From NCBI GenBank assembly GCA_052327205.1, contig CM126211.1, forward strand, positions 179,180,001 to 179,244,000: a stretch of DNA of 64,000 nucleotides, given 5' to 3'. This stretch comes from Somniosus microcephalus (Eukaryota). The stretch's first letter is position 1, and each line of letters starts with the position of its first letter. Shown piece by piece: positions 1 through 64,000 of this stretch. The notes below the pieces were generated by a model. That model was not told the origin of the DNA. It did no database searches and worked only from the letters and a program-made list of their open reading frames with translations. Both the position numbers and the translations under genes were made by a program.

Positions 1-227
1 CTAAAAGCATTTTGAGTCAATTGGTTCATTAACAAACCATGATGGCTAAAGGTTTACATAGTTTTCCCATGATAAAATTGCTAAATGTTTGCATATAGAA
101 TCCTGTTAATGTTTACAAATTAAGTTTCCATTATAAATACCTAGATTTAAAATCTTTTATCTGCATATCCCGTTCTGTCAATCTTTTCCAGTATCAATTC
201 CTGTCTACATTCATTATGAAGTCATTA

Positions 228-715
228 GGCTGTAATTACACCCTCCCCCCCAGCGGAGACACTACAGCACCATCACTGCTGGGAGAATGTAATTACATCA
301 TGGCAAGTTTGCATTATAAATGTGAATATAGGATATTATAATGGAAATATAAAAATAAGGACAGAATGTATGACTTTGAAATGGCGACTGAATTACATCT
401 GCACACCTGGTCCAATTATCACTGCAGTCTAAAACTGTCTACAGAAAGACCACATTTGACTGCCCATGTGCATTGCCAAGTAAGATCAACTTGTAATATA
501 TTAAAAGCCTTGACATTTTTTCATTCTAAATTCCCACCCCGGCATCAAACCTCCCAGGGGAGGCACTACAACACTACCACTGGCGGGAGGGTGCCATTAC
601 AGCACATGTTTAGATAAATAGTTCCATTATAAATGTAGACATAGGGATTTATATTGGAAATGGAAAAAAAGACAATATATGATTTTAAAATGGGGACTGA
701 ATTACAGCTGTGTGC
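228..715. repeat. Two diverged direct copies (~258-400 and ~562-710) of an old, partly palindromic element
   Basis: Shared CACTACA..CAC..CACTG..GGGAG...ATTACA...CATTATAAATGT...TGGAAAT...ATGA.TTT.AAATGG.GACTGAATTACA.CTG; a related sequence occurs at ~14980-15145. Confidence 0.5.
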
Positions 716-859
716 TCTGCTTGAATTAGCTCCTGTCCTATAATATTGCTTCACCTAGAGACTATACTTGGTCTTGATTCCAATGTACAACAGAGGAGAT
801 TAACTAGTTCACAGTAAGAAGTGTTACAACAGATAAGATTTGTGGACAGGAAGTGCGTG

Positions 860-3800
860 GTATATGCAATATGTTTTTTATTATATATATTTTATATATA
901 TTACATTATATACATTACGTGACTCACTGCAAGCAACACCATGAGATCTGCTAGTATATGCCAAAGCAATAATAGATTTAAGCAATGAGCATTAAGCTGT
1001 GTATGCTGTAGAACTTTGACATTGAATGCAATTCCATATTGATTTTTCCTCTGAATATGAAGTCACAGAGATCTTTGAAATATACATCTTAGTCCCACTG
1101 TTGTCAAGAAGTCATTTGACAACCATGATAAAATGTAAAAGTAATGCTGGTGCTGAGTAAGTATCTAAAGTAGGGGTTAAACAAAACAGAACTTACAAAA
1201 TATTTCCTTGTCAAATATAATACAGTTAGAGTTAAAAAGATTTACTTCAAGAATAATCTGTGTAATTACCACAGAGAGTTAAACATAAAATTCAAGCACT
1301 CCTTAGGCCTGTAAATTATCTTTTTTTATTTCTGTAAGACAAAAACATAATTAAACAACAGGCTGTCTCAAGTAACCCCTTAAATACACCTAAAAATCAG
1401 TATCAAAAGTGCAACAATTTATAATTTAGAGTAATTTTTCAATATATATACATACAATATTATGCTATCAAAGAACATACTTTTTTTCTGTAGAAATTTC
1501 TGACCCAATATACAAAATATTCGGCTGCTGTGTCCCAAAGAACTTCTTGACATAAAGACATGAATCAGTTCCATTATTTACTGGTTACTTTTCCCCCCAA
1601 CACCCTGATTTCTGATGGCTAAAATGCAATTTTGTAGCATTTAAAATATCCAAATTTATCAAACTATGCACCATTTGACTGCTGCACAATAGCCAAATCA
1701 ATTCCTAATATTCACTAAAATCCACACCCAAAAACATTTCTTTTTACAAAACCCGAGCATAACAGGAACAAATGCATAATGCTGCAATATTCTAATGATA
1801 TCTCACTCAACCACTGATTATTTTGTTTTTTTATGATTGAAGCATTCTTTTTTTAAAACTATATCGACTATTAAGTATATATCCTTCCAAACATGAAAGT
1901 GGGGAGGCAAAGAGGAGGCAAAAAAAACATTCAACAGAATGTACATGGCTTCTCTATTCCTGAATCCCAAGATGTGTTTTAATGCAGGTGATACAAGGGA
2001 ACTGATTAAAGCACTGTAGGGAAAGCCTAAAGGGCTTCAATAAAAAAAATATTTAAAAAAAAATTTGGGGCACTTAAGCTATCTACTTAGAAGCAATCAG
2101 TCTGAACTCCTGCCCCCCACAAGTTTACACCTTGCCCCAATGACATGATACTATTCCCCTTTAAAAAAAAACAAAAGGTAAATGCTAAGGGTTAAATGGC
2201 ATCAAATGTTAAGACCACAGCATTTCCTGAGCCAAAAAGTCAAAAAGCATTATTCTAAAAGCTACAGAATGTTCTCTGATGAATCAAAGTTTGTTTTAGC
2301 AGCAGATAGACATTCTTCACAGGATTTCAAAGTATTGATATGAAGTACTGTACAAGAGAAAGGTGGCAAAGTTCTCCACCTGGATTCAGAACAGTGATTC
2401 TGGTCTTAAACCCTACTTTAAAGCTTATGCAGGCCACTTTAAAATTCATGTTGCCAGAGTCTACTATATTCATCTACATCACCAGTCAGCATGGATGCTT
2501 AGATTCTGCTGAACTGAACTGCAGCCAATCTACCTCCCATTTACACATCGCTGTTTTAAACCAGGACAATTAATCAGACTATATCAAACCTTACGTCAGA
2601 GGCATGGGCTGGTGTGCACCATGAGGAGGCGGCAAGCAAGGATTCATAAAATTACCTCAGTTTGATTTAAATTCATTATCCAATTTTAAATTAATATGGG
2701 GAGGTAGGACTTTTTTTTTTTTTTTACACAAAACTGCCAAAGTAATTTATGGGTACCATATGAACAGTGTGCTTTGATTCCCATAAACAGAAATGCAAAA
2801 CAAATCTGAATGTACACATGGTGTGTAAACAGGGGCTTGAGATATTACATTCATCTGTGACTGTGAGTTCAACTAAGTGCATGGGAACACAGACCATATT
2901 TTTCAGGCAAATATTCAGTTACTTCAATTACTATATTGAAGTGTGCTGGATCAGATAAGCAATGCAGACTCAACAATGCAAGAGAAATTCTAAGATGTTA
3001 CAACAAAGAATAATTATATTGTACATAATAGTGAGCAACCAAAGATTTATAGGAACTGAAATGGTTTATAAAGAAATTAATGAATCTTAAAATGTGTACT
3101 CACATTATTTATATACTATATACACACACAACAGAAAATAATTAGTGCACACTCCAATATGGCAGAACAGTGGGGTGTTTCTAGCGAGACATTTAAAATA
3201 TGGTCTATTTACTTTTTCATGATGCATCAAGTCAAAAAACAAATTGGAATTACTTTTATAACACTTTGCCACTTTACAGTTCCTCTGGGATAACAAAAAT
3301 ACTTTACAAAACGTATTTAATTCTTTGACACTAACAAATTGTTTCACTGTTGTATTTACAAGGCTCTACAACTCTTTGCCTGCCATTGCTCATGCCCTGC
3401 ATTTAACATCTACTCATATTTGATGCTTCTTGTGCATTAGGTAACTTTCCTGCAATCAGCACCAGATTTTTTGTGAATAAAGAGTGCCAATGTGTGAACA
3501 GATGGTGAAACAAAATAAATACTTGAATTTAATGCAAATTAACACCATGTCTGCTGGAATATTACATATTTACTTTGTGGAAATTGAAAGTCGTCACAAT
3601 TGCAGGGCTAGATGTCAGTCAAATAGGTTTCTAAGAGGTGTAGAAACCTTACATAATATACAATGTCATGTTCCTCTTTGGTGGGAAATTTTGCTCAGAT
3701 TTGTTAATATCAACTGTCATTGTTTTTGGTCATTTACTTTAAAAGGAAAACAAATCTAATCCCAGTAGTACCCAAATTTCAGGATGTAAAAATTACATAA

Positions 3801-4191
3801 CTTAAAATGCCAACAGGATAAGCCAACATCAGTTCACTTTGGTTTCATACATATGCATTTAGCATCCATCACTTTCACTTATGTCAATTGCAGCTGTGGA
3901 ACTGACATCATAGCCTCAGCTCAGCGCTACTTACACAAGTGTGCCTTATACACAGCTGCTACAGCTTTATTTCAATGTGATTTCACAATGAGTAAAGCCG
4001 CTTTGTTTACATGGATATCTTTGCTTTGCCATTACAATTAGTATTACTCTATTGTGACCCAAGCTCTGCAAACAAGACTAAAAGTTCTCTCATCTTCTGT
4101 TTCTTTTGCATGATCTCAGTGCCTTGTTCCTGCAAGGGTGAGCATTGGGAAGTGAATGAGGTGGAACTGTTCTCCTGCACTCTGGATCCAT
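860..4191 (-). other. USP12: Probable USP12 3' UTR (~3.3 kb)
   Basis: AT-rich and free of recognisable transposons, unlike the introns; minus-strand AATAAA at 1325-1330 and 877-882. The true end cannot be fixed from sequence alone. Confidence 0.5.
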
Positions 4192-4293
4192 TTAATCCCT
4201 GGACTGGTAGAAAAGGATATAACCAGACTCGGAGTTCTTTGAGATATCAGACGTCAATCCATAGAACTCTTCGATGGCTTGTGCATCTATCTT
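4192..4293 (-). CDS. USP12: USP12 last coding exon ([33 protein letters not shown])
   Basis: CAG acceptor (NAGNAG: CAG|AAG), TAA at 4192-4194. Confidence 0.95.
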
Positions 4294-7200
4294 CTGCGCA
4301 GTAGACAACATAAACATGGTTAACAATGGAGAAAAAAGGCTACAGAGTCTTGTTCAATTCTAATAGCTCTGTCGATCAAACAAATGATCCTGAATGTCTC
4401 ACAGAAAAGTCAAAGCTTTTGCCCAAGTAGTAAACATCCTGCACAGTAAATACAGAACTACCTGTGTACATGTCTTGATTATTGTCAAAAGCCCTCACTT
4501 ACTATAGCTGGATAACAACCTACCCTGTGGGGTGGGGGAATTCTCTATTTAACAAGTCAATGGGTGTGAAATTCATCTTCAGCGATAGCGCAAAAGAGGG
4601 ATAGCAAATCGGCGGTCCGTTTTACATTGACTGGACAGAGTGTAGAACGGGCTGCTGATTCGCTGTCACCCGTTTTGCGTTATCGCCCAAGATGAATTTC
4701 ACCCCCAATGTTTCTTGACTTTTTTTTTTATTCACCACATAATGTTTTTGCCAAACTATTTCTAATCCTTGCACTGCTGAATAAACACTCCAATGTTACC
4801 AAACCAGCTGTTGTGCCGAATGCTTTAAGAGTTTATTCACCAAAGTATAGCAACAGTATGTACAGACCAGATGTTAACTACTGTAGCCAGCTATGCCATT
4901 TCTCTGGGGGTTCCACAGATCTCCCACCGAATTATTGGCAGGAGACCAGGAGAACCACTATGGAAATTCAGGAGCAAATATTTGAAAAGTACAAATAATA
5001 TGCATTAAACAAAAAGGACTTTTTTTTTTTTTTTTTTTTATAAAGTTGATGGAATCATCACTTAAGGGGACTTGGAAAAAAATGTGTATAATGTAGTTTA
5101 TTAGGAACATAGGAATACGAGTAGGCCATTCAGCCCCTGAAGCCTGTTGCGCTATTCAAATAGATCATGGCTGATCTATACCTCAACTCCATTTGCCCAC
5201 CGTTGATCTATATCCATTGACTTAAGGAATTTTTTTTGTAAATCACTAAAAATAAGGATAAAATAGAAGCAGTGATTGAATAAACGGGGCCTACATCTCA
5301 ATGTCAGCACTGTGATCTTTCTTCAAACAAAATTTAATTGATGTATTACTCATTTTGTTACAACAGAATTACAAGTGGACTACAAGAGAGCGCGAGAGCG
5401 GGCCGGAGATAAAAGGGCACGACTGAGCCGACCAGCGGGATTACAAGAGAGCGCGAGAGCGGGCCGGAGATAAAAGGGCACGACTGAGCCGACCAGCAGG
5501 ATTACAAGAGAGCGCGAGATCGGGCCGGAGATAAAAGGGCACGACTGAGCCGACCAGCGGGATTACAAGAGAGCGCGAGAGCGGGCCGGAGATAAAAGGG
5601 CACGACTGAGCCGACCAGCGGGATTACAAGAGAGCGCGAGATCGGGCCGGAGATAAAAGGGCACGACTGAGCCGACCAGCGGGATTACAAGAGAGCGCGA
5701 GAGCGGGCCGGAGATAAAAGGGCACGACTGAGCCGACCAGCGGGATTACAAGAGAGCGCGAGAGCGGGCCGGAGATAAAAGGGCACGACTGAGCCGACCA
5801 GCGGGATTACAAGAGAGCGCGAGAGCGGGCCGGAGATAAAAGGGCACGACTGAGCCGACCAGCGGGATTACAAGAGAGCGCGAGAGCGGGCCGGAGATAA
5901 AAGGGCACGACTGAGCCGACCAGCGGGATTACAAGAGAGCGCGAGAGCGGGCCGGAGGTAAAAGGGCACGACTGAGCCGACCAGCGGGATTACAAGAGAG
6001 CGCGAGAGCGGGCCGGAGATAAAAGGGCACGACTGAGCCGACCAGCGGGATTACAAGAGAGCGCGAGAGCGGGCCGGAGATAAAAGGGCACGACTGAGCC
6101 GACCAGCGGGATTACAAGAGAGTGCGAGAGCGGGCCGGAGATAAAAGGGCACGACTGAGCCGACCAGCGGGATTACAAGAGAGCGCGAGAGCGGGCCGGA
6201 GATAAAAGGGCACGACTGAGCCGACCAGCGGGGTTACAAGAGAGCGCGAGAGCGGGCCGGAGATAAAAGGGCACGACTGAGCCGACCAGCGGGATTTCAA
6301 GAGGGCGAGCCCGGAGCAGCACCAACCAACCTGGGAGGAGAAGAAGTAGAAAGATTCAAAGTGTGATGTCACAGGAAAGCAGGGAAGTGATTGGTTGGTC
6401 AGTATTTCTCTCTTTTTCTTGGGCATTGGTATATATTAAGAGCCGGGATTAAAAATGAAACTTTCAAAACTTAAACACTTAATTAATTAAATACATTAGG
6501 GATGGCAAGGCAGGCGATGTGTTACTGCTGGTGGACACCATTGATGTCCACAGCGACCATATTTGCAGTAAGTGTTGGTTGCTTGAGGAACTTCGACTCC
6601 GTGTTGATGAGCTGGAGTCCGAGCTTCAAACACTGCGACACATCAGAGAGGGGGAAGAGTAACCTGAACGCTGTGTTCCAGGAGGCAGTCACACCCCTTC
6701 GATTTCGTCCGTGGTCAGGGACAGGTTGGTGTGACTACGAGCGAGGCAGGTATGGGGACCAAGGAGGTAGTGGTGGAGGAGCCTCAGCACTTGCTCTTGT
6801 CCAACAGTTATGAGGTTCTTACTCTCTGTGTGGGCGAGAGCAGGGACTGCAGTGAGGATGAGTAAACTGACCACAGCACCGTGGTACAGGGAGCCATTCA
6901 AGTGGGGAGAGCAAAAAGAAATGTGGTAGTGGTAGGGGACAGTATAGTTAGGGGGATAGACACTGTTCTCTGTAGCCAAGAGCATGAGTCCCGAAGGCTG
7001 TGTTGCCTACCCGGTGCCAGGGTAAAGGACATCTCCTCTGGGCTGGAGAGGAACTTAGAGCAGGAGGGGAAAGATCCAGTTGTCATGGTCCATGTAGGTA
7101 CCAACGACATAGGTAGGACAAAGAAAGAGGTTCTGCTGAGAGAGTATGAGCAGCTAGGGGCTAAATTAAAAAGCAAAACCACAAAGGTAACAATCTCTGG

Positions 7201-10200
7201 ATTACTACCTGAGCCACGTGCAAATTAGCATAGGGTAAATAAGATCAGAGAGATGAACAAGTGGCTCAAAGATTGGTGTGGGAGAAATGGGTTTCGATTC
7301 TTGGGGCACTGGCACCAGTATTGGGGTAAGAGGAAGCTGTTCCCGTCAGGACTGGCTTAATTTGAACCAGGCTGGGACCAGTGTCCTGGTACATCCTGGG
7401 GGGTTACCATTGATCAGAAACTGAACTGGACCAGCCATATAAATACTGTGGCTACAAGAGCAGGCCAGAGGCTGGGAATTCTGCGGCGAGTGTCTCACCT
7501 CCTGGCTCCCCAAAGCCTTTCCACCATCTACAAGGCACAAGTCAGGAGTGTGATGGAATACTCTCCACTTGCCTGGATGAGTGCAGCTCCAACAACACTC
7601 AAGAAGCTCAACACCATTCAGGATAAAGCAGCCCGCTTGATTGGCACTCCATCCACCACCTTCAACATTCACTCCCTCCACCACCGGCGCACTGTGGCTG
7701 CAGTGTGTACCATCTACAAGATGCACTGCAGCAACTCGCCAAAGCTCCTTCAACAGCACCTTCCAAACCCGCGACCTCTACCACTTAGAAGGACAAGGGC
7801 AGCAGACGCATGGGAACATCACCACCTACAAGTTCCGCTCCAAGCCACACACCATCCTGACTTGGACCTGTATCGCCGTTCCTTCACTGTCGCTGGGCCA
7901 AAATCCTGGAACTCCCTTCCTAACAGCATTGTGGGTGTACCTACACCATATGGACTGCAGCGGTTCAAGGCGGCGGCTCACCACCATCTTCTCAAGGGCA
8001 ATTAGGGATGGGCACTAAATGCAGGCCTAGCCAGCGACGCCCACATCCCATCAATGAATTTTTAAAAAAGAATCGAATAACTAGGGCTGTAGATAGGGCT
8101 TTAAACTAAATACAGGAAACTTTGTGCTATCCGGCACCGAGCTGTTGCCGTTCCCTCAAAACCGCTGGACACTCCAGCGCTAATGTTGAAACATACGGAG
8201 ATTTTCAGCTCCGTGTGAATCAACAAACCCTGTTGCTTAGCAACAGCTTCTAAACAGTCGGCAAGCGTCTCTAGCTGAAGCTGTTGCTTAGCTACAGACC
8301 TTGCAGAGCTTGACTGTTGAGGAAAAAAGCAACGAAAAGAAAAAAAACAGCTCCTGATTTTTGCCGGTGGCTCGAGCTTGCTGGACATTTAGCCTCCGGA
8401 TAACACAAAGTTTCCTGTAGTGGGGGGGGGGGGGGGGGGGGGGTGGGTCTGCTGAGCGGAAATTTAAAAAGTCAAAGAAAAATGAGAAGGCAAAAGTGCA
8501 GGGTAGCGATAGGGGTAATAATAACCAGAGTGTGACAGGAAGTGACAGAGCATATACACACACGAGTGTATCAGAAAGAGGGGTCGGAGTAGGGAAAAAT
8601 GGTAAAAAGACAAAATTAAAAGCTCTATATCTGAACACACGCAGCATTTGTAACAAGATAGATGAGCTGACAGCACAAATAGAAATAAATGGGTATGATC
8701 TGATAGCCATTACAGAGACGTGGTTGCAAGGTGACCAAGGCTGGGAACTGAATATTCAGGGGTACTTGCCATTTCGTAAGGATAGCCAGAAAGGAAAAGG
8801 TGGTGTGTAGTTCTGTTAATAAGGGATGAGATCAGTGCAGTAGTGAGAAATTATATTGGCTTAGAAGATCAAAACGTAGAGTCAGTTTAGGTGGAGATAA
8901 GAAATAATAAGGGTAAGAAGTCACTGGTGGGAGTGGCCTATAGGCCCCCAAACAGTAGCCACACTGTAGGACAGAGTATAAATCAAGAAATAATAGAGGC
9001 TTGTAAGAAAGGTACGGCTAAAGTCATGGGAGATTTTAATCTTCATATTGATTGGACAAAGCAAATTGGCAAAGGTAGACTTGAGGAAGAGTTCTTAGAG
9101 TGTATGCGGGATGGTTTCTTGGAACAATACGTTGTGGAACCAACCAGGGAGCAGACTATTTTAGGTCTGGTAATGTGTAACGAGGCTGGATTAATTAATG
9201 ATCTTGAAGTGAAGAGTGATCATAACATGGTAGAATTTCAAATTCAGTTTGAGGGTGAGAAAGTTAGGTCTCAAACTAGTGTCCTGAACTTAAATAAAGG
9301 TAATTACAAAGGTATGAAGGCAGACTTGGTTAAAGTGGACTGGGAAAATATATTACAGGGTAAGACTGTAGAAAAGCAGTGGCAAACATTTAAGGAGATA
9401 TTTCATAACTCTCAGCAAAGATATATTCCAGTGAGAAAGAAAGACTAAGAGAAGGATGAACCATCTGTGGCTAACTAAGGAAGTAAAGGATGGTATCAAA
9501 TTGAAAACAAAAGCATACAATGTTGCGAAGAATAATGGAAGGCCAGAGGATTGGGGAATTTTTAAAAACCAGCAAAGCACGACTAACAAAATGATAGAGA
9601 GATAGAAGATAGCTTATGAGAGTAAGCTAGCAAGAAATATAAAAACAGACAGTAAGAGCTTCTACCGGTATATAAAAAGGAAGGGAAGAGTAGCTAAAGT
9701 AAACATTGGTCCCCTAGAGGATGAGTCTGGGGAATTAATAATGGGAAACAGGGAAATGGCGAAGACTTTGAACAAATATTTTGTATCGGTCTTCACGGTA
9801 GAAGACACTAAAAGCATCCCAATAATGGATAATCAAGGGGCTATTGGGGTGGGGTGGGGGGAAAACTTAAAACAATCACTCTCACTGGAGAAAAAGTACT
9901 AGGCAAACTAATGGGACTAAAGGTGGACAAGTCCCCATGACCTGCATCCGAGGGTCTTAAAAGAGGTGGCTGCAGAGATAGTGGATGCATTGGTTGTAAT
10001 CTACCAAAATTCCCTGGATTCTGGAGAGGTCCCAGCAGACTGGAAAACTGCAAATGTAACGCCCCTATTTAAGAAAGGAGGGAGACAGAAAGCAGGCAAC
10101 TATAGACCAGTTAGCCTAACATCTGTCATTGGGAAAATGTTGGAGTCCATCATTAAGGAAGTGGTAGCAGGACATTTGGAAAATCATAATATAGTGAAGC

Positions 10201-13200
10201 AGAGTCAGCAGGGTTTTAGGAAAGGGAAATCATGTTTGACAAATTTGCTGGAGTTCTTTGAGGATGTAACGAGCAGGGTGGATAAAGGGGAATAAGTAGA
10301 TGTCGTGTATTTGGATTTCCAGAAGGCATTCGATAAGGTGCCATATAAAAGGTTAATGCACAAGATATGAGCTCATGGGATTGGGGGTAATATATTAGCA
10401 TGAATAGAGGATTGGCTAACTAACAGAAAACAGAGAGTCGGGATAAATGGGTCATTTTCAGGTTGGCAAACTGTAACTAGTGGGGTGCCACAGCGATCAG
10501 CGCTGGGGCCTCAACTATTTACAATCTATATTAATGACTTGGATGAAGGGACCGAGTGTAATGTAGCCAAATTTGTTGATGATACAAAGATAGGTGGGAA
10601 AGCAAATTGTGTGGAGGACGCAAAGAATCTCCAAAGGGATATAAATAGGCTAAGTGAGTGGGCAAAAACCTGGCAGATGGAGTATAATGTGGGAAAGTGC
10701 AAGGTTATCCACTTTGGTAGGAAAAATAAAAAAGCAAATTATTATTTAAATGGGAAGAGATTACAAAATGCTGAGGTACAGAGGGATCTGGGGGTCCTTG
10801 TACATGAATCACAAAAAGTTAGCATGCAGGTACAGCAAGTAATTAGGAAGGCAAATGGAATGTTGGCCTTTATTGCAAAGGGAATGGAGTATAAAAGCAG
10901 GGAAATCCTGTTACAAATGTACAGGGCTTTGGTGAGATCACACCTGGAGTACTGCGTACAGTTTTGGTCTCCTTATTTAAGGAAGGATATACTCGCATTG
11001 GAGGCATTTCAGAGAAGGTTCACGAGGTTAATTCCGGGGATGAAGGGGTTGTCTTATGAAGAAAGGTTGAGCAGGTTGAACCTATACTCATTGGAGTTTA
11101 GAAGAATGAGAGGGGATCTTATTGAAACAGATAAGATGTTGAAGGAGCTTGACAGGGTAGATGCAGAGAATAAGGGGTCACCCTTTTAAATTGGAAATGA
11201 GGAGGAATTTCTTCTCTCAGAGGGTCGTGAATCTTTGGAATTCTCTTCCCCAGAGAGCTGTGGAGGCTGGGTCATTGAATATATTTAAGGTGGAGATAGT
11301 CAGATTTTTGAATGGTAAGGGAGTCAAGGGTTATGGGGAGCAGGCAGGGAAGTGGAACTGAGGCCAAGATCAGATCAGCCATGATACTATTGAATGGCAG
11401 AGCAGGCTCGAGGGGCCAAATGACCTACTCCTGCGTCTTATGTTCTTATGCTGAACTAAACTGCACCATAGCTCCAAAACATTATACAGAAAAGTAAAGC
11501 TACACTTCGTTTTGTGCCTCAGTCTCGCCTTGCTGCTGTGCTGTATGCTATTAAACTGCTGGCTAGAGGCAGTGTAGGATCAGAAACCCCTCCCCATGTG
11601 ACATCATGAATCTCCAGTGGGTATTCTGCATCTACCCAGTACTAAAGCATAACAACGGCCATAGTAACAAGGGACATCTAAAAGACAGTAGTCAACAAAC
11701 AGATGTTTAACATTTAGGAATTATGAAGTAATTCAACAGAATATAAAACTCTTTAAAAACATGCATCTTACAATCTTTTCTCCCATCTTCTCTCACTTAA
11801 GAAAAACAAAATTTTATGATTCTAACACAAAGGGATCACTTCTAAATGCACTATATGAATTCCTGCCAGAGATGAGAAAGTCTGGCAAGTTTTGTTCACT
11901 GTTCCAAATTTAACCTGCAAGTGAGTTTAGAACTATGCTTTGAATGGTTGCCAAACCACAGAAAAGCTGCACTTCTTCAGTTCAGCTACTTCCACCTCAG
12001 AACGATTTAAAACAAAAAAAAACTGCAGGGGCACATAATCATACAGCACAGAAGGAAGCCATTCGTTCCATCGTGCCTATGCTGGCTCTCTGAAAGAACT
12101 ACCAATTAGTCCCACTCCTCTGCTCTCTTAGCTCTGCTAATCTTTCCTTTTTAAGTATATATCCAATTCCCTTTTGAAAGTTATTATTGAATACCCTTAA
12201 TATTTTACAGCTTTCATTAAAACAATTTTAGAAAACAAACTTTAATAGTATTAAATAACTTAAATTCAGTAATAACTTCAAATAAACATACCTCTACTAT
12301 ATCATCATCGAACAGCAACCAAAAGTCATGGCTCTTTACTATTGCAATGTAGTGCCCACGGTTAGGGCCACTAAACAAGAGAAACAATTAGCATTAGCAC
12401 AAAAGTTCCTTTCAATGTTTTCGTAGCATCAGATAAATTTCTTACCAACAAAAAGGATTGAGAAGAGTTGCAGCAGAATTCTAGCCATCGAAGATGAAAT
12501 TGCCTATCCATCATTTTCTGTGGGGGTTTTTTCACTCTGCTCATATTACATTTTGCCCGTAAATCTGGCAAGGAGCCAGTGTATAATGATCCACAATTCA
12601 CAGCTTTAATCAGCTTTGCACAAAAAAATAATTGCTATGAAGGATATTTTCAATTCTCAAAAGGCTACTGCTGACTGTATAATATACAGCCAACATGTAC
12701 TGTATTTAACAAAATATTAGATTACAGGTAGTCATAAAGGAAGGCTCCAATAGGTTTTGATCCAGTTCTCAGCTAATAAAGAACTAATTTGCTAAGAACC
12801 AAGCTTATTTTGTAAACTGGTACCAATATGCTATAAGGACATGATGTTTTAAAGCTATTTCAAAGTGCTTTGTGATATTCTTCACTCATCACCTAAAATT
12901 GCTCACACTTCTACACCGGCTTCAGATCTGTACCCAGCAGTATTTCACCAGTGTGTTACATAGCTGAAAATATTCTCTTTAGACACAACCCAAGTTTAGA
13001 AGGATAATATCTATAACTCTACTGTTAAGTGCTTTTCAAACTTCGAATGAATATATCACAAACATTTCTCATCCATCATTACACTATACTGAATTATTAG
13101 TGGGCTGGAATGGGGCAGGAAGTGCAGGAGAACATCTACAGTACTGCCGCATGAACATTTCATATATCCGACATTACGCTTTACTAAAATCCTAGCAACA

Positions 13201-16200
13201 GTACTGCTTTGGGATCCTGGCCGAGCTGTTTTTGTTACTGTAATTGCTCTAATTTAAAAAAAAAATGTTATTCTAAAAGACATATATATAAACACGCTTT
13301 TTCAATACATATACTTTCCAAAAGATGATTTTTTTTTATTTTTTTTTTAAACTGATTCACTACACTTCTCCATACCACAGTAGTTAATCTAAATTTATAA
13401 GAAAGCTCCTGAGCATTTTTCCCATTTACATTAAAAAGAAAGAAAATGGCAAACAAGTCATACAGGTTTTTCCCAATTAAATATTGGGAAGACCGAAGCC
13501 ATTGTTTTCGGTCCACGCCACAAACTCTGTTTCCTAGCCACTGACTCCATCCCTCTCCCTAACATCTGTGAGGCTGAACCACACTGTTCGCAACCTTGGT
13601 GTCATATTTGACCCTGAAATGAGCTTCCGACCACATATCCACAGCATAACTAAGACCGCCCATTTCCACCTCCGTAACATCGCCCATCTCCGCCCTTGCC
13701 TCAGCTCATCCGCTGCTGAAACCCTCATCCATGCCTTTGTCACCTCTAGACTTGACTATTCCAACGCACTCCTGGCTGGCTTCCCACATTTCACCCTATG
13801 TAAACTTGAGGTCATCCAAAACTTGGCTGCCGTGTCCTAACTCGCACCAAATCCCGTTCGCCCATCACCCCTGTGCTCGCTGACCTACATTGGCTCCCGG
13901 TTAAGCAGCGCCTCGATTTCAAAATTCTCATCCTTGTTTTCAAATCCCTCCATGGCCTCACCCCTCCATATCTCTAATCTCCTTCAGCCCCACAACCTCC
14001 CCCACCACCCCCGAGATATCTGCGCTCCTCTAATTCTGCCCTCGAGGATCCTTCATTATAATCGCTCAACCATCGGTGGCCGTGCCTTCTGTGCCTAGGC
14101 CCTAAGCTCTGGAATTCCCTGCCTAAACCTCTCTGCCTCGCTACCTCTCTTTCCTCCTTTAAGACGCTCCTTAAAACCTACCTCTTTGACCAAGCTTTTG
14201 GTCACCTGCCCTAATTTATCCTTATGTGGATTGGTGAGAAAAGTTTTGTCTTAAAATACTCCTGTGCAGCGCCTTGGGACGTTTTACTACATTAAAGGTG
14301 CTATATCAATACAAGTTGCTGTTGCTGTTTAATTAAGTTGTCTTTTGAATAAGCTTTTCGGACCTACAAAATAATATACTTTCAATTATTTCAGATCTGA
14401 TTGAGAAGGTTCTGGATCACCTAAATAAAAGCAAAAATACTGCAGATGCTTAAAATCTGAAATAGAAACAGAAAATGCTGGAAATACTCAACAGGTCCGG
14501 CAGCATCTGTGAAGAGAGAAACAAAGTTAACGTTTCAAGTCAATGACCTTTCTGACAACCTGAAACTTTAACTCTGTTTCTCTCACCACAGATGCTGCCT
14601 GACCTACTGAGTACTTCCAGCATTTTCTGTTTTTATTCTGGATCACCTATACGATTCACAATGTTGCAGGGAAATCCTGAGTGCATTGCTCATTCCCCTG
14701 TCTGGAGCAGTACAGTCAGGTTTGCCTGCAACAGCGGGAGTTGAAAACATCCACAGGTGACTCATGAATGACTTGAAAGATATAAAATTATAGTATTTAT
14801 TTAACTTACTTGCACGAGTACGAGTTTACAAATGTGTTCCTTAGGTAGATGCATCAAAACTATCTCTGTATATTTAAGCGTAAAAATTGTAATTTCTGAA
14901 AACATTTTATCCAAATAAACTCATACTCCTGTAAAATGTTATATATCTCACATTTGCATGTACTTCCTGGCAACTTTTGCCATTTTAAATTCCTATGTCC
15001 ACATTTATAATAGAAAGTGCCTTTTAAACTTATCACAATGTAATTACATCCTCCCCCAGTGCAGTGGAGGTGCTGCATCAAGAATAGGGACAAGGTGTTA
15101 TTACAGCATGACGAGGTTACATAAGTAGTTTCTATTATAAATAGGGCTTTCCATAGTTGTGCTAAATTCCAGGCTCCCTCCTTCACAGTGCTGCGAGTTC
15201 AAAGGATCCCAATGCTACCAAACCAGCAGCCCAATTTCAATACCATCAAACTTCTGGATCCTCATCCCAGTTCTGCCAAACCCCAGGTTCATTTCCCAGT
15301 GCTACCACACTCCAGGACCATTCCCTAGCACTACCAAACCACAGAACCATTCCCACCACTATGAAAGCCCAACATTGCCCTTAGTGCAATGAAACCCCAC
15401 TCCTGTTCCCAAGTACTACCAAATGCCAGTGTTCACCTCCAGCTAGTACATCTTGGCTTCCATCTTGCTGTCTATTCTCAGAATGTAAAATGGTATGGGA
15501 TAATTAAATATATACATAAATAAAGGAATATATCTGGACTTTAAATACCACAGTTTACAGAGAATATGAAGAGGCTAGTTGTGAAATTCAATCACCAAAT
15601 TTCAAATTTGTATAAAGGTTTGTGTATGTCTTTGAACAAGTGATTTTAAAAAATGACAATGTACTGACTACACATCTTTTGTCTTGTGTTCTATGACGTT
15701 GAGGGGCAGGTGTTGAGAGATGGGGTTATGAGAGAGAGAGCGCAAGGTTAAAAGAGGAAGAGGGGTAGGCTGAGAGACAGACAGAATGAAAGAGAGAGAT
15801 AGACTGACAGTTTCTTTCCTTATTCTAATTTCCTCGAATTTCCGTGATCCCATTTATGCCGAAATGTATGCTGATCTTGCCGACGGGAATTTAGGACCAA
15901 ATTTCCTGCAAAGCATTTATGGCTACACTGGAATGTAAAAACAAGCACAAATGATGCGCCACCAATAGGGGCAATAGCGACTGGTCTGTCTTCTGCCACA
16001 CTGAGCTTCTTGCCACTGCTTTTCCTCTTCCATTATTATGCAGAACAGGGTTCCCAGAAAATTTGGGGTGTAAATCTACGCCAGCGCATTACTGGAGTAA
16101 ATGCAGGAAACTCGCATGACCTGGTCTTTTGCATGGGATCAGAGCTACCCAAGTGATTGGCAGAGGATTTCAGTGGACGTATCTCAAATGTAATGCAAAC

Positions 16201-19200
16201 GATCAAGGAAATTCATGCATACTGATGTTTCTGTGTAAAACAGGCATAGTTACGTGTGAAGTTCCTCACAAAAACCCGTAGTTACACTAAAAAGTTCCAG
16301 GAAATTCCGGAGTTGATTTCTTTTTTTAAACAAACTGAATTTTGACAAATCCTCTGAGGGAAACAAACTGGAGGAGGAGGAGGAGGAACTGGCTGAAGGT
16401 GAAGAGGTCTCTGACTTGAGAGATGGGGTCATGAGAGAGAGCGCAAGGTTAAAAGAGGAAGAGGGGTAGGCTGAGAGACAGACAGAATGAAAGTGAGAGA
16501 GAGACTGACAGTTTCTTTCCTTATTCTAATTTCCTTGATCCCATTTATGCTGATTCAGGGAGCAATTCAGAGTGGCTGGAGGATTAAGTGTAAGATGTGA
16601 CAAGAGACCAAGGGAACGGGAAGATACAGAGGTTGAGCAGCTTACTTCAAAGGGGAAGAGGTAGGAATAGTGATGGGACAAGGTGGTAGAATGAGGAAGA
16701 GGTGGGGGGAAGGTTAAAGGAGAAGGGGCCGGAGCACATGATTGGGGTAGGGGATGGGAGAGGAGCAGCTGAAGGCCACATTTTTCCCACAATCCCTACC
16801 CCAAATCCAGCCTGTGGTGGCTTTCTTCCCACCAGATCACACCACATTACCCTTCACCTCCCATCTGAAAAGAAACAAGAAGCAAAAAGAGCTAAGAGGA
16901 GAAAAGCAGAAAAGGGAAAAAGAGACACAGAAGCAAAACAGAGACAGAGAAACAAAGCACAAAGACATCAGAGAGTAACCATATTCTCCAACCTACCTCG
17001 TGCAATGCCACAGGAGATTTGACTAATATTTATAATGGGCCGTAATTTGCCAAAAAAATAATCGTGTGAACGACACACGTTATTAACGTGCAAAGCGGCC
17101 AGCAATGTGTGGTGAAGAGGAGATATCTTGTGAATTGCAAATCTTCACAAGTTGCTGGGCGATTTGCACCGCTCCGGTTAGCTTTGCAATAACGGCATCT
17201 CACTCTTAACCTCTCCATTAGTTTCCTGAAGTTGCTGGATTTGTACATTAATTGCCCATTAAACTCGCAGAAAGTTAAGTCTAGTAATTAATAGCGCAAG
17301 TACCCTTTGAACCTCTCTGGCCCAGAGAGTGAACAATTAAAAGTGTGGAGTCCCATTCCCTCCGGTAGTGAATTGTTGCTGGATTTTAAAAATGTCAAAT
17401 GTTAAAAAATGTTTTCTTATTTTTCCTTTCTGTCTATATCTAATTTTTTTCCCCCTTCTCTTTATTCCTCTTTCTGTGCCTGATTTGACATTGAATTCAA
17501 CCACTCTAATTTACCCCCCTCCTCAGTTCTTCCTGTTTCTTGCTCAATCCTTAAATCTCATTGGTTAAGGAGACACTCTGTTGGTCCAGTCATTCACCAA
17601 GATCCCAAGTGCTCCTGTCATGCCGTTATCAGCTTGCATTTCCAGCAACTTACAGGGAAAAAGATTTTTGAGCTGAAATGTGCAGGAAAAAGTCTAACTA
17701 ACTGGGCACGCTGCAAAATGCCCTATTCCAGCAAATTCCAGCCTATATGTTAAAAATCTTATGTTTGCGCACACTTCCTAACTATGCCACATGACTTCCT
17801 GTTGTCATGAGCAGGTTGCAACTCATCCAGTTATTGTGGTAGTTTTAGTGACAGATCGACGGCTTCTGTGGCCCATAGTCCTTTATTTATATATTAGACA
17901 TAAATTTACAAACAAGACTTGGGATCAAGTACATTCTTCTCAACTGACAAAAAGATTGGATACCCTGCTCAGGCATTACCAAATTTCTGTATGCATATAC
18001 ACAAATAAAAGCAACGACAATTATAATATGAAGTTAAACCCGTCTGCTGTTGTACTATTCATTACACATCAGTAATGTGAATTTTTGAATCTTGGGTCAG
18101 AGAGAATTCATTAATACTTAAGACTATAATGAACCAGCTTCTTGATCCCCCTGCATTTCCCCAGCTTCCATCCCTTTCCTACTATCCCCTTCCCCACCCC
18201 TCTCTCCAGCTACGCAATTCATTTCCCTCCTCCTAGCCTCTCAACCCTTTTTCTCTCATACCCCATCCCACTCCTATCCCCGCCTCCTCTTCCCCCTCTC
18301 CATCGTACTCTGCTCTTCCCCCTCTCCGCTTGCCTCTTCTCTATCTCTCTCATCACTTTTATCTCTTCGCTCCACCTCCCATACTTCCCAGCTCTGCTCT
18401 AGCTGCTCCTCCTTCCTCCCCTCTCCAATCTGGCATCAATTACCATATTGCTGTCATTGGTTGCAGCTATGTGGGCACTTCCTCCGAACTGCAACCCCAC
18501 TCGGGTAGCTTTCAATTCCGTGCCCACATTCCCGAAACTCTAACTCTTCTTTGGCCTCATACCATGCTCTACCTTCCTCTTCTCCCCTCTCTCCTGACTT
18601 TTAACCCTGCTCTACTTTCTACACCCCCTGGCCTCTAACCCTTCTCTAGCTACTGCACGGCCCCCAAATATAACCCTGCTTTACTGTGCCCCTTAACCGC
18701 TAACCCTCCTCTACCTTTCTCCCACCTCTAACCCTGTTCTACCTTCCCCCTCCCCTGTACCCTTGCTCTACCTTTCCCCTCCCGCCTCCAGCACTACAGT
18801 TCTCTCAGCCCTAGTCTAATTACCCATTGCCCTCTAACTCTATTTAACCTGAAAAATTCCACTTGCTCTTGAGCTTCGATGTGCAACCTCACGGGAGACT
18901 GAGTGTGTGTATGCATCTGTCAGTTCAGAATTATTGATCAAAAATAATTTATTTCACAACAATATACACACAATGCAGTGCAATAACAGAACCACTAACA
19001 TTTTTTTCTTAATTCTCACACTGAACGAGCAACATGTCAGTATGCTCACATCATCCTAAATACATTGGGTGAGAGTTTTGTCTCTACTGCCTGGGTAGAA
19101 TACAGAAAGGAAAATCGAACAGAGAGAAATGTACGCCTGTTAACAGAGCCTGTCTAATTTTTCTTCTATTCGTTTAAATGGAAGAAAAATTGGGCGCTTT

Positions 19201-22200
19201 CAGTCATCAGTGTGCATTCCTCCCTGTCCAATTCTCCACTCTGCTCAGCCCAGCCGTTACTTTATTCCCAGGTGGGACAGACAAAAATCTAGCTCTCATA
19301 AACCCCTGTACTTTGGCAGCGACAAAAGCCGAGATACAGTCCCATGACAGATGCCCAAGAGTGCCTCACAGTAAAGGTTGACTATTGAGGCTGCAGGAAG
19401 CGGTGTCTGATCATATCCTCACCCTACATTCACGGATGTGCATTTTCTAGCAGAGCTCAGTGGATTATGAGAAGCAGGAATCCAGGTTGCTTTTCCCCCT
19501 TCCTAACTCGGAGATGCTGAATGCAATTATACTGCTCCATCATTGCCCAGCTGGGGGATGCAATATTAGAGCGCTATTCTGGAATTTTACTTGTTTTACT
19601 TTTTTTTGGTGGTTGGGGGGGGGGGGGGGGGGGTGTATTAGTGAGAATTTTTCAGACCCTCTCTTCAGGAGATGAAATGGGTTGGACAGAGTCCAAGACA
19701 CTGTCGAGTATATCGGGATGAAAAAGGAATGCTTCTGATGGATTTTTCTTGTTCTATGCTTTTTTTTGTATTCTTAAATGTGAATGGTACGTCGAGTGCT
19801 TACCTTCCACAGTGCACCACCACAGCAACCAGGTCATACATTCTGTCTGGATTGGTGGCATCTCCTGATGTGTTGAATAGTCGGAGTTCTAAAGGAAAGA
19901 CTACTCTGTAGGATAACTTTGTGTATCGATGCAATTGATCCATATATTTGAACCTCTTCAGATGAAGAGCTAAAATCATAGGCAGCTTTTTTACTTTCAT
20001 CCTGCAAAAGGACATGTGACAAATGTTACAATACAAATAGCATACAGTTCCATTTTGATAATATAATCTGTTTTAGAGCTAGCAGATTAGGCTCAAACTT
20101 CTTATTTGCATGTTTTAGTTATAGAGCTAATTTTTCCACCTACTGACTAGATTATAAACTTTTCCAAGGTCCCTGCCCTCTTCCTCACCCAACTTTAATT
20201 CATCCAAGTGACATGTCAGTACCGTGTGGTTGTTCAAGAGTGTATGCTGCTAGCCTATATCTGTGGTTTGAGAACTCCTCTTGCACAGATAAAACTTCAT
20301 GTATATTTCCTTCTATATCTAACAGATAAACATTGTTCTGAAGGTTAGATTGGTTTCCAACAAAGGGACCCTATCTCCTATCAAAAGTTATTATTTAGTA
20401 CATTGGACTTTTAAGTAAGTAAATGATTCCTCACTTATTATACAACTAACAGGCAGATGTGTTTTTATGTAATCAGCATTAGCATATACTTACACTGTCG
20501 CATCCAGTAGTGAATGGTGGTGGACAACTAAACAGGAAGAGGGGGCTCCAGGAATATCCACATTTTCAATGATGGCGGAGCCCAGCATGCGAGTGCAAAA
20601 GACAAGGCTGAACCATTTGCAACCATCTTCAGCCGGAAGTGCAGAGTGGATGATCCATATCGTCATCCTCCCGAGGTCCCCACCATCACAGAAGCCAGTC
20701 GTCAGCCAATTCGATTCACGCCACGTGATATCAAGAAACGGCTGAGCGCATTGGATACAGCAAAGGCTATGGGCCCCGACAACATCCGGCTGTCATGCTG
20801 AAGACATGCTCCAAAACCAGCCGCGCCTCTAGCCAACCTGTTCCAGTACAGCTGCAACACGGGCATCTACCTGACAATGTAGAAACCTGCCCAAGTACGT
20901 CCTGTCCAAAAAATGCAGGACAAATCCAATCCAGGCAATTACCGCCCCATTAGCCTACTCTCAATTATCAGCAAAGTGATGGAAGGTGTTGTCGACAGTG
21001 CTAACAAGTGGCACTTACTCACCAATAACCTGCTCACCGATGCTCAATTTGGGTTCTGCCAGGACCACTCAACTCCAGACCTCATTACAGCCTTGGACCA
21101 AATATGGACAAAAGAGCTGAATTCCAGAGGTGAGGCGAGAATGACTGCCCTTGACATCAAGTCAGCATTTGACCGAGTGTGGCATCAAGGAGCCCTAGTA
21201 AAATTGAAGTCAATGAGAATCAGGGGGCAAACTCTCCACTGGCTGCAGTCATAACTGGCACAAAGGAAGATGGTTGCGGTTGTTGGAGGTCAATCATCTC
21301 ATCCTCAGGACAGCACTGTAGGAGTCCCTCAGGGCAGTGTCCTACGCCCAACCATCTTCAGCTGCTCATCAATGACCTTCCCTCCATCATAAGGTCAGAA
21401 GTGGGAATGTTCGCTGATGACTGCACAGTGTTCAGTTCCATTCACAACTCCTCAGATAATGAAGCAGTTCATGCCCGCATGCAAGACCTGGATGGCATTC
21501 AGGCTTGGGCTGATGTGTGGCATGAATGTTACTTGCCGCTTAAGTGCCAGGCAATGACTATCTCCAACAAGAGAGTTTACCCACTACCCCTTGACATTCA
21601 ATGGCATTACCATCGCCAAACCCCCCACCAACATCATCCTGGGGGTCACCACTGACTAGAAACCTAACTGGACCAGCCACATAAATACTGTGGCAACAAG
21701 AGCGGGTCAGAGGCTGGGTATTCTGCGGCAAATGTCATAGAAACATAGAAGATAGGAGCAGGAGTAGGCCATTCGGCCCCTCGAGCCTGCTCCGCCATTC
21801 AATGAGATCATGGCTGATCATCCAAACTCAGTATCCTGTCCCTGCCTTCTCCCCATATCCCTTGATCCCCTTAGCTTTAAGAAACATATCCAACACCTTC
21901 TTGAATATATTTAATGAATTGGCCTCCACTGCCTTCTGTGGTAGAGAATTCCACAGGTACACCACTCTCTCGGTGAAGAAATTCCTCATCTGTCCAAAAT
22001 GGCCTACCCCTTATCCTTAGGCGGTGACCCCTGGTTCTGGGCTCACCCGCCATCGGGAACATCCTTCCTGCATCTAGTCTGTCTAGGCCTGCTAGAATTT
22101 TATAAGTTTCAATGAGATCCCCTCTCATTCTTCTAAACTCCAGTGAGAATAAGCCCAATCGACCCAATCTCTCCTCATACGTCATTCCTGCCATCCCAGG

Positions 22201-25200
22201 TAACAGTCTGGTGAATCTTCACTGCACTCCCCCCAGGTAACAGTCTGGTGAATCTTCACTGCACTCCCTCCATGGCAAGAACATCCTTCCTCAGATAAGG
22301 CGACCAAAACTGCACACAACACTCAAGATGTGGTCTCACCAAGGCCCTGTACAACTGCAGCAAGACATCCTTGTTCTTGTACTCAAACCCTCTCGCTATG
22401 AAGGCCAACATACCATTTGCCTTCTTAACCGCCTGCTGCACCTGCATGCTTAACTTCAGCGATTGGTGCACAAGGACACCCAGGTCTCGTTGAACTTCCC
22501 CTTCTCCCAATCGATTGCCGTTCAGATAATAATCTGCTTTCCTGTTTTTGGCACCAAAGTGGATAACCTCGCATTTATCCACATTATACTGCATCTGCCA
22601 TGCTTCTGCCCAATCACCCAACCTGTCCAAATCATAATGGAGTTTCTCGGCATCCTCCTCACAGCACACACGCCCACCCAGCTTTGTGTCGTCTGCAAAC
22701 TTGGAGATATTACATCTAGTTCCCTCGTCTAGATCATTTATATATAGTGTGAATAGCTGGGGTCCTAGGACCGATCCCTGCGGTACCCCACTAGTCACTG
22801 CCTGCCACTCGGAAAAAGAGCCGTTTATTCCAACTCTTTGCTTCCTGTCTGCCAACCAGTTCTTTATCCAAGTCAGTACCTTGCCCCCAATCCCATGTGC
22901 CTTAACTTTACACGCTAATCTCTTATGCGGGACCTTATCGAAAGCCTTCTGAAAGTCCAAATACACCACATCCACTGGTTCTCCCTTATCTATTCTACCA
23001 GTTATATCCTCAAAAAATTCCAGTAGATTAGTCAAGCACGATTTACCTTTTGTAAATCCATGTTGACTTTGTCCGATCCTGTCACTGTTTTCCAAGTGCT
23101 CTGCTATTACATCTTTTATAATGGATTCTAGCATTTTCCCCACTACCAATGTCAGGCTTACTGGTCAGTAATTCCCCGTTTTCTCTCTACCACCTTTTTT
23201 GAATAGTGGGGTAACATTAGCTACCCTCCAATCCATGGGAACTGTTCCAGAGTCTATAGAATTTTGGAAGATGACCAGTAATGCATTTACTATTTCTAGG
23301 GCCACTTCCTTAAGTACCCTAGGATGTAGATTATCAGGCCCTGGGGATTTATCGGTCTTCAATCCCGTCAATTTCCCTAACAATACTGATTTCTTTCAGT
23401 TCCTCCTTCTCATTAGACCCTTTGTTCCCCGACATCTCTGGGAGGTTATTTGTGTCCTCCTTTGTGAAGACAGAACCAAATTATGTATTTAATAATTGGT
23501 CTGCCATTTCTTTGTTCCCTATTATAAATTCCCCTGATTCTGACTGCAAGGGACCTATGCTTGACTTCACCAATCTTTTTCTCTTCACATATCTATAAAA
23601 GCTTTTACAGTCAGTTTTTATGTTCCCTGAAAGCTTACTCTCATACTCTATTTTCCCCCTCTTAATTAATCCCTTTGTCCTCCTTTGCTGAATCCTAAAC
23701 TGCTCCCAATCCTCAGGATTATTGCTTTTTCTGGCCAATTTATATGTCTTCTCCTGGGATCTTATGCTATCCCTAATTTCCCTTGTTAGCCACAGTTGAG
23801 TCACCTTTTTTGATTTATTTTTATGCCAAACAGGGATGAACAGATTCTGTAGTTCACCCATGCGATCTTTGAATGTTTGCCATTGCCTATCCACCGTCAA
23901 CCCTTCGAGTAACATTCCCCAATCAATCCTATCCAACTCGCGCCTCATACCATCGTAGTTTCCTTTATTTAAATTGAGGACCCTAGTCTCTGAGTCAACT
24001 ACTTCACTCTCCATCTTAATGAAGAATTCTATCATATTATGATCGCTCCGACCCAAGGGGCCTCGCAGAACAAGATTGCTACTTAATCCTTTCTCATTAC
24101 ATAATACCCAGTCTAAGATGGCCGGATCTCCAGTTGGTTCCTCGACATATTGGTCCAGGAAACCATCTCGTATACACTCCAGGAATTCCTCCTCCACAGT
24201 ATTGTTACTAATTTGGTTAGCCCAATCTATATGTAGATTAAAGTCACCCATGATAACTGCTGTGCCCTTATTGCACGCATCTCTAATTTCCCTTTTAATG
24301 CCATCCCCAACCTCCGCATTACTGTTTAGGGGTCTGTATACCACTCCCACTAACGTTTTCTGCCCCATGGTGTTTCTCAATTCTACCCATACAGATTCCA
24401 CATCATCAGAGCTAATATCCTTCCTTTCAATTGTGTTAATCCCCTCTTTAACCAACAATGCTACCCCGCCTCCTTTTCCTTTTTGCCTATCTTTCCTGAA
24501 TATTGAATATCCCTGGATGTTGAGTTCCCAGCCTTGGTCACCCTGGAGCCATGTTTCCGTAATCCCAATCATATCATATCCGTTTACCTCTATTTGCGCA
24601 GCTAATTCATCCACCTTATTATGAATGCTCCTCGCATTAAGACACAAGGCCTTCAGGCCTCCTTTACCTTCAAAGCCTTTCCACCATCTACAAGGCACAA
24701 GTCAGGAGTGTGATAGAATACTCTTCACTTGCCTGGATGAGTACAGCTCCAACAACACTCAAGAAGCTCAACACCATCCAGGACAAAGCAGCCCACTTGA
24801 TTGGCATCCCATCCACCACCTTAAACATTCACTCCCTCCAACACCGGCGTACCGTGGCTGCAGTGTGTACCATCTACAAGATGCACTGCAGCAACTCGTA
24901 CCATCTACAAGATGCACTGCAGCAACTCGCCAAGGCTTCTTCGGCAGCACCTCCCAAACCTGCGACCTCTACTACCTAGAAGGACAAGTGCAGCAGGCAG
25001 GTGGGAGCACCACCACCTGCAAGTTCCCCTCCAAGTTACACACCATCCTGACTTAGAAATATATCACCATTCCTTCATCGTCGCTGGGTCAAAATCCTGG
25101 AAGTTCCTTTCCTAACAGCACTGTGGGAGTACCTTCACAAGTACTGCAAGTGGTTCAAGAAGGCGGCTCACCACCACCTTCTCAAGGGCAATTAGGGATG

Positions 25201-28200
25201 GACAATAAATGTTGGCCTTGCCATGGACGCCAACATCCCAGGAAGAAAAACTCCTTGGTACAAAGTATACGATAGCATAAAATCTATTATATAGAAAATT
25301 AAATTGATATTTATTTTAATGGCCAAGTTTAGAAATACTTATAAAGCTCAGGAATACAGACATTACATTTGTACTGGATAGACAGAGATCAAATCAATTT
25401 GTTCGAGTTCAAAGCTTTAAAAGCACCACAGAACTGAGGAAATTATGCTTGATCCTCCAGTCTCAATTTTCTGATTTCATCTGTGCTGCTATGCCCAACT
25501 GCCTCCCTTGCAAGGAAGAGGGAAAATCAGAGCGACACATATCTTCAAGCAAGTTCTATAAACTTGTCAGCCAGCTCAATATGGCACTGGTAAAGACTTA
25601 GGAGCAGATCATCCATCTACTTTCTCAGCTGCAATTAGTGCACAGCACAGGGAGATCAGAGAAAATACTGTGATGTCCCTGAAATCTCTGCATTTGCCCT
25701 ATGCTGACTGTTCCTTCAGTGTGTAGCTAGCTGGAAGAAACTTCCCCTTTGAGATTGGGTAAGCTCCTGTAGTAAGGAGAGTAGCTGATCAACAGTATAA
25801 TTTTAAATCAAATGTAGTAATCTAAATTTGAAAAATTGTTTCAATCAGCCCAACTATCAAACTGCACTAATTTATGAAACTTTGTTTTTCAATATACAAG
25901 TTTATGGTGCACCATTGAAGAACTAGTTCATTCAGGCGATATTAGACCCCGACAATGTAGACGAGGTAATTCATCCAATGGCCAACTCCTGTATTTGGAC
26001 ACTAGAAAATCATGACAATGTACAACCTTCAGATAATAAAGTCTCAAAGGGTTGAAAAATGAATTTTAGAACTGGCTTTCAGTCAGTCAATGTTCGTCTC
26101 AGGCGAGTCTTGGAAGACAAGGAAAGTAGATACAGGGATCCCTCCCCAACCGCAGGTTTGTCATAAGCGAATTTCACGTATACACGGTTTCCACTCTGCG
26201 ACAATTTTTGTCAACCGCGGCAGTGAAATTCGCATATGCGCGGTTTTTAATTTAGGAACAAGGTAAAAAAACATGATTTTTATGCTATTTATATGCTTTT
26301 TATATTCTTTTTTATTGTGTTTATAGTGAATTTGCCAACTGCGGTTTTACCGGATATACAAAAATGCATTAGGAAAAAAAGGGGGGCTTTTGGCAGTTAC
26401 AAAAGACAAAAGACGGTGGAAGCCCTAGAGGAGTATAAGAGGTGCAGGGGCATACTTAAAAAGGAAATTAGGAGGGCGAGGAGGGGCCATGAAATAACAC
26501 TGGCGAGCAAAATAAAGGAAAATCCTAAGATGTTTTATAAGTATATTAAGGGCAAGAGGATAACCAGGGAAAGGGTAGGGCCCATTAGGGGCCAAAGTGG
26601 CAATCTGTGTGTAGAGCCAGATGAAGTAGGTGGGGTTTTAAATGAATTTTTTGCCTCAGTGTTCACTATGGAGAAAGACGATGTAGATATAGAAGTCGGG
26701 CAAGGGGACTGTGACATACTTGAACATATTAGCATCGAGAGGGAGGAGGTACTAGCGGTTTTAGCAGGCCAAAAAGTGGATAAATCCCCAGGCCCGGACG
26801 AGATGTATCCCAGGCTGTTGTGTGAGGCAAAGGAGGAGATTGCAGGGGCTCTGACACAAATTTTCAGAACCTCTCTGGCCACAGGGGATGTACCAGAGGA
26901 CTGGAGAACAGCTAATGTAGTACCATTATTCAAGAAGGGTAGCAGGGATAAACCAGGGAATTACAGGCCAGTGAGCCTAACATCTGTGGTAGGGAAATTA
27001 TTGGAAAAAATTCTGAGGGACAAAATTAGTCTCCACTTGGAGAGGCAAGGATTAATCGGGGATAGTCAGCATGGCTTTGTCAAGGGTAAATCATGTCTGA
27101 CCAATCTGATTGAATTTTTCGAGGGGGTGACTAGGTGTGTGGATGAGGGAAATGCTGTGGATGTGGTTTACATGGACTTCAGTAAAGCTTTTGACAAGGT
27201 CCCGCATAGGAGACTGGTCAAGAAGGTAAGAGCCCATGGGATCCAGGGGGCCTTGGCGCGTTGGATCCTAAACTGGCTGAGTGGCAGGAGGCAGAGGGTG
27301 ATGGTCGAAGGTTGCTTTTGTGACTGGAAGCCTGTGTCCAGTGGGGTACCTCAGGGATCGGTGCTGGGTCCCTTGCTGTTTGTGATCTACATTAATGATT
27401 TGGATGAGAATGTAAAGGGTATGATCAGTAAGTTCGCGGATGACACGAAAATTGGTGGGGTGGTAAATTGCGAGGAGGAAAGCCTCAGGCTACAGGACAA
27501 TATTAACGGGTTGGTCAGATGGGCGGAAAAGTGGCAAATGGAATTTAACCCGGAAAAGTGCGAGGTGATGCATTTTGGACGGACAAATAAGGCAAGGGAA
27601 TACACAATGAGTGGTAGGACCCTAGGAAGTACAGAGGGTCAGAGGGACCTTGGTGTACATGTACATAGATCCCTGAAGGCAGCGGAACAGGTAGATAAGG
27701 TGGTTAAAAAGGCTTATGGGATACTTGCCTTCATTAGCAGAGGCATAGAATATAAGAGCAGGGAGGTTATGATGGAGCTGTACAAAACGCTGGTGAGGCC
27801 ACAGCTGGAGTACTGTGTGCAGTTCTGGTCGCCTCACTATAGGAAGGATGTGATTGCTTTGGAGAGGGTGCAGAGAAGATTCACCAGGATGTTACCTGGG
27901 ATGGAGCGCCTCAGCTATGAAGAGAGACTGGACAGGCTGGGGTTGTTTTCCTTGGAGCAAAGAAGGCTGAGGGGGGACCTGATTGAGGTGTACAAAATGA
28001 TGAGGGGCATAGATAGGGTAGATAAAGAGGAACTTTTCCCCTTAGTAGGGGGGTCAATAACAAGGGGGCACAGATTCAGGGTAAGGGACAGGAGATTTAG
28101 GGGGGATTTGAGGAGGAACTTTTTCACCCAGAGGGTGGTTGGAAGCTGGAACTCACTGCCTGAAAGGGTGGTAGAGGCAGGAACCCTCACAACATTCAAG

Positions 28201-31200
28201 AAGCATTTGGATGAGCACTTGAAATGCCATTGCATACAAGGCTATGGACCAAATGCTGGAAAATGGGATTAGACTGGACAGGGAGGGATGGGCGGCGCAG
28301 ACACGATGGGCCGAAGGGCCTCTTTCTGTGCTGTAAAACTCTATGACTCTATGACCACGGGGGTTTACAGGGACGTGTCCCCCGCGGTTGGGGAGGGATT
28401 CCTGTACATAATTTATACTTTAAAAAAAAAAGTTATGGAATATAACTAAATATATTAAATAGAAATAAAGCTAGATTAATAAAAAGGAGAGCAAGAAAAT
28501 GGACAAAAGCAAAAGATGTGGCAAGCTAAATTGCTTAAAATTTCTTACTTAAAAGAAAGTTTTATTTAATTATATATGGCTAATGTTACAGTAATAAAGC
28601 TAAACTAAGAAAATGGCCAGCCTAAGAAGGCTGGAATGGAACTACCAGCAATTCAAGGGTTAATACTGCATAATCACATACAGTTTGCTCCTGATAATTT
28701 TTGCATTAAAACATTGAATTATCCAATAATTTGAATTAAGCAATGTAAGTAACAGTATAGTGGGAATTTAATGCTTAAAATTACATTCAGATCATTTGAA
28801 TTAAGCCACTTGGAATTAAGAGTAGACTGTACAATAAGCATTTCTCTAACTTTAAGGGTCAACTGTACAAATGCAATTGCTATAATACAACTACCTAAGA
28901 CAACTCAAAAATGACTGAAATTGGAACTGGAGGAATCACTTTTACTCCTGACAGGATTTCTGGAAACATCTTGCTGTAAATTGTGACATATGAAGCAAGT
29001 AATGAATATTTAATACAGTACAGCAGTTTTGTTTATCAGTTTGCAGTGTATTCTGTTCCACATCAACAACATCTGGTGACAACAAAGGGCAAATAGTCTG
29101 CAGCAAGCAATGACAACCAGTGCAGAACCAAGAACCTTCTTGGTTGAATGGAGTGAAAGTTCTTCACTTTCTCATAGCAATTGCACAAAACCAAAATACT
29201 GGGAATTAATTAAATGAGCACTTAGTACTGCACCACTTCATTGCCAGCCACATTTCCTCCCCATCATTTTACAGATTTGTGGATCTAAGACAATGAAATC
29301 AGGGTTTATTTCTGGCAGGCAAAACTAATAGAACACTTTTGTCTGAAGACCTAAAGAGAATCTTGTGGTATAGACAAGAAAACTAAAAGCTGCACTTTGC
29401 ATTACACGAAACGAGAACAGACAGGCACATATTCAAGTTAAGTATGCATTTACATACATCAGTTCCTCATTAGAAAATAAATTTAAGGAAAGCAATCTGC
29501 AACACAGATGAGCTTAATAACAGTGGTTCCATGATTATATGCAATTCAATTCCCTTTAGAGCCATTCCATTCCAAAAAGGACATTTGAGCTCCTCTCTTC
29601 ATTCACGCATCATCTGATTTTCATTAATTTGGAACAATGAATAATATAAAGCAAATTTTTAGGAACAGTATTCTCAGAAAACTGCAAAATACTGCAACTA
29701 TACATTTCCCTTTATAAGATTCTCAAAATTCACAGATCCCCCAAAACTCAAGAGAAAAACCCTAAAGAAAAGGACTTTGGACTCTTTTCTAACCACTTCA
29801 GGGTGAGCAAATGTATTGGGCCTAACAGAGGGAGATTCAAGGTCAAAAACCAAGATTTGGTATTTTAAAAAGGCATGTTTGGGCTTGTAAAGGAGAAAGG
29901 CTGCAACAGGAGATGGGGTCAACCTCTGTAATAGGCAGTTTGAGAATTGGAGTTAATCAAGCTGTCTGGGGAGCTGTCCAACGTCACTCAGCCCCTATCA
30001 GATAATTTATATTCTAACAATAGACCCACGGAAGAGCAGTCCCCACCCAAATTACAGGACCCATCCAAAACATGCATAAAACAAATCACCTTGCCCAACT
30101 CCATAGAATTCTCAGTTCCAGTCAGGAAACTTGAAACCTGAACACAACAACTACAATCAAGTAAGAGCTCAACAGCTCATGGAACCATCCCGAAACCACT
30201 TCATACATTACTATTAACGAGCCCGCCAAAATCTTACAATAAACCGGGATTGATTTGGCGTGCAGATTAGGAGGCCCCAATTAGTATAACTGAAGGCCTG
30301 TTTTCTCAAGAAGACAGTACAGTACAGTTCAACAGTTCAGTTCAGCAGTTACAAGTTCTCTACAAGCTCTACAGTTTTCAGCAGTTCGAGTTCGAAGAAG
30401 TTCACAGTTCTAGAAGCAGGTCAACACACAAGAAACCAGAGCAACAGTTTCAGTGACCATCAGACACCTCGCGGCAACAAGGGCCTTACGAAACAACCAA
30501 CCGGGTACGGCAGGCACCAACCAACACATCCAGCGAACCCCGAAACCGCGAACCAGCTCAACTGTCAAGGATTCGTTTGGTGAGCATTATCCCTGGTCCT
30601 CTAGAGCCCAACTTAGCTAGTAAAGTGGGATTGGGAGGGGTGAGGTATTTTTCTACTGTAATTTCCCTCGTGTGTATCGAAGTGTACCCCATTTTATTGG
30701 AGTGTTAAGATTGTTGTGTTATATTTTCTCTCTTGAATAAAGATCAAAGTTTCTTGCACCAAAACCAGTTGTCTGCTGCACTTTTGTCACAACCCCCAAA
30801 TAAGTCCAAGATCTAGAACCAAGGGAGTGGGAGCAATTCGAACCGCTCATAAGTCAGTCAGAGGTGAAGCTGACACACACCACCACCCCCTACACCTTTT
30901 TGATGCAAAAAGGCTACTGCAGCTCCCTCTCCATGGTTAATACCAAGATACAGTCTCTCATCAGAAATAAATCCCAACTATCAACTCCAATAGTCATTGT
31001 ACCTATTTTATAACGTATTAAAACACAATGTTTTTACAAACCAGCATATTATAGATTACCTTTTCTGAGCTTCTTGTTTACTGCAGCACACTTCACAGTA
31101 GTATTTATATTCACTACACAGTGTCTCTGTATTACTAAACCCCCTGTGCAAAAAAAGGCAAATTTCACGTTAATCTCCAATATTCATCAATAAATTCAAT

Positions 31201-34200
31201 TTTAAGATGAAAATTAACTTTATTTTAAAAGGACACCTATAAATCATTAAGTCTGATCATTTAACATGCAAAATTAGTAAAAATTGTTTTTTTTAAAATC
31301 AATTGCAAAGCTAGATATCATTTTTAACATTTTACTCAGCATACCTCAAGCAATGTGTAATTGAAGTGTTCTGCTCCACATCAACAGAAAGGTCTAAAAA
31401 GTCTTCATCTTTGCTACTTACCTGTGAAGTAGGGACAATTTAAAATTACTAATAGCAGGAAGCAGTAATACAATAATCTGAAAGCAGTTTATGATGAAAT
31501 ACAACATACGAATGTAATAAGAGATTTATTCTTTCTGGGACTGCAGTGGATAGTTTAAATGAATAGAAATGTGATTCCGTTGTTAAAGCAAAAAAGAAAA
31601 CCCAAAAGTGGTTATTCAAACTGCGTCAACCACACATTTAAAAGGGAATTCAAGAAAAAAATTAAAGAATATGGGGAAAGAGCAAGGAAATAAGATTATG
31701 ATTATGATATTCTGATGTGGAGCTAGCACTGGCACAACGGATCAAATGACATCCTCCACAGTTCAAGCTACCACAGACAATGAAAGGAGTGGAAAATAAA
31801 AGCTAATTACTACTGTTATATAGCAAATTAGTCACAATATGTTGTTGACATTCCCCCCCCCCAAAATTTCCTTGTATTTTGAACAAATTCAACATGATTA
31901 CAAGACTTACAAATAATAAAGTTGACAAATTTTGAAATCATTAAGTTTGTTGAATGCTGAACTTACAGTTTCACAGTTAAGACATCTGGTTTCATTAGTT
32001 AATGTTCCTTGAAACATCTCATGCACCCAGGTTGGTTCCGGTATGTCATTGCCATTGCCATTGTCATCATTAATACAGCCATTATGTAGCTGTCCATTTT
32101 GTTTTTCCTGCTTTTTCTCTTCCTGCAGGATATCAGCAATGGTGTTTAACAAGTAGTTCAGGAACTCATGAGCATCTTGTTGCATGTAATTATCAAAAAG
32201 TTCTGAAATAAAAAACAGTTAAGATGCGTGTGAACAATTTTGTCTGTATTAATAGGGAGCATAATATATGCTGCAATACAATTCCAATTAGAACAAGCTA
32301 CTCAATTTAGACTACAAGAGGCCCCAGAGGCTCAGGTAGGCCTCAGTGCGGTATCGGCAGCGGGTGGAGGTGGAGCAGCGCGACTACAAGAGGTCCCAGA
32401 GGCTCAGGTAGGCCTCAGTGTGGCATCAGCAGCGGGTGGAGGCGGAGCAGCGTGGCAGAGCGACAAGAGGCCCCAGAGGCTCAGGTAGGCCTCAGTGCGG
32501 CATCGGCAGCGGGTGGAGGCGGAGCAGCGCGGCAGAGCGACTACAAGAGGCCCCAGAGGCTCAGGTAGGCCTCAGTGCGGCATCAGCAGCGGGTGGAGGC
32601 AGAGCAGTGCGGCAGAGCGGCTACAAAAGGCCCCGGAGGCTCAGGTAGGCCTCAGTGCAGCATCGGCAGCGGCGGGAGGCGGAGCAGCGCGACTACAAGA
32701 GGCCCCAGAGGCTCAGGTAGGCCTCAGTGAGGCATCGGCAGGAGGCGGAGCAGCGCGACTACAAGAGGCCCCAGAGGCTCAGGTAGGCCTCAGTGAGGCA
32801 TCGGCAGCGGGTGGAGGCGGAGCAGCGCGACTACAAGAGGCCTCAGAGGCTCAGGTAGGCGTACCAATCTCCAATCTCAGGCAAGGAGAGAGGTAAAAAG
32901 TATTCAAGGTGTGACGTCACCACAAAACAGGTAGGTGATTGGTTGGAGTATTTCTCTCGTTTTAAAACTTTAAGTCTGTGGTTTATAGTTTTAAGGTTGC
33001 TGTGGTGTACCAAGGCCTTTCTGGTGCAGAGTGACTGTTGGTAAACCATTTAACTGGTGTAACTAGAGGGATTGATTTAATTTAAATCCAATTAATTAAA
33101 GGGGATACCAGCATCTAAAATCAGGCAGAGGGTGTCCATAGCTAACAATAAAAAATTTAATTAATTACATAGAATGGAGCAGGTGATGTGTTACTGTTGC
33201 AAGATGTGGGAGCCGGTGAACCCCATTGAGGCTCACGGTGATTACGTCTGTGACAAGTGTCTGCTGCTACAGGAACTCCAGCTCCGTGTTGATGAGCTGG
33301 AGTCTGAGCTTCAGACACTGTGACACATCAGGGAGGGGGAGAAGTACCTGGACTCTGTGTATCAGGAGGTGGTCACACCCATGAAGTTAAGTAATTCAGA
33401 TGTAGCCCATGGTCAGGGACAGGACGGTGTGACTACGAGTGAGGCAGGTACGGGGATCCAGTCGGTAGAGCTGGAGGAGCCGCAGCCCTTGCTCTTGACC
33501 AACAGGTTCGAGGTTCTTACTCCCTGTGGGGACAGGAGCAGGGACTGCAGGGAGGATGAGCAACCTGGCCACAGCACCGTGGAACGGGGGGCCATTCAAG
33601 AGGGGGGAGTAAATAGAAATGTTGTAGTGGTAGGGGATAGTATTATTAGGGGGATAGATAGAGTTCTCTGCAGCCGAGAGCGAGAGTCCCGAAGGCTGCG
33701 TTGCCTACCCGGTGCCAGGGTTAAGGACATCTCCTCTGGGCTGGAAAGAAACTTGCAGTGGGAGGGTGTGGATCCAGTTGTTGTGGTCCATTTTGGTACA
33801 AACGACATAGATAGGACTAGGAAGCCGGTTCTGTTAAAGGAGTATGAGCAGCTAGGGGTCAAATTAAAAAACAGAACCTCAAGGGTAATAATCTCTGGAT
33901 TATTACCCGAGCCACGAGCGAATTTGGCTAGGACAAATAAAATTAGAGAGTTAAATGCGTGGCTCAAAGACTGGTGTGGGAGAAATGGGTTTTGCTTCCT
34001 GGGACACTGGCACCAGTACTGGGGCAGGAGGGAGCTGTTCCGTTGGGACAGGCTTCACTTGGCCAGTGCTGGGACTAGAGTCCTGGCGGATCATATAACT
34101 AGGGCTGTAGAGAGGGCTTTAAACTAACTAGTGGGGGGGAGGTTCCTAGAGAGCAAATAATAAAAATGACAACAGAGAAGGTCATAGGCTTAGGTAGCAG

Positions 34201-37200
34201 TGGGGAAATTAAAAACCAGAGCGTGTCAGGAAGGGGCAGAAGGTATGGAGTAAAAGGTAAAGTAATAAAAAGGGCAAAAGCAGGAACTAAGTGTCACAAA
34301 ACATATTTGAAAGTTCTCTATCTGAATGCACGTAGCATTCGTAACAAAATAGACGAGTTAATGGCACAAATAACTACATATGGGTATGATCTTGTGGCCA
34401 TTACAGAAACATGGCTGCAGGGTGACAATGCCTGGTAATTAAACATACTAGGTTATTTAACGATCAGGAAGGACAGGCAGGAAGGAAGGAAGGGGAGGTG
34501 GGCTGGCTATGTTAATACAGGTAGACTATCCTTTATCCGAAAACCTCGGGACCAGCCGTGTTTCGGTTTTCGGAAAATTTCAGAAGGTGGGTCGGCGGGG
34601 GTCGGGGTCGGCGGGGGTCCGTGGGGGCGGGGGTCCGCGGTCGTGGCTTGTCCGTCGCTGCTAGCCTGGAATGCAATGAAGTTCCGCATTTCCACCAACA
34701 GGTCGTCATGCTCGGTCGGAACAGGGGCCGGCACCGCCGCGGGCTCAGAGCTCTCGTTGCTTTCGAGCCTTTGGAAGAGAGTCAGGTGGTTCCGCGGGGG
34801 GGTCGGCGGGGGGTCGTGCGCACGACTTACGCTGACCCTCTGCTCAGTGTAAGTCGTGCGCCACTCTGGTCATGTCGTGCGCACGACTTACGCTGACCGA
34901 AAAAACCTTCGGTTTTTAGAGGGTTTCGGTTTTCGGAAGTTCGGATAAAGGGTAGTCTACCTGTAAAGGAAGGAATCACTGTAATACAGAGAAATGATAT
35001 TGGGTCAAAAGATCAGGATAATGAAACAGTTTGGGTGGAGGTAAGGAATAATAAGGGGAAAAAAACTAGTGGGCGTAGTCTATAGGCCTCCGAACAGTTG
35101 CAACTCTGTTGGACGGAGTATCAATCAGGAAATAGTTCAGGCTTGTAATAAGGGAGCATCTATAATTATGGGGGATTTAAACTATCATATTAATTGGACA
35201 AAGCAAATTGGGCAGGGCTGCCTTGAGGATGAGTTCATTGAGTGTATTATGGTTGGGTTTCTTGAGCAGTATGTAACTGAACCGACCAGGGGGCAAGCAA
35301 CCTTAGATCTGGTCCTGTGTAACGAGACAGGATTAATTAAAAATGTCCTAGTAAAGGATCCCCTTGGAATGAGTGACCATAACATGGTTGAATTCCATAT
35401 TCAACTAGAGGGTGAGAAGGTTGGATCTCAAACAAGCGTGCTAAGCTTGAATAAAGGAGACTATGAAGGTATGAGAGCGGAATTGAGTAGAGTGGATTGG
35501 GAAAATAGATTAAAGGGTAAGACGATACATGATCAGTGGTGTACATTTAAGGAGTTATTTTACAACTTCCAAAAAATATATATTCCACTGAGAAGAAAAG
35601 GGTGTAAAAGAAAAGACAGCCATCCGTGGCTAAGTAAAGAAATTAAGGATAGTATTCGACTAAAAACAAGGGCATATAAGGTAGCCAAATCTAGTGGGAG
35701 GATAGAGGATTGGGGAAACTTTAAAAGACAGCAAAAAATAACAAAAAGATTGATTAAGAAAGGGAAGATAGATTATGAAAGTAAATTAGCAAAAAATATA
35801 AAAACAGATAGAGAGAGTTTTTATAGTTATATAAAAAGAAAAAGGGTGGCTAAAGTAAATGTTGGTCCCTTAGAGGATGAGACCGGGAAATTAATGGTGG
35901 GAAATATGGAGATGGCAAAAACACTGAATGAATATTTTACATCAGTCTTTACAGTAGAGGACACCAAGAATATCCCAACACTGGACAAGCAGGGGGCTAT
36001 GGGGGGGGGGGGGGGGGGGGGGGAGGAGAAAAACACGATCAAAATCACTAAGGAAGTGGTACTCGGTAAAATAATGGGACTCAAGGCGGATAAATCGCCT
36101 GGACCTGATGGCTTACATCCTAGGGTCTTGAGGGAAGTGGCGGTAGGGATTGTGGATGCATTGGTAATAATTTTCCAAAACTCCCTGGACTCAGCAAAGG
36201 TCCCGGCAGACTGGAAAACTGCTAATGTAACGCCCTTATTTAAAAAGGGCAGTAGACAGAAGGCTGGAAACTACAGACCGGTTAGCCTAACATCTGTGGT
36301 AGGTAAAATATTGGAGTCCATTATTAAGGAGACAGTAACAGGACATTTGGATAATCATAATTTAATAGGACAAAGTCAGCATGGTTTTATGAAGGGGAAG
36401 TCATGTTTGACAAATTTGCTGGAGTTCTTTGAGGAAGTAACATATAGGGTGGATAAAGGGGAACCAGTGGACATAGTGTATTTAGACTTCCAAAAGGCAT
36501 TTGACAAGGTGCCACACAAAAGATTATTGCTTAAGATAAAAAATCACGGGATTGGGGGTAATATTCTGGCATGAATAGAGGATTGGCTATCTAACAGAAG
36601 GCAGAGAGTTAGGATAAATGGTTCATTCTCGGACTGGCAATCGGTAACTAGTGGTGTTCCACAGGGGTCAGTGCTGGGTCCCCAACTCTTTACAATCTAT
36701 ATTAACGATTTGGAGGAGGGGACCGAGTGTAACATATCAAAGTTTGCAGATGATACTAAGATGGGAGGGAAAGTAGTGAGTGAGGAGGACATAAAAAACC
36801 TGCAAGGGGACATAGACAGGCTAAGTAAGCGGGCAGAGATTTGGCAGATGGAATACAATACTGGAAAGTGTGAGGTTATGCACTTTGGCAGGAAAAATCG
36901 TAGAGCAAGTTATTATCTTAATGGCAAGAAACTGGAAAGTACTGAAGTACAAAGGGATCTGGGGGTCCTGGTGCACGAAACTCAAAAGGTTAGTATGCAG
37001 GTGCAGCAAGTGATTAAGAAGGCCAATGGAATGTTGGCTTTCATTGCTAGGGGGATAGAATATAAAGATAGGGAGGTATTGCTTCAGTTGTACAAGGTAT
37101 TGGTGAGACTGCACCTGGAATACTGCATACAGTTTTGGTGTCCATACGTAAGAAAAGACATACTTGCTCTCGAGTCAGTACAAAGAAGGTTAATCCCGGG

Positions 37201-40200
37201 GATGAGGGGATGGACATATGAGGAGAGGTTGAGTAGATTGGGACTCTACTCATTGGAGTTCAGAAGAATGAGAGGCGATCTTATTGAAACATGTAAGATT
37301 GTGAAGGGGTTGGATCGGGTGGATGCGGGGAGGATGTTCCCGATGATGGGTGAAACTAGAACTAGGGGGCATAGTCTTAGAATAAGGGGCTGCTCTTTCA
37401 GAACTGAGATGAGGAGGAACTACTACACTCAGAGGGTGGTAGGTCCATGGAATATGCTGCACCAAAAAGCTGTAGAAGCTACATCATTACATAAATTTGA
37501 AACAGCAATAGAGTTTCCTAGAAGTAAAGGGAATAAAGGGTTATGGGGAGCGGGCAGGAATTTGGACAGGAGTCTAGGTTCGGATCGGTCATGGCCCTGT
37601 GGGTAGCGGAGCGGGCCCAGGGGCCCTGTGGGTAGCGGAGCGGGCCCAGGGGCCCTGTGGGTAGCGGAGCGGGCCCAGGGGCCGTGTAGCCTGATCCTGC
37701 TCCTATTTCGTGTGTCTAATTCTGTTAGATTCAGGAGATGGTTCTGTGATAGTAGATTGGCGGTTAGGATCAGATCAGCCATGATCTTATTGAATGGCGG
37801 AGCAGGCTCGAGGGGCCGATTGGCCTACTCCTGCTCCTATTTCTTATGTTATGTTCCTAATTGTGATCTTTACACTGGTATCCGCGTAATAAAATAGTAG
37901 ACTTATCGAAGCTATCAGCCAATTCCAGTAATCAAAATAACAGAGGGTGATGTGGGAGTGCCAGAGAATGAGTCCAGGATTGTCAGCCTTCAACACATAC
38001 TGAAAGTAAATTGTACTGAAACAATGTAATGCCTTCTCATGAAAAGTGTAACAGTGCTATGTTCTGGAAGCGTCTGATATACCATGACAAGATAATTTTG
38101 CTTTCAGTCAGTGTTTGGCTCAGGGAAGTACTGATTTCAGCAGCCATGTCGCTGAAGTGGAGGGAAAGAATGTTTTGGTAGAAGTTTGTGATCCAGGAGC
38201 AAATAAGGGATGAATATTTTGGAGCGTTGAGGTTCAGAACTTTCCCTCAGGAAATTAAATGTCCACGATGGGACTGATGGTGGCACATGAAAATTTCACA
38301 GCCCCATTTAAGGGGATGAGAATTTTAAATTTGTGGTTTGAGGGATCAGAATCCAATGTAGGTCAACAATGGCAATGTTGATGGGTGAGCAGGACTTTGT
38401 GCAAGATAGGATATGGGCAGCAGAGTTTTGATGAGCTGATGTTTACGCAAGTTGAAAGATTGGACTCTGGCCGGAATAGCATTGTAATAGTCAAGTCTGG
38501 AGATGACAAAGACATGGATGAGGGTTTCGGCAGCAGTTCAGCTGAAGTATGGGTGAAGACCAGCAATGTTACAGTACTAGAAGTAGGCAGTCTTTGTGAT
38601 GGAAAGAATATGGGGTCGAAATCTCAGCTTGAGTTTGAAAAGGACCTTATGTCAACACCTTCAGGAAAGGTGGAGGAGAGAAAACAAAAGAAAATTGAAA
38701 ACAAATGAAACATTGTTAATTATACAAAGACAGTCAAACTGTTTTTCCATTCAAGAATTACAGTACTGATATTCCATAATATTCAGATAATCTGTATATG
38801 CTGTGATTTATTTTCTAATTATTATGCCATCCAAATATTAAAATCATTAATTAAGGGGAAAATAGAATATGAGAGTAAGCTTGCAGGGAACATAAAAAAC
38901 TGACTGTAAAAGCTTTTATAGATATGTGAAGAGAAAAAGATTGGTGAAGTCAAGCGTAGGTCCCTTGCAGTCAGAATCAGGGGAATTTATAATGGGGAAC
39001 AAAGAAATGGCAGACCAGTTAAATACATATTTTGGTTCTGTCTTCACAAAGTAGGACACAAATAACCTCCCAGAGATGTCGGGGAACATAGGATCTGATG
39101 AAAGGGAGGAACTGAAAGAAATCAGTATTTGTAGGGAAATGGTGTTCGGGAAATTGATGGGATTGAAGGCCGATAAATCCCCAGGGCCTTATAATCTACA
39201 TCCTAGGGTACTTAAGGAAGTGGCCCTAGAAATAGTAGATGCATTGCTGATCATCTTCCAATATTCGATGGAATCTGGAACAGTACCCATGGATTGGAGG
39301 GTGGCTAATGTTACCCCACTATTCAAAAAAGGTGGTAGAGAGAAAACGGGGAATTACAGACCGGTAAGCCTGACATCGGTAGTGGGGAAAATGCTAGAGT
39401 CCATTATAAAAAATGTAATAGCAGAGCACTTGGAAAACAGTGACAGGATCTGACAAAGTCAACATGGGTTTACAAAAGGTAAATCGTGCTTGACTAATCT
39501 ACTGGAATTTTTTTGAGGATGTAACTGGTAAAATAGATAAGGGAGAACCAGTGGATGTGGTGTATTTGGACTTTCAGAAGGCTTTCGATAAGGTCCCGCA
39601 TAAGAGATTAGCGTGTAAAGTTAAGGCACATGGGATTGGGGACAAGGTATTGACTTGGATAGAGAACTGGTTGGCAGACAGAAAGCGAAGAGTTGGAATA
39701 AACGGGTCTTTTTCCGAGTGGCAGGCAGTGACTAGTGAGGTACCGCAGGGATCGGTCCTTGGACCCCAGCTATTCACAATATATATTAATGATCTAGACA
39801 AGGGAACTAGATGTAATATCGCCAAATTTGCAGACTACACAAAGCTGGGTGGGCGTGTGTGCTGTGAGGAGGATGCCGAGAAACTCCAGGATGATTTGGA
39901 CAGGTTGGGTGATTGGGCAGAAGCATGGCAGATGCAATATAACGTGGATAAATGTGAGGTTATCCACTTTGGTGGCAAAAACAGGAAGGCAGATTATCTG
40001 AATGGCAATAGATTGGGAGAAGGGGAAGTGCAACGAGACCTGGGTGTCCTTGTGCACCAGTCGCTGAAGGTAAGCATGTAGGTGCAGCAGGTGGTTAAGA
40101 AGGCAAATGGTATGTTGGCCTTCGTAGCGAGAGGGTTTGAGTACAGGAACAAGGATGTCTTGCTGCAGTTGTACAGGGCCTTAGTGAGACCACATCTTGA

Positions 40201-43200
40201 GTATTGTGTGCAGTTCTGGTCGCCTTATCTGAGGAAGGATGTTCTTGCCATGGAAGGAGTTCAGCGAAGATTCACCAGGCTGATCCCTGGGATGGCAGGA
40301 ATGACGTACGTGGAGATATTAGGTCGATTGGGCTTGTACTCGCTGAAGTTTAGAAGAATGAGAGGGGATCTCATTGAAACTTATAAAATTCTGACAGGAC
40401 TGGACAGACTAAATGCAGGAAAGATGTTCCCGATGGTCGGGGAGTCCAGAACCAGGGGTCACAGTCTAAGGATAAGGGGTAGGCCATTTTGGATAGATGA
40501 GGAATTTCTTCACCCAGAGAGTGGTGAATCTGTGGAATTCTCTACCACAGAAGGCAGTAGAGGCCAATTCATTAAATATATTCAAGGAGTTGGATATATT
40601 TCTTAAGGCTAAAGGGATCAAGGGGTATGGGGAGAAAGCAGGGACCGGGTACTGAATTTGGATGATCAGCCATGATCGCATTAAATGGCGGAGCAGGCTC
40701 GAGGAGCCGAATGGCCTACTCCTGCTCCTATCTTCTATGTTTCTATGTCAGAATACTATTGCAAGGCAAAAAAATGGACAAATTGTTAGCCTTCTCCATG
40801 TTGACTTGCCCAACATTTACCTACCTTACAATGATCAACCATCTCCACTCATTTTGTTAGGTGCCCCTAGTGTCAGCATTTAAAATCACTGAGGTCTTAT
40901 CAGACTGAATGGCCTGGATTTTGCGGTTGTAATGCTGGTGAAACTGTCAGCGTTCGCCGTCATTACTCTGTGAAATTGACAGCAACTTCTGGCATCCGCA
41001 CGTGCAGTTAAACACGGAAATTGAGAAGCTGCTGTCAGTGATTCCCTGCTCCTCCACAGGGTGCACTGTTGAAGTCCCCGCAGACGGAAATCTTTAAAAA
41101 AAAATCACTTGATTTGACGTGAATTCAGCTTTTTACGCTCTATTCTCGCTGTAAAAACCCTTAAAAGATTTAAGCCTTGTTTAATGAGGTGTAACTGATT
41201 TTAACGGCGTATTAAGTCATAATTACTGCTGAAAAACCTCTCTGGCCCCCCCCAAAAAATTTTTAATTTTTATATGTGACGTCTCATTTCCTACATTACA
41301 TGATAAAATTCCGTGATTTTTAAAATAATAAAAAAAAAAATTACATTTATGATATTTCAGCTTCTACCTTAATCCCATGTGTATGGCCCAATCTTTATTT
41401 GGCTCACTGTAAAATTATTAAAAAGTAAAGGATAATCAGTGCATTTTATTTCCTGTCTGTGAGAATTCTTCAATGTGATTGACTGCTTAGCCTGTTTGAT
41501 GACATCACTGATCACTGTTGCTGGACGCCAGAATGAAATTAACGTTGGGAAAGGTGAAATCCAAGCCACAGAGATCGCTAGATCCTTGTGGACAACTTTT
41601 TTTCTTTTTTGAGGTCAGCGGCGAGCGTCGTCACTTTGCTCCTCTCGCAAAATCCGGGCCATTACATCTTTGACATTTGTTCACAAATTAGACTGATCTA
41701 GCTTCCCTTGTTTAAAAATCTTACCATTTTCTTTTCGTAGTCTTGTTATAAACTTTTTGGGAGGTATTACACCAACTTTCTTCTTTTGTGTAGCTATATT
41801 GTGGAAGAGATCTGCCAAGCACGTGAGTAGGTTTTCCTTTCTCCTGGGCTGATTCTTGTAGGCTAGAACTTTCTCTCGAAATGGACGGCAAAAATAAAGT
41901 GCCTGAAGGACTGAATTACAGTAGCAGGTATTCCCAAACTAATAGCACAAGAGAGGACAAAACAAGTTGAAGTCAGTCACAAGGTAGATCCAAAAACAGT
42001 TCAGGAAAATAAAAAAAACAATACTTTGGATGCTGATAATCTGAAATAAAAACATTTTCTGTTTTTAAATTCAGAAAAATAAAACTTTTTACGCAATTGT
42101 ATGAATAAATGATCAGAACTTCCTAGTCATTCTGACGTGATACCAATTTTAACAGATATTTTATCTATTAAGCAAAATGTTATCCTGTAACTTTTTGTTG
42201 TATCTTCCAACCCAGGTAGCGTTAGAGTACAAAAGTTATTTTTTGTTTTAAAATAACTAGAGGTACTGTTACATATTACTGTGTGTACATGCACAAAAAA
42301 AATTATCAAATTATTCTTCAATTTTGTAAGTTTCAGAATTATTTTAAAATTGGGCCAGAATTTCCTGAATCTAACATACGCAAAAATTGTATCAAAATTT
42401 AGGCCGGTTTCTGCGCTGATATTGCCGACAGGAATTTGCACCCAAATTTCCTATGAAGCTTATTTGCTTATGTTGGAACGTAAAAGTCGTGAAAATGAAC
42501 ACAAACACTGCCACAAATAGGAGAAATATATCGGCCTGCTGTTTTCTGCCACGTCCCCTCACTCTGAGCCTCTTGCTTCTGCCATTATGTAAAACTGGGG
42601 AATGCCCAATGGGAAGGCAACTAAATTGATTAATCCTTTTGAAGGGGGTGGGTGGGGTTTGAAAATTTTCAGGTGCACGGAGGCTTGACAGCTCTTTGGT
42701 TAAGTATAGTGCAGGCTGCAGTAGGAATTTTTTAATAAAAGACTGCAGAAAAAATTGCGATCAAACTCAAGAAATCTCAGTTATGCTGATATTAGGTGAC
42801 CTCAGGCCGTGCTGCACCTAAATGTTTGCACATAAATCTACAGCAGTGCATTATTCGTGTAAACCCAAGAACCCGAGTTGTTCTTTTGCATGGGAGCCGA
42901 GCTATGTAAATAAAAGGCAGAACACTTGGGGGAGGTAGTGCAAGTGATCATGGACATTTGAGCATAGCATATTTCCGCATAAAACCACCGTAAATCAATT
43001 ACATAGAAATTGCCTCCAAACAAATGGTGCAACTCCGTTCTTGCACCATAGTTATGCCGAATCTTTCCAGGAATTTCCTGGCCATTCTGTACAACTATTG
43101 ATTTTCCAGCCTGGAACCAATTAAAATCAAAAATCAGCTCTATAGGTAAATATTATGTACTTAACATAAACCATCTGGTCTGTTTTAAGAAAAAAAATCA

Positions 43201-46200
43201 CTTTTTTAAATGTTTGTATAATTTCCATTTCATTCTTAAAGTGTGATGCAGATACTTGGGTTATGTAAGCCAGCGATGACCTTTTCCAGTATTTCTGCTC
43301 ATAATTATTGATCAATTGAACTGATTTGTTTAGAGATTGACCATGAGCTCCGATCCTGCCCCCATTCCAGTCTCCAGATTGATTGCTAAAATATAGCAAA
43401 TTATCAGCAATGACTGTGGGAGAGGAAAATACAGAAAGAAAAACTGCCTGGAAAATTGATTCTCCCACCAATAGTAGTTGGTGAAAATCTCTTTTAGATG
43501 GCTATTAAGGGTCTTAAGCAAACTACATTTGAGTAGCTGACACTCATCTTGGTTCCTAGATATACACAACATGAGAGTGCACTAAAATATACAATTGACA
43601 CTAATATAGCCGTCTTACTTGGACCAACTACAAGGAGATAGGGTGAGAAATGTGTGAAGTGCAGAGACACTGTTGTTGAGAATAAGGTATATTAAGCATT
43701 TTGTCAGGACAACATAAAGGAGCTCTACATCTCTTGCATCTCATCCAACTGACCTGGATGTACTAAATGCTGTCACCGCTTAACAAGAGGAAAGATAGCT
43801 GACTCCCCATGCCAGCACCATTACCACTCATCATTAAGTGCACAAATACACATAAAAATGCCTTTAATGATTCAATCCCTTTCAGGAATATTTAGAAACA
43901 TAGAAGATAGGAGCAGGAGTAGGCCATTCGGCCCCTCGAGCCTGCTCCACCATTCAATGCGATCATGGCTGATCATCCAAGTTCAGTACCCGGTCCCTGC
44001 TTCCTCCCCATACCCCTTGATCCCTTTAGCCTTAAGAAATATATCCAACTCCTTCTTGAATATATTTAATGAATTGGCCTCGACTGCCTTCTGTGGTAGA
44101 GAATTCCACAGGTTCACCACTCTCGGTGAAGAAATTCCTCCTCATTTCTGTCCTAAAAGGCCTACCCCTTATCCTTAGACTGTGACCCCTGGTTCTGGAT
44201 TCCCCGACCATCGGGAACATCCTCCCTGCATCTAGTCTGTCCAGTCCTGCCAGTATTTTATAAGTTTCAATGAGATCCCCTCTCATTCTTCTAAACTCCA
44301 GCGAGTACAAGCCCAATCTCTCCTCATACGTCATTCCTGCCATCCCAGATATCAGCCTGGTGAATCTTCGCTGAACTCCTTCCATGGCAAGAATATCCTT
44401 CCTCAGATAAGGCGACCAAAACTGCACACAATACTCAAGATGTGGTCTCACTAAGGCCCTGTACAACTGCAGCAAGACATCCTTGTTCCTGTACTCAAAC
44501 CCTCTCGCTATGAAGGCCAACATGCCATTTGCCTTCTTAACCGCCTGCATGTTTACCTTCAGCGACTGGTGCACAAGGACACCCAGGTCTCATTGCACTT
44601 CCCCTTCTCCCAATCTATTGCCATTCAGATAATAATTTGCCTTCCTGTTTTTGACACCAAAGTGGATAACCTCGCATTTATCCATGTTAATATGCATCTG
44701 CCATGCTTCTGCCCAAATCATCCTGTAGTTTCTCGGCATCCTCCTCACAGCACACACGCCCACCCAGCTTTGTGTCGACTGATTTATAAATCAGTCCTCT
44801 CTATGTAATGTCTGTGATGCAAAGAACATTTCTTGCATGTTCTGGTAGAAAGGCATGAAAATTAGCGCACCATTTTCTTCGCCCTTCAGGATCTGTGAAA
44901 GATCCTGATTAAAGATCAGCATTAAAAATCAGTACAGTTTACTTTGGCGTAACACAACTGGGGTGGAAGATTCTACATAATATGATTGGTGAATAACAAA
45001 AGTGCAAAATAACTAATGAAGAAGAAAAACAGACTTAAATGTTTAGCCAATAATGGGGAGAAAATAAACCAATGGCTTGATGGTCATGATGGCCAGCAGA
45101 CTAGAGGCACAAGAAATATTTTAAATATATATATGTATATTTATTTATTAATGTAGCAGACTTTTGGACAATAAATCATATCACCAACTCTATCGCTAAA
45201 ATGTTAAATTAAAATTCAATTAAAACAGAGCCTACAAGAAAGATAAATTAAAATGTATTTAGCATTCTGCATGATTAAAAAGCCCAACCAAATTTGAAAA
45301 TAACATTGTGCCTGAAAGATAATGCTATTAGTTTTGGGCTGTAAACATCGCAGTTGTCTCCATACTGCTGCACTCAAATCGGAGACTAGTAACATAACCT
45401 CCATGATGCTTATTTGCATTTTGTTACAAGTGCAACAGCTGCCATAGCGAGTGATGCTATGGAATTACAGGGTACACTGGACATTTCCTTTTTTCCATAT
45501 CACAGTATTCATTCTTCTAGTATCTTATTTTCTAATTAAACAACATTCTTAAATCACTACTGGTGATTTTCCTAGGATTGGTTGGCTCTGTATTGGTCTC
45601 CATAGTGTCCTAAAGTGTTAGATCGTAGCAAAAGTTTAAGAGTGTAGATTAATTAGAAAAATATGAGGGCCTGTGGATTTCACTTTGGGCGCAATCAGCA
45701 ATCCAGGCGCAAACTGTGAAGTGTTTGTCTTCTCAAGTTTCTGTTCAAAATCATTTGCATATCGCCGAACGTAAAATCTGCCATGAACCAGCGCAATTGG
45801 GCAGCGTTTTAGAATGTAATTTTGCTTTTAAAAAATGTTGCTTGATATATTTAAGAGTGGTAACTTGGTGCAGTTTGATTAACACAGCTGAAAATGGGTT
45901 TAATTACAAAAATAAGCATTTTTAAATCACAGAATCACAGAAACCCCACAGTGCAGATAGAGGCCATTTCGGCCCATCGAGCCTGCACCGACACATATCC
46001 CACCCTATCCCCATAACCCCACGTATTTAATCCCCCTAACATTAAGGGTCAATTTTATCATAGCCAATCAACCTAACCCGCACATCTTTGGACTGTGGGA
46101 GGAAACCGGAGCACCCGGAGGAAACCCACGCAAACACGGGGAGAATGTGCAAACTCCACACAGACAGTCACCCGAGGCCGGATTTGAACCCGGGTCCCTG

Positions 46201-49200
46201 GCGCTGTGAGGCAACAGTGCTAACCACTATGCCACCGTGCTGCCAGAGTCTGAAGTCCACCACCTGAGTAGCCCAATTTTAAATAACTGAAAATGACTTT
46301 AAAAAACTATACGGAACCATTTACTAGTTACATTAGTGTAGTCGTAAGTTTCTTAAATTAACAAAAATATTTAAAAGCTTGTAAAACATATCTATTAGTG
46401 TCCTTGTGCCTAAAAAACAGCTTAATTTAAGAGCCTCCTTGAAGGCCTACAAACGGATGCAATTAGCGGAAACTTGCCATGGTGATTAATTCGATCTGGG
46501 GGCGTGGCCAGCTTTGTGGGCAGTGCCGGCTTCCAGCGCGCTGTTTTTTTTTAAACTGGCACAAAAGATTGCGGAAACTCGATTTGTGCTGATTTGGCCG
46601 ATTTTAGGAGAATTGTGCGGAAAAAACCACTGCAACCTAGTGGAAACGCCAGGCCGAGTTGCTCTTACTTAGGTTTGATTGTATTTAACGGATGGATCAA
46701 AATACAAGCCACATTTTAAAGGAATATAGGTTAGTGATGTCACAGTCATAACGGCACAGAAGGAGGCCTTTCAGCCCATCAAGTCCGTGCCGGCTCTCTG
46801 TAGAGCAATCCAGTCAGTCCCATTCCCCTGCTCTATCCCCGTAGTCCTGCAAGTTTATTTCCCTCACGTGCCTATCCAGTCTCCCCTTGAAAACATGGAG
46901 TGTGTCCGCTTCCACCACTTCCGTGTTTTCTGTACAAAGTAGTTCCCCATCTCCCTCAATTTAAACAAAATTTAACAAGGCTTCCTTGATGGCTCAATGG
47001 GTAAATACATTACATTGTATGGTACTTAGCTATACTAACCAAGAAGGTCCCAAGTTTGATCCCTGGTCTGTACTGATCTCAGCTATGGTAACGATGGGGA
47101 CAGTGGAATTGATCATAGCATTCCTGCATCAGGGGAGGAATCAGCCAGAGTGCCTGCTGCAGATTAAATTCAGAGATCAATGATGAGATTACAACAGTGA
47201 ATATCAGGGGAGGACAGAACAGGCTCTGCTGTTATGCCTGTTGTCATCAAAGACTTGCCACCTTGCTCACACATGAAAAATGGGCACTTGGGGAAAGTCC
47301 TGGAGGGTTGCAGGCACCCATTGAACTGCACCATAGCTCAAGTAACTGCCTTCAAAAGGGAGATGATGTTGGAGTTTTGCAGGGAATTATCAAGGTATCT
47401 CCTACCTATTAGGATATATCCTCATTTTAGTAGCATATTTGTGGTCTCATGGAGGCTCATTTCAGGAGGTCTGCTCTCCTCCAAATCTACTCTAATGAAG
47501 TACTATGAGGAAGGGTAGCCAGAATGCCCTGCAGTTGCTCCATTTGATTTTTAGCAAAGATCTAGCACTTTAAGTCTCAACGGAAACCTATATAATGCCA
47601 ACCAATCCTAGAAAAATCACAACTAATTAAGTACACGGGAGAATCTAGCAGGCAGAGATTTCTACAGGGTGGGGCACCTTCAGGCCAGTCTAAAGTTCTG
47701 CTCCAAAAAACAAACAAACCATTACGTGACACTTGGAAAGAGACCTGAAATGGCAAACCTATAGAAGACTGAAAATATATTAAAACAATATCATTGCCTA
47801 CTGGATCATGATCATTTATTATCAAATAAGAGAAATGGGCTAGTACTTCTCATATTCATAACCTCTTTATGTACTGAGGGGTGTACACTCCTGCACAACA
47901 GTAGTTCGTATACAGGATGCTGGACATGCAGTTCTGCAGCTCCAGTGAAAAATCACTAGACTGCCAACTTTTAGCATGCTTTTCAATTCCTCCTTAGTTG
48001 TATTTTAAAATGTAACTTTTTTTAAAGAAATAGTTGCGAACTTTTAAGTGACTGAATTACAATTCCCCTCTATGCTAAAGACTTTGTTTATTAAACCTCT
48101 GGCCCTAATTATAATAATGCAAAATGTTGAATTGAATGGAATCAAATACTTTAAGAACTCACTATTTAGCCATTTATAAAATTATAGTCAGCAAATTGCT
48201 TTAAAAAATACTTAAATCAGAATAATCTAATCAACATTGGTTTGTTGGCGCCATTTTGAAATTTCAGATACTTACATTGACTAAACCAAAATAATGCTCA
48301 TTGACTGGAAACTGTTCTGGCCCAATCTCTTTCTCCAAAGCAGAGGCATTGATGCCCTGGTAAAAAGAGGGAAAATAATTAAATGTTATGTGCTCATCTG
48401 CTGCAAACAATAGTGAAGCTGAAAAGGGAAGTGTAAGCAGACTGTTTTACATACAACGCTGTAACAGTTAACACAGAATTTGTAACCCTCTGCTGGCATC
48501 CTCACAGAATCTGAAGTCCAGGGTTCAGTCTAGGCAGAATCTTTAGGTTCCTGCTGCACTATAATTAGAGTCATGCTGGTCCATTAAATTGCAAATGTGT
48601 GCACTTCCTTATGAACCTTATTTTATCATTACTGCACAGGACTTTAAGACTTAAGTATGTGATAGAGCTACTTACAGAGCGTACAAAAAGGATAAGCGGC
48701 CAGTGATTATTCATTTACATAGCTGCCAAACTCAGCCCTTGAAAGATTTCTATCATGAATAATCAAACTGATCAAATGTTAACTTTTTTTGACCGAAGCG
48801 AGTGAAACTTTTTAGCAAAGTACAGCGCCCAAAACAGATCCAGCCCAGCTGCATGGTTTAAACATAAATGATTTTTAATTTTGCTCTGATGGCATTAACT
48901 CCCTATTCATATGTAGTATGCTTCATTCATGCCTTTGTTACCTCTGGACTTGACTATTCCAATGCTCTCCTGGGCGGCCTCCCTTCTTCCACCCTACATA
49001 GTTTTGAGCTCATCTAAAACTCTGCTGTCTGTGTCCTAACTTGCACCAAGTCCTGCTCACCCATCATCCCTGAGCTCGCTGACCTACATTGGCTCCCAGT
49101 CTGGCAGTGCCTCGATTTTAAAGTTCTCATCCTTGTTTTCAAATCTCTCCATAGCCTCGCCCCACCCTATCTTCTTGCACATTCCCGATTGTAATCGCTC

Positions 49201-52200
49201 CACCATTGCCAGCCGTGCCTTCGGGTCTGGAATTCCCTCCCTAAGCCTCTCTACTTCTCTCTCTCTCCTCCTTTAAGACGCTCCTTAAAACCTACCTCTT
49301 TGATCAAGCTTTTGGTCATCTGTCCTAATATCTCCTTCTGTAGCTCGGTGTCAAATTCGGTTTGATAACGCTTTTGTGAAGCGCCTTGCGATGTTTTACT
49401 ACGTCAAAGGCATTATATAAATCCAAGTTGTTGTTGTAATAACTGGTCGCCATTTTTCAACCGCTTTTCATATGAACTGCTCTGAAAGCATGTTACAGGT
49501 GAAAGTCTTTTTCTCTTTGGGGATTATGCTACCAGCTGTGTACATTTTGTTCAACACTTTTCTCGTGCACTCAAACACTTGCAAACAAAATGTCGTTCAA
49601 AATGAAGCAATGCTGTATTTCCCAAAGGGGAGTAAGATAAAAGGAGCATCGGCAGTGAAATGCTGGAATATTTTTCATAATTCATGGCCATTCCTTCTTA
49701 CACAATTTTTTTATTTTTTAAACCTACTTTAAGTTATGCATTTAATATTTCTGTTCATGTCTCTCGTGACACTATTCTCTATTTTTCTGCCTCCACTTCT
49801 TTCTGGTCCTGATTTCTCCTGTCGCTTTCTGTATGTTCTTCCAATTGTTAGTCATATACAGTAGATAACCATCAGAGTGACCAAATTCTTTGACCATATT
49901 GGCCACAAAAACAGAACAGAATGACAGTGATACCACCCCAGATGTTAACTTCAGGTGGCAGCATTTTGTAACAGGCAAAACATGGGTGGGGCTAGAAGAA
50001 ACATAGAAAAATAGGAGCAGGAGTAGGCCATTCGGCCCTTCGAGCCTGCTCCACCATCCAATATGATCATGGCGGATCCTCTATCTCAATACCATATTCC
50101 CGCTCTCTCCCCATACCCCTTGATGCCTTTTGCATCTAGAAATCTATCTCCATCTTAGACATATCCAGTGACTTGGCCTCCACAGCCTTCTGTGGTAGAG
50201 AATTCCACAGGTTCACTACCCTCTGAGTGAAGCAATTTCTCATTTGTACCACATTATATGAGATTTATTCTGTTACCAACCAAAAAACTCGGTTAAAAAG
50301 CACGTTTTAATTTGTGCAAAATTAAAACTTGACATGTTTTCCTGTGTAATTCAAAATCTCCTTACTTCACTCCACCCTGATCTTTGTTTTTACTTGCCAG
50401 GATCTGCTCTGTGTAGCATCCAACTATGCTTTTGTTTTCCCTCTATCTCTTGATGCTGTCCCATTCCTTAATTTCATGTGTCAGGTTCTATCTTGCTCAT
50501 GTTTAACTACTAACCATTTTTAATCACTACAGTACTTTGTTTATCTGTTCCAATCTCTTCCTTGTTCACCTGACATTGCCCCTTGCCTCTCCCTATCAAT
50601 GCAGTTTTCTGTCATCACACAGAATCATGGAATTTCACAGCCACTTTGAAATTTGTATTTTTTAAATATTTATCCACTTAGCTTTTAAAAGCTATTATGG
50701 ATTCTGCTTCAACCATTATTTCTGGTAGGGTGTTCCATGTCATGACCTTCTGCAAAATAAAATTCTCCCTTTGTTATTTTGGTGATGATCTTAAATTTAT
50801 GCCCTCTCATTAACAACTCACTGACCAGTGGAAATAATTTTACACTATTTATCTTATCGAAACCACTCAATTTTGAACACCACTATCAGATTTCCTCTTA
50901 ACCTTCTTTGTTCTAATGAAAATAGCCCTAGTTTCTCTAGTCTCTCCTCATAACTAAAGCCTCTCATCCCTGGTAGGATCTTAGTGAATTTCTTTTGCAC
51001 CTTCTGCTTGACCTTTATGTCCTTCCTAAAGTAGGGTGCTCAAAACTGGACAATATTCCAACTGTGATTTAATCAATGATGTGTATAGGTTTAGCAGTAC
51101 TTCTCTGATTTAGTACTCAATACCTCTATTTAGAAAACCTCAGATCCCATTTTCTTTTTAAAAAAGCGTCATCAACTTGTCGTCCTACTTTTAAAGAATT
51201 GTGCAGCTGAACCTCAAAGTCTTTCTACTCCCCTCCTTATGCATGTGTCTTCCCGCTCTCCCCTACTCACTCTCCGCTCTCCCCTACTCACTCTCCGCTC
51301 TCCCCTACTCACTCTCCGCTCTCCCCTACTCACTCTCCGCTCTCCCCTACTCACTCTCCGCTCTCCCCTACTCCCCTACTCACTCTCCGCTCTCCCCTAC
51401 TCACTCTCCGCTCTCCCCTACTCACTCTCCGCTCTCCCCTACTCACTCTCTGCTCTCCCCTACTCACTCTCTGCTCTCCCCTACTCACTCTCCGCTCTCC
51501 CCTACTCTCTTTCCACTGTCTCAATTCAGTTTGAATTCTTCATCACAGCATTTTTTTTTAAGGGAACACAGTTTGCACAAAATTAAAGTTAGCTTTTTTG
51601 CAGTCTGTTCTTTTAGTACCCAATGTCTACTTTGGATATTTATAGTGCAAGCTCTGGAAAATGAGAACAAAAAGTAGAAAAACTGAACAAAGCAGTCAAC
51701 TGATGAATACACTCAAGTGATGGTCGAAGAACCTTTACACCTGCTGCATTATTAGTAAAACAAGTGAAAGTTTAAATTCAGAAAAGCAGTTAATTACACT
51801 AGAGTGAAAATAGAATGTTCCTCCTTACTGTACATAGAGGTATTGTTGTACATAAAGATGATTGTAAAACATCACCAATGAGTACTAGAAATAGTTACCA
51901 GCCGAGGGAAGATATTGTTACAATCCTTACTCATGATGTTTGGTATGGGATGCAAAATAATTTTATTGCTTTTATTTAGGCCACATGCAGCACCCACCAT
52001 TCCACAATGGACAGTTGATTTTCTACTCGGTCTATGACAATATCACTTTAACTAGCCATTTGGAGGTTCATGAAGAGAGGCAACTCACCCAATTTTCCCT
52101 AAAGGAACAGCAGCTCATCTGTCTATAGGCAATTTTCAGTCATCTGGTCTTAAAATTGACTTCAACAACTTCAAACCACAGCTCCCAGTTTCTCTATAGT

Positions 52201-53108
52201 AGGTGCTGGTAATGTAGGATGGGTGTATTCATGCTTCTGAGGATGGGGGTGGGAACAGGTTGGTACCTGGGATGAGGATCCCTATCGGTACACTGCCGAC
52301 GGAGTGGTCTGCATCCCATGTGTCGACCTGCCTTGTTCTTCCACCAGACTCCTGGGCTACTGAGCCTGCTCCATTTTACCAGTTTTTAATACTCCATCTT
52401 CAATTTATCCTGCTTTAACTATTCACACATTCTCTGGATTTCATAGGTCTTTTATTTCTCTAATGTCTCTCATCTTGTCTTACACTATCATCACTTCTGT
52501 CATTTAACCATCCCTGTTCTCCACCTAATCACTTTACAGGTCATTCTTTTTCCTTTCTTGTGTGTTTCTCTCCCCGCCACCCTGCCCCACTTTCCCTTGC
52601 TCTGTTCCATTTTATAAGCTGTTCATCAGTACTATATCTTCTAGTTCTGATGAAAAGGTTGTCTTAAATGCCAACATCTTTCTTTACAAATGCTGCCTGA
52701 CTTTTCAGCATTTTCTGTTTTTGTTTCCTTATCACCGTGAGGCTCTGACTCATTGGGCCAGAAATTCGCGGCCAAAGGCGTGAGTGCGCTCGGGGTACTC
52801 ACGCATCTGGCCGTTGGAAATGCCGGCGTTCAGCATGAACAGCGCATGCGGGGAACGCCGGCATTTCCAGACCTCGAGCGCGTGCGACTGCACAGGCAGC
52901 GCTTGCGCAGTGAACTTCGTAGATTTAATTCATGAAATCCGTGAGGGTAAGTCCTCAGAAGTTACACTTGAAAAAAGGAAGTGTAAAGTGGTTCATTGGC
53001 TGCGGAGGAAGAAACATTTTATCGTGGAGCTTCTGAAATGCAATATTTTTGTTTGGGAAAGGGAGGGAAGTTATTTTAAGAAATTTTAAGTAAGTTTTAA
53101 AGTTAAAA

Positions 53109-53139
<31 letters not shown>

Positions 53140-55823
53140 AAAGGGTTTTCAGAACGGTAGGTAGAAGGAGCAATTGTGGCTGTGTGAATGGAATGTGAGA
53201 ATGAGTTATGTATGTATGTCCACATATATTCCTTTACGTATATGTATGTATGTTTTATATTCCTTTACTAATGTGTATGAATGTATGTTTTTAATTATGA
53301 TTTTCAAATAAGTTACTTTCTCTGAAAGTCATAATTAAATAATACATTCATACACATAAGTAAAGGAATATATACATAACACACAAAGGAATATATACAG
53401 ACATACATACTTTCAGAAGCTCCACGATAAGAAATATCTTCCTCCGCAGCCTCTGGAGCAACTGTACCCATGCTTTTTTCATGTGTAAGTTGTAAGGACT
53501 TGACCTCACTGAAAGCAGTAATGAAAGCGGCGAATTATACTGCGCACGCGCTGCCTGTGCAGTCGCACGCGTTCTGCCTCTGAACCCCTTCGTTCAGAGG
53601 ACAGGAAATGCCGGTTTTCCCCAAAAGCACTGTGCATGCTGAAAACCGGCATTTCATCCGGCCAGATGCGTAAGTACCCCGACCGTACTCGCGCAGTTGG
53701 AAGGGAATTACTGGGCCAACATTTTACATGTCACTAAAATGAAAAATTTAACAATTGCACGACTTGCCCCCTCGCATCTGCGACTGAGGGTCCAAGGAGG
53801 TGCATTGCGCAAGAGGTCATCATCGTACGCATCCTCACACTGTTCCCTTTGGGGAACTGTATGAAGTGGTGGAAGGATTTATGGCCGTGATTAACGCTCA
53901 TTCCGTGACCGTAACCATCTTTGAACCAGCCATTAGGGTGGTTAGTCCTATGGCGGGAGGGTTTTACGGGCTCCCACAACCCATCTGAGGGGGGAGGGGG
54001 GGGCCACCAACACCCACGGACGCAAGTATCCCGCTGGATGTCCACCCAGAATTTAAAGTTGGAACTCCGACTCCACTTGCCGGGACTGTCTGGAGTGGGG
54101 TTCAAAACCCTACTCCTTCTGGCCCAGCGGCGGGGATGCTTACTGCTACGCAAAAGGCCCACTCCGCACAAAAGGTGACACCCATACGTTTCCTGCGCCT
54201 TTTCCCTCCCCGTGACTGGAGCCCTATGCTGCCATTTCACGTTGCTAATCAGATTGGGCCTTTGTCATAGCGGTAGGATCCCCGCCGCTGGGCCAGATCA
54301 GGGTAGGGTTTCGAACCCCGCTCCAGACAGTCCCGGCAAGTGGAGTCGGAGCTCCGGCTCTAAATTCTGGGTTGACATCCAGTGGGATATTTGCGTCCGT
54401 GGGTGTGGGTGGCCCCCCCCTCCTTGTATAGCTTGTGGGAGCCCGTAAAACCCTCCCGCCATAGGACTAACCGCCCTAATGGCTGGTTCAAAGATGGTTA
54501 CGGTCACGGAATGAGCGTTAATCACGGCCATAAATCCTTCCACCACTTCATACAGTTCCCCAAAGGGAACAGTGTGAAGACACGTATGACGACGACATTG
54601 CTAAATAAATAAATGGAATTAAAAAAATTCTTTTAGGGCTTTTAAAAGTCTTTAAATTGCTTTAATTCTCTTTAAAACTACTTCAGATTACTCAAAATAA
54701 TGTAAACATTTTAAAAAGTTTATAAAAGTTACCAAAATCTTCAAAGAACTTCCAAAAACCTATTTAAACTGCTGCTTTGCATGTAAAAATGCTTAGCAGC
54801 TTGACAGAAACATTGGGGGCGTGTCCAGTGAAACTGAGACCTCAAGGGGCGTGTCTCACTTACACTGCACGCTCCTGGCTTCGCGCTGGCTGCACTCCTG
54901 GGCGGCGTGACGTCATACGCTGCCCGGGATTCTTCTTTTTCATTCACCAAGTCCAGGCGTCCCTGGAGCTGATCGTCAGTAGCGCGGGGTAAGTGTAAAT
55001 ACGGGGCTTGCACGCGCTGCAAGCCCCGTTCTGGAATTTCTGGGCCATTATCTCCCATCCCCATCAAAGTCAGGCCACCATGTGTGGAATTAAACCATCG
55101 TTGAGCCATTCCATTGACAGTATACTTTTTTTAATTTCAATTATTTTTTATTCATTCTTAGGATGTGGGCATCGCTGGCAAGGCCAGCATTTACTGCACA
55201 TCCCTAGTTGCCTTTAAGGTGGTGGCGGTGGTGGGCCTTCTTGAACTGCTGCATTGATACAACTAAGTGGCTTGCTAGGTCACTTCAGAGGGCAGTTAAG
55301 GGTCAACCAAGTTGGTATGGGACTGGAGTCACCCAAAGACCAGACTGGGTAAGGATGGCAGGTTTCTTTTCCTGAAGGACATTAGTGAACCAGTGGGGTT
55401 TTTGCGACAATACAACAGCTTAATGGTCATTTTTATTTGTACCAGCATTTTTTTATTTCCAGATTTTTGATTTACAATTACCTATATCCTCAAAGAAAAT
55501 GTGTAATATTACTTATTTTAAATAGCCAGACTAGATGAAAAATGCTGTTCTGCTTTATCTTGGTCTCTCTTTGCTCAATACAAATGCCAACCATGCTAGC
55601 TTTTCTTTCCCTCTGTTGGAACAAAACACCCATGTGGAACTTAGATTAGGGTGTGAAGAGGGTTTAAAAAAAGTGAATCATCCTGGCCCACTCTTGCACA
55701 CCTAGGCACCAGCATATATTCAGAGGTCGCCTGCCTACGTGGCCTCTTGGCTGGCATATTGCATACCTTAGGGAAACCATAAAGATAGGACGGACGGACG
55801 CACGCACGCACGCACGCGCGCGC

Positions 55824-55854
<31 letters not shown>

Positions 55855-58800
55855 AAAGTTAAACAACATAAGTCAAAATTCACACCAGCCAAAGCTTATG
55901 TTAATGAATGCAGAGCTTAGCAGTGAACAGAATTAGTCAATAAACTAAGCGGTATAAAGATAAACGGCCAAACCCAAATTAGGTTTCATTAAAAAAAAGC
56001 TGAAACATTCCGACTCATACTGAAACACAAATGGCACCGTGCATTATGTGACTAGGCAAGGAGGCCCCTAGGAGGTGCCAATTACTTCCTTTCTCGTGTG
56101 CATAGTGAGGGGAAATATGGTTGCAGTGTTAAATATTTATTGATTTATCAAACTGCAATACATTCAGAAATGATATTCTAGCATGCCTCAGACACTAGTA
56201 GTCGCACTGTGAATTCAAATAGTGGAAAATGTTGCATGTTGAAAATGTTCTTTTTTTAAAACTCATTGTGTCACATCTTAGCTGACAGCTACGGTTTTAG
56301 CTGTTTTAGCTATTTTTTCAGCTTATTTATAAAACAGTTTAGATGTCAAATTATTTACATACACTGCTGCAATGTATCTTTTAGAAAAAATGGAAATGTT
56401 TACAAAGAAAAATATCCTAACTTCTCTACTACAGTTGACCAAGTCCTAAATTAGCTGTTGGTAAAATACATAGAATTTCAAAGGTGACGTTTGATATTTT
56501 GCCACGTTGCTTCACAGTAAATACCTTGTACTTTGCAGAATTATTTCCATTAGATAAAAATTTAGAATCAATTTTTGTTCCAAAGCAAATACACCAAGAC
56601 TGAGTTACAGAAGATATTCCTTCTAGTATCATAATCTGCTAGTACTTCAGTGAGTCATGAAGGTCAGGCCAGAAATGAACAATTTGTTATCACATGAAGA
56701 AATGGAAGGTATTCAATTTAAGCCACAAAGGTCATATTCAGCATCAGGAATTTAGACCACTTATTTCACATTTGTAAAGGTTATTAAAAAAAAACCAAGA
56801 ATACTAGTTTGCAGAAAGACAGAAAGATCCCCAAAGTCATTTCAATATGCTGTCAGACATTCATCTTTTTCATGCTTAGCTTTAAATAACCAAGTTGAGA
56901 TTCACCTCAAAGAAGTTAAGAGGTTCCAAAGAACCTTACATGCACCGTGTATATACAATAGATGTTCAGTATTCCCATGAACTATCATAGTATTATTGAT
57001 CATTTTTAAAATAAGGTCAAATAAGGCAAAGTTAATGATGTGACGTGGTCAATGCCACCCTTACCTGTGTGCCTTGAAACAGATACAAGGATTATATAAA
57101 TCAAGAGATTATAACTTCAATTTCTCTGTGCAGTACTGCACTTTGTATTTTAGTAACAACCGGTTTCTGAAATATTAACCAAATAACTGAAGTAAGCTCA
57201 GAAGGGTTAAAATAATTTCAGAAACCACCAATGTGAAGCCTAAGCACATGACAAATGTCATCTAAATTTGGAGATAAAGTTACAGCTTTTAACTCACTGT
57301 AAAATGTGATATTTTAAATATTAATTTTAGAAACAGATTATATAGAAGAAAAGCTGTTTAGAGTTTTATCTTTTTTTTTTAAAACAGGTACTGTATGTGA
57401 CATAATATTTCACTCAAGTAGGTTATGTTAGCTTACCTCAAAAATGCACTACACTCAAGAATTGTTTAGATAAAAGTTTTTCTGAATTCCAGGGATTTCA
57501 TTTTTTGTGGATCTTCTGCTGAGAAGTCAGTTTCTACTTTTCGTGGAGATTTCTTTACATGAAAGCAAAGAGCAATATGAATGCACCTCTGCCCCTTTAC
57601 TTGGGCACACCCAGGAGGATGATACAGAGGCAATTCATTTTATTGTGGCTTTAACATGAAGCTGTAGCACAAGGCAAAGGAGTGTATAATGTCTGTTGAC
57701 AGATGGTACAGCTGGAGCACTGTCACACTGTAACTGTTATTTTTACCCCTCCCTTTCCTCATACAAGGAAAGAGAAAAATATGGTTCCAGACATAGTCAG
57801 CACATCATCTGTCTCATCTTACTGGGGTGTAATATTATCAATTTACAGAAAGGAAAAATACCTCCACCCTGGTTCATAGGATGTCCACAGCCAAGTATTT
57901 GCAAAATACTGATCTATTAAAATCTAATTGTTTTGAAGTCCAGGATTTCAGCTTTGCAAATTAGTACAGTTCTTTATATGGATTAAACTCTATTTTTAAA
58001 GTTATTTTTTCTTTCTTTTTTTAATCATGCCAAACACCTAGCCCTCTTTGCTGAAGCAGGAATTAACCTCATTCCCTTTATGAAAGCTGGAGTGAAGGGT
58101 TTGATAGACGATAAACTGAAGAATATTCAGCGCTGCCCTAAGTAAACTGGCAAGTGCAAGAGTTGAAGTGGCATCCAAATTTCCCTTTCCTCCATTCCAG
58201 ATAAATGCCTCACCATTCCTCCACAATATAGCCGAGATGTTCACGGAGTACAGAAATGACAGCAGCAAACTTGCGTGCTACCAACATGCTGTGCCACACA
58301 TCAACCCGAGTACAGCACCGAAATATTGTGAAGGAAATATCTACAAGCCAATCATCAAAGCCAGTGATAATGGCACAACTGGAAAAAACAAAAAGGTACA
58401 ATTTAAGAGAAACAAAAATATTTGTACTGCACGTGAACAGTGCATGTATTATAATCAGGCAATTAGTTTGGTGCTGACATACGTGCCAAGTTACTGAAAG
58501 CATTTGCAATCGTAAGGCCTTTAAAATTTACAGTACATTTACAATTACAAAACTAGAAACAATGTAATGACAAAGCACCTCCATTTCTTCTGGCAAACAT
58601 TAACCATATACATTTGTTCGGGATTTTTGCAGGAACATTCCAAATGAAGCTACTGCCTTCATGTCCCCATTGTACAAGGCATGAAGGCATTGTTATAAAG
58701 GAACACAAAAATGGAGAACACCGTCATTCTACATCCCTAAGTAAAATGTGTATATTTAACAGTAATTACATTTGTAATGAATATTTTTTTCCACTCATTA

Positions 58801-61800
58801 TAATTGTAATAAAATTTGTTCTTCTGCTTTTTGCAGGTACCTGCATAGCAATGGTTACAGCCATGTGGGTCAGTAACATTCGAAAGGTGGCCTGAGGTTA
58901 GGGAGCATGGGGCTGTTACAGTCTGAGAGAACGGGGGGGGCGTAAAGAGTTTGCAAAATATGGAAACACCGTTAGGGGCAATCATGGTGTTTAGGAACAC
59001 TGGGAAAAAGGTACAAGGGTCTTGTAGAAGTGGGAGGAGCGCCGGAAGCAGATGCTGGATATAGCAGTGATGGGAGAGGGGCTTGGGTGCGGTGGCAGCC
59101 CTGGGATGGTAATAGGCTGTATGGGAGCATTGGGAAGGGGGAATTGCCAGACCTGGGAATACTGGGAAGAGGACTGCAGGGTGTTACTGATAAAAGTGCA
59201 TGTTGACAGCAGGGAAAAGGTTTTGGTGCTCAGCATGGGGGGATGGGATTGCTGGGAGGTGGCAGACTGGTGCGGTACGAGCGCTCAGTGCTGGTGGGCT
59301 TTCTTAAACGTATTCTCCCATCAGTAACCTGGTGATACTTGTATTATTTGAAATTTAGCTCAGTATTTAAAATATAATGCAAGTTTCCCCAGGTCACTGC
59401 TGCTGAAAACTCTTAAATTCACCCTCCCCCCATGACTGGTACCTCCTCCTACCTCTGCCATCACCCTCTCCTTCAAACTCCCATATACTCTGCCAAAAAT
59501 GGGCGCCTGAAAACCACCTTAAATTTCTGAAGTGTTTGCTCAACACTTTTATATTTTTAAATGGCTGAAAATGCAGTTCAGGAACTTCAAACCGGTTCCT
59601 AATAATGGCCAGAATGCAGCTCCAGGGAGCATAGATGGAGTCCTGGGTCCAGTCATGACAGTTCTGTCTAATTGAAATATACAAGATTCTGAGGGGGAAT
59701 TGACAGGGTAGATGCGGAGAGGCTGTTTCTCCTGGCTGGAGAGTCTAGAACTAGGGGGTCAGTCTCGGGATAAGGGGTCGGCCATTTAGGAATGAGTTGA
59801 GGAGAAATGTCTTCAATCAGAGGGTGGTGAATCTTTGGAATTCGCTACCCCAAAGGGCTGTGGGCGCTTAGTCGTGGAGTATATTCAAGGCTGAGATCGA
59901 TAGAGGGATATGGGGACCTGGGCAGGAAAGTGGAGCTGAGGTCGAAAATCAGCCATGATCTTATTGAATGGCTCCTATTTCTTATGTTCTTATAAGTAAA
60001 ATTAAAAGGTGAGTTTGATTGTGACAGAAAAGGTTGAGTGACAGAAATAAGCACAGCAGGAAGTGAGGTGATTGCAGGAAGTGTACACATCAGCTTGATT
60101 TAGTGGTATCACTTTTGCCCGAGTCAGAAGGCTGTGGATTCAAGCACCGGTCCAGCACATAATCTAGGAAGGCATTTTGGTACAGTATGAGGGAGTGCTG
60201 CATTGTCAGAGGTGCTATCTTTCAAATAAGACAGTAAACCAAGGCCTTGTCTACCAGTTCAAGTGGATATAAAAGATCCATGGCACTAATTAAAACAGAA
60301 CAGGGAGTTTTCCCAGTGTCCTGTCCATCATTTATCCCTCAACCAACACAACTATAACAGATTATCTGATCATTTAGCTCATTTGCTCTTTGTGGGATCT
60401 TGCAATGCCAAAAGTGGCTGCAGTGTTTTCCTCCATAACCACAGTGCTTACTCTTCAAAACTAATTCATTGGCTGTGAAACACTTTTGGGTCACTGCTGA
60501 GGACATGAAAGGTGCTACATAAATGGAAATTTTCACTTTGCTTCAAATATGTATTTATATAAAAATGGATGTAAAAATGCACACACAAAATATTGGTTTG
60601 AAAATGTATAAAGTTAAACGGATTTGTTCTGTGCGTAAAAGATGGTTGCAGTGGCCTCAAGAGCATCAATTTAATAAAACTCATCACCTGATACTTTCCT
60701 AATCCAACCCCCCACTTCCAATTTCACGTTATTTTTTTTCTATCTGTTTTAGGTTTCAAATGCTACACACCATTTCATAGCTAAGCAAGTTGACACCAAC
60801 AAGTTGCTACTTTTTTACAAATGCCAATTCATAATTGCCCACTAGGATCTGTAAACAGTGGATGATGGAAACTTGCATGCCCATTCTCTTTTCCTCCAAG
60901 AAGTGGCCAGCCTTACTCAGACAAAATAGGAAACCGATCGTGAGCCCACATCATAGTCAGTAGCTAGGTAAGTGATTTGCCATTGCAAAATTGTTGAAAA
61001 TTGCAAAACAGTTGCAGGAAAAATGTTTAGAATTGCAAGCAGCTATGAGGGATACTGTTCTTGCATTCTCTTGTCAACTTTTCCCCTTATTTTGCATTTT
61101 AATTTTAATCAGCATCATGTCTGAAAGCACTGATGTTCTGCTACTCTCAACCCTTTTAGGAGTGTAGCAAGTTTCCAGCTGGTTACTTTAACAGCTCCTT
61201 GGGCAGTCCACTAGCACTCAGCTCACAAACACCGTTTAAAATCAGTTTAAATTATAGCGCTGGTGTGGGAAGCATGTGCCAAATATACAATCCGCTATTA
61301 TAGTAACCAACTGGAAACTGCTTCACTTTTAGATGGGCTGAAACAAAATATTGATACTTTAAAACATGCTGCTGATTAAAACTAAAGTGTCAGTGAACAG
61401 AGAAATTAATAAGAAATGTTACGCTGTAGTGTGAAATTCTCAGGATGTGTCCTGTAGGTTGAACTACAGCAAACCATGTGTCCTCTCCATGACAACACAT
61501 TGGTAAAACCACCATATTATCTTCTAATAATGCAGTTTTTGACACCTACAAATAGAGCAGGTACTTACAGATCCATTCACACTGGCCACTTTGGGGAGAT
61601 GGTGTTCTTTTTAAACACAAAAAATAGAAGCTATTTTATTTTACAAAGCGAGTTTACCAAAGATTGAATTTTCACTACAATAATTGAAGAGGACGGTACT
61701 ACCACAGGTCAATAAGTGAAAACTAATCTTTTTGACAAGATTGCAAAATTATTGCATAATAATAAACGTGATATCTGTCAAATTAAACAAGAATTTCAAT

Positions 61801-62638
61801 AATAAATCCCAAGACACACCATACTGCGATAGTGAATTTCACATTTAAGGTGAAAACACAAAAGCTATCACAGGTAGTCTCCAATTAAATCTCAAGGTTT
61901 TATTAAACTCAATACAAAAGTAAGGCTTCAGGAAGGGCTTGACTGGGGTGGTTCCTTGGACAAAAGTGACACACAACTCCTGCGCTTTACTAAACCCGGA
62001 GAGAAATCCCGTGCACTTTTTAAACGCCACTTGAATGAAATGAGACTAAATACAAGAATGCACCACACACTGGAGTTCAAACCATGAGAGTCGCAGACAG
62101 AAGGAGGAGCAGCGAGACTCTCGGCGGCGGAGGAGGCACAGGTTTCCCGGGGCTGCAAACACAGCCCACCGCGCTTGCTCGGCGCCCGCTTACCGCACCT
62201 ACATCAGGGAAGGTTGCCGCCGCCGCCCAGCCGGCCCAGGGAAGGCCCGCTCCGAGCGGCCGCCACTGCAGCACGGTGGGGAAGAGGCGGTGTGCGGGGG
62301 AGCCCGGCTCCAAAAGGCGGAGGCCTCGCTCCTCCATCTCATTTTAATGAATATTTTCGCCTCCCCTTTTTTCCTCGGCCTGACAGCAGCACCAGGCCGG
62401 AACGGAGCCCGGGGATGGGGATAAAACGGTGAGCCGGCAGGCAGGGACGGGCGCCGTAGTCTCGGGTTCCCCCTCGCCGCCGCTCTCCACGGGGAAACCC
62501 GCTGACAAAACCCTCCGCTGCGGCTGTTGCAGAAGGAGAAGCGAGCGATCCCCCTCCCCGAGCTGCGGGGCCTCCCCGCTGGGCACCTACCATGGTACAA
62601 ATGGAAGCGAGTTTCCCGACTGTCATTAGTATTTCCAT
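4192..62638 (-). CDS. USP12: Ubiquitin carboxyl-terminal hydrolase 12 (USP12/USP46 family), full spliced CDS: join(62591-62638,48276-48356,41725-41938,31967-32202,31345-31421,31060-31143,19804-20001,12292-12370,4192-4293), 372 aa
   Basis: Nine exons joined by hand through GT-AG junctions with consistent phases (48+81+214+236+77+84+198+79+102=1119 nt). Cys box [21 protein letters not shown], His box [13 protein letters not shown]-terminus YILFYQSRD*. The N-terminus MEILMTV and residues EYKYY, MDQLH, DATNPDR, SHDFW match USP12 rather than USP46 as I recall them. Confidence 0.93.
4562..4706. mobile_element. Short palindromic MITE, PIF/Harbinger-like
   Basis: GGGTGTGAAATTCATCTT...AAGATGAATTTCACCCCC; whole element folds back; AAT on both flanks. 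Confidence 0.75.
5104..5220 (-). mobile_element. CR1 3' UTR fragment
   Basis: Reverse complement of the CR1 tail (GATCAGCCATGATC...GGCCTACTC...CTATGTTCC) seen in the long copies. Confidence 0.75.
5378..6305 (+). repeat. 61-bp tandem array (15 full units plus a partial) forming the 5' end of CR1 element A
   Basis: Unit TTACAAGAGAGCGCGAGAGCGGGCCGGAGATAAAAGGGCACGACTGAGCCGACCAGCGGGA; TACAAG recurs every 61 nt from 5381 to 6235. Confidence 0.95.
7391..8069 (+). mobile_element. 3' fragment of a second CR1/L2-group LINE family, inserted in ORF1 of element A
   Basis: ORF 7448..8005 ([13 protein letters not shown]...WNSLP); the CR1 sequence GTCCTGG|GAATCGAATAACTAGG resumes after it; same family as 20497-25248. 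Confidence 0.85.
8113..8417. mobile_element. Tc1/mariner (Tigger/pogo-like) MITE in the ORF1-ORF2 spacer of element A
   Basis: TIRs CAGGAAACTTTGTGCTATCCGG / CCGGATAACACAAAGTTTCCTG, TA duplicated at 8111-8112 and 8418-8419; the equivalent empty site is seen in element B (AAACTAACTAGTGGGG). Confidence 0.9.
12035..12195 (-). mobile_element. Old CR1 3' fragment
   Basis: ATCATACAGCACAGAAGGAAGCCATTCG...TATATCCAATTCCCTTTTGAAAG, typical reverse CR1 tail. Confidence 0.6.
12292..12370 (-). CDS. USP12: USP12 exon 8 (His box [26 protein letters not shown])
   Basis: TAG acceptor, GTATGT donor, 79 nt. Confidence 0.95.
13468..14330 (+). mobile_element. L2 LINE 3' fragment
   Basis: ORF 13568..13840 (VRNLGVIFD...[17 protein letters not shown]), LHWLP segment, tail GTTGCTGTTGCTGTT. 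Confidence 0.88.
14424..14635. mobile_element. Penelope-like inverted pseudo-LTR remnant with a 14-bp flanking duplication
   Basis: ACAGAAAATGCTGGAAATACTCA...GCAGCATCTGTG mirrored by CACAGATGCTGCC...TTCCAGCATTTTCTGT; TTCTGGATCACCTA at 14410-14423 and 14636-14649. Confidence 0.75.
15190..15445. repeat. Degenerate ~29-bp minisatellite
   Basis: Recurrent TTCCCAGTGCTACCAAACCCCAG-like units. Confidence 0.45.
15832..16312. mobile_element. Decayed Harbinger-like MITE, same family as 42352-43083
   Basis: GCTGATCTTGCCGACGGGAATTTAGGACCAAATTTCCT aligns with 42415-42452; ends CTCGAATTTCC / GGAAATTCCGGAG. Confidence 0.55.
17037..17743. mobile_element. Decayed Harbinger-like MITE
   Basis: Ends GGGCCGTAATTTGC / GCAAATTCCAGCC; internal ACCTCTCTGGCCC shared with 40911-41660. 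Confidence 0.5.
18140..18845. repeat. Pyrimidine-rich low-complexity region
   Basis: C/T-dominated sequence with loose CCTCTAACCC-type repeats. Confidence 0.6.
19067..19293. mobile_element. Old palindromic MITE-like element
   Basis: Centre AATTTTTCTTCTATT..AATGGAAGAAAAATT; outer TTTTGTCT..CCTGGG / CCCAGG..AGACAAAA. Confidence 0.5.
19300..19558 (-). mobile_element. LF-SINE-like fragment
   Basis: Reverse similarity to 46980-47365 (AGCAGGAATCCAGGTTGCTTTTCCCCCT vs AGGGGAGGAATCAGCCAGAGTGCCTGCT). Confidence 0.5.
19804..20001 (-). CDS. USP12: USP12 exon 7 ([17 protein letters not shown]...[10 protein letters not shown])
   Basis: CAG acceptor, GTAAGC donor, 198 nt; ORF track 19800..20036. Confidence 0.95.
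20497..25248 (+). mobile_element. 5'-truncated LINE of the second CR1/L2-group family, split by an antisense CR1 (pieces 20497-21736 and ~24658-25248)
   Basis: RT motifs [27 protein letters not shown]; the sequence is continuous across the insertion when compared with 7481-7520. Confidence 0.88.
21737..24657 (-). mobile_element. CR1 LINE, near-complete ORF2 (APE + RT) with frameshifts, sense to USP12
   Basis: ORFs 23481..24698, 23165..23383, 22256..23149, 21877..22194; [10 protein letters not shown]; tail CTTCTATGTTTCTATG; 35-bp tandem duplication near 22195-22270. Confidence 0.93.
26133..28404. mobile_element. Tigger/pogo-like MITE containing a CR1 insertion
   Basis: TIRs CAGGGATCCCTCCCCAACCGC / GCGGTTGGGGAGGGATTCCTG with TA at 26131-26132 and 28405-28406. 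Confidence 0.88.
26353..28354 (+). mobile_element. Young 5'-truncated CR1 with an uninterrupted RT reading frame (no endonuclease domain)
   Basis: ORF 26293..28272 (659 aa) with [38 protein letters not shown]; tail CTCTATGACTCTATGA. Confidence 0.93.
29693..30894 (+). mobile_element. Probable solo LTR
   Basis: Composition shift and retained CpGs; TGCAAC...CCCCTACA ends; CCAAT plus TATAA near 30277-30290 followed by CAGTT repeats; AATAAA at ~30737. No TSD found, so boundaries are uncertain. Confidence 0.45.
31060..31143 (-). CDS. USP12: USP12 exon 6 ([27 protein letters not shown])
   Basis: CAG acceptor, GTAATC donor, 84 nt. Confidence 0.95.
31345..31421 (-). CDS. USP12: USP12 exon 5 ([25 protein letters not shown])
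   Basis: CAG acceptor, GTATGC donor, 77 nt. Confidence 0.95.
31967..32202 (-). CDS. USP12: USP12 exon 4 ([19 protein letters not shown]...TRCLNCET)
   Basis: CAG acceptor, GTAAGT donor, 236 nt; overlaps ORF track 31907..32185. Confidence 0.95.
32310..32860 (+). repeat. ~60-80-bp monomer array (8 variable units) at the 5' end of element B
   Basis: Unit GACTACAAGAGGCCCCAGAGGCTCAGGTAGGCCTCAGTGCGGCATCGGCAGCGGGTGGAGGCGGAGCAGCGC(GGCAGAGC). Confidence 0.9.
34518..34963. mobile_element. Tigger/pogo-like MITE inserted in ORF2 of element B, carrying captured host sequence
   Basis: 24-bp TIRs CAGGTAGACTATCCTTTATCCGAA / TTCGGATAAAGGGTAGTCTACCTG; TA at 34516-34517 and 34964-34965; the CR1 frame (..GTTAATA|AAGGAAGGAATC) continues across it. 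Confidence 0.92.
34639..34794 (-). pseudogene. ERCC6: Captured fragment of ERCC6 (CSB) C-terminal coding sequence, 52 codons, no stops
   Basis: Translates [52 protein letters not shown]; human CSB as recalled reads [52 protein letters not shown]. Confidence 0.85.
37593..37684 (+). repeat. 29-bp tandem repeat x3 in the 3' region of element B
   Basis: GGCCCTGTGGGTAGCGGAGCGGGCCCAGG repeated three times. Confidence 0.9.
38060..38650 (-). mobile_element. Old L2 fragment
   Basis: GCATTGTAATAGTCAAGTCTGGAGATGACAAAGACATGGATGAGGGTTTCGGCAGCAG is the reverse of the L2 [12 protein letters not shown] segment. Confidence 0.65.
38847..40748 (+). mobile_element. 5'-truncated CR1, same subfamily as 21737-24657 and 43893-44778
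   Basis: ORFs 39076..39453, 39551..40081, 40082..40606 are nearly identical in peptide to the minus-strand copy; tail CTTCTATGTTTCTATG. Confidence 0.92.
40911..41660. mobile_element. PIF/Harbinger-like MITE ending 64 bp from the exon 3 donor
   Basis: TIRs GGCCTGGATTTTGCG / CGCAAAATCCGGGCC; flanks AAT / ATT. Confidence 0.75.
41725..41938 (-). CDS. USP12: USP12 exon 3 (catalytic Cys box [17 protein letters not shown]...TRLRKEN)
   Basis: TAG acceptor, GTAAGA donor, 214 nt. Confidence 0.95.
42352..43083. mobile_element. PIF/Harbinger-like MITE
   Basis: TIRs GGGCCAGAATTTCCTG / CAGGAATTTCCTGGCC; ATT on both flanks. Confidence 0.75.
43893..44778 (-). mobile_element. 5'-truncated CR1, sense to USP12
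   Basis: ORF 44032..44574 ([19 protein letters not shown]); CR1 tail. Confidence 0.9.
45668..46655. mobile_element. Decayed Harbinger-like MITE hosting a SINE
   Basis: Ends GGCCTGTGGATTTCACT / AGTGGAAACGCCAGGCC. Confidence 0.5.
45925..46244 (-). mobile_element. HE1-type V-SINE (tRNA head, V domain, CR1-derived tail)
   Basis: Minus strand GGCAGCACGGTGGCATAGTGGTTAGCAC (A box), GGGTTCAAATCC (B box), V domain GGAGTTTGCACATTCTCCCCGTG...GGTTTCCTCCCACAGTCCAAAGATG, tail TTCTGTGATTCTGTGA. Confidence 0.88.
46740..46925 (-). mobile_element. CR1 3' fragment
   Basis: CACAGAAGGAGGCCTTTCAGCCCATC...TTTATTTCCCTCA reverse CR1 tail. Confidence 0.65.
46980..47365 (+). mobile_element. LF-SINE-like tRNA-derived SINE (old)
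   Basis: TGGCTCAATGGGTAA A box, AGTTTGATCCCTGGTCTG B box, body AGGGGAGGAATCAGCCAG...GCTCACACATGAA...GAACTGCACC; family assignment from memory. Confidence 0.55.
48276..48356 (-). CDS. USP12: USP12 exon 2 ([27 protein letters not shown])
   Basis: Pyrimidine tract + CAG acceptor, GTAAGT donor, 81 nt. Confidence 0.95.
48915..49436 (+). mobile_element. L2 3' fragment
   Basis: Aligns with 13725-14325; tail AAGTTGTTGTTG. Confidence 0.85.
49997..50243 (-). mobile_element. CR1 3' fragment
   Basis: AGAAACATAGAAAAATAGGAGCAGGAGTAGGCCATTCGGCCC...AGAATTCCACAGGTTCAC. Confidence 0.85.
50615..51240 (-). mobile_element. Old CR1 fragment
   Basis: CTAGTCTCTCCTCATAACTAAAGCCTCTCATCCCTGGTAGGATCTTAGTGAATTT is the reverse of the [17 protein letters not shown] segment. 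Confidence 0.7.
51253..51508. repeat. 21-bp minisatellite, ~12 copies
   Basis: Unit CCGCTCTCCCCTACTCACTCT. Confidence 0.92.
52490..52730 (+). mobile_element. Decayed Penelope-like pseudo-LTR
   Basis: TTCTGTCATTTAA...AGTTCTGATGAAAAGGT...ATGCTGCCTGAC...CAGCATTTTCTGTTTTTGTTTC. Confidence 0.55.
52755..53717. mobile_element. Harbinger-like MITE with ~290-bp imperfect TIRs and a central AT-rich palindrome
   Basis: 52755-53038 mirrors 53411-53717 (e.g. ACGCATCTGGCCG / CGGCCAGATGCGT and TTATCGTGGAGCTTCTGAAA / TTTCAGAAGCTCCACGATAA); ~53205-53410 is self-complementary. Confidence 0.8.
53816..54596. repeat. Unclassified fold-back element: ~345-bp inverted arms (53816-54161 / 54255-54596) with a 93-bp spacer
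   Basis: Arms read as reverse complements; the outer ~140 bp differ at a single position by eye; mirrored ORFs 53734..54240(-)/54382..54612(+) reflect the symmetry. Confidence 0.9.
54600..55046. mobile_element. Right half of a Harbinger-like MITE
   Basis: Ends GAATTTCTGGGCC followed by ATT; subterminal hairpin ACGGGGCTTGCA-CGCGC-TGCAAGCCCCGT. Confidence 0.6.
55145..55472 (-). mobile_element. SINE-like element sharing its 3' tail with the second LINE family
   Basis: 55150-55255 is the reverse of the tail at 7955-8060; the rest is unrelated non-coding body sequence. Confidence 0.6.
55788..55854. repeat. Compound microsatellite (GGAC)n(GCAC)n(GC)n(GCAC)n(AC)n
   Basis: Direct reading; ~55 bp of alternating purine-pyrimidine. 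Confidence 0.9.
59600..59993 (+). mobile_element. CR1 3' fragment
   Basis: AATTGAAATATACAAGATTCTGAGGGG...GAATCTTTGGAATTC...TTCTTATGTTCTTAT. Confidence 0.8.
60090..60535 (+). mobile_element. SacSINE1-like Deu-SINE
   Basis: tRNA-like head (TAGTGGTATCAC...GAGTCAGAAGGCTGTGGATTCAAG); Deu domain GAGGGAGTGCTGCATTGTCAGAGGTGC...AAAAGATCCATGGCACTA...GTGGGATCTTGC; L2-like tail GGTGCTACATAAATG. Confidence 0.75.
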
Positions 62639-62760
62639 CCGTCCAGCGCCATGTTTCATCCGCTCACTCAGCGCCGACTGGGGGCGGGGTGGACGGCGCG
62701 GAGACCGCGGGGTCCTAGCGCCCGCAAGATGAATGCGGCCCGACCTCCTGGACACACATT
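62080..62760. promoter_or_regulatory. CpG island / promoter and 5' UTR region of USP12
   Basis: GC- and CpG-rich stretch spanning exon 1; GC box GGGGCGGGG near 62680; YY1-like AACATGGCG on the minus strand near 62647-62655. Confidence 0.75.
62591..62638 (-). CDS. USP12: USP12 coding exon 1 ([16 protein letters not shown])
   Basis: ATG at 62638, donor GTAGGT after 62591; lies in the CpG island. Confidence 0.93.
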
Positions 62761-62894
62761 CACGAACGTACATTCGTAAATGCATTTATTGTAGATGTAA
62801 AAAAAACAGAACATTTTAGAAACACACAGCGCGTTTGTTGGCATCCGTAAACAGAAACGGCAAGTGCTTCTTTTGATCGCACTAGTCAACATTT

Positions 62895-63780
62895 TGATTA
62901 ATCAAATCAACTGTAAATCAATAAAACCTTAAATAAAACTTAACAGATCAAATCAAAATTGTGTTGGCCAGGGTGATGATGCACTCCAGTCCCCGCGGCG
63001 CCCACCGGTCGCGGAAGGCCTCAAGCGTGCCGGTGGACACCGCGTGCTCCATCTCCAGGGCCACAGGGGCGCGAACATAGACGCGGAAGAGAGGCAGGCA
63101 ATCAGGCCGAACGACCCCCCCCGACCGCCCGCTGACTGGACCTGTTTATGGCCATCTTCGCCAGGAGCAGTCCCACGAGGAGGTCCTCCGACCTGCCCGC
63201 TCCCCTCCGCACCGGGTGACCGAAGATCAGGAGCGTGGGACTGAAGTGCAGCCAAAAATCAAGGAGCAGCCCCTTCAAATATTGAAAGAGGAGCTGCAAC
63301 CGCTCACATTCAACGTAGGTATGGAACACGGACTCCTCTAGGCCGCAGAAAAGGCAGGCGGCCTGGGAGTGCGTGAACCTACTTAAAAACTTATTGCACG
63401 GGACTGATCTGTGCAACACCCTCCAGGCCAAGTCCCCAATAGAACAAGGGAGGACTCCCGCGTAGAGAGCCCTCCAATGGGGACCTCCACCTCCACCGGA
63501 CGGCAAGATGGCACACCAAGGCATGTCTGGACGGCAGACGAAGATGGCAAAGTGGAGTGTGTGCAGAAGCAGCCCATACAGGAAACCCCTCCGCGCAGAG
63601 CTAAAGGGCACGGAGGGTATTTCCTTGAGATGGCTCAAGTTGTGAGGCGCCGGTTCCCGAGGGGGGTTTCGGGGCCGCGCGCCGATGAGGAATTCCGTCC
63701 GAACGGGGGTCAGTTCGGATGTGATCACGCCACGTGCTTGAGCCTCCTCGATACACCTAGTGGAGTCGGGGCCCAGTCAA
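62895..63780 (-). mobile_element. Tx1/L1-clade LINE 3' fragment immediately upstream of USP12
   Basis: ORF 63102..63728 with LAWRVLH...ACLFCGLEESVFHTYVEC (CCHC zinc knuckle of L1/Tx1 ORF2) and an AT-rich 3' tail. Confidence 0.8.
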
Positions 63781-63831
63781 AAATGGCAGGTGTCAGAATG
63801 TTGGCCGATGGTGTATTTCCAGCATTTGCTG

Positions 63832-64000
63832 ACAACAACAACTTGTATTTATATTGCGCCTTTAATATAGTTAAACATCCCAAGGTGCTTCACAGGAATG
63901 TTATGAAACAAAAGTTGGCACCGAGCCACATAAGGAGAAATTAGGGCAGCTTGGTCAAAGAGGTAGGTTTTAAGGAGCGTCTAAAAGGAGGAAAGAGAGT
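63832..64000 (-). mobile_element. L2 3' end (continues beyond the window)
   Basis: ACAACAACAACTTGTATTTATATTGCGCC...GGTCAAAGAGGTAGGTTTTAAGGAGCGT, the reverse of 14150-14325. Confidence 0.85.

Follow-up and report, generated by a model that had tools for sequence, protein, structure and literature searches.

An element of 446 bp at positions 34518-34963 of the window (the whole stretch of 64,000 nucleotides analysed here) carries 160 bp of the DNA-repair gene ERCC6 (CSB). The element belongs to a non-autonomous transposon family that targets TA, and about 500 copies with this cargo exist. The piece of ERCC6 was probably gained once by a template switch, was then probably spread in trans, and most likely rides as neutral cargo.

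The element is non-coding and is bounded by 24-bp terminal inverted repeats (TIRs; 34518-34541 on the plus strand and 34940-34963 on the minus strand). It is flanked by a duplicated TA at 34516-34517 and 34964-34965. Both features had been described in the earlier note. Together with the TA, the two ends (34516-34541 and 34940-34965) are 26 nt long and 96% complementary. The left TIR is followed by a subterminal segment (34542-34583, plus strand) and by a GC-rich repeat array (34584-34633), the length of which varies from copy to copy. The captured fragment (34634-34793, minus strand) comes from the last coding exon of ERCC6 and corresponds to the start of the C-terminal winged-helix region; the splice site, start and stop of the host exon are all absent. 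On the opposite side of the fragment, a second GC-rich repeat array (34794-34812) precedes a module (34813-34898) that contains two 25-bp direct repeats, their cores palindromic, and an inverted 18-mer, and then the right subterminal segment (34899-34939, plus strand). Within the module, positions 34833-34845 are likely a remnant of an older cargo taken from an antigen-receptor intron, as suggested by comparison of subfamilies. With its 24-bp TIRs, TA duplication, small size, high copy number and lack of transposase, the element has the traits of a MITE.

A stop-free reading of 52 codons is present on the minus strand and, in the window copy, no in-frame ATG lies upstream of it. This frame had been placed at 34794-34639. 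The 52 codons were found; the host-derived run is 34793-34634 (160 nt), and the first base of the first codon is derived from the element. The 52-codon peptide matched residues 1396-1447 of human CSB (E 2e-11) and shark ERCC6 proteins at 83-94% identity (nine shark entries among the 20 homologue matches). All named matches among these 20 were ERCC6 and sharks ranked first, the best at 94%. A Pfam search with the 52-aa peptide alone gave no match; full-length relatives carry PF25875. In the genome itself, the part of the ERCC6 last exon downstream of the fragment gave a single match (C29:24237644-24237781), and element and host exon agreed over 157/163 nt without a gap. The ERCC6 identity of the fragment, which the earlier note had suggested checking by sequence search, was thus established at both the protein and the nucleotide level. 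The captured run is a central part of the last coding exon and lacks its acceptor as well as 46 codons and the stop.

From sharks to mammals, ERCC6 retains the cargo stretch in frame (seen in human, marsupial, coelacanth, ray and shark), which indicates that the transfer went from host to element. The opposite direction, in which the ERCC6 exon segment would derive from the transposon, is practically excluded: two related Tigger-type MITEs do lie at ERCC6, one about 70 bp past its stop codon and one farther upstream, but the in-frame conservation refutes it, and the element version carries a derived D-to-N change. An alanine is common to host ERCC6 and the element, in a motif that the 20 other proteins fetched do not show, which fits a capture from the host within this lineage. 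The nearest recognised TE was located about 205 bp downstream of the parent stretch, the upstream side being exon. No founder copy and no element of the same family was found in about 93 kb around the exon. The MITE in the ERCC6 3' UTR (L031:1105-1430, minus strand) is about 325 bp long, is flanked by TA and has ends 84-87% like those of the autonomous 2.4-kb Tigger family. The other related Tigger-type MITE (L225:1950-2342), located inside ERCC6 upstream of the second-to-last exon found, has internal modules in common with older subfamilies of the element family studied here.

An exact 31-mer of the ERCC6 fragment gave 347 genome matches. A 30-mer with at most two mismatches gave 501, including the host gene (258 forward and 243 reverse; 0 for the control). 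The fragment is present in about 500 element copies. Ninety loci were fetched; one locus without the core motif was dropped and the rest corresponded to 63 distinct elements. Both TIRs were found in 62 of the 63, and 58 of these 62 had a TA on both sides, with flanks that differed. Sampled elements were 414-1015 bp long (median 500), their target preference was roughly palindromic around the TA, and the fragment junctions were identical across copies. The two TIRs, the TA on both sides and the shared junctions point to one capture followed by mass transposition. Apart from the element-derived first base, three differences in 156 nt are fixed between element copies and host. At the first diagnostic site, the host-type base occurs once in the genome, in ERCC6 itself, and the alternative base was present in 56/56 copies, which indicates one founder.

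That the fragment was inserted into a single element after landing, or was spread by segmental duplication or gene conversion, is hardly credible. Single-copy gap fills are what most described animal Pack-TIRs are, according to PMC8277862. Here this reading is refuted: the copies number in the hundreds, lie on many contigs in unrelated flanking sequence and have a TA on both sides. The fragment is therefore multicopy cargo with shared junctions, not the one-off that the earlier note had named as the alternative, and its proposal that a non-autonomous element took host coding DNA and moved it agrees with a single host source, about 500 copies and separate TA sites. Mean divergence of the sampled copies from the column majority was 0.9%, a low estimate, as the sample was chosen for close match; true divergence would be about 1.2%, given 347 exact matches of about 500. 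The description of the fragment as recent holds in relative terms, with about 1% divergence among copies and 3/156 fixed differences from the host. Some elements hold the ERCC6 fragment twice in tandem (L063/L064 at C1:36199955, and pairs on C2 at 146.387 Mb and 60.696 Mb), probably as a result of unequal exchange between GC arrays. Contigs of organisms A and C also cover the fragment; pieces crossing the junction had fewer than 31 letters on one side, and the junction between element and fragment is only tentatively regarded as shared between species.

For the capture itself, the following route is proposed. Repair or replication would have stalled in the element interior, which is rich in hairpins and GC repeats. 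The nascent strand would have switched to ERCC6 at a 3-bp microhomology (34791-34793) and returned at a 5-bp one (34634-34638), and a related Tigger-type transposase would have mobilised the chimera. An earlier gain of about 200 bp, from the intron of a NAR-like V-D-J cassette, may have occurred in the same way, most of it being deleted later. The junction motifs GGA (3 bp) and GCGGA (5 bp) are common to the host exon and the GC unit of the element, which suggests template switching. With random breakpoints, at least 3 bp were shared in 4.9% of trials and at least 5 bp in 0.5%; the joint value of about 5e-4 is rough, as it concerns one event and assumes the donor array. Template switching in the element interior is also the route proposed for multicopy Pack-TIRs (PMC8277862).

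Alternatively, ERCC6 mRNA or cDNA may have been copied into the element, by a LINE reverse transcriptase or by RNA-templated repair, and then amplified. The piece is indeed purely exonic, lies within one exon near the mRNA 3' end, and CR1-type LINEs are abundant in this genome. We consider this route unlikely, however: the piece has no poly(A) and no target duplication of its own, it ends inside coding sequence with microhomology at both ends, and the other traced cargo of the family is intronic. A template switch on DNA is thus preferred.

This other cargo is a segment of about 200 bp carried by an older branch of the family; part of it was present in 25 of 75 sampled elements. It is also found outside any element, about 330 bp past a J-like segment with a recombination-signal-like heptamer and nonamer and a splice donor. 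This context recurs at 22 paralogous cassette loci on C4. The V exon upstream encodes a V-set domain with shark VNARs as its best solved relatives, and is flanked on both sides by further V-set exons. We take this V-set/J cassette layout to be that of NAR-TCR. The best identity between cassettes and element copies was 87% over 206 nt, and no near-identical source was found; in the approximately 3.5 kb fetched per locus, no family TIR was found either. In the host, the segment leads directly into a long 21-bp minisatellite, and two units of this repeat are retained in the element, which favours transfer from host to element; the intronic position of the segment favours a DNA template. In the tree, 12 element copies were placed apart from 19 host rows (100/99), with weak nesting among the host paralogues (66/88). 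The second segment is likely, although not proven, to be an earlier capture in the same lineage from the intron of NAR-like V cassettes. A protein-coding origin of this segment was rejected: a 12-frame Pfam search gave two chance-level matches only, 0/31 candidates scored in the homologue search, and the segment was traced to the intron. An initial boundary search gave nothing beyond further subfamilies and an unrelated repeat motif. On C4, NAR-like V-D-J cassettes number at least 22, at about 20.3-41.9 Mb (L295-L316) and at 81.4 Mb (L317-L318); the intron after J matches the older cargo and contains the 21-bp minisatellite in variable length.

The TA and TIR together gave 9,582 exact matches genome-wide. 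ERCC6 cargo was present in 6/85 elements (about 7%) among the first 100 TIR matches listed, and cargo-free subfamilies outnumber the carriers. Inside, family members are a patchwork of GC arrays, palindromes, internally nested TIR ends and stretches shared with other repeats; tandem, inverted and TE-TE rearrangements occur throughout. Three elements (L034, L040 and L197) were found that share the left module and the GC arrays of the carriers, lack ERCC6 and are slightly longer at the right end. In some family members (L044/L045, L092 and L094), other repeats have inserted in nested fashion, which brings their length to 1.2-4.5 kb. Short AT-rich internal segments seen in some subfamilies (L099, L199, L214 and L219) are possible further cargo.

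A pogo/Tigger family of 2.4-2.5 kb, with DDE_1 and HTH_Tnp_Tc5 domains and long ORFs, is abundant in the genome and, judging from its copies, may have been active recently. Several subfamilies were distinguished (L142-L191), the youngest copies being 96-98% alike with ORFs of 570-660 aa. The 3' end of this family aligns to the left TIR and subterminal segment of the element with a score of 49 (mean 15.8 and maximum 35 in 2000 shuffles); the TIRs are related, non-identical. The element ends may also resemble Tigger4/MER46. The Tigger/pogo assignment made in the earlier note is favoured by the TA duplication and by the likeness of the ends to the DDE_1 and HTH_Tnp_Tc5 family; its weaker side is that no autonomous element with the same TIR was among the 50 DDE_1 matches examined out of 150 (150 scored of 1,700 candidates), all 50 belonging to one related family. 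Mobilisation was likely in trans, by a transposase of pogo/Tigger type.

In the window, the element is inserted into a LINE encoding an SGNH-esterase ORF1 and an APE-endonuclease ORF2 (part examined, 33324-36574, plus strand), the ORF2 endonuclease being split by the element. From this layout, the LINE is presumably of CR1 type. Empty CR1 sites with a single TA, in which 34515 is joined to 34964, were found in 535 and 540 RNA reads and in 6 and 3 contigs. These many uninterrupted copies demonstrate the clean insertion into CR1 ORF2 that had been proposed. The region between the two catalytic-domain exons of USP12 found by PDB matches (32182-41935, minus strand) encloses the element; the best matches of the exons were USP12 (E 2e-30), then USP46 (E 6e-28). 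The element thus lies in a USP12 intron, with minus-strand exons on either side, and the ERCC6 fragment is in the sense orientation relative to the USP12 pre-mRNA, as had been noted. This orientation need not carry any meaning, the fragment being found genome-wide 258 times forward and 243 times reverse. The fragment also keeps its CpGs, as stated earlier (observed/expected 1.09, versus 0.37-0.40 in the flanks). The element plus flank at 34521-34968 (plus strand) has GT...AG ends, and its removal would take 448 nt, in frame, from CR1 ORF2. Six RNA reads fit this joint; natural CR1 variants could explain them. Another MITE of a related Tigger family, about 305 bp long and flanked by TA, is located at 8111-8419 of the window, apparently in another CR1 just past the ORF1 stop.

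Coding changes in 56 copies were 25 synonymous and 51 non-synonymous, versus 28.7 and 47.3 under neutrality (p 0.41); the power of this test is low, with 76 changes in copies picked for close match. No stop codon had arisen in the 56 copies and the frame was kept in 57/62, as expected at about 1% divergence. An in-frame ATG was present inside the element in 7/62 sampled copies. CpG positions changed about 6-fold faster than others in the 56 copies, so that the copies look methylated. In two RNA runs of organism B, RNA over the fragment was 94-100% one-stranded and RNA over the element backbone came from both strands. Reads may stem from host or element; those over the fragment are most simply explained as host mRNA. 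Opposite-strand reads over the fragment were few (4 of about 63 at 34708, in one run). Most likely, the ERCC6 fragment rides as neutral cargo, with no selection for protein apparent in the sampled copies.

A functional cargo, which would help the element escape silencing or yield antisense or small RNA acting on ERCC6, appears very unlikely. The share of the family that carries the piece, the near-identical CpG-rich copies on both strands and the few opposite-strand reads speak in its favour. They are outweighed by the apparent methylation, the neutral coding changes, the larger number of cargo-free subfamilies and the strandedness of the RNA, which is that of host mRNA, the opposite-strand share being possibly library leakage. 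A broader view is only slightly less improbable, namely that shark Tigger-type MITEs are serial gene-fragment carriers at a plant-like scale, and that the methylated ERCC6 copies, about 500 in number and lying on both strands, direct antisense or piRNA-type silencing at ERCC6 or shield the element. If true, it would represent a transposon-host epigenetic conflict at a core DNA-repair (single transcription-coupled-repair) gene in a vertebrate. The family offers a natural and dated setting in which to ask whether a donor gene becomes silenced through its captured fragments. A practical consequence is that repeat masking, read mapping, primer design and counts of duplicated DNA-repair genes in sharks can be misled by about 500 near-identical pieces of ERCC6.

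The element works like a multicopy Pack-TIR and shares the following biological features with that class. Its ends are the termini of one TIR element (in the window copy and in 62/63 sampled). The host piece lies within 100-5000 bp, with at least 90% identity to the parent and a length ratio of 80-120% (160 bp, 157/163 nt, gapless). The parent is unambiguous, a single ERCC6, and has no TE within 100 bp. One chimera is found at several loci with separate target duplications (58/62; 501 matches). In a whole-element genome search, sister copies ranked above the ERCC6 parent; the ranking of a unique parent is a detection filter and not a biological feature. As described in PMC8277862, the multicopy Pack-TIRs of animals are likewise TIR elements with an internal host fragment (median 224 bp, versus 160 bp here), and animal Pack-TIRs also show junction microhomology, a distant parent locus, GC-rich cargo and several rounds of transposition, each into a target site of its own; many of the carriers are TcMariner elements (115/370). 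In the same text, Tan et al. (2021) report four multicopy families in 100 reference genomes (three in frog and one in alligator), the example shown has three copies with 5' UTR cargo, and elephant shark, the sole 'shark' row, has 0 Pack-TIRs. Here, in contrast, there are about 500 copies, a coding exon and a likely second, older cargo. The Pack-TIR pipeline demands a unique top BLAT match (PMC8277862), so high-copy cases were likely missed and part of this gap is one of ascertainment. This suggests that standard Pack-TIR screens may miss the most successful cases. The statement of the earlier note that vertebrate gene capture is sparsely reported has to be narrowed: capture by TIR elements had already been described (PMC8277862), and what stands out is the copy number. 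The literature outside subscription journals, Repbase and Dfam yielded no published account of this element, nor of any Tigger MITE that bears coding cargo on such a scale. ERCC6, MITE and Tigger occur 0 times in the available portion of a preprint on shark genomes and their DNA-repair duplications (10.1101/2024.09.09.611499).

Pogo/Tigger-derived MITEs resemble the element in their TA duplication, 24-bp TIRs starting with CAG, lack of coding capacity and thousands of copies. Its interior differs in that it combines host DNA with GC arrays and stretches of other repeats and is not a deleted version of the autonomous family that was found. Plant Pack-MULE and Pack-TYPE elements belong to other superfamilies and have longer target duplications. 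They are also non-autonomous TIR elements that shuffle pieces of host genes, in plants (PMC5861414, PMC8903248). Among vertebrate DNA transposons, the gene-capturing Helitrons of bats amplify host gene fragments, with 28-1,381 copies for non-5' regions (PMC4224331), and those of Xenopus reach up to 17 copies of one CDS piece (PMC12001565). Unlike the element described here, these Helitrons are rolling-circle elements without TIRs or TA duplication and show a bias to capture of 5' gene ends (PMC4224331, PMC12001565). The comparable or higher copy numbers of the bat Helitrons indicate that high-copy capture was already known in vertebrates for rolling-circle elements (PMC4224331). The present case is a real, high-copy and probably neutral variant of known TIR capture. 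Whereas vertebrate families with TIR-mediated gene capture had few copies, a coding exon is here present in hundreds, and the lineage has likely made an earlier capture as well, from an antigen-receptor locus.
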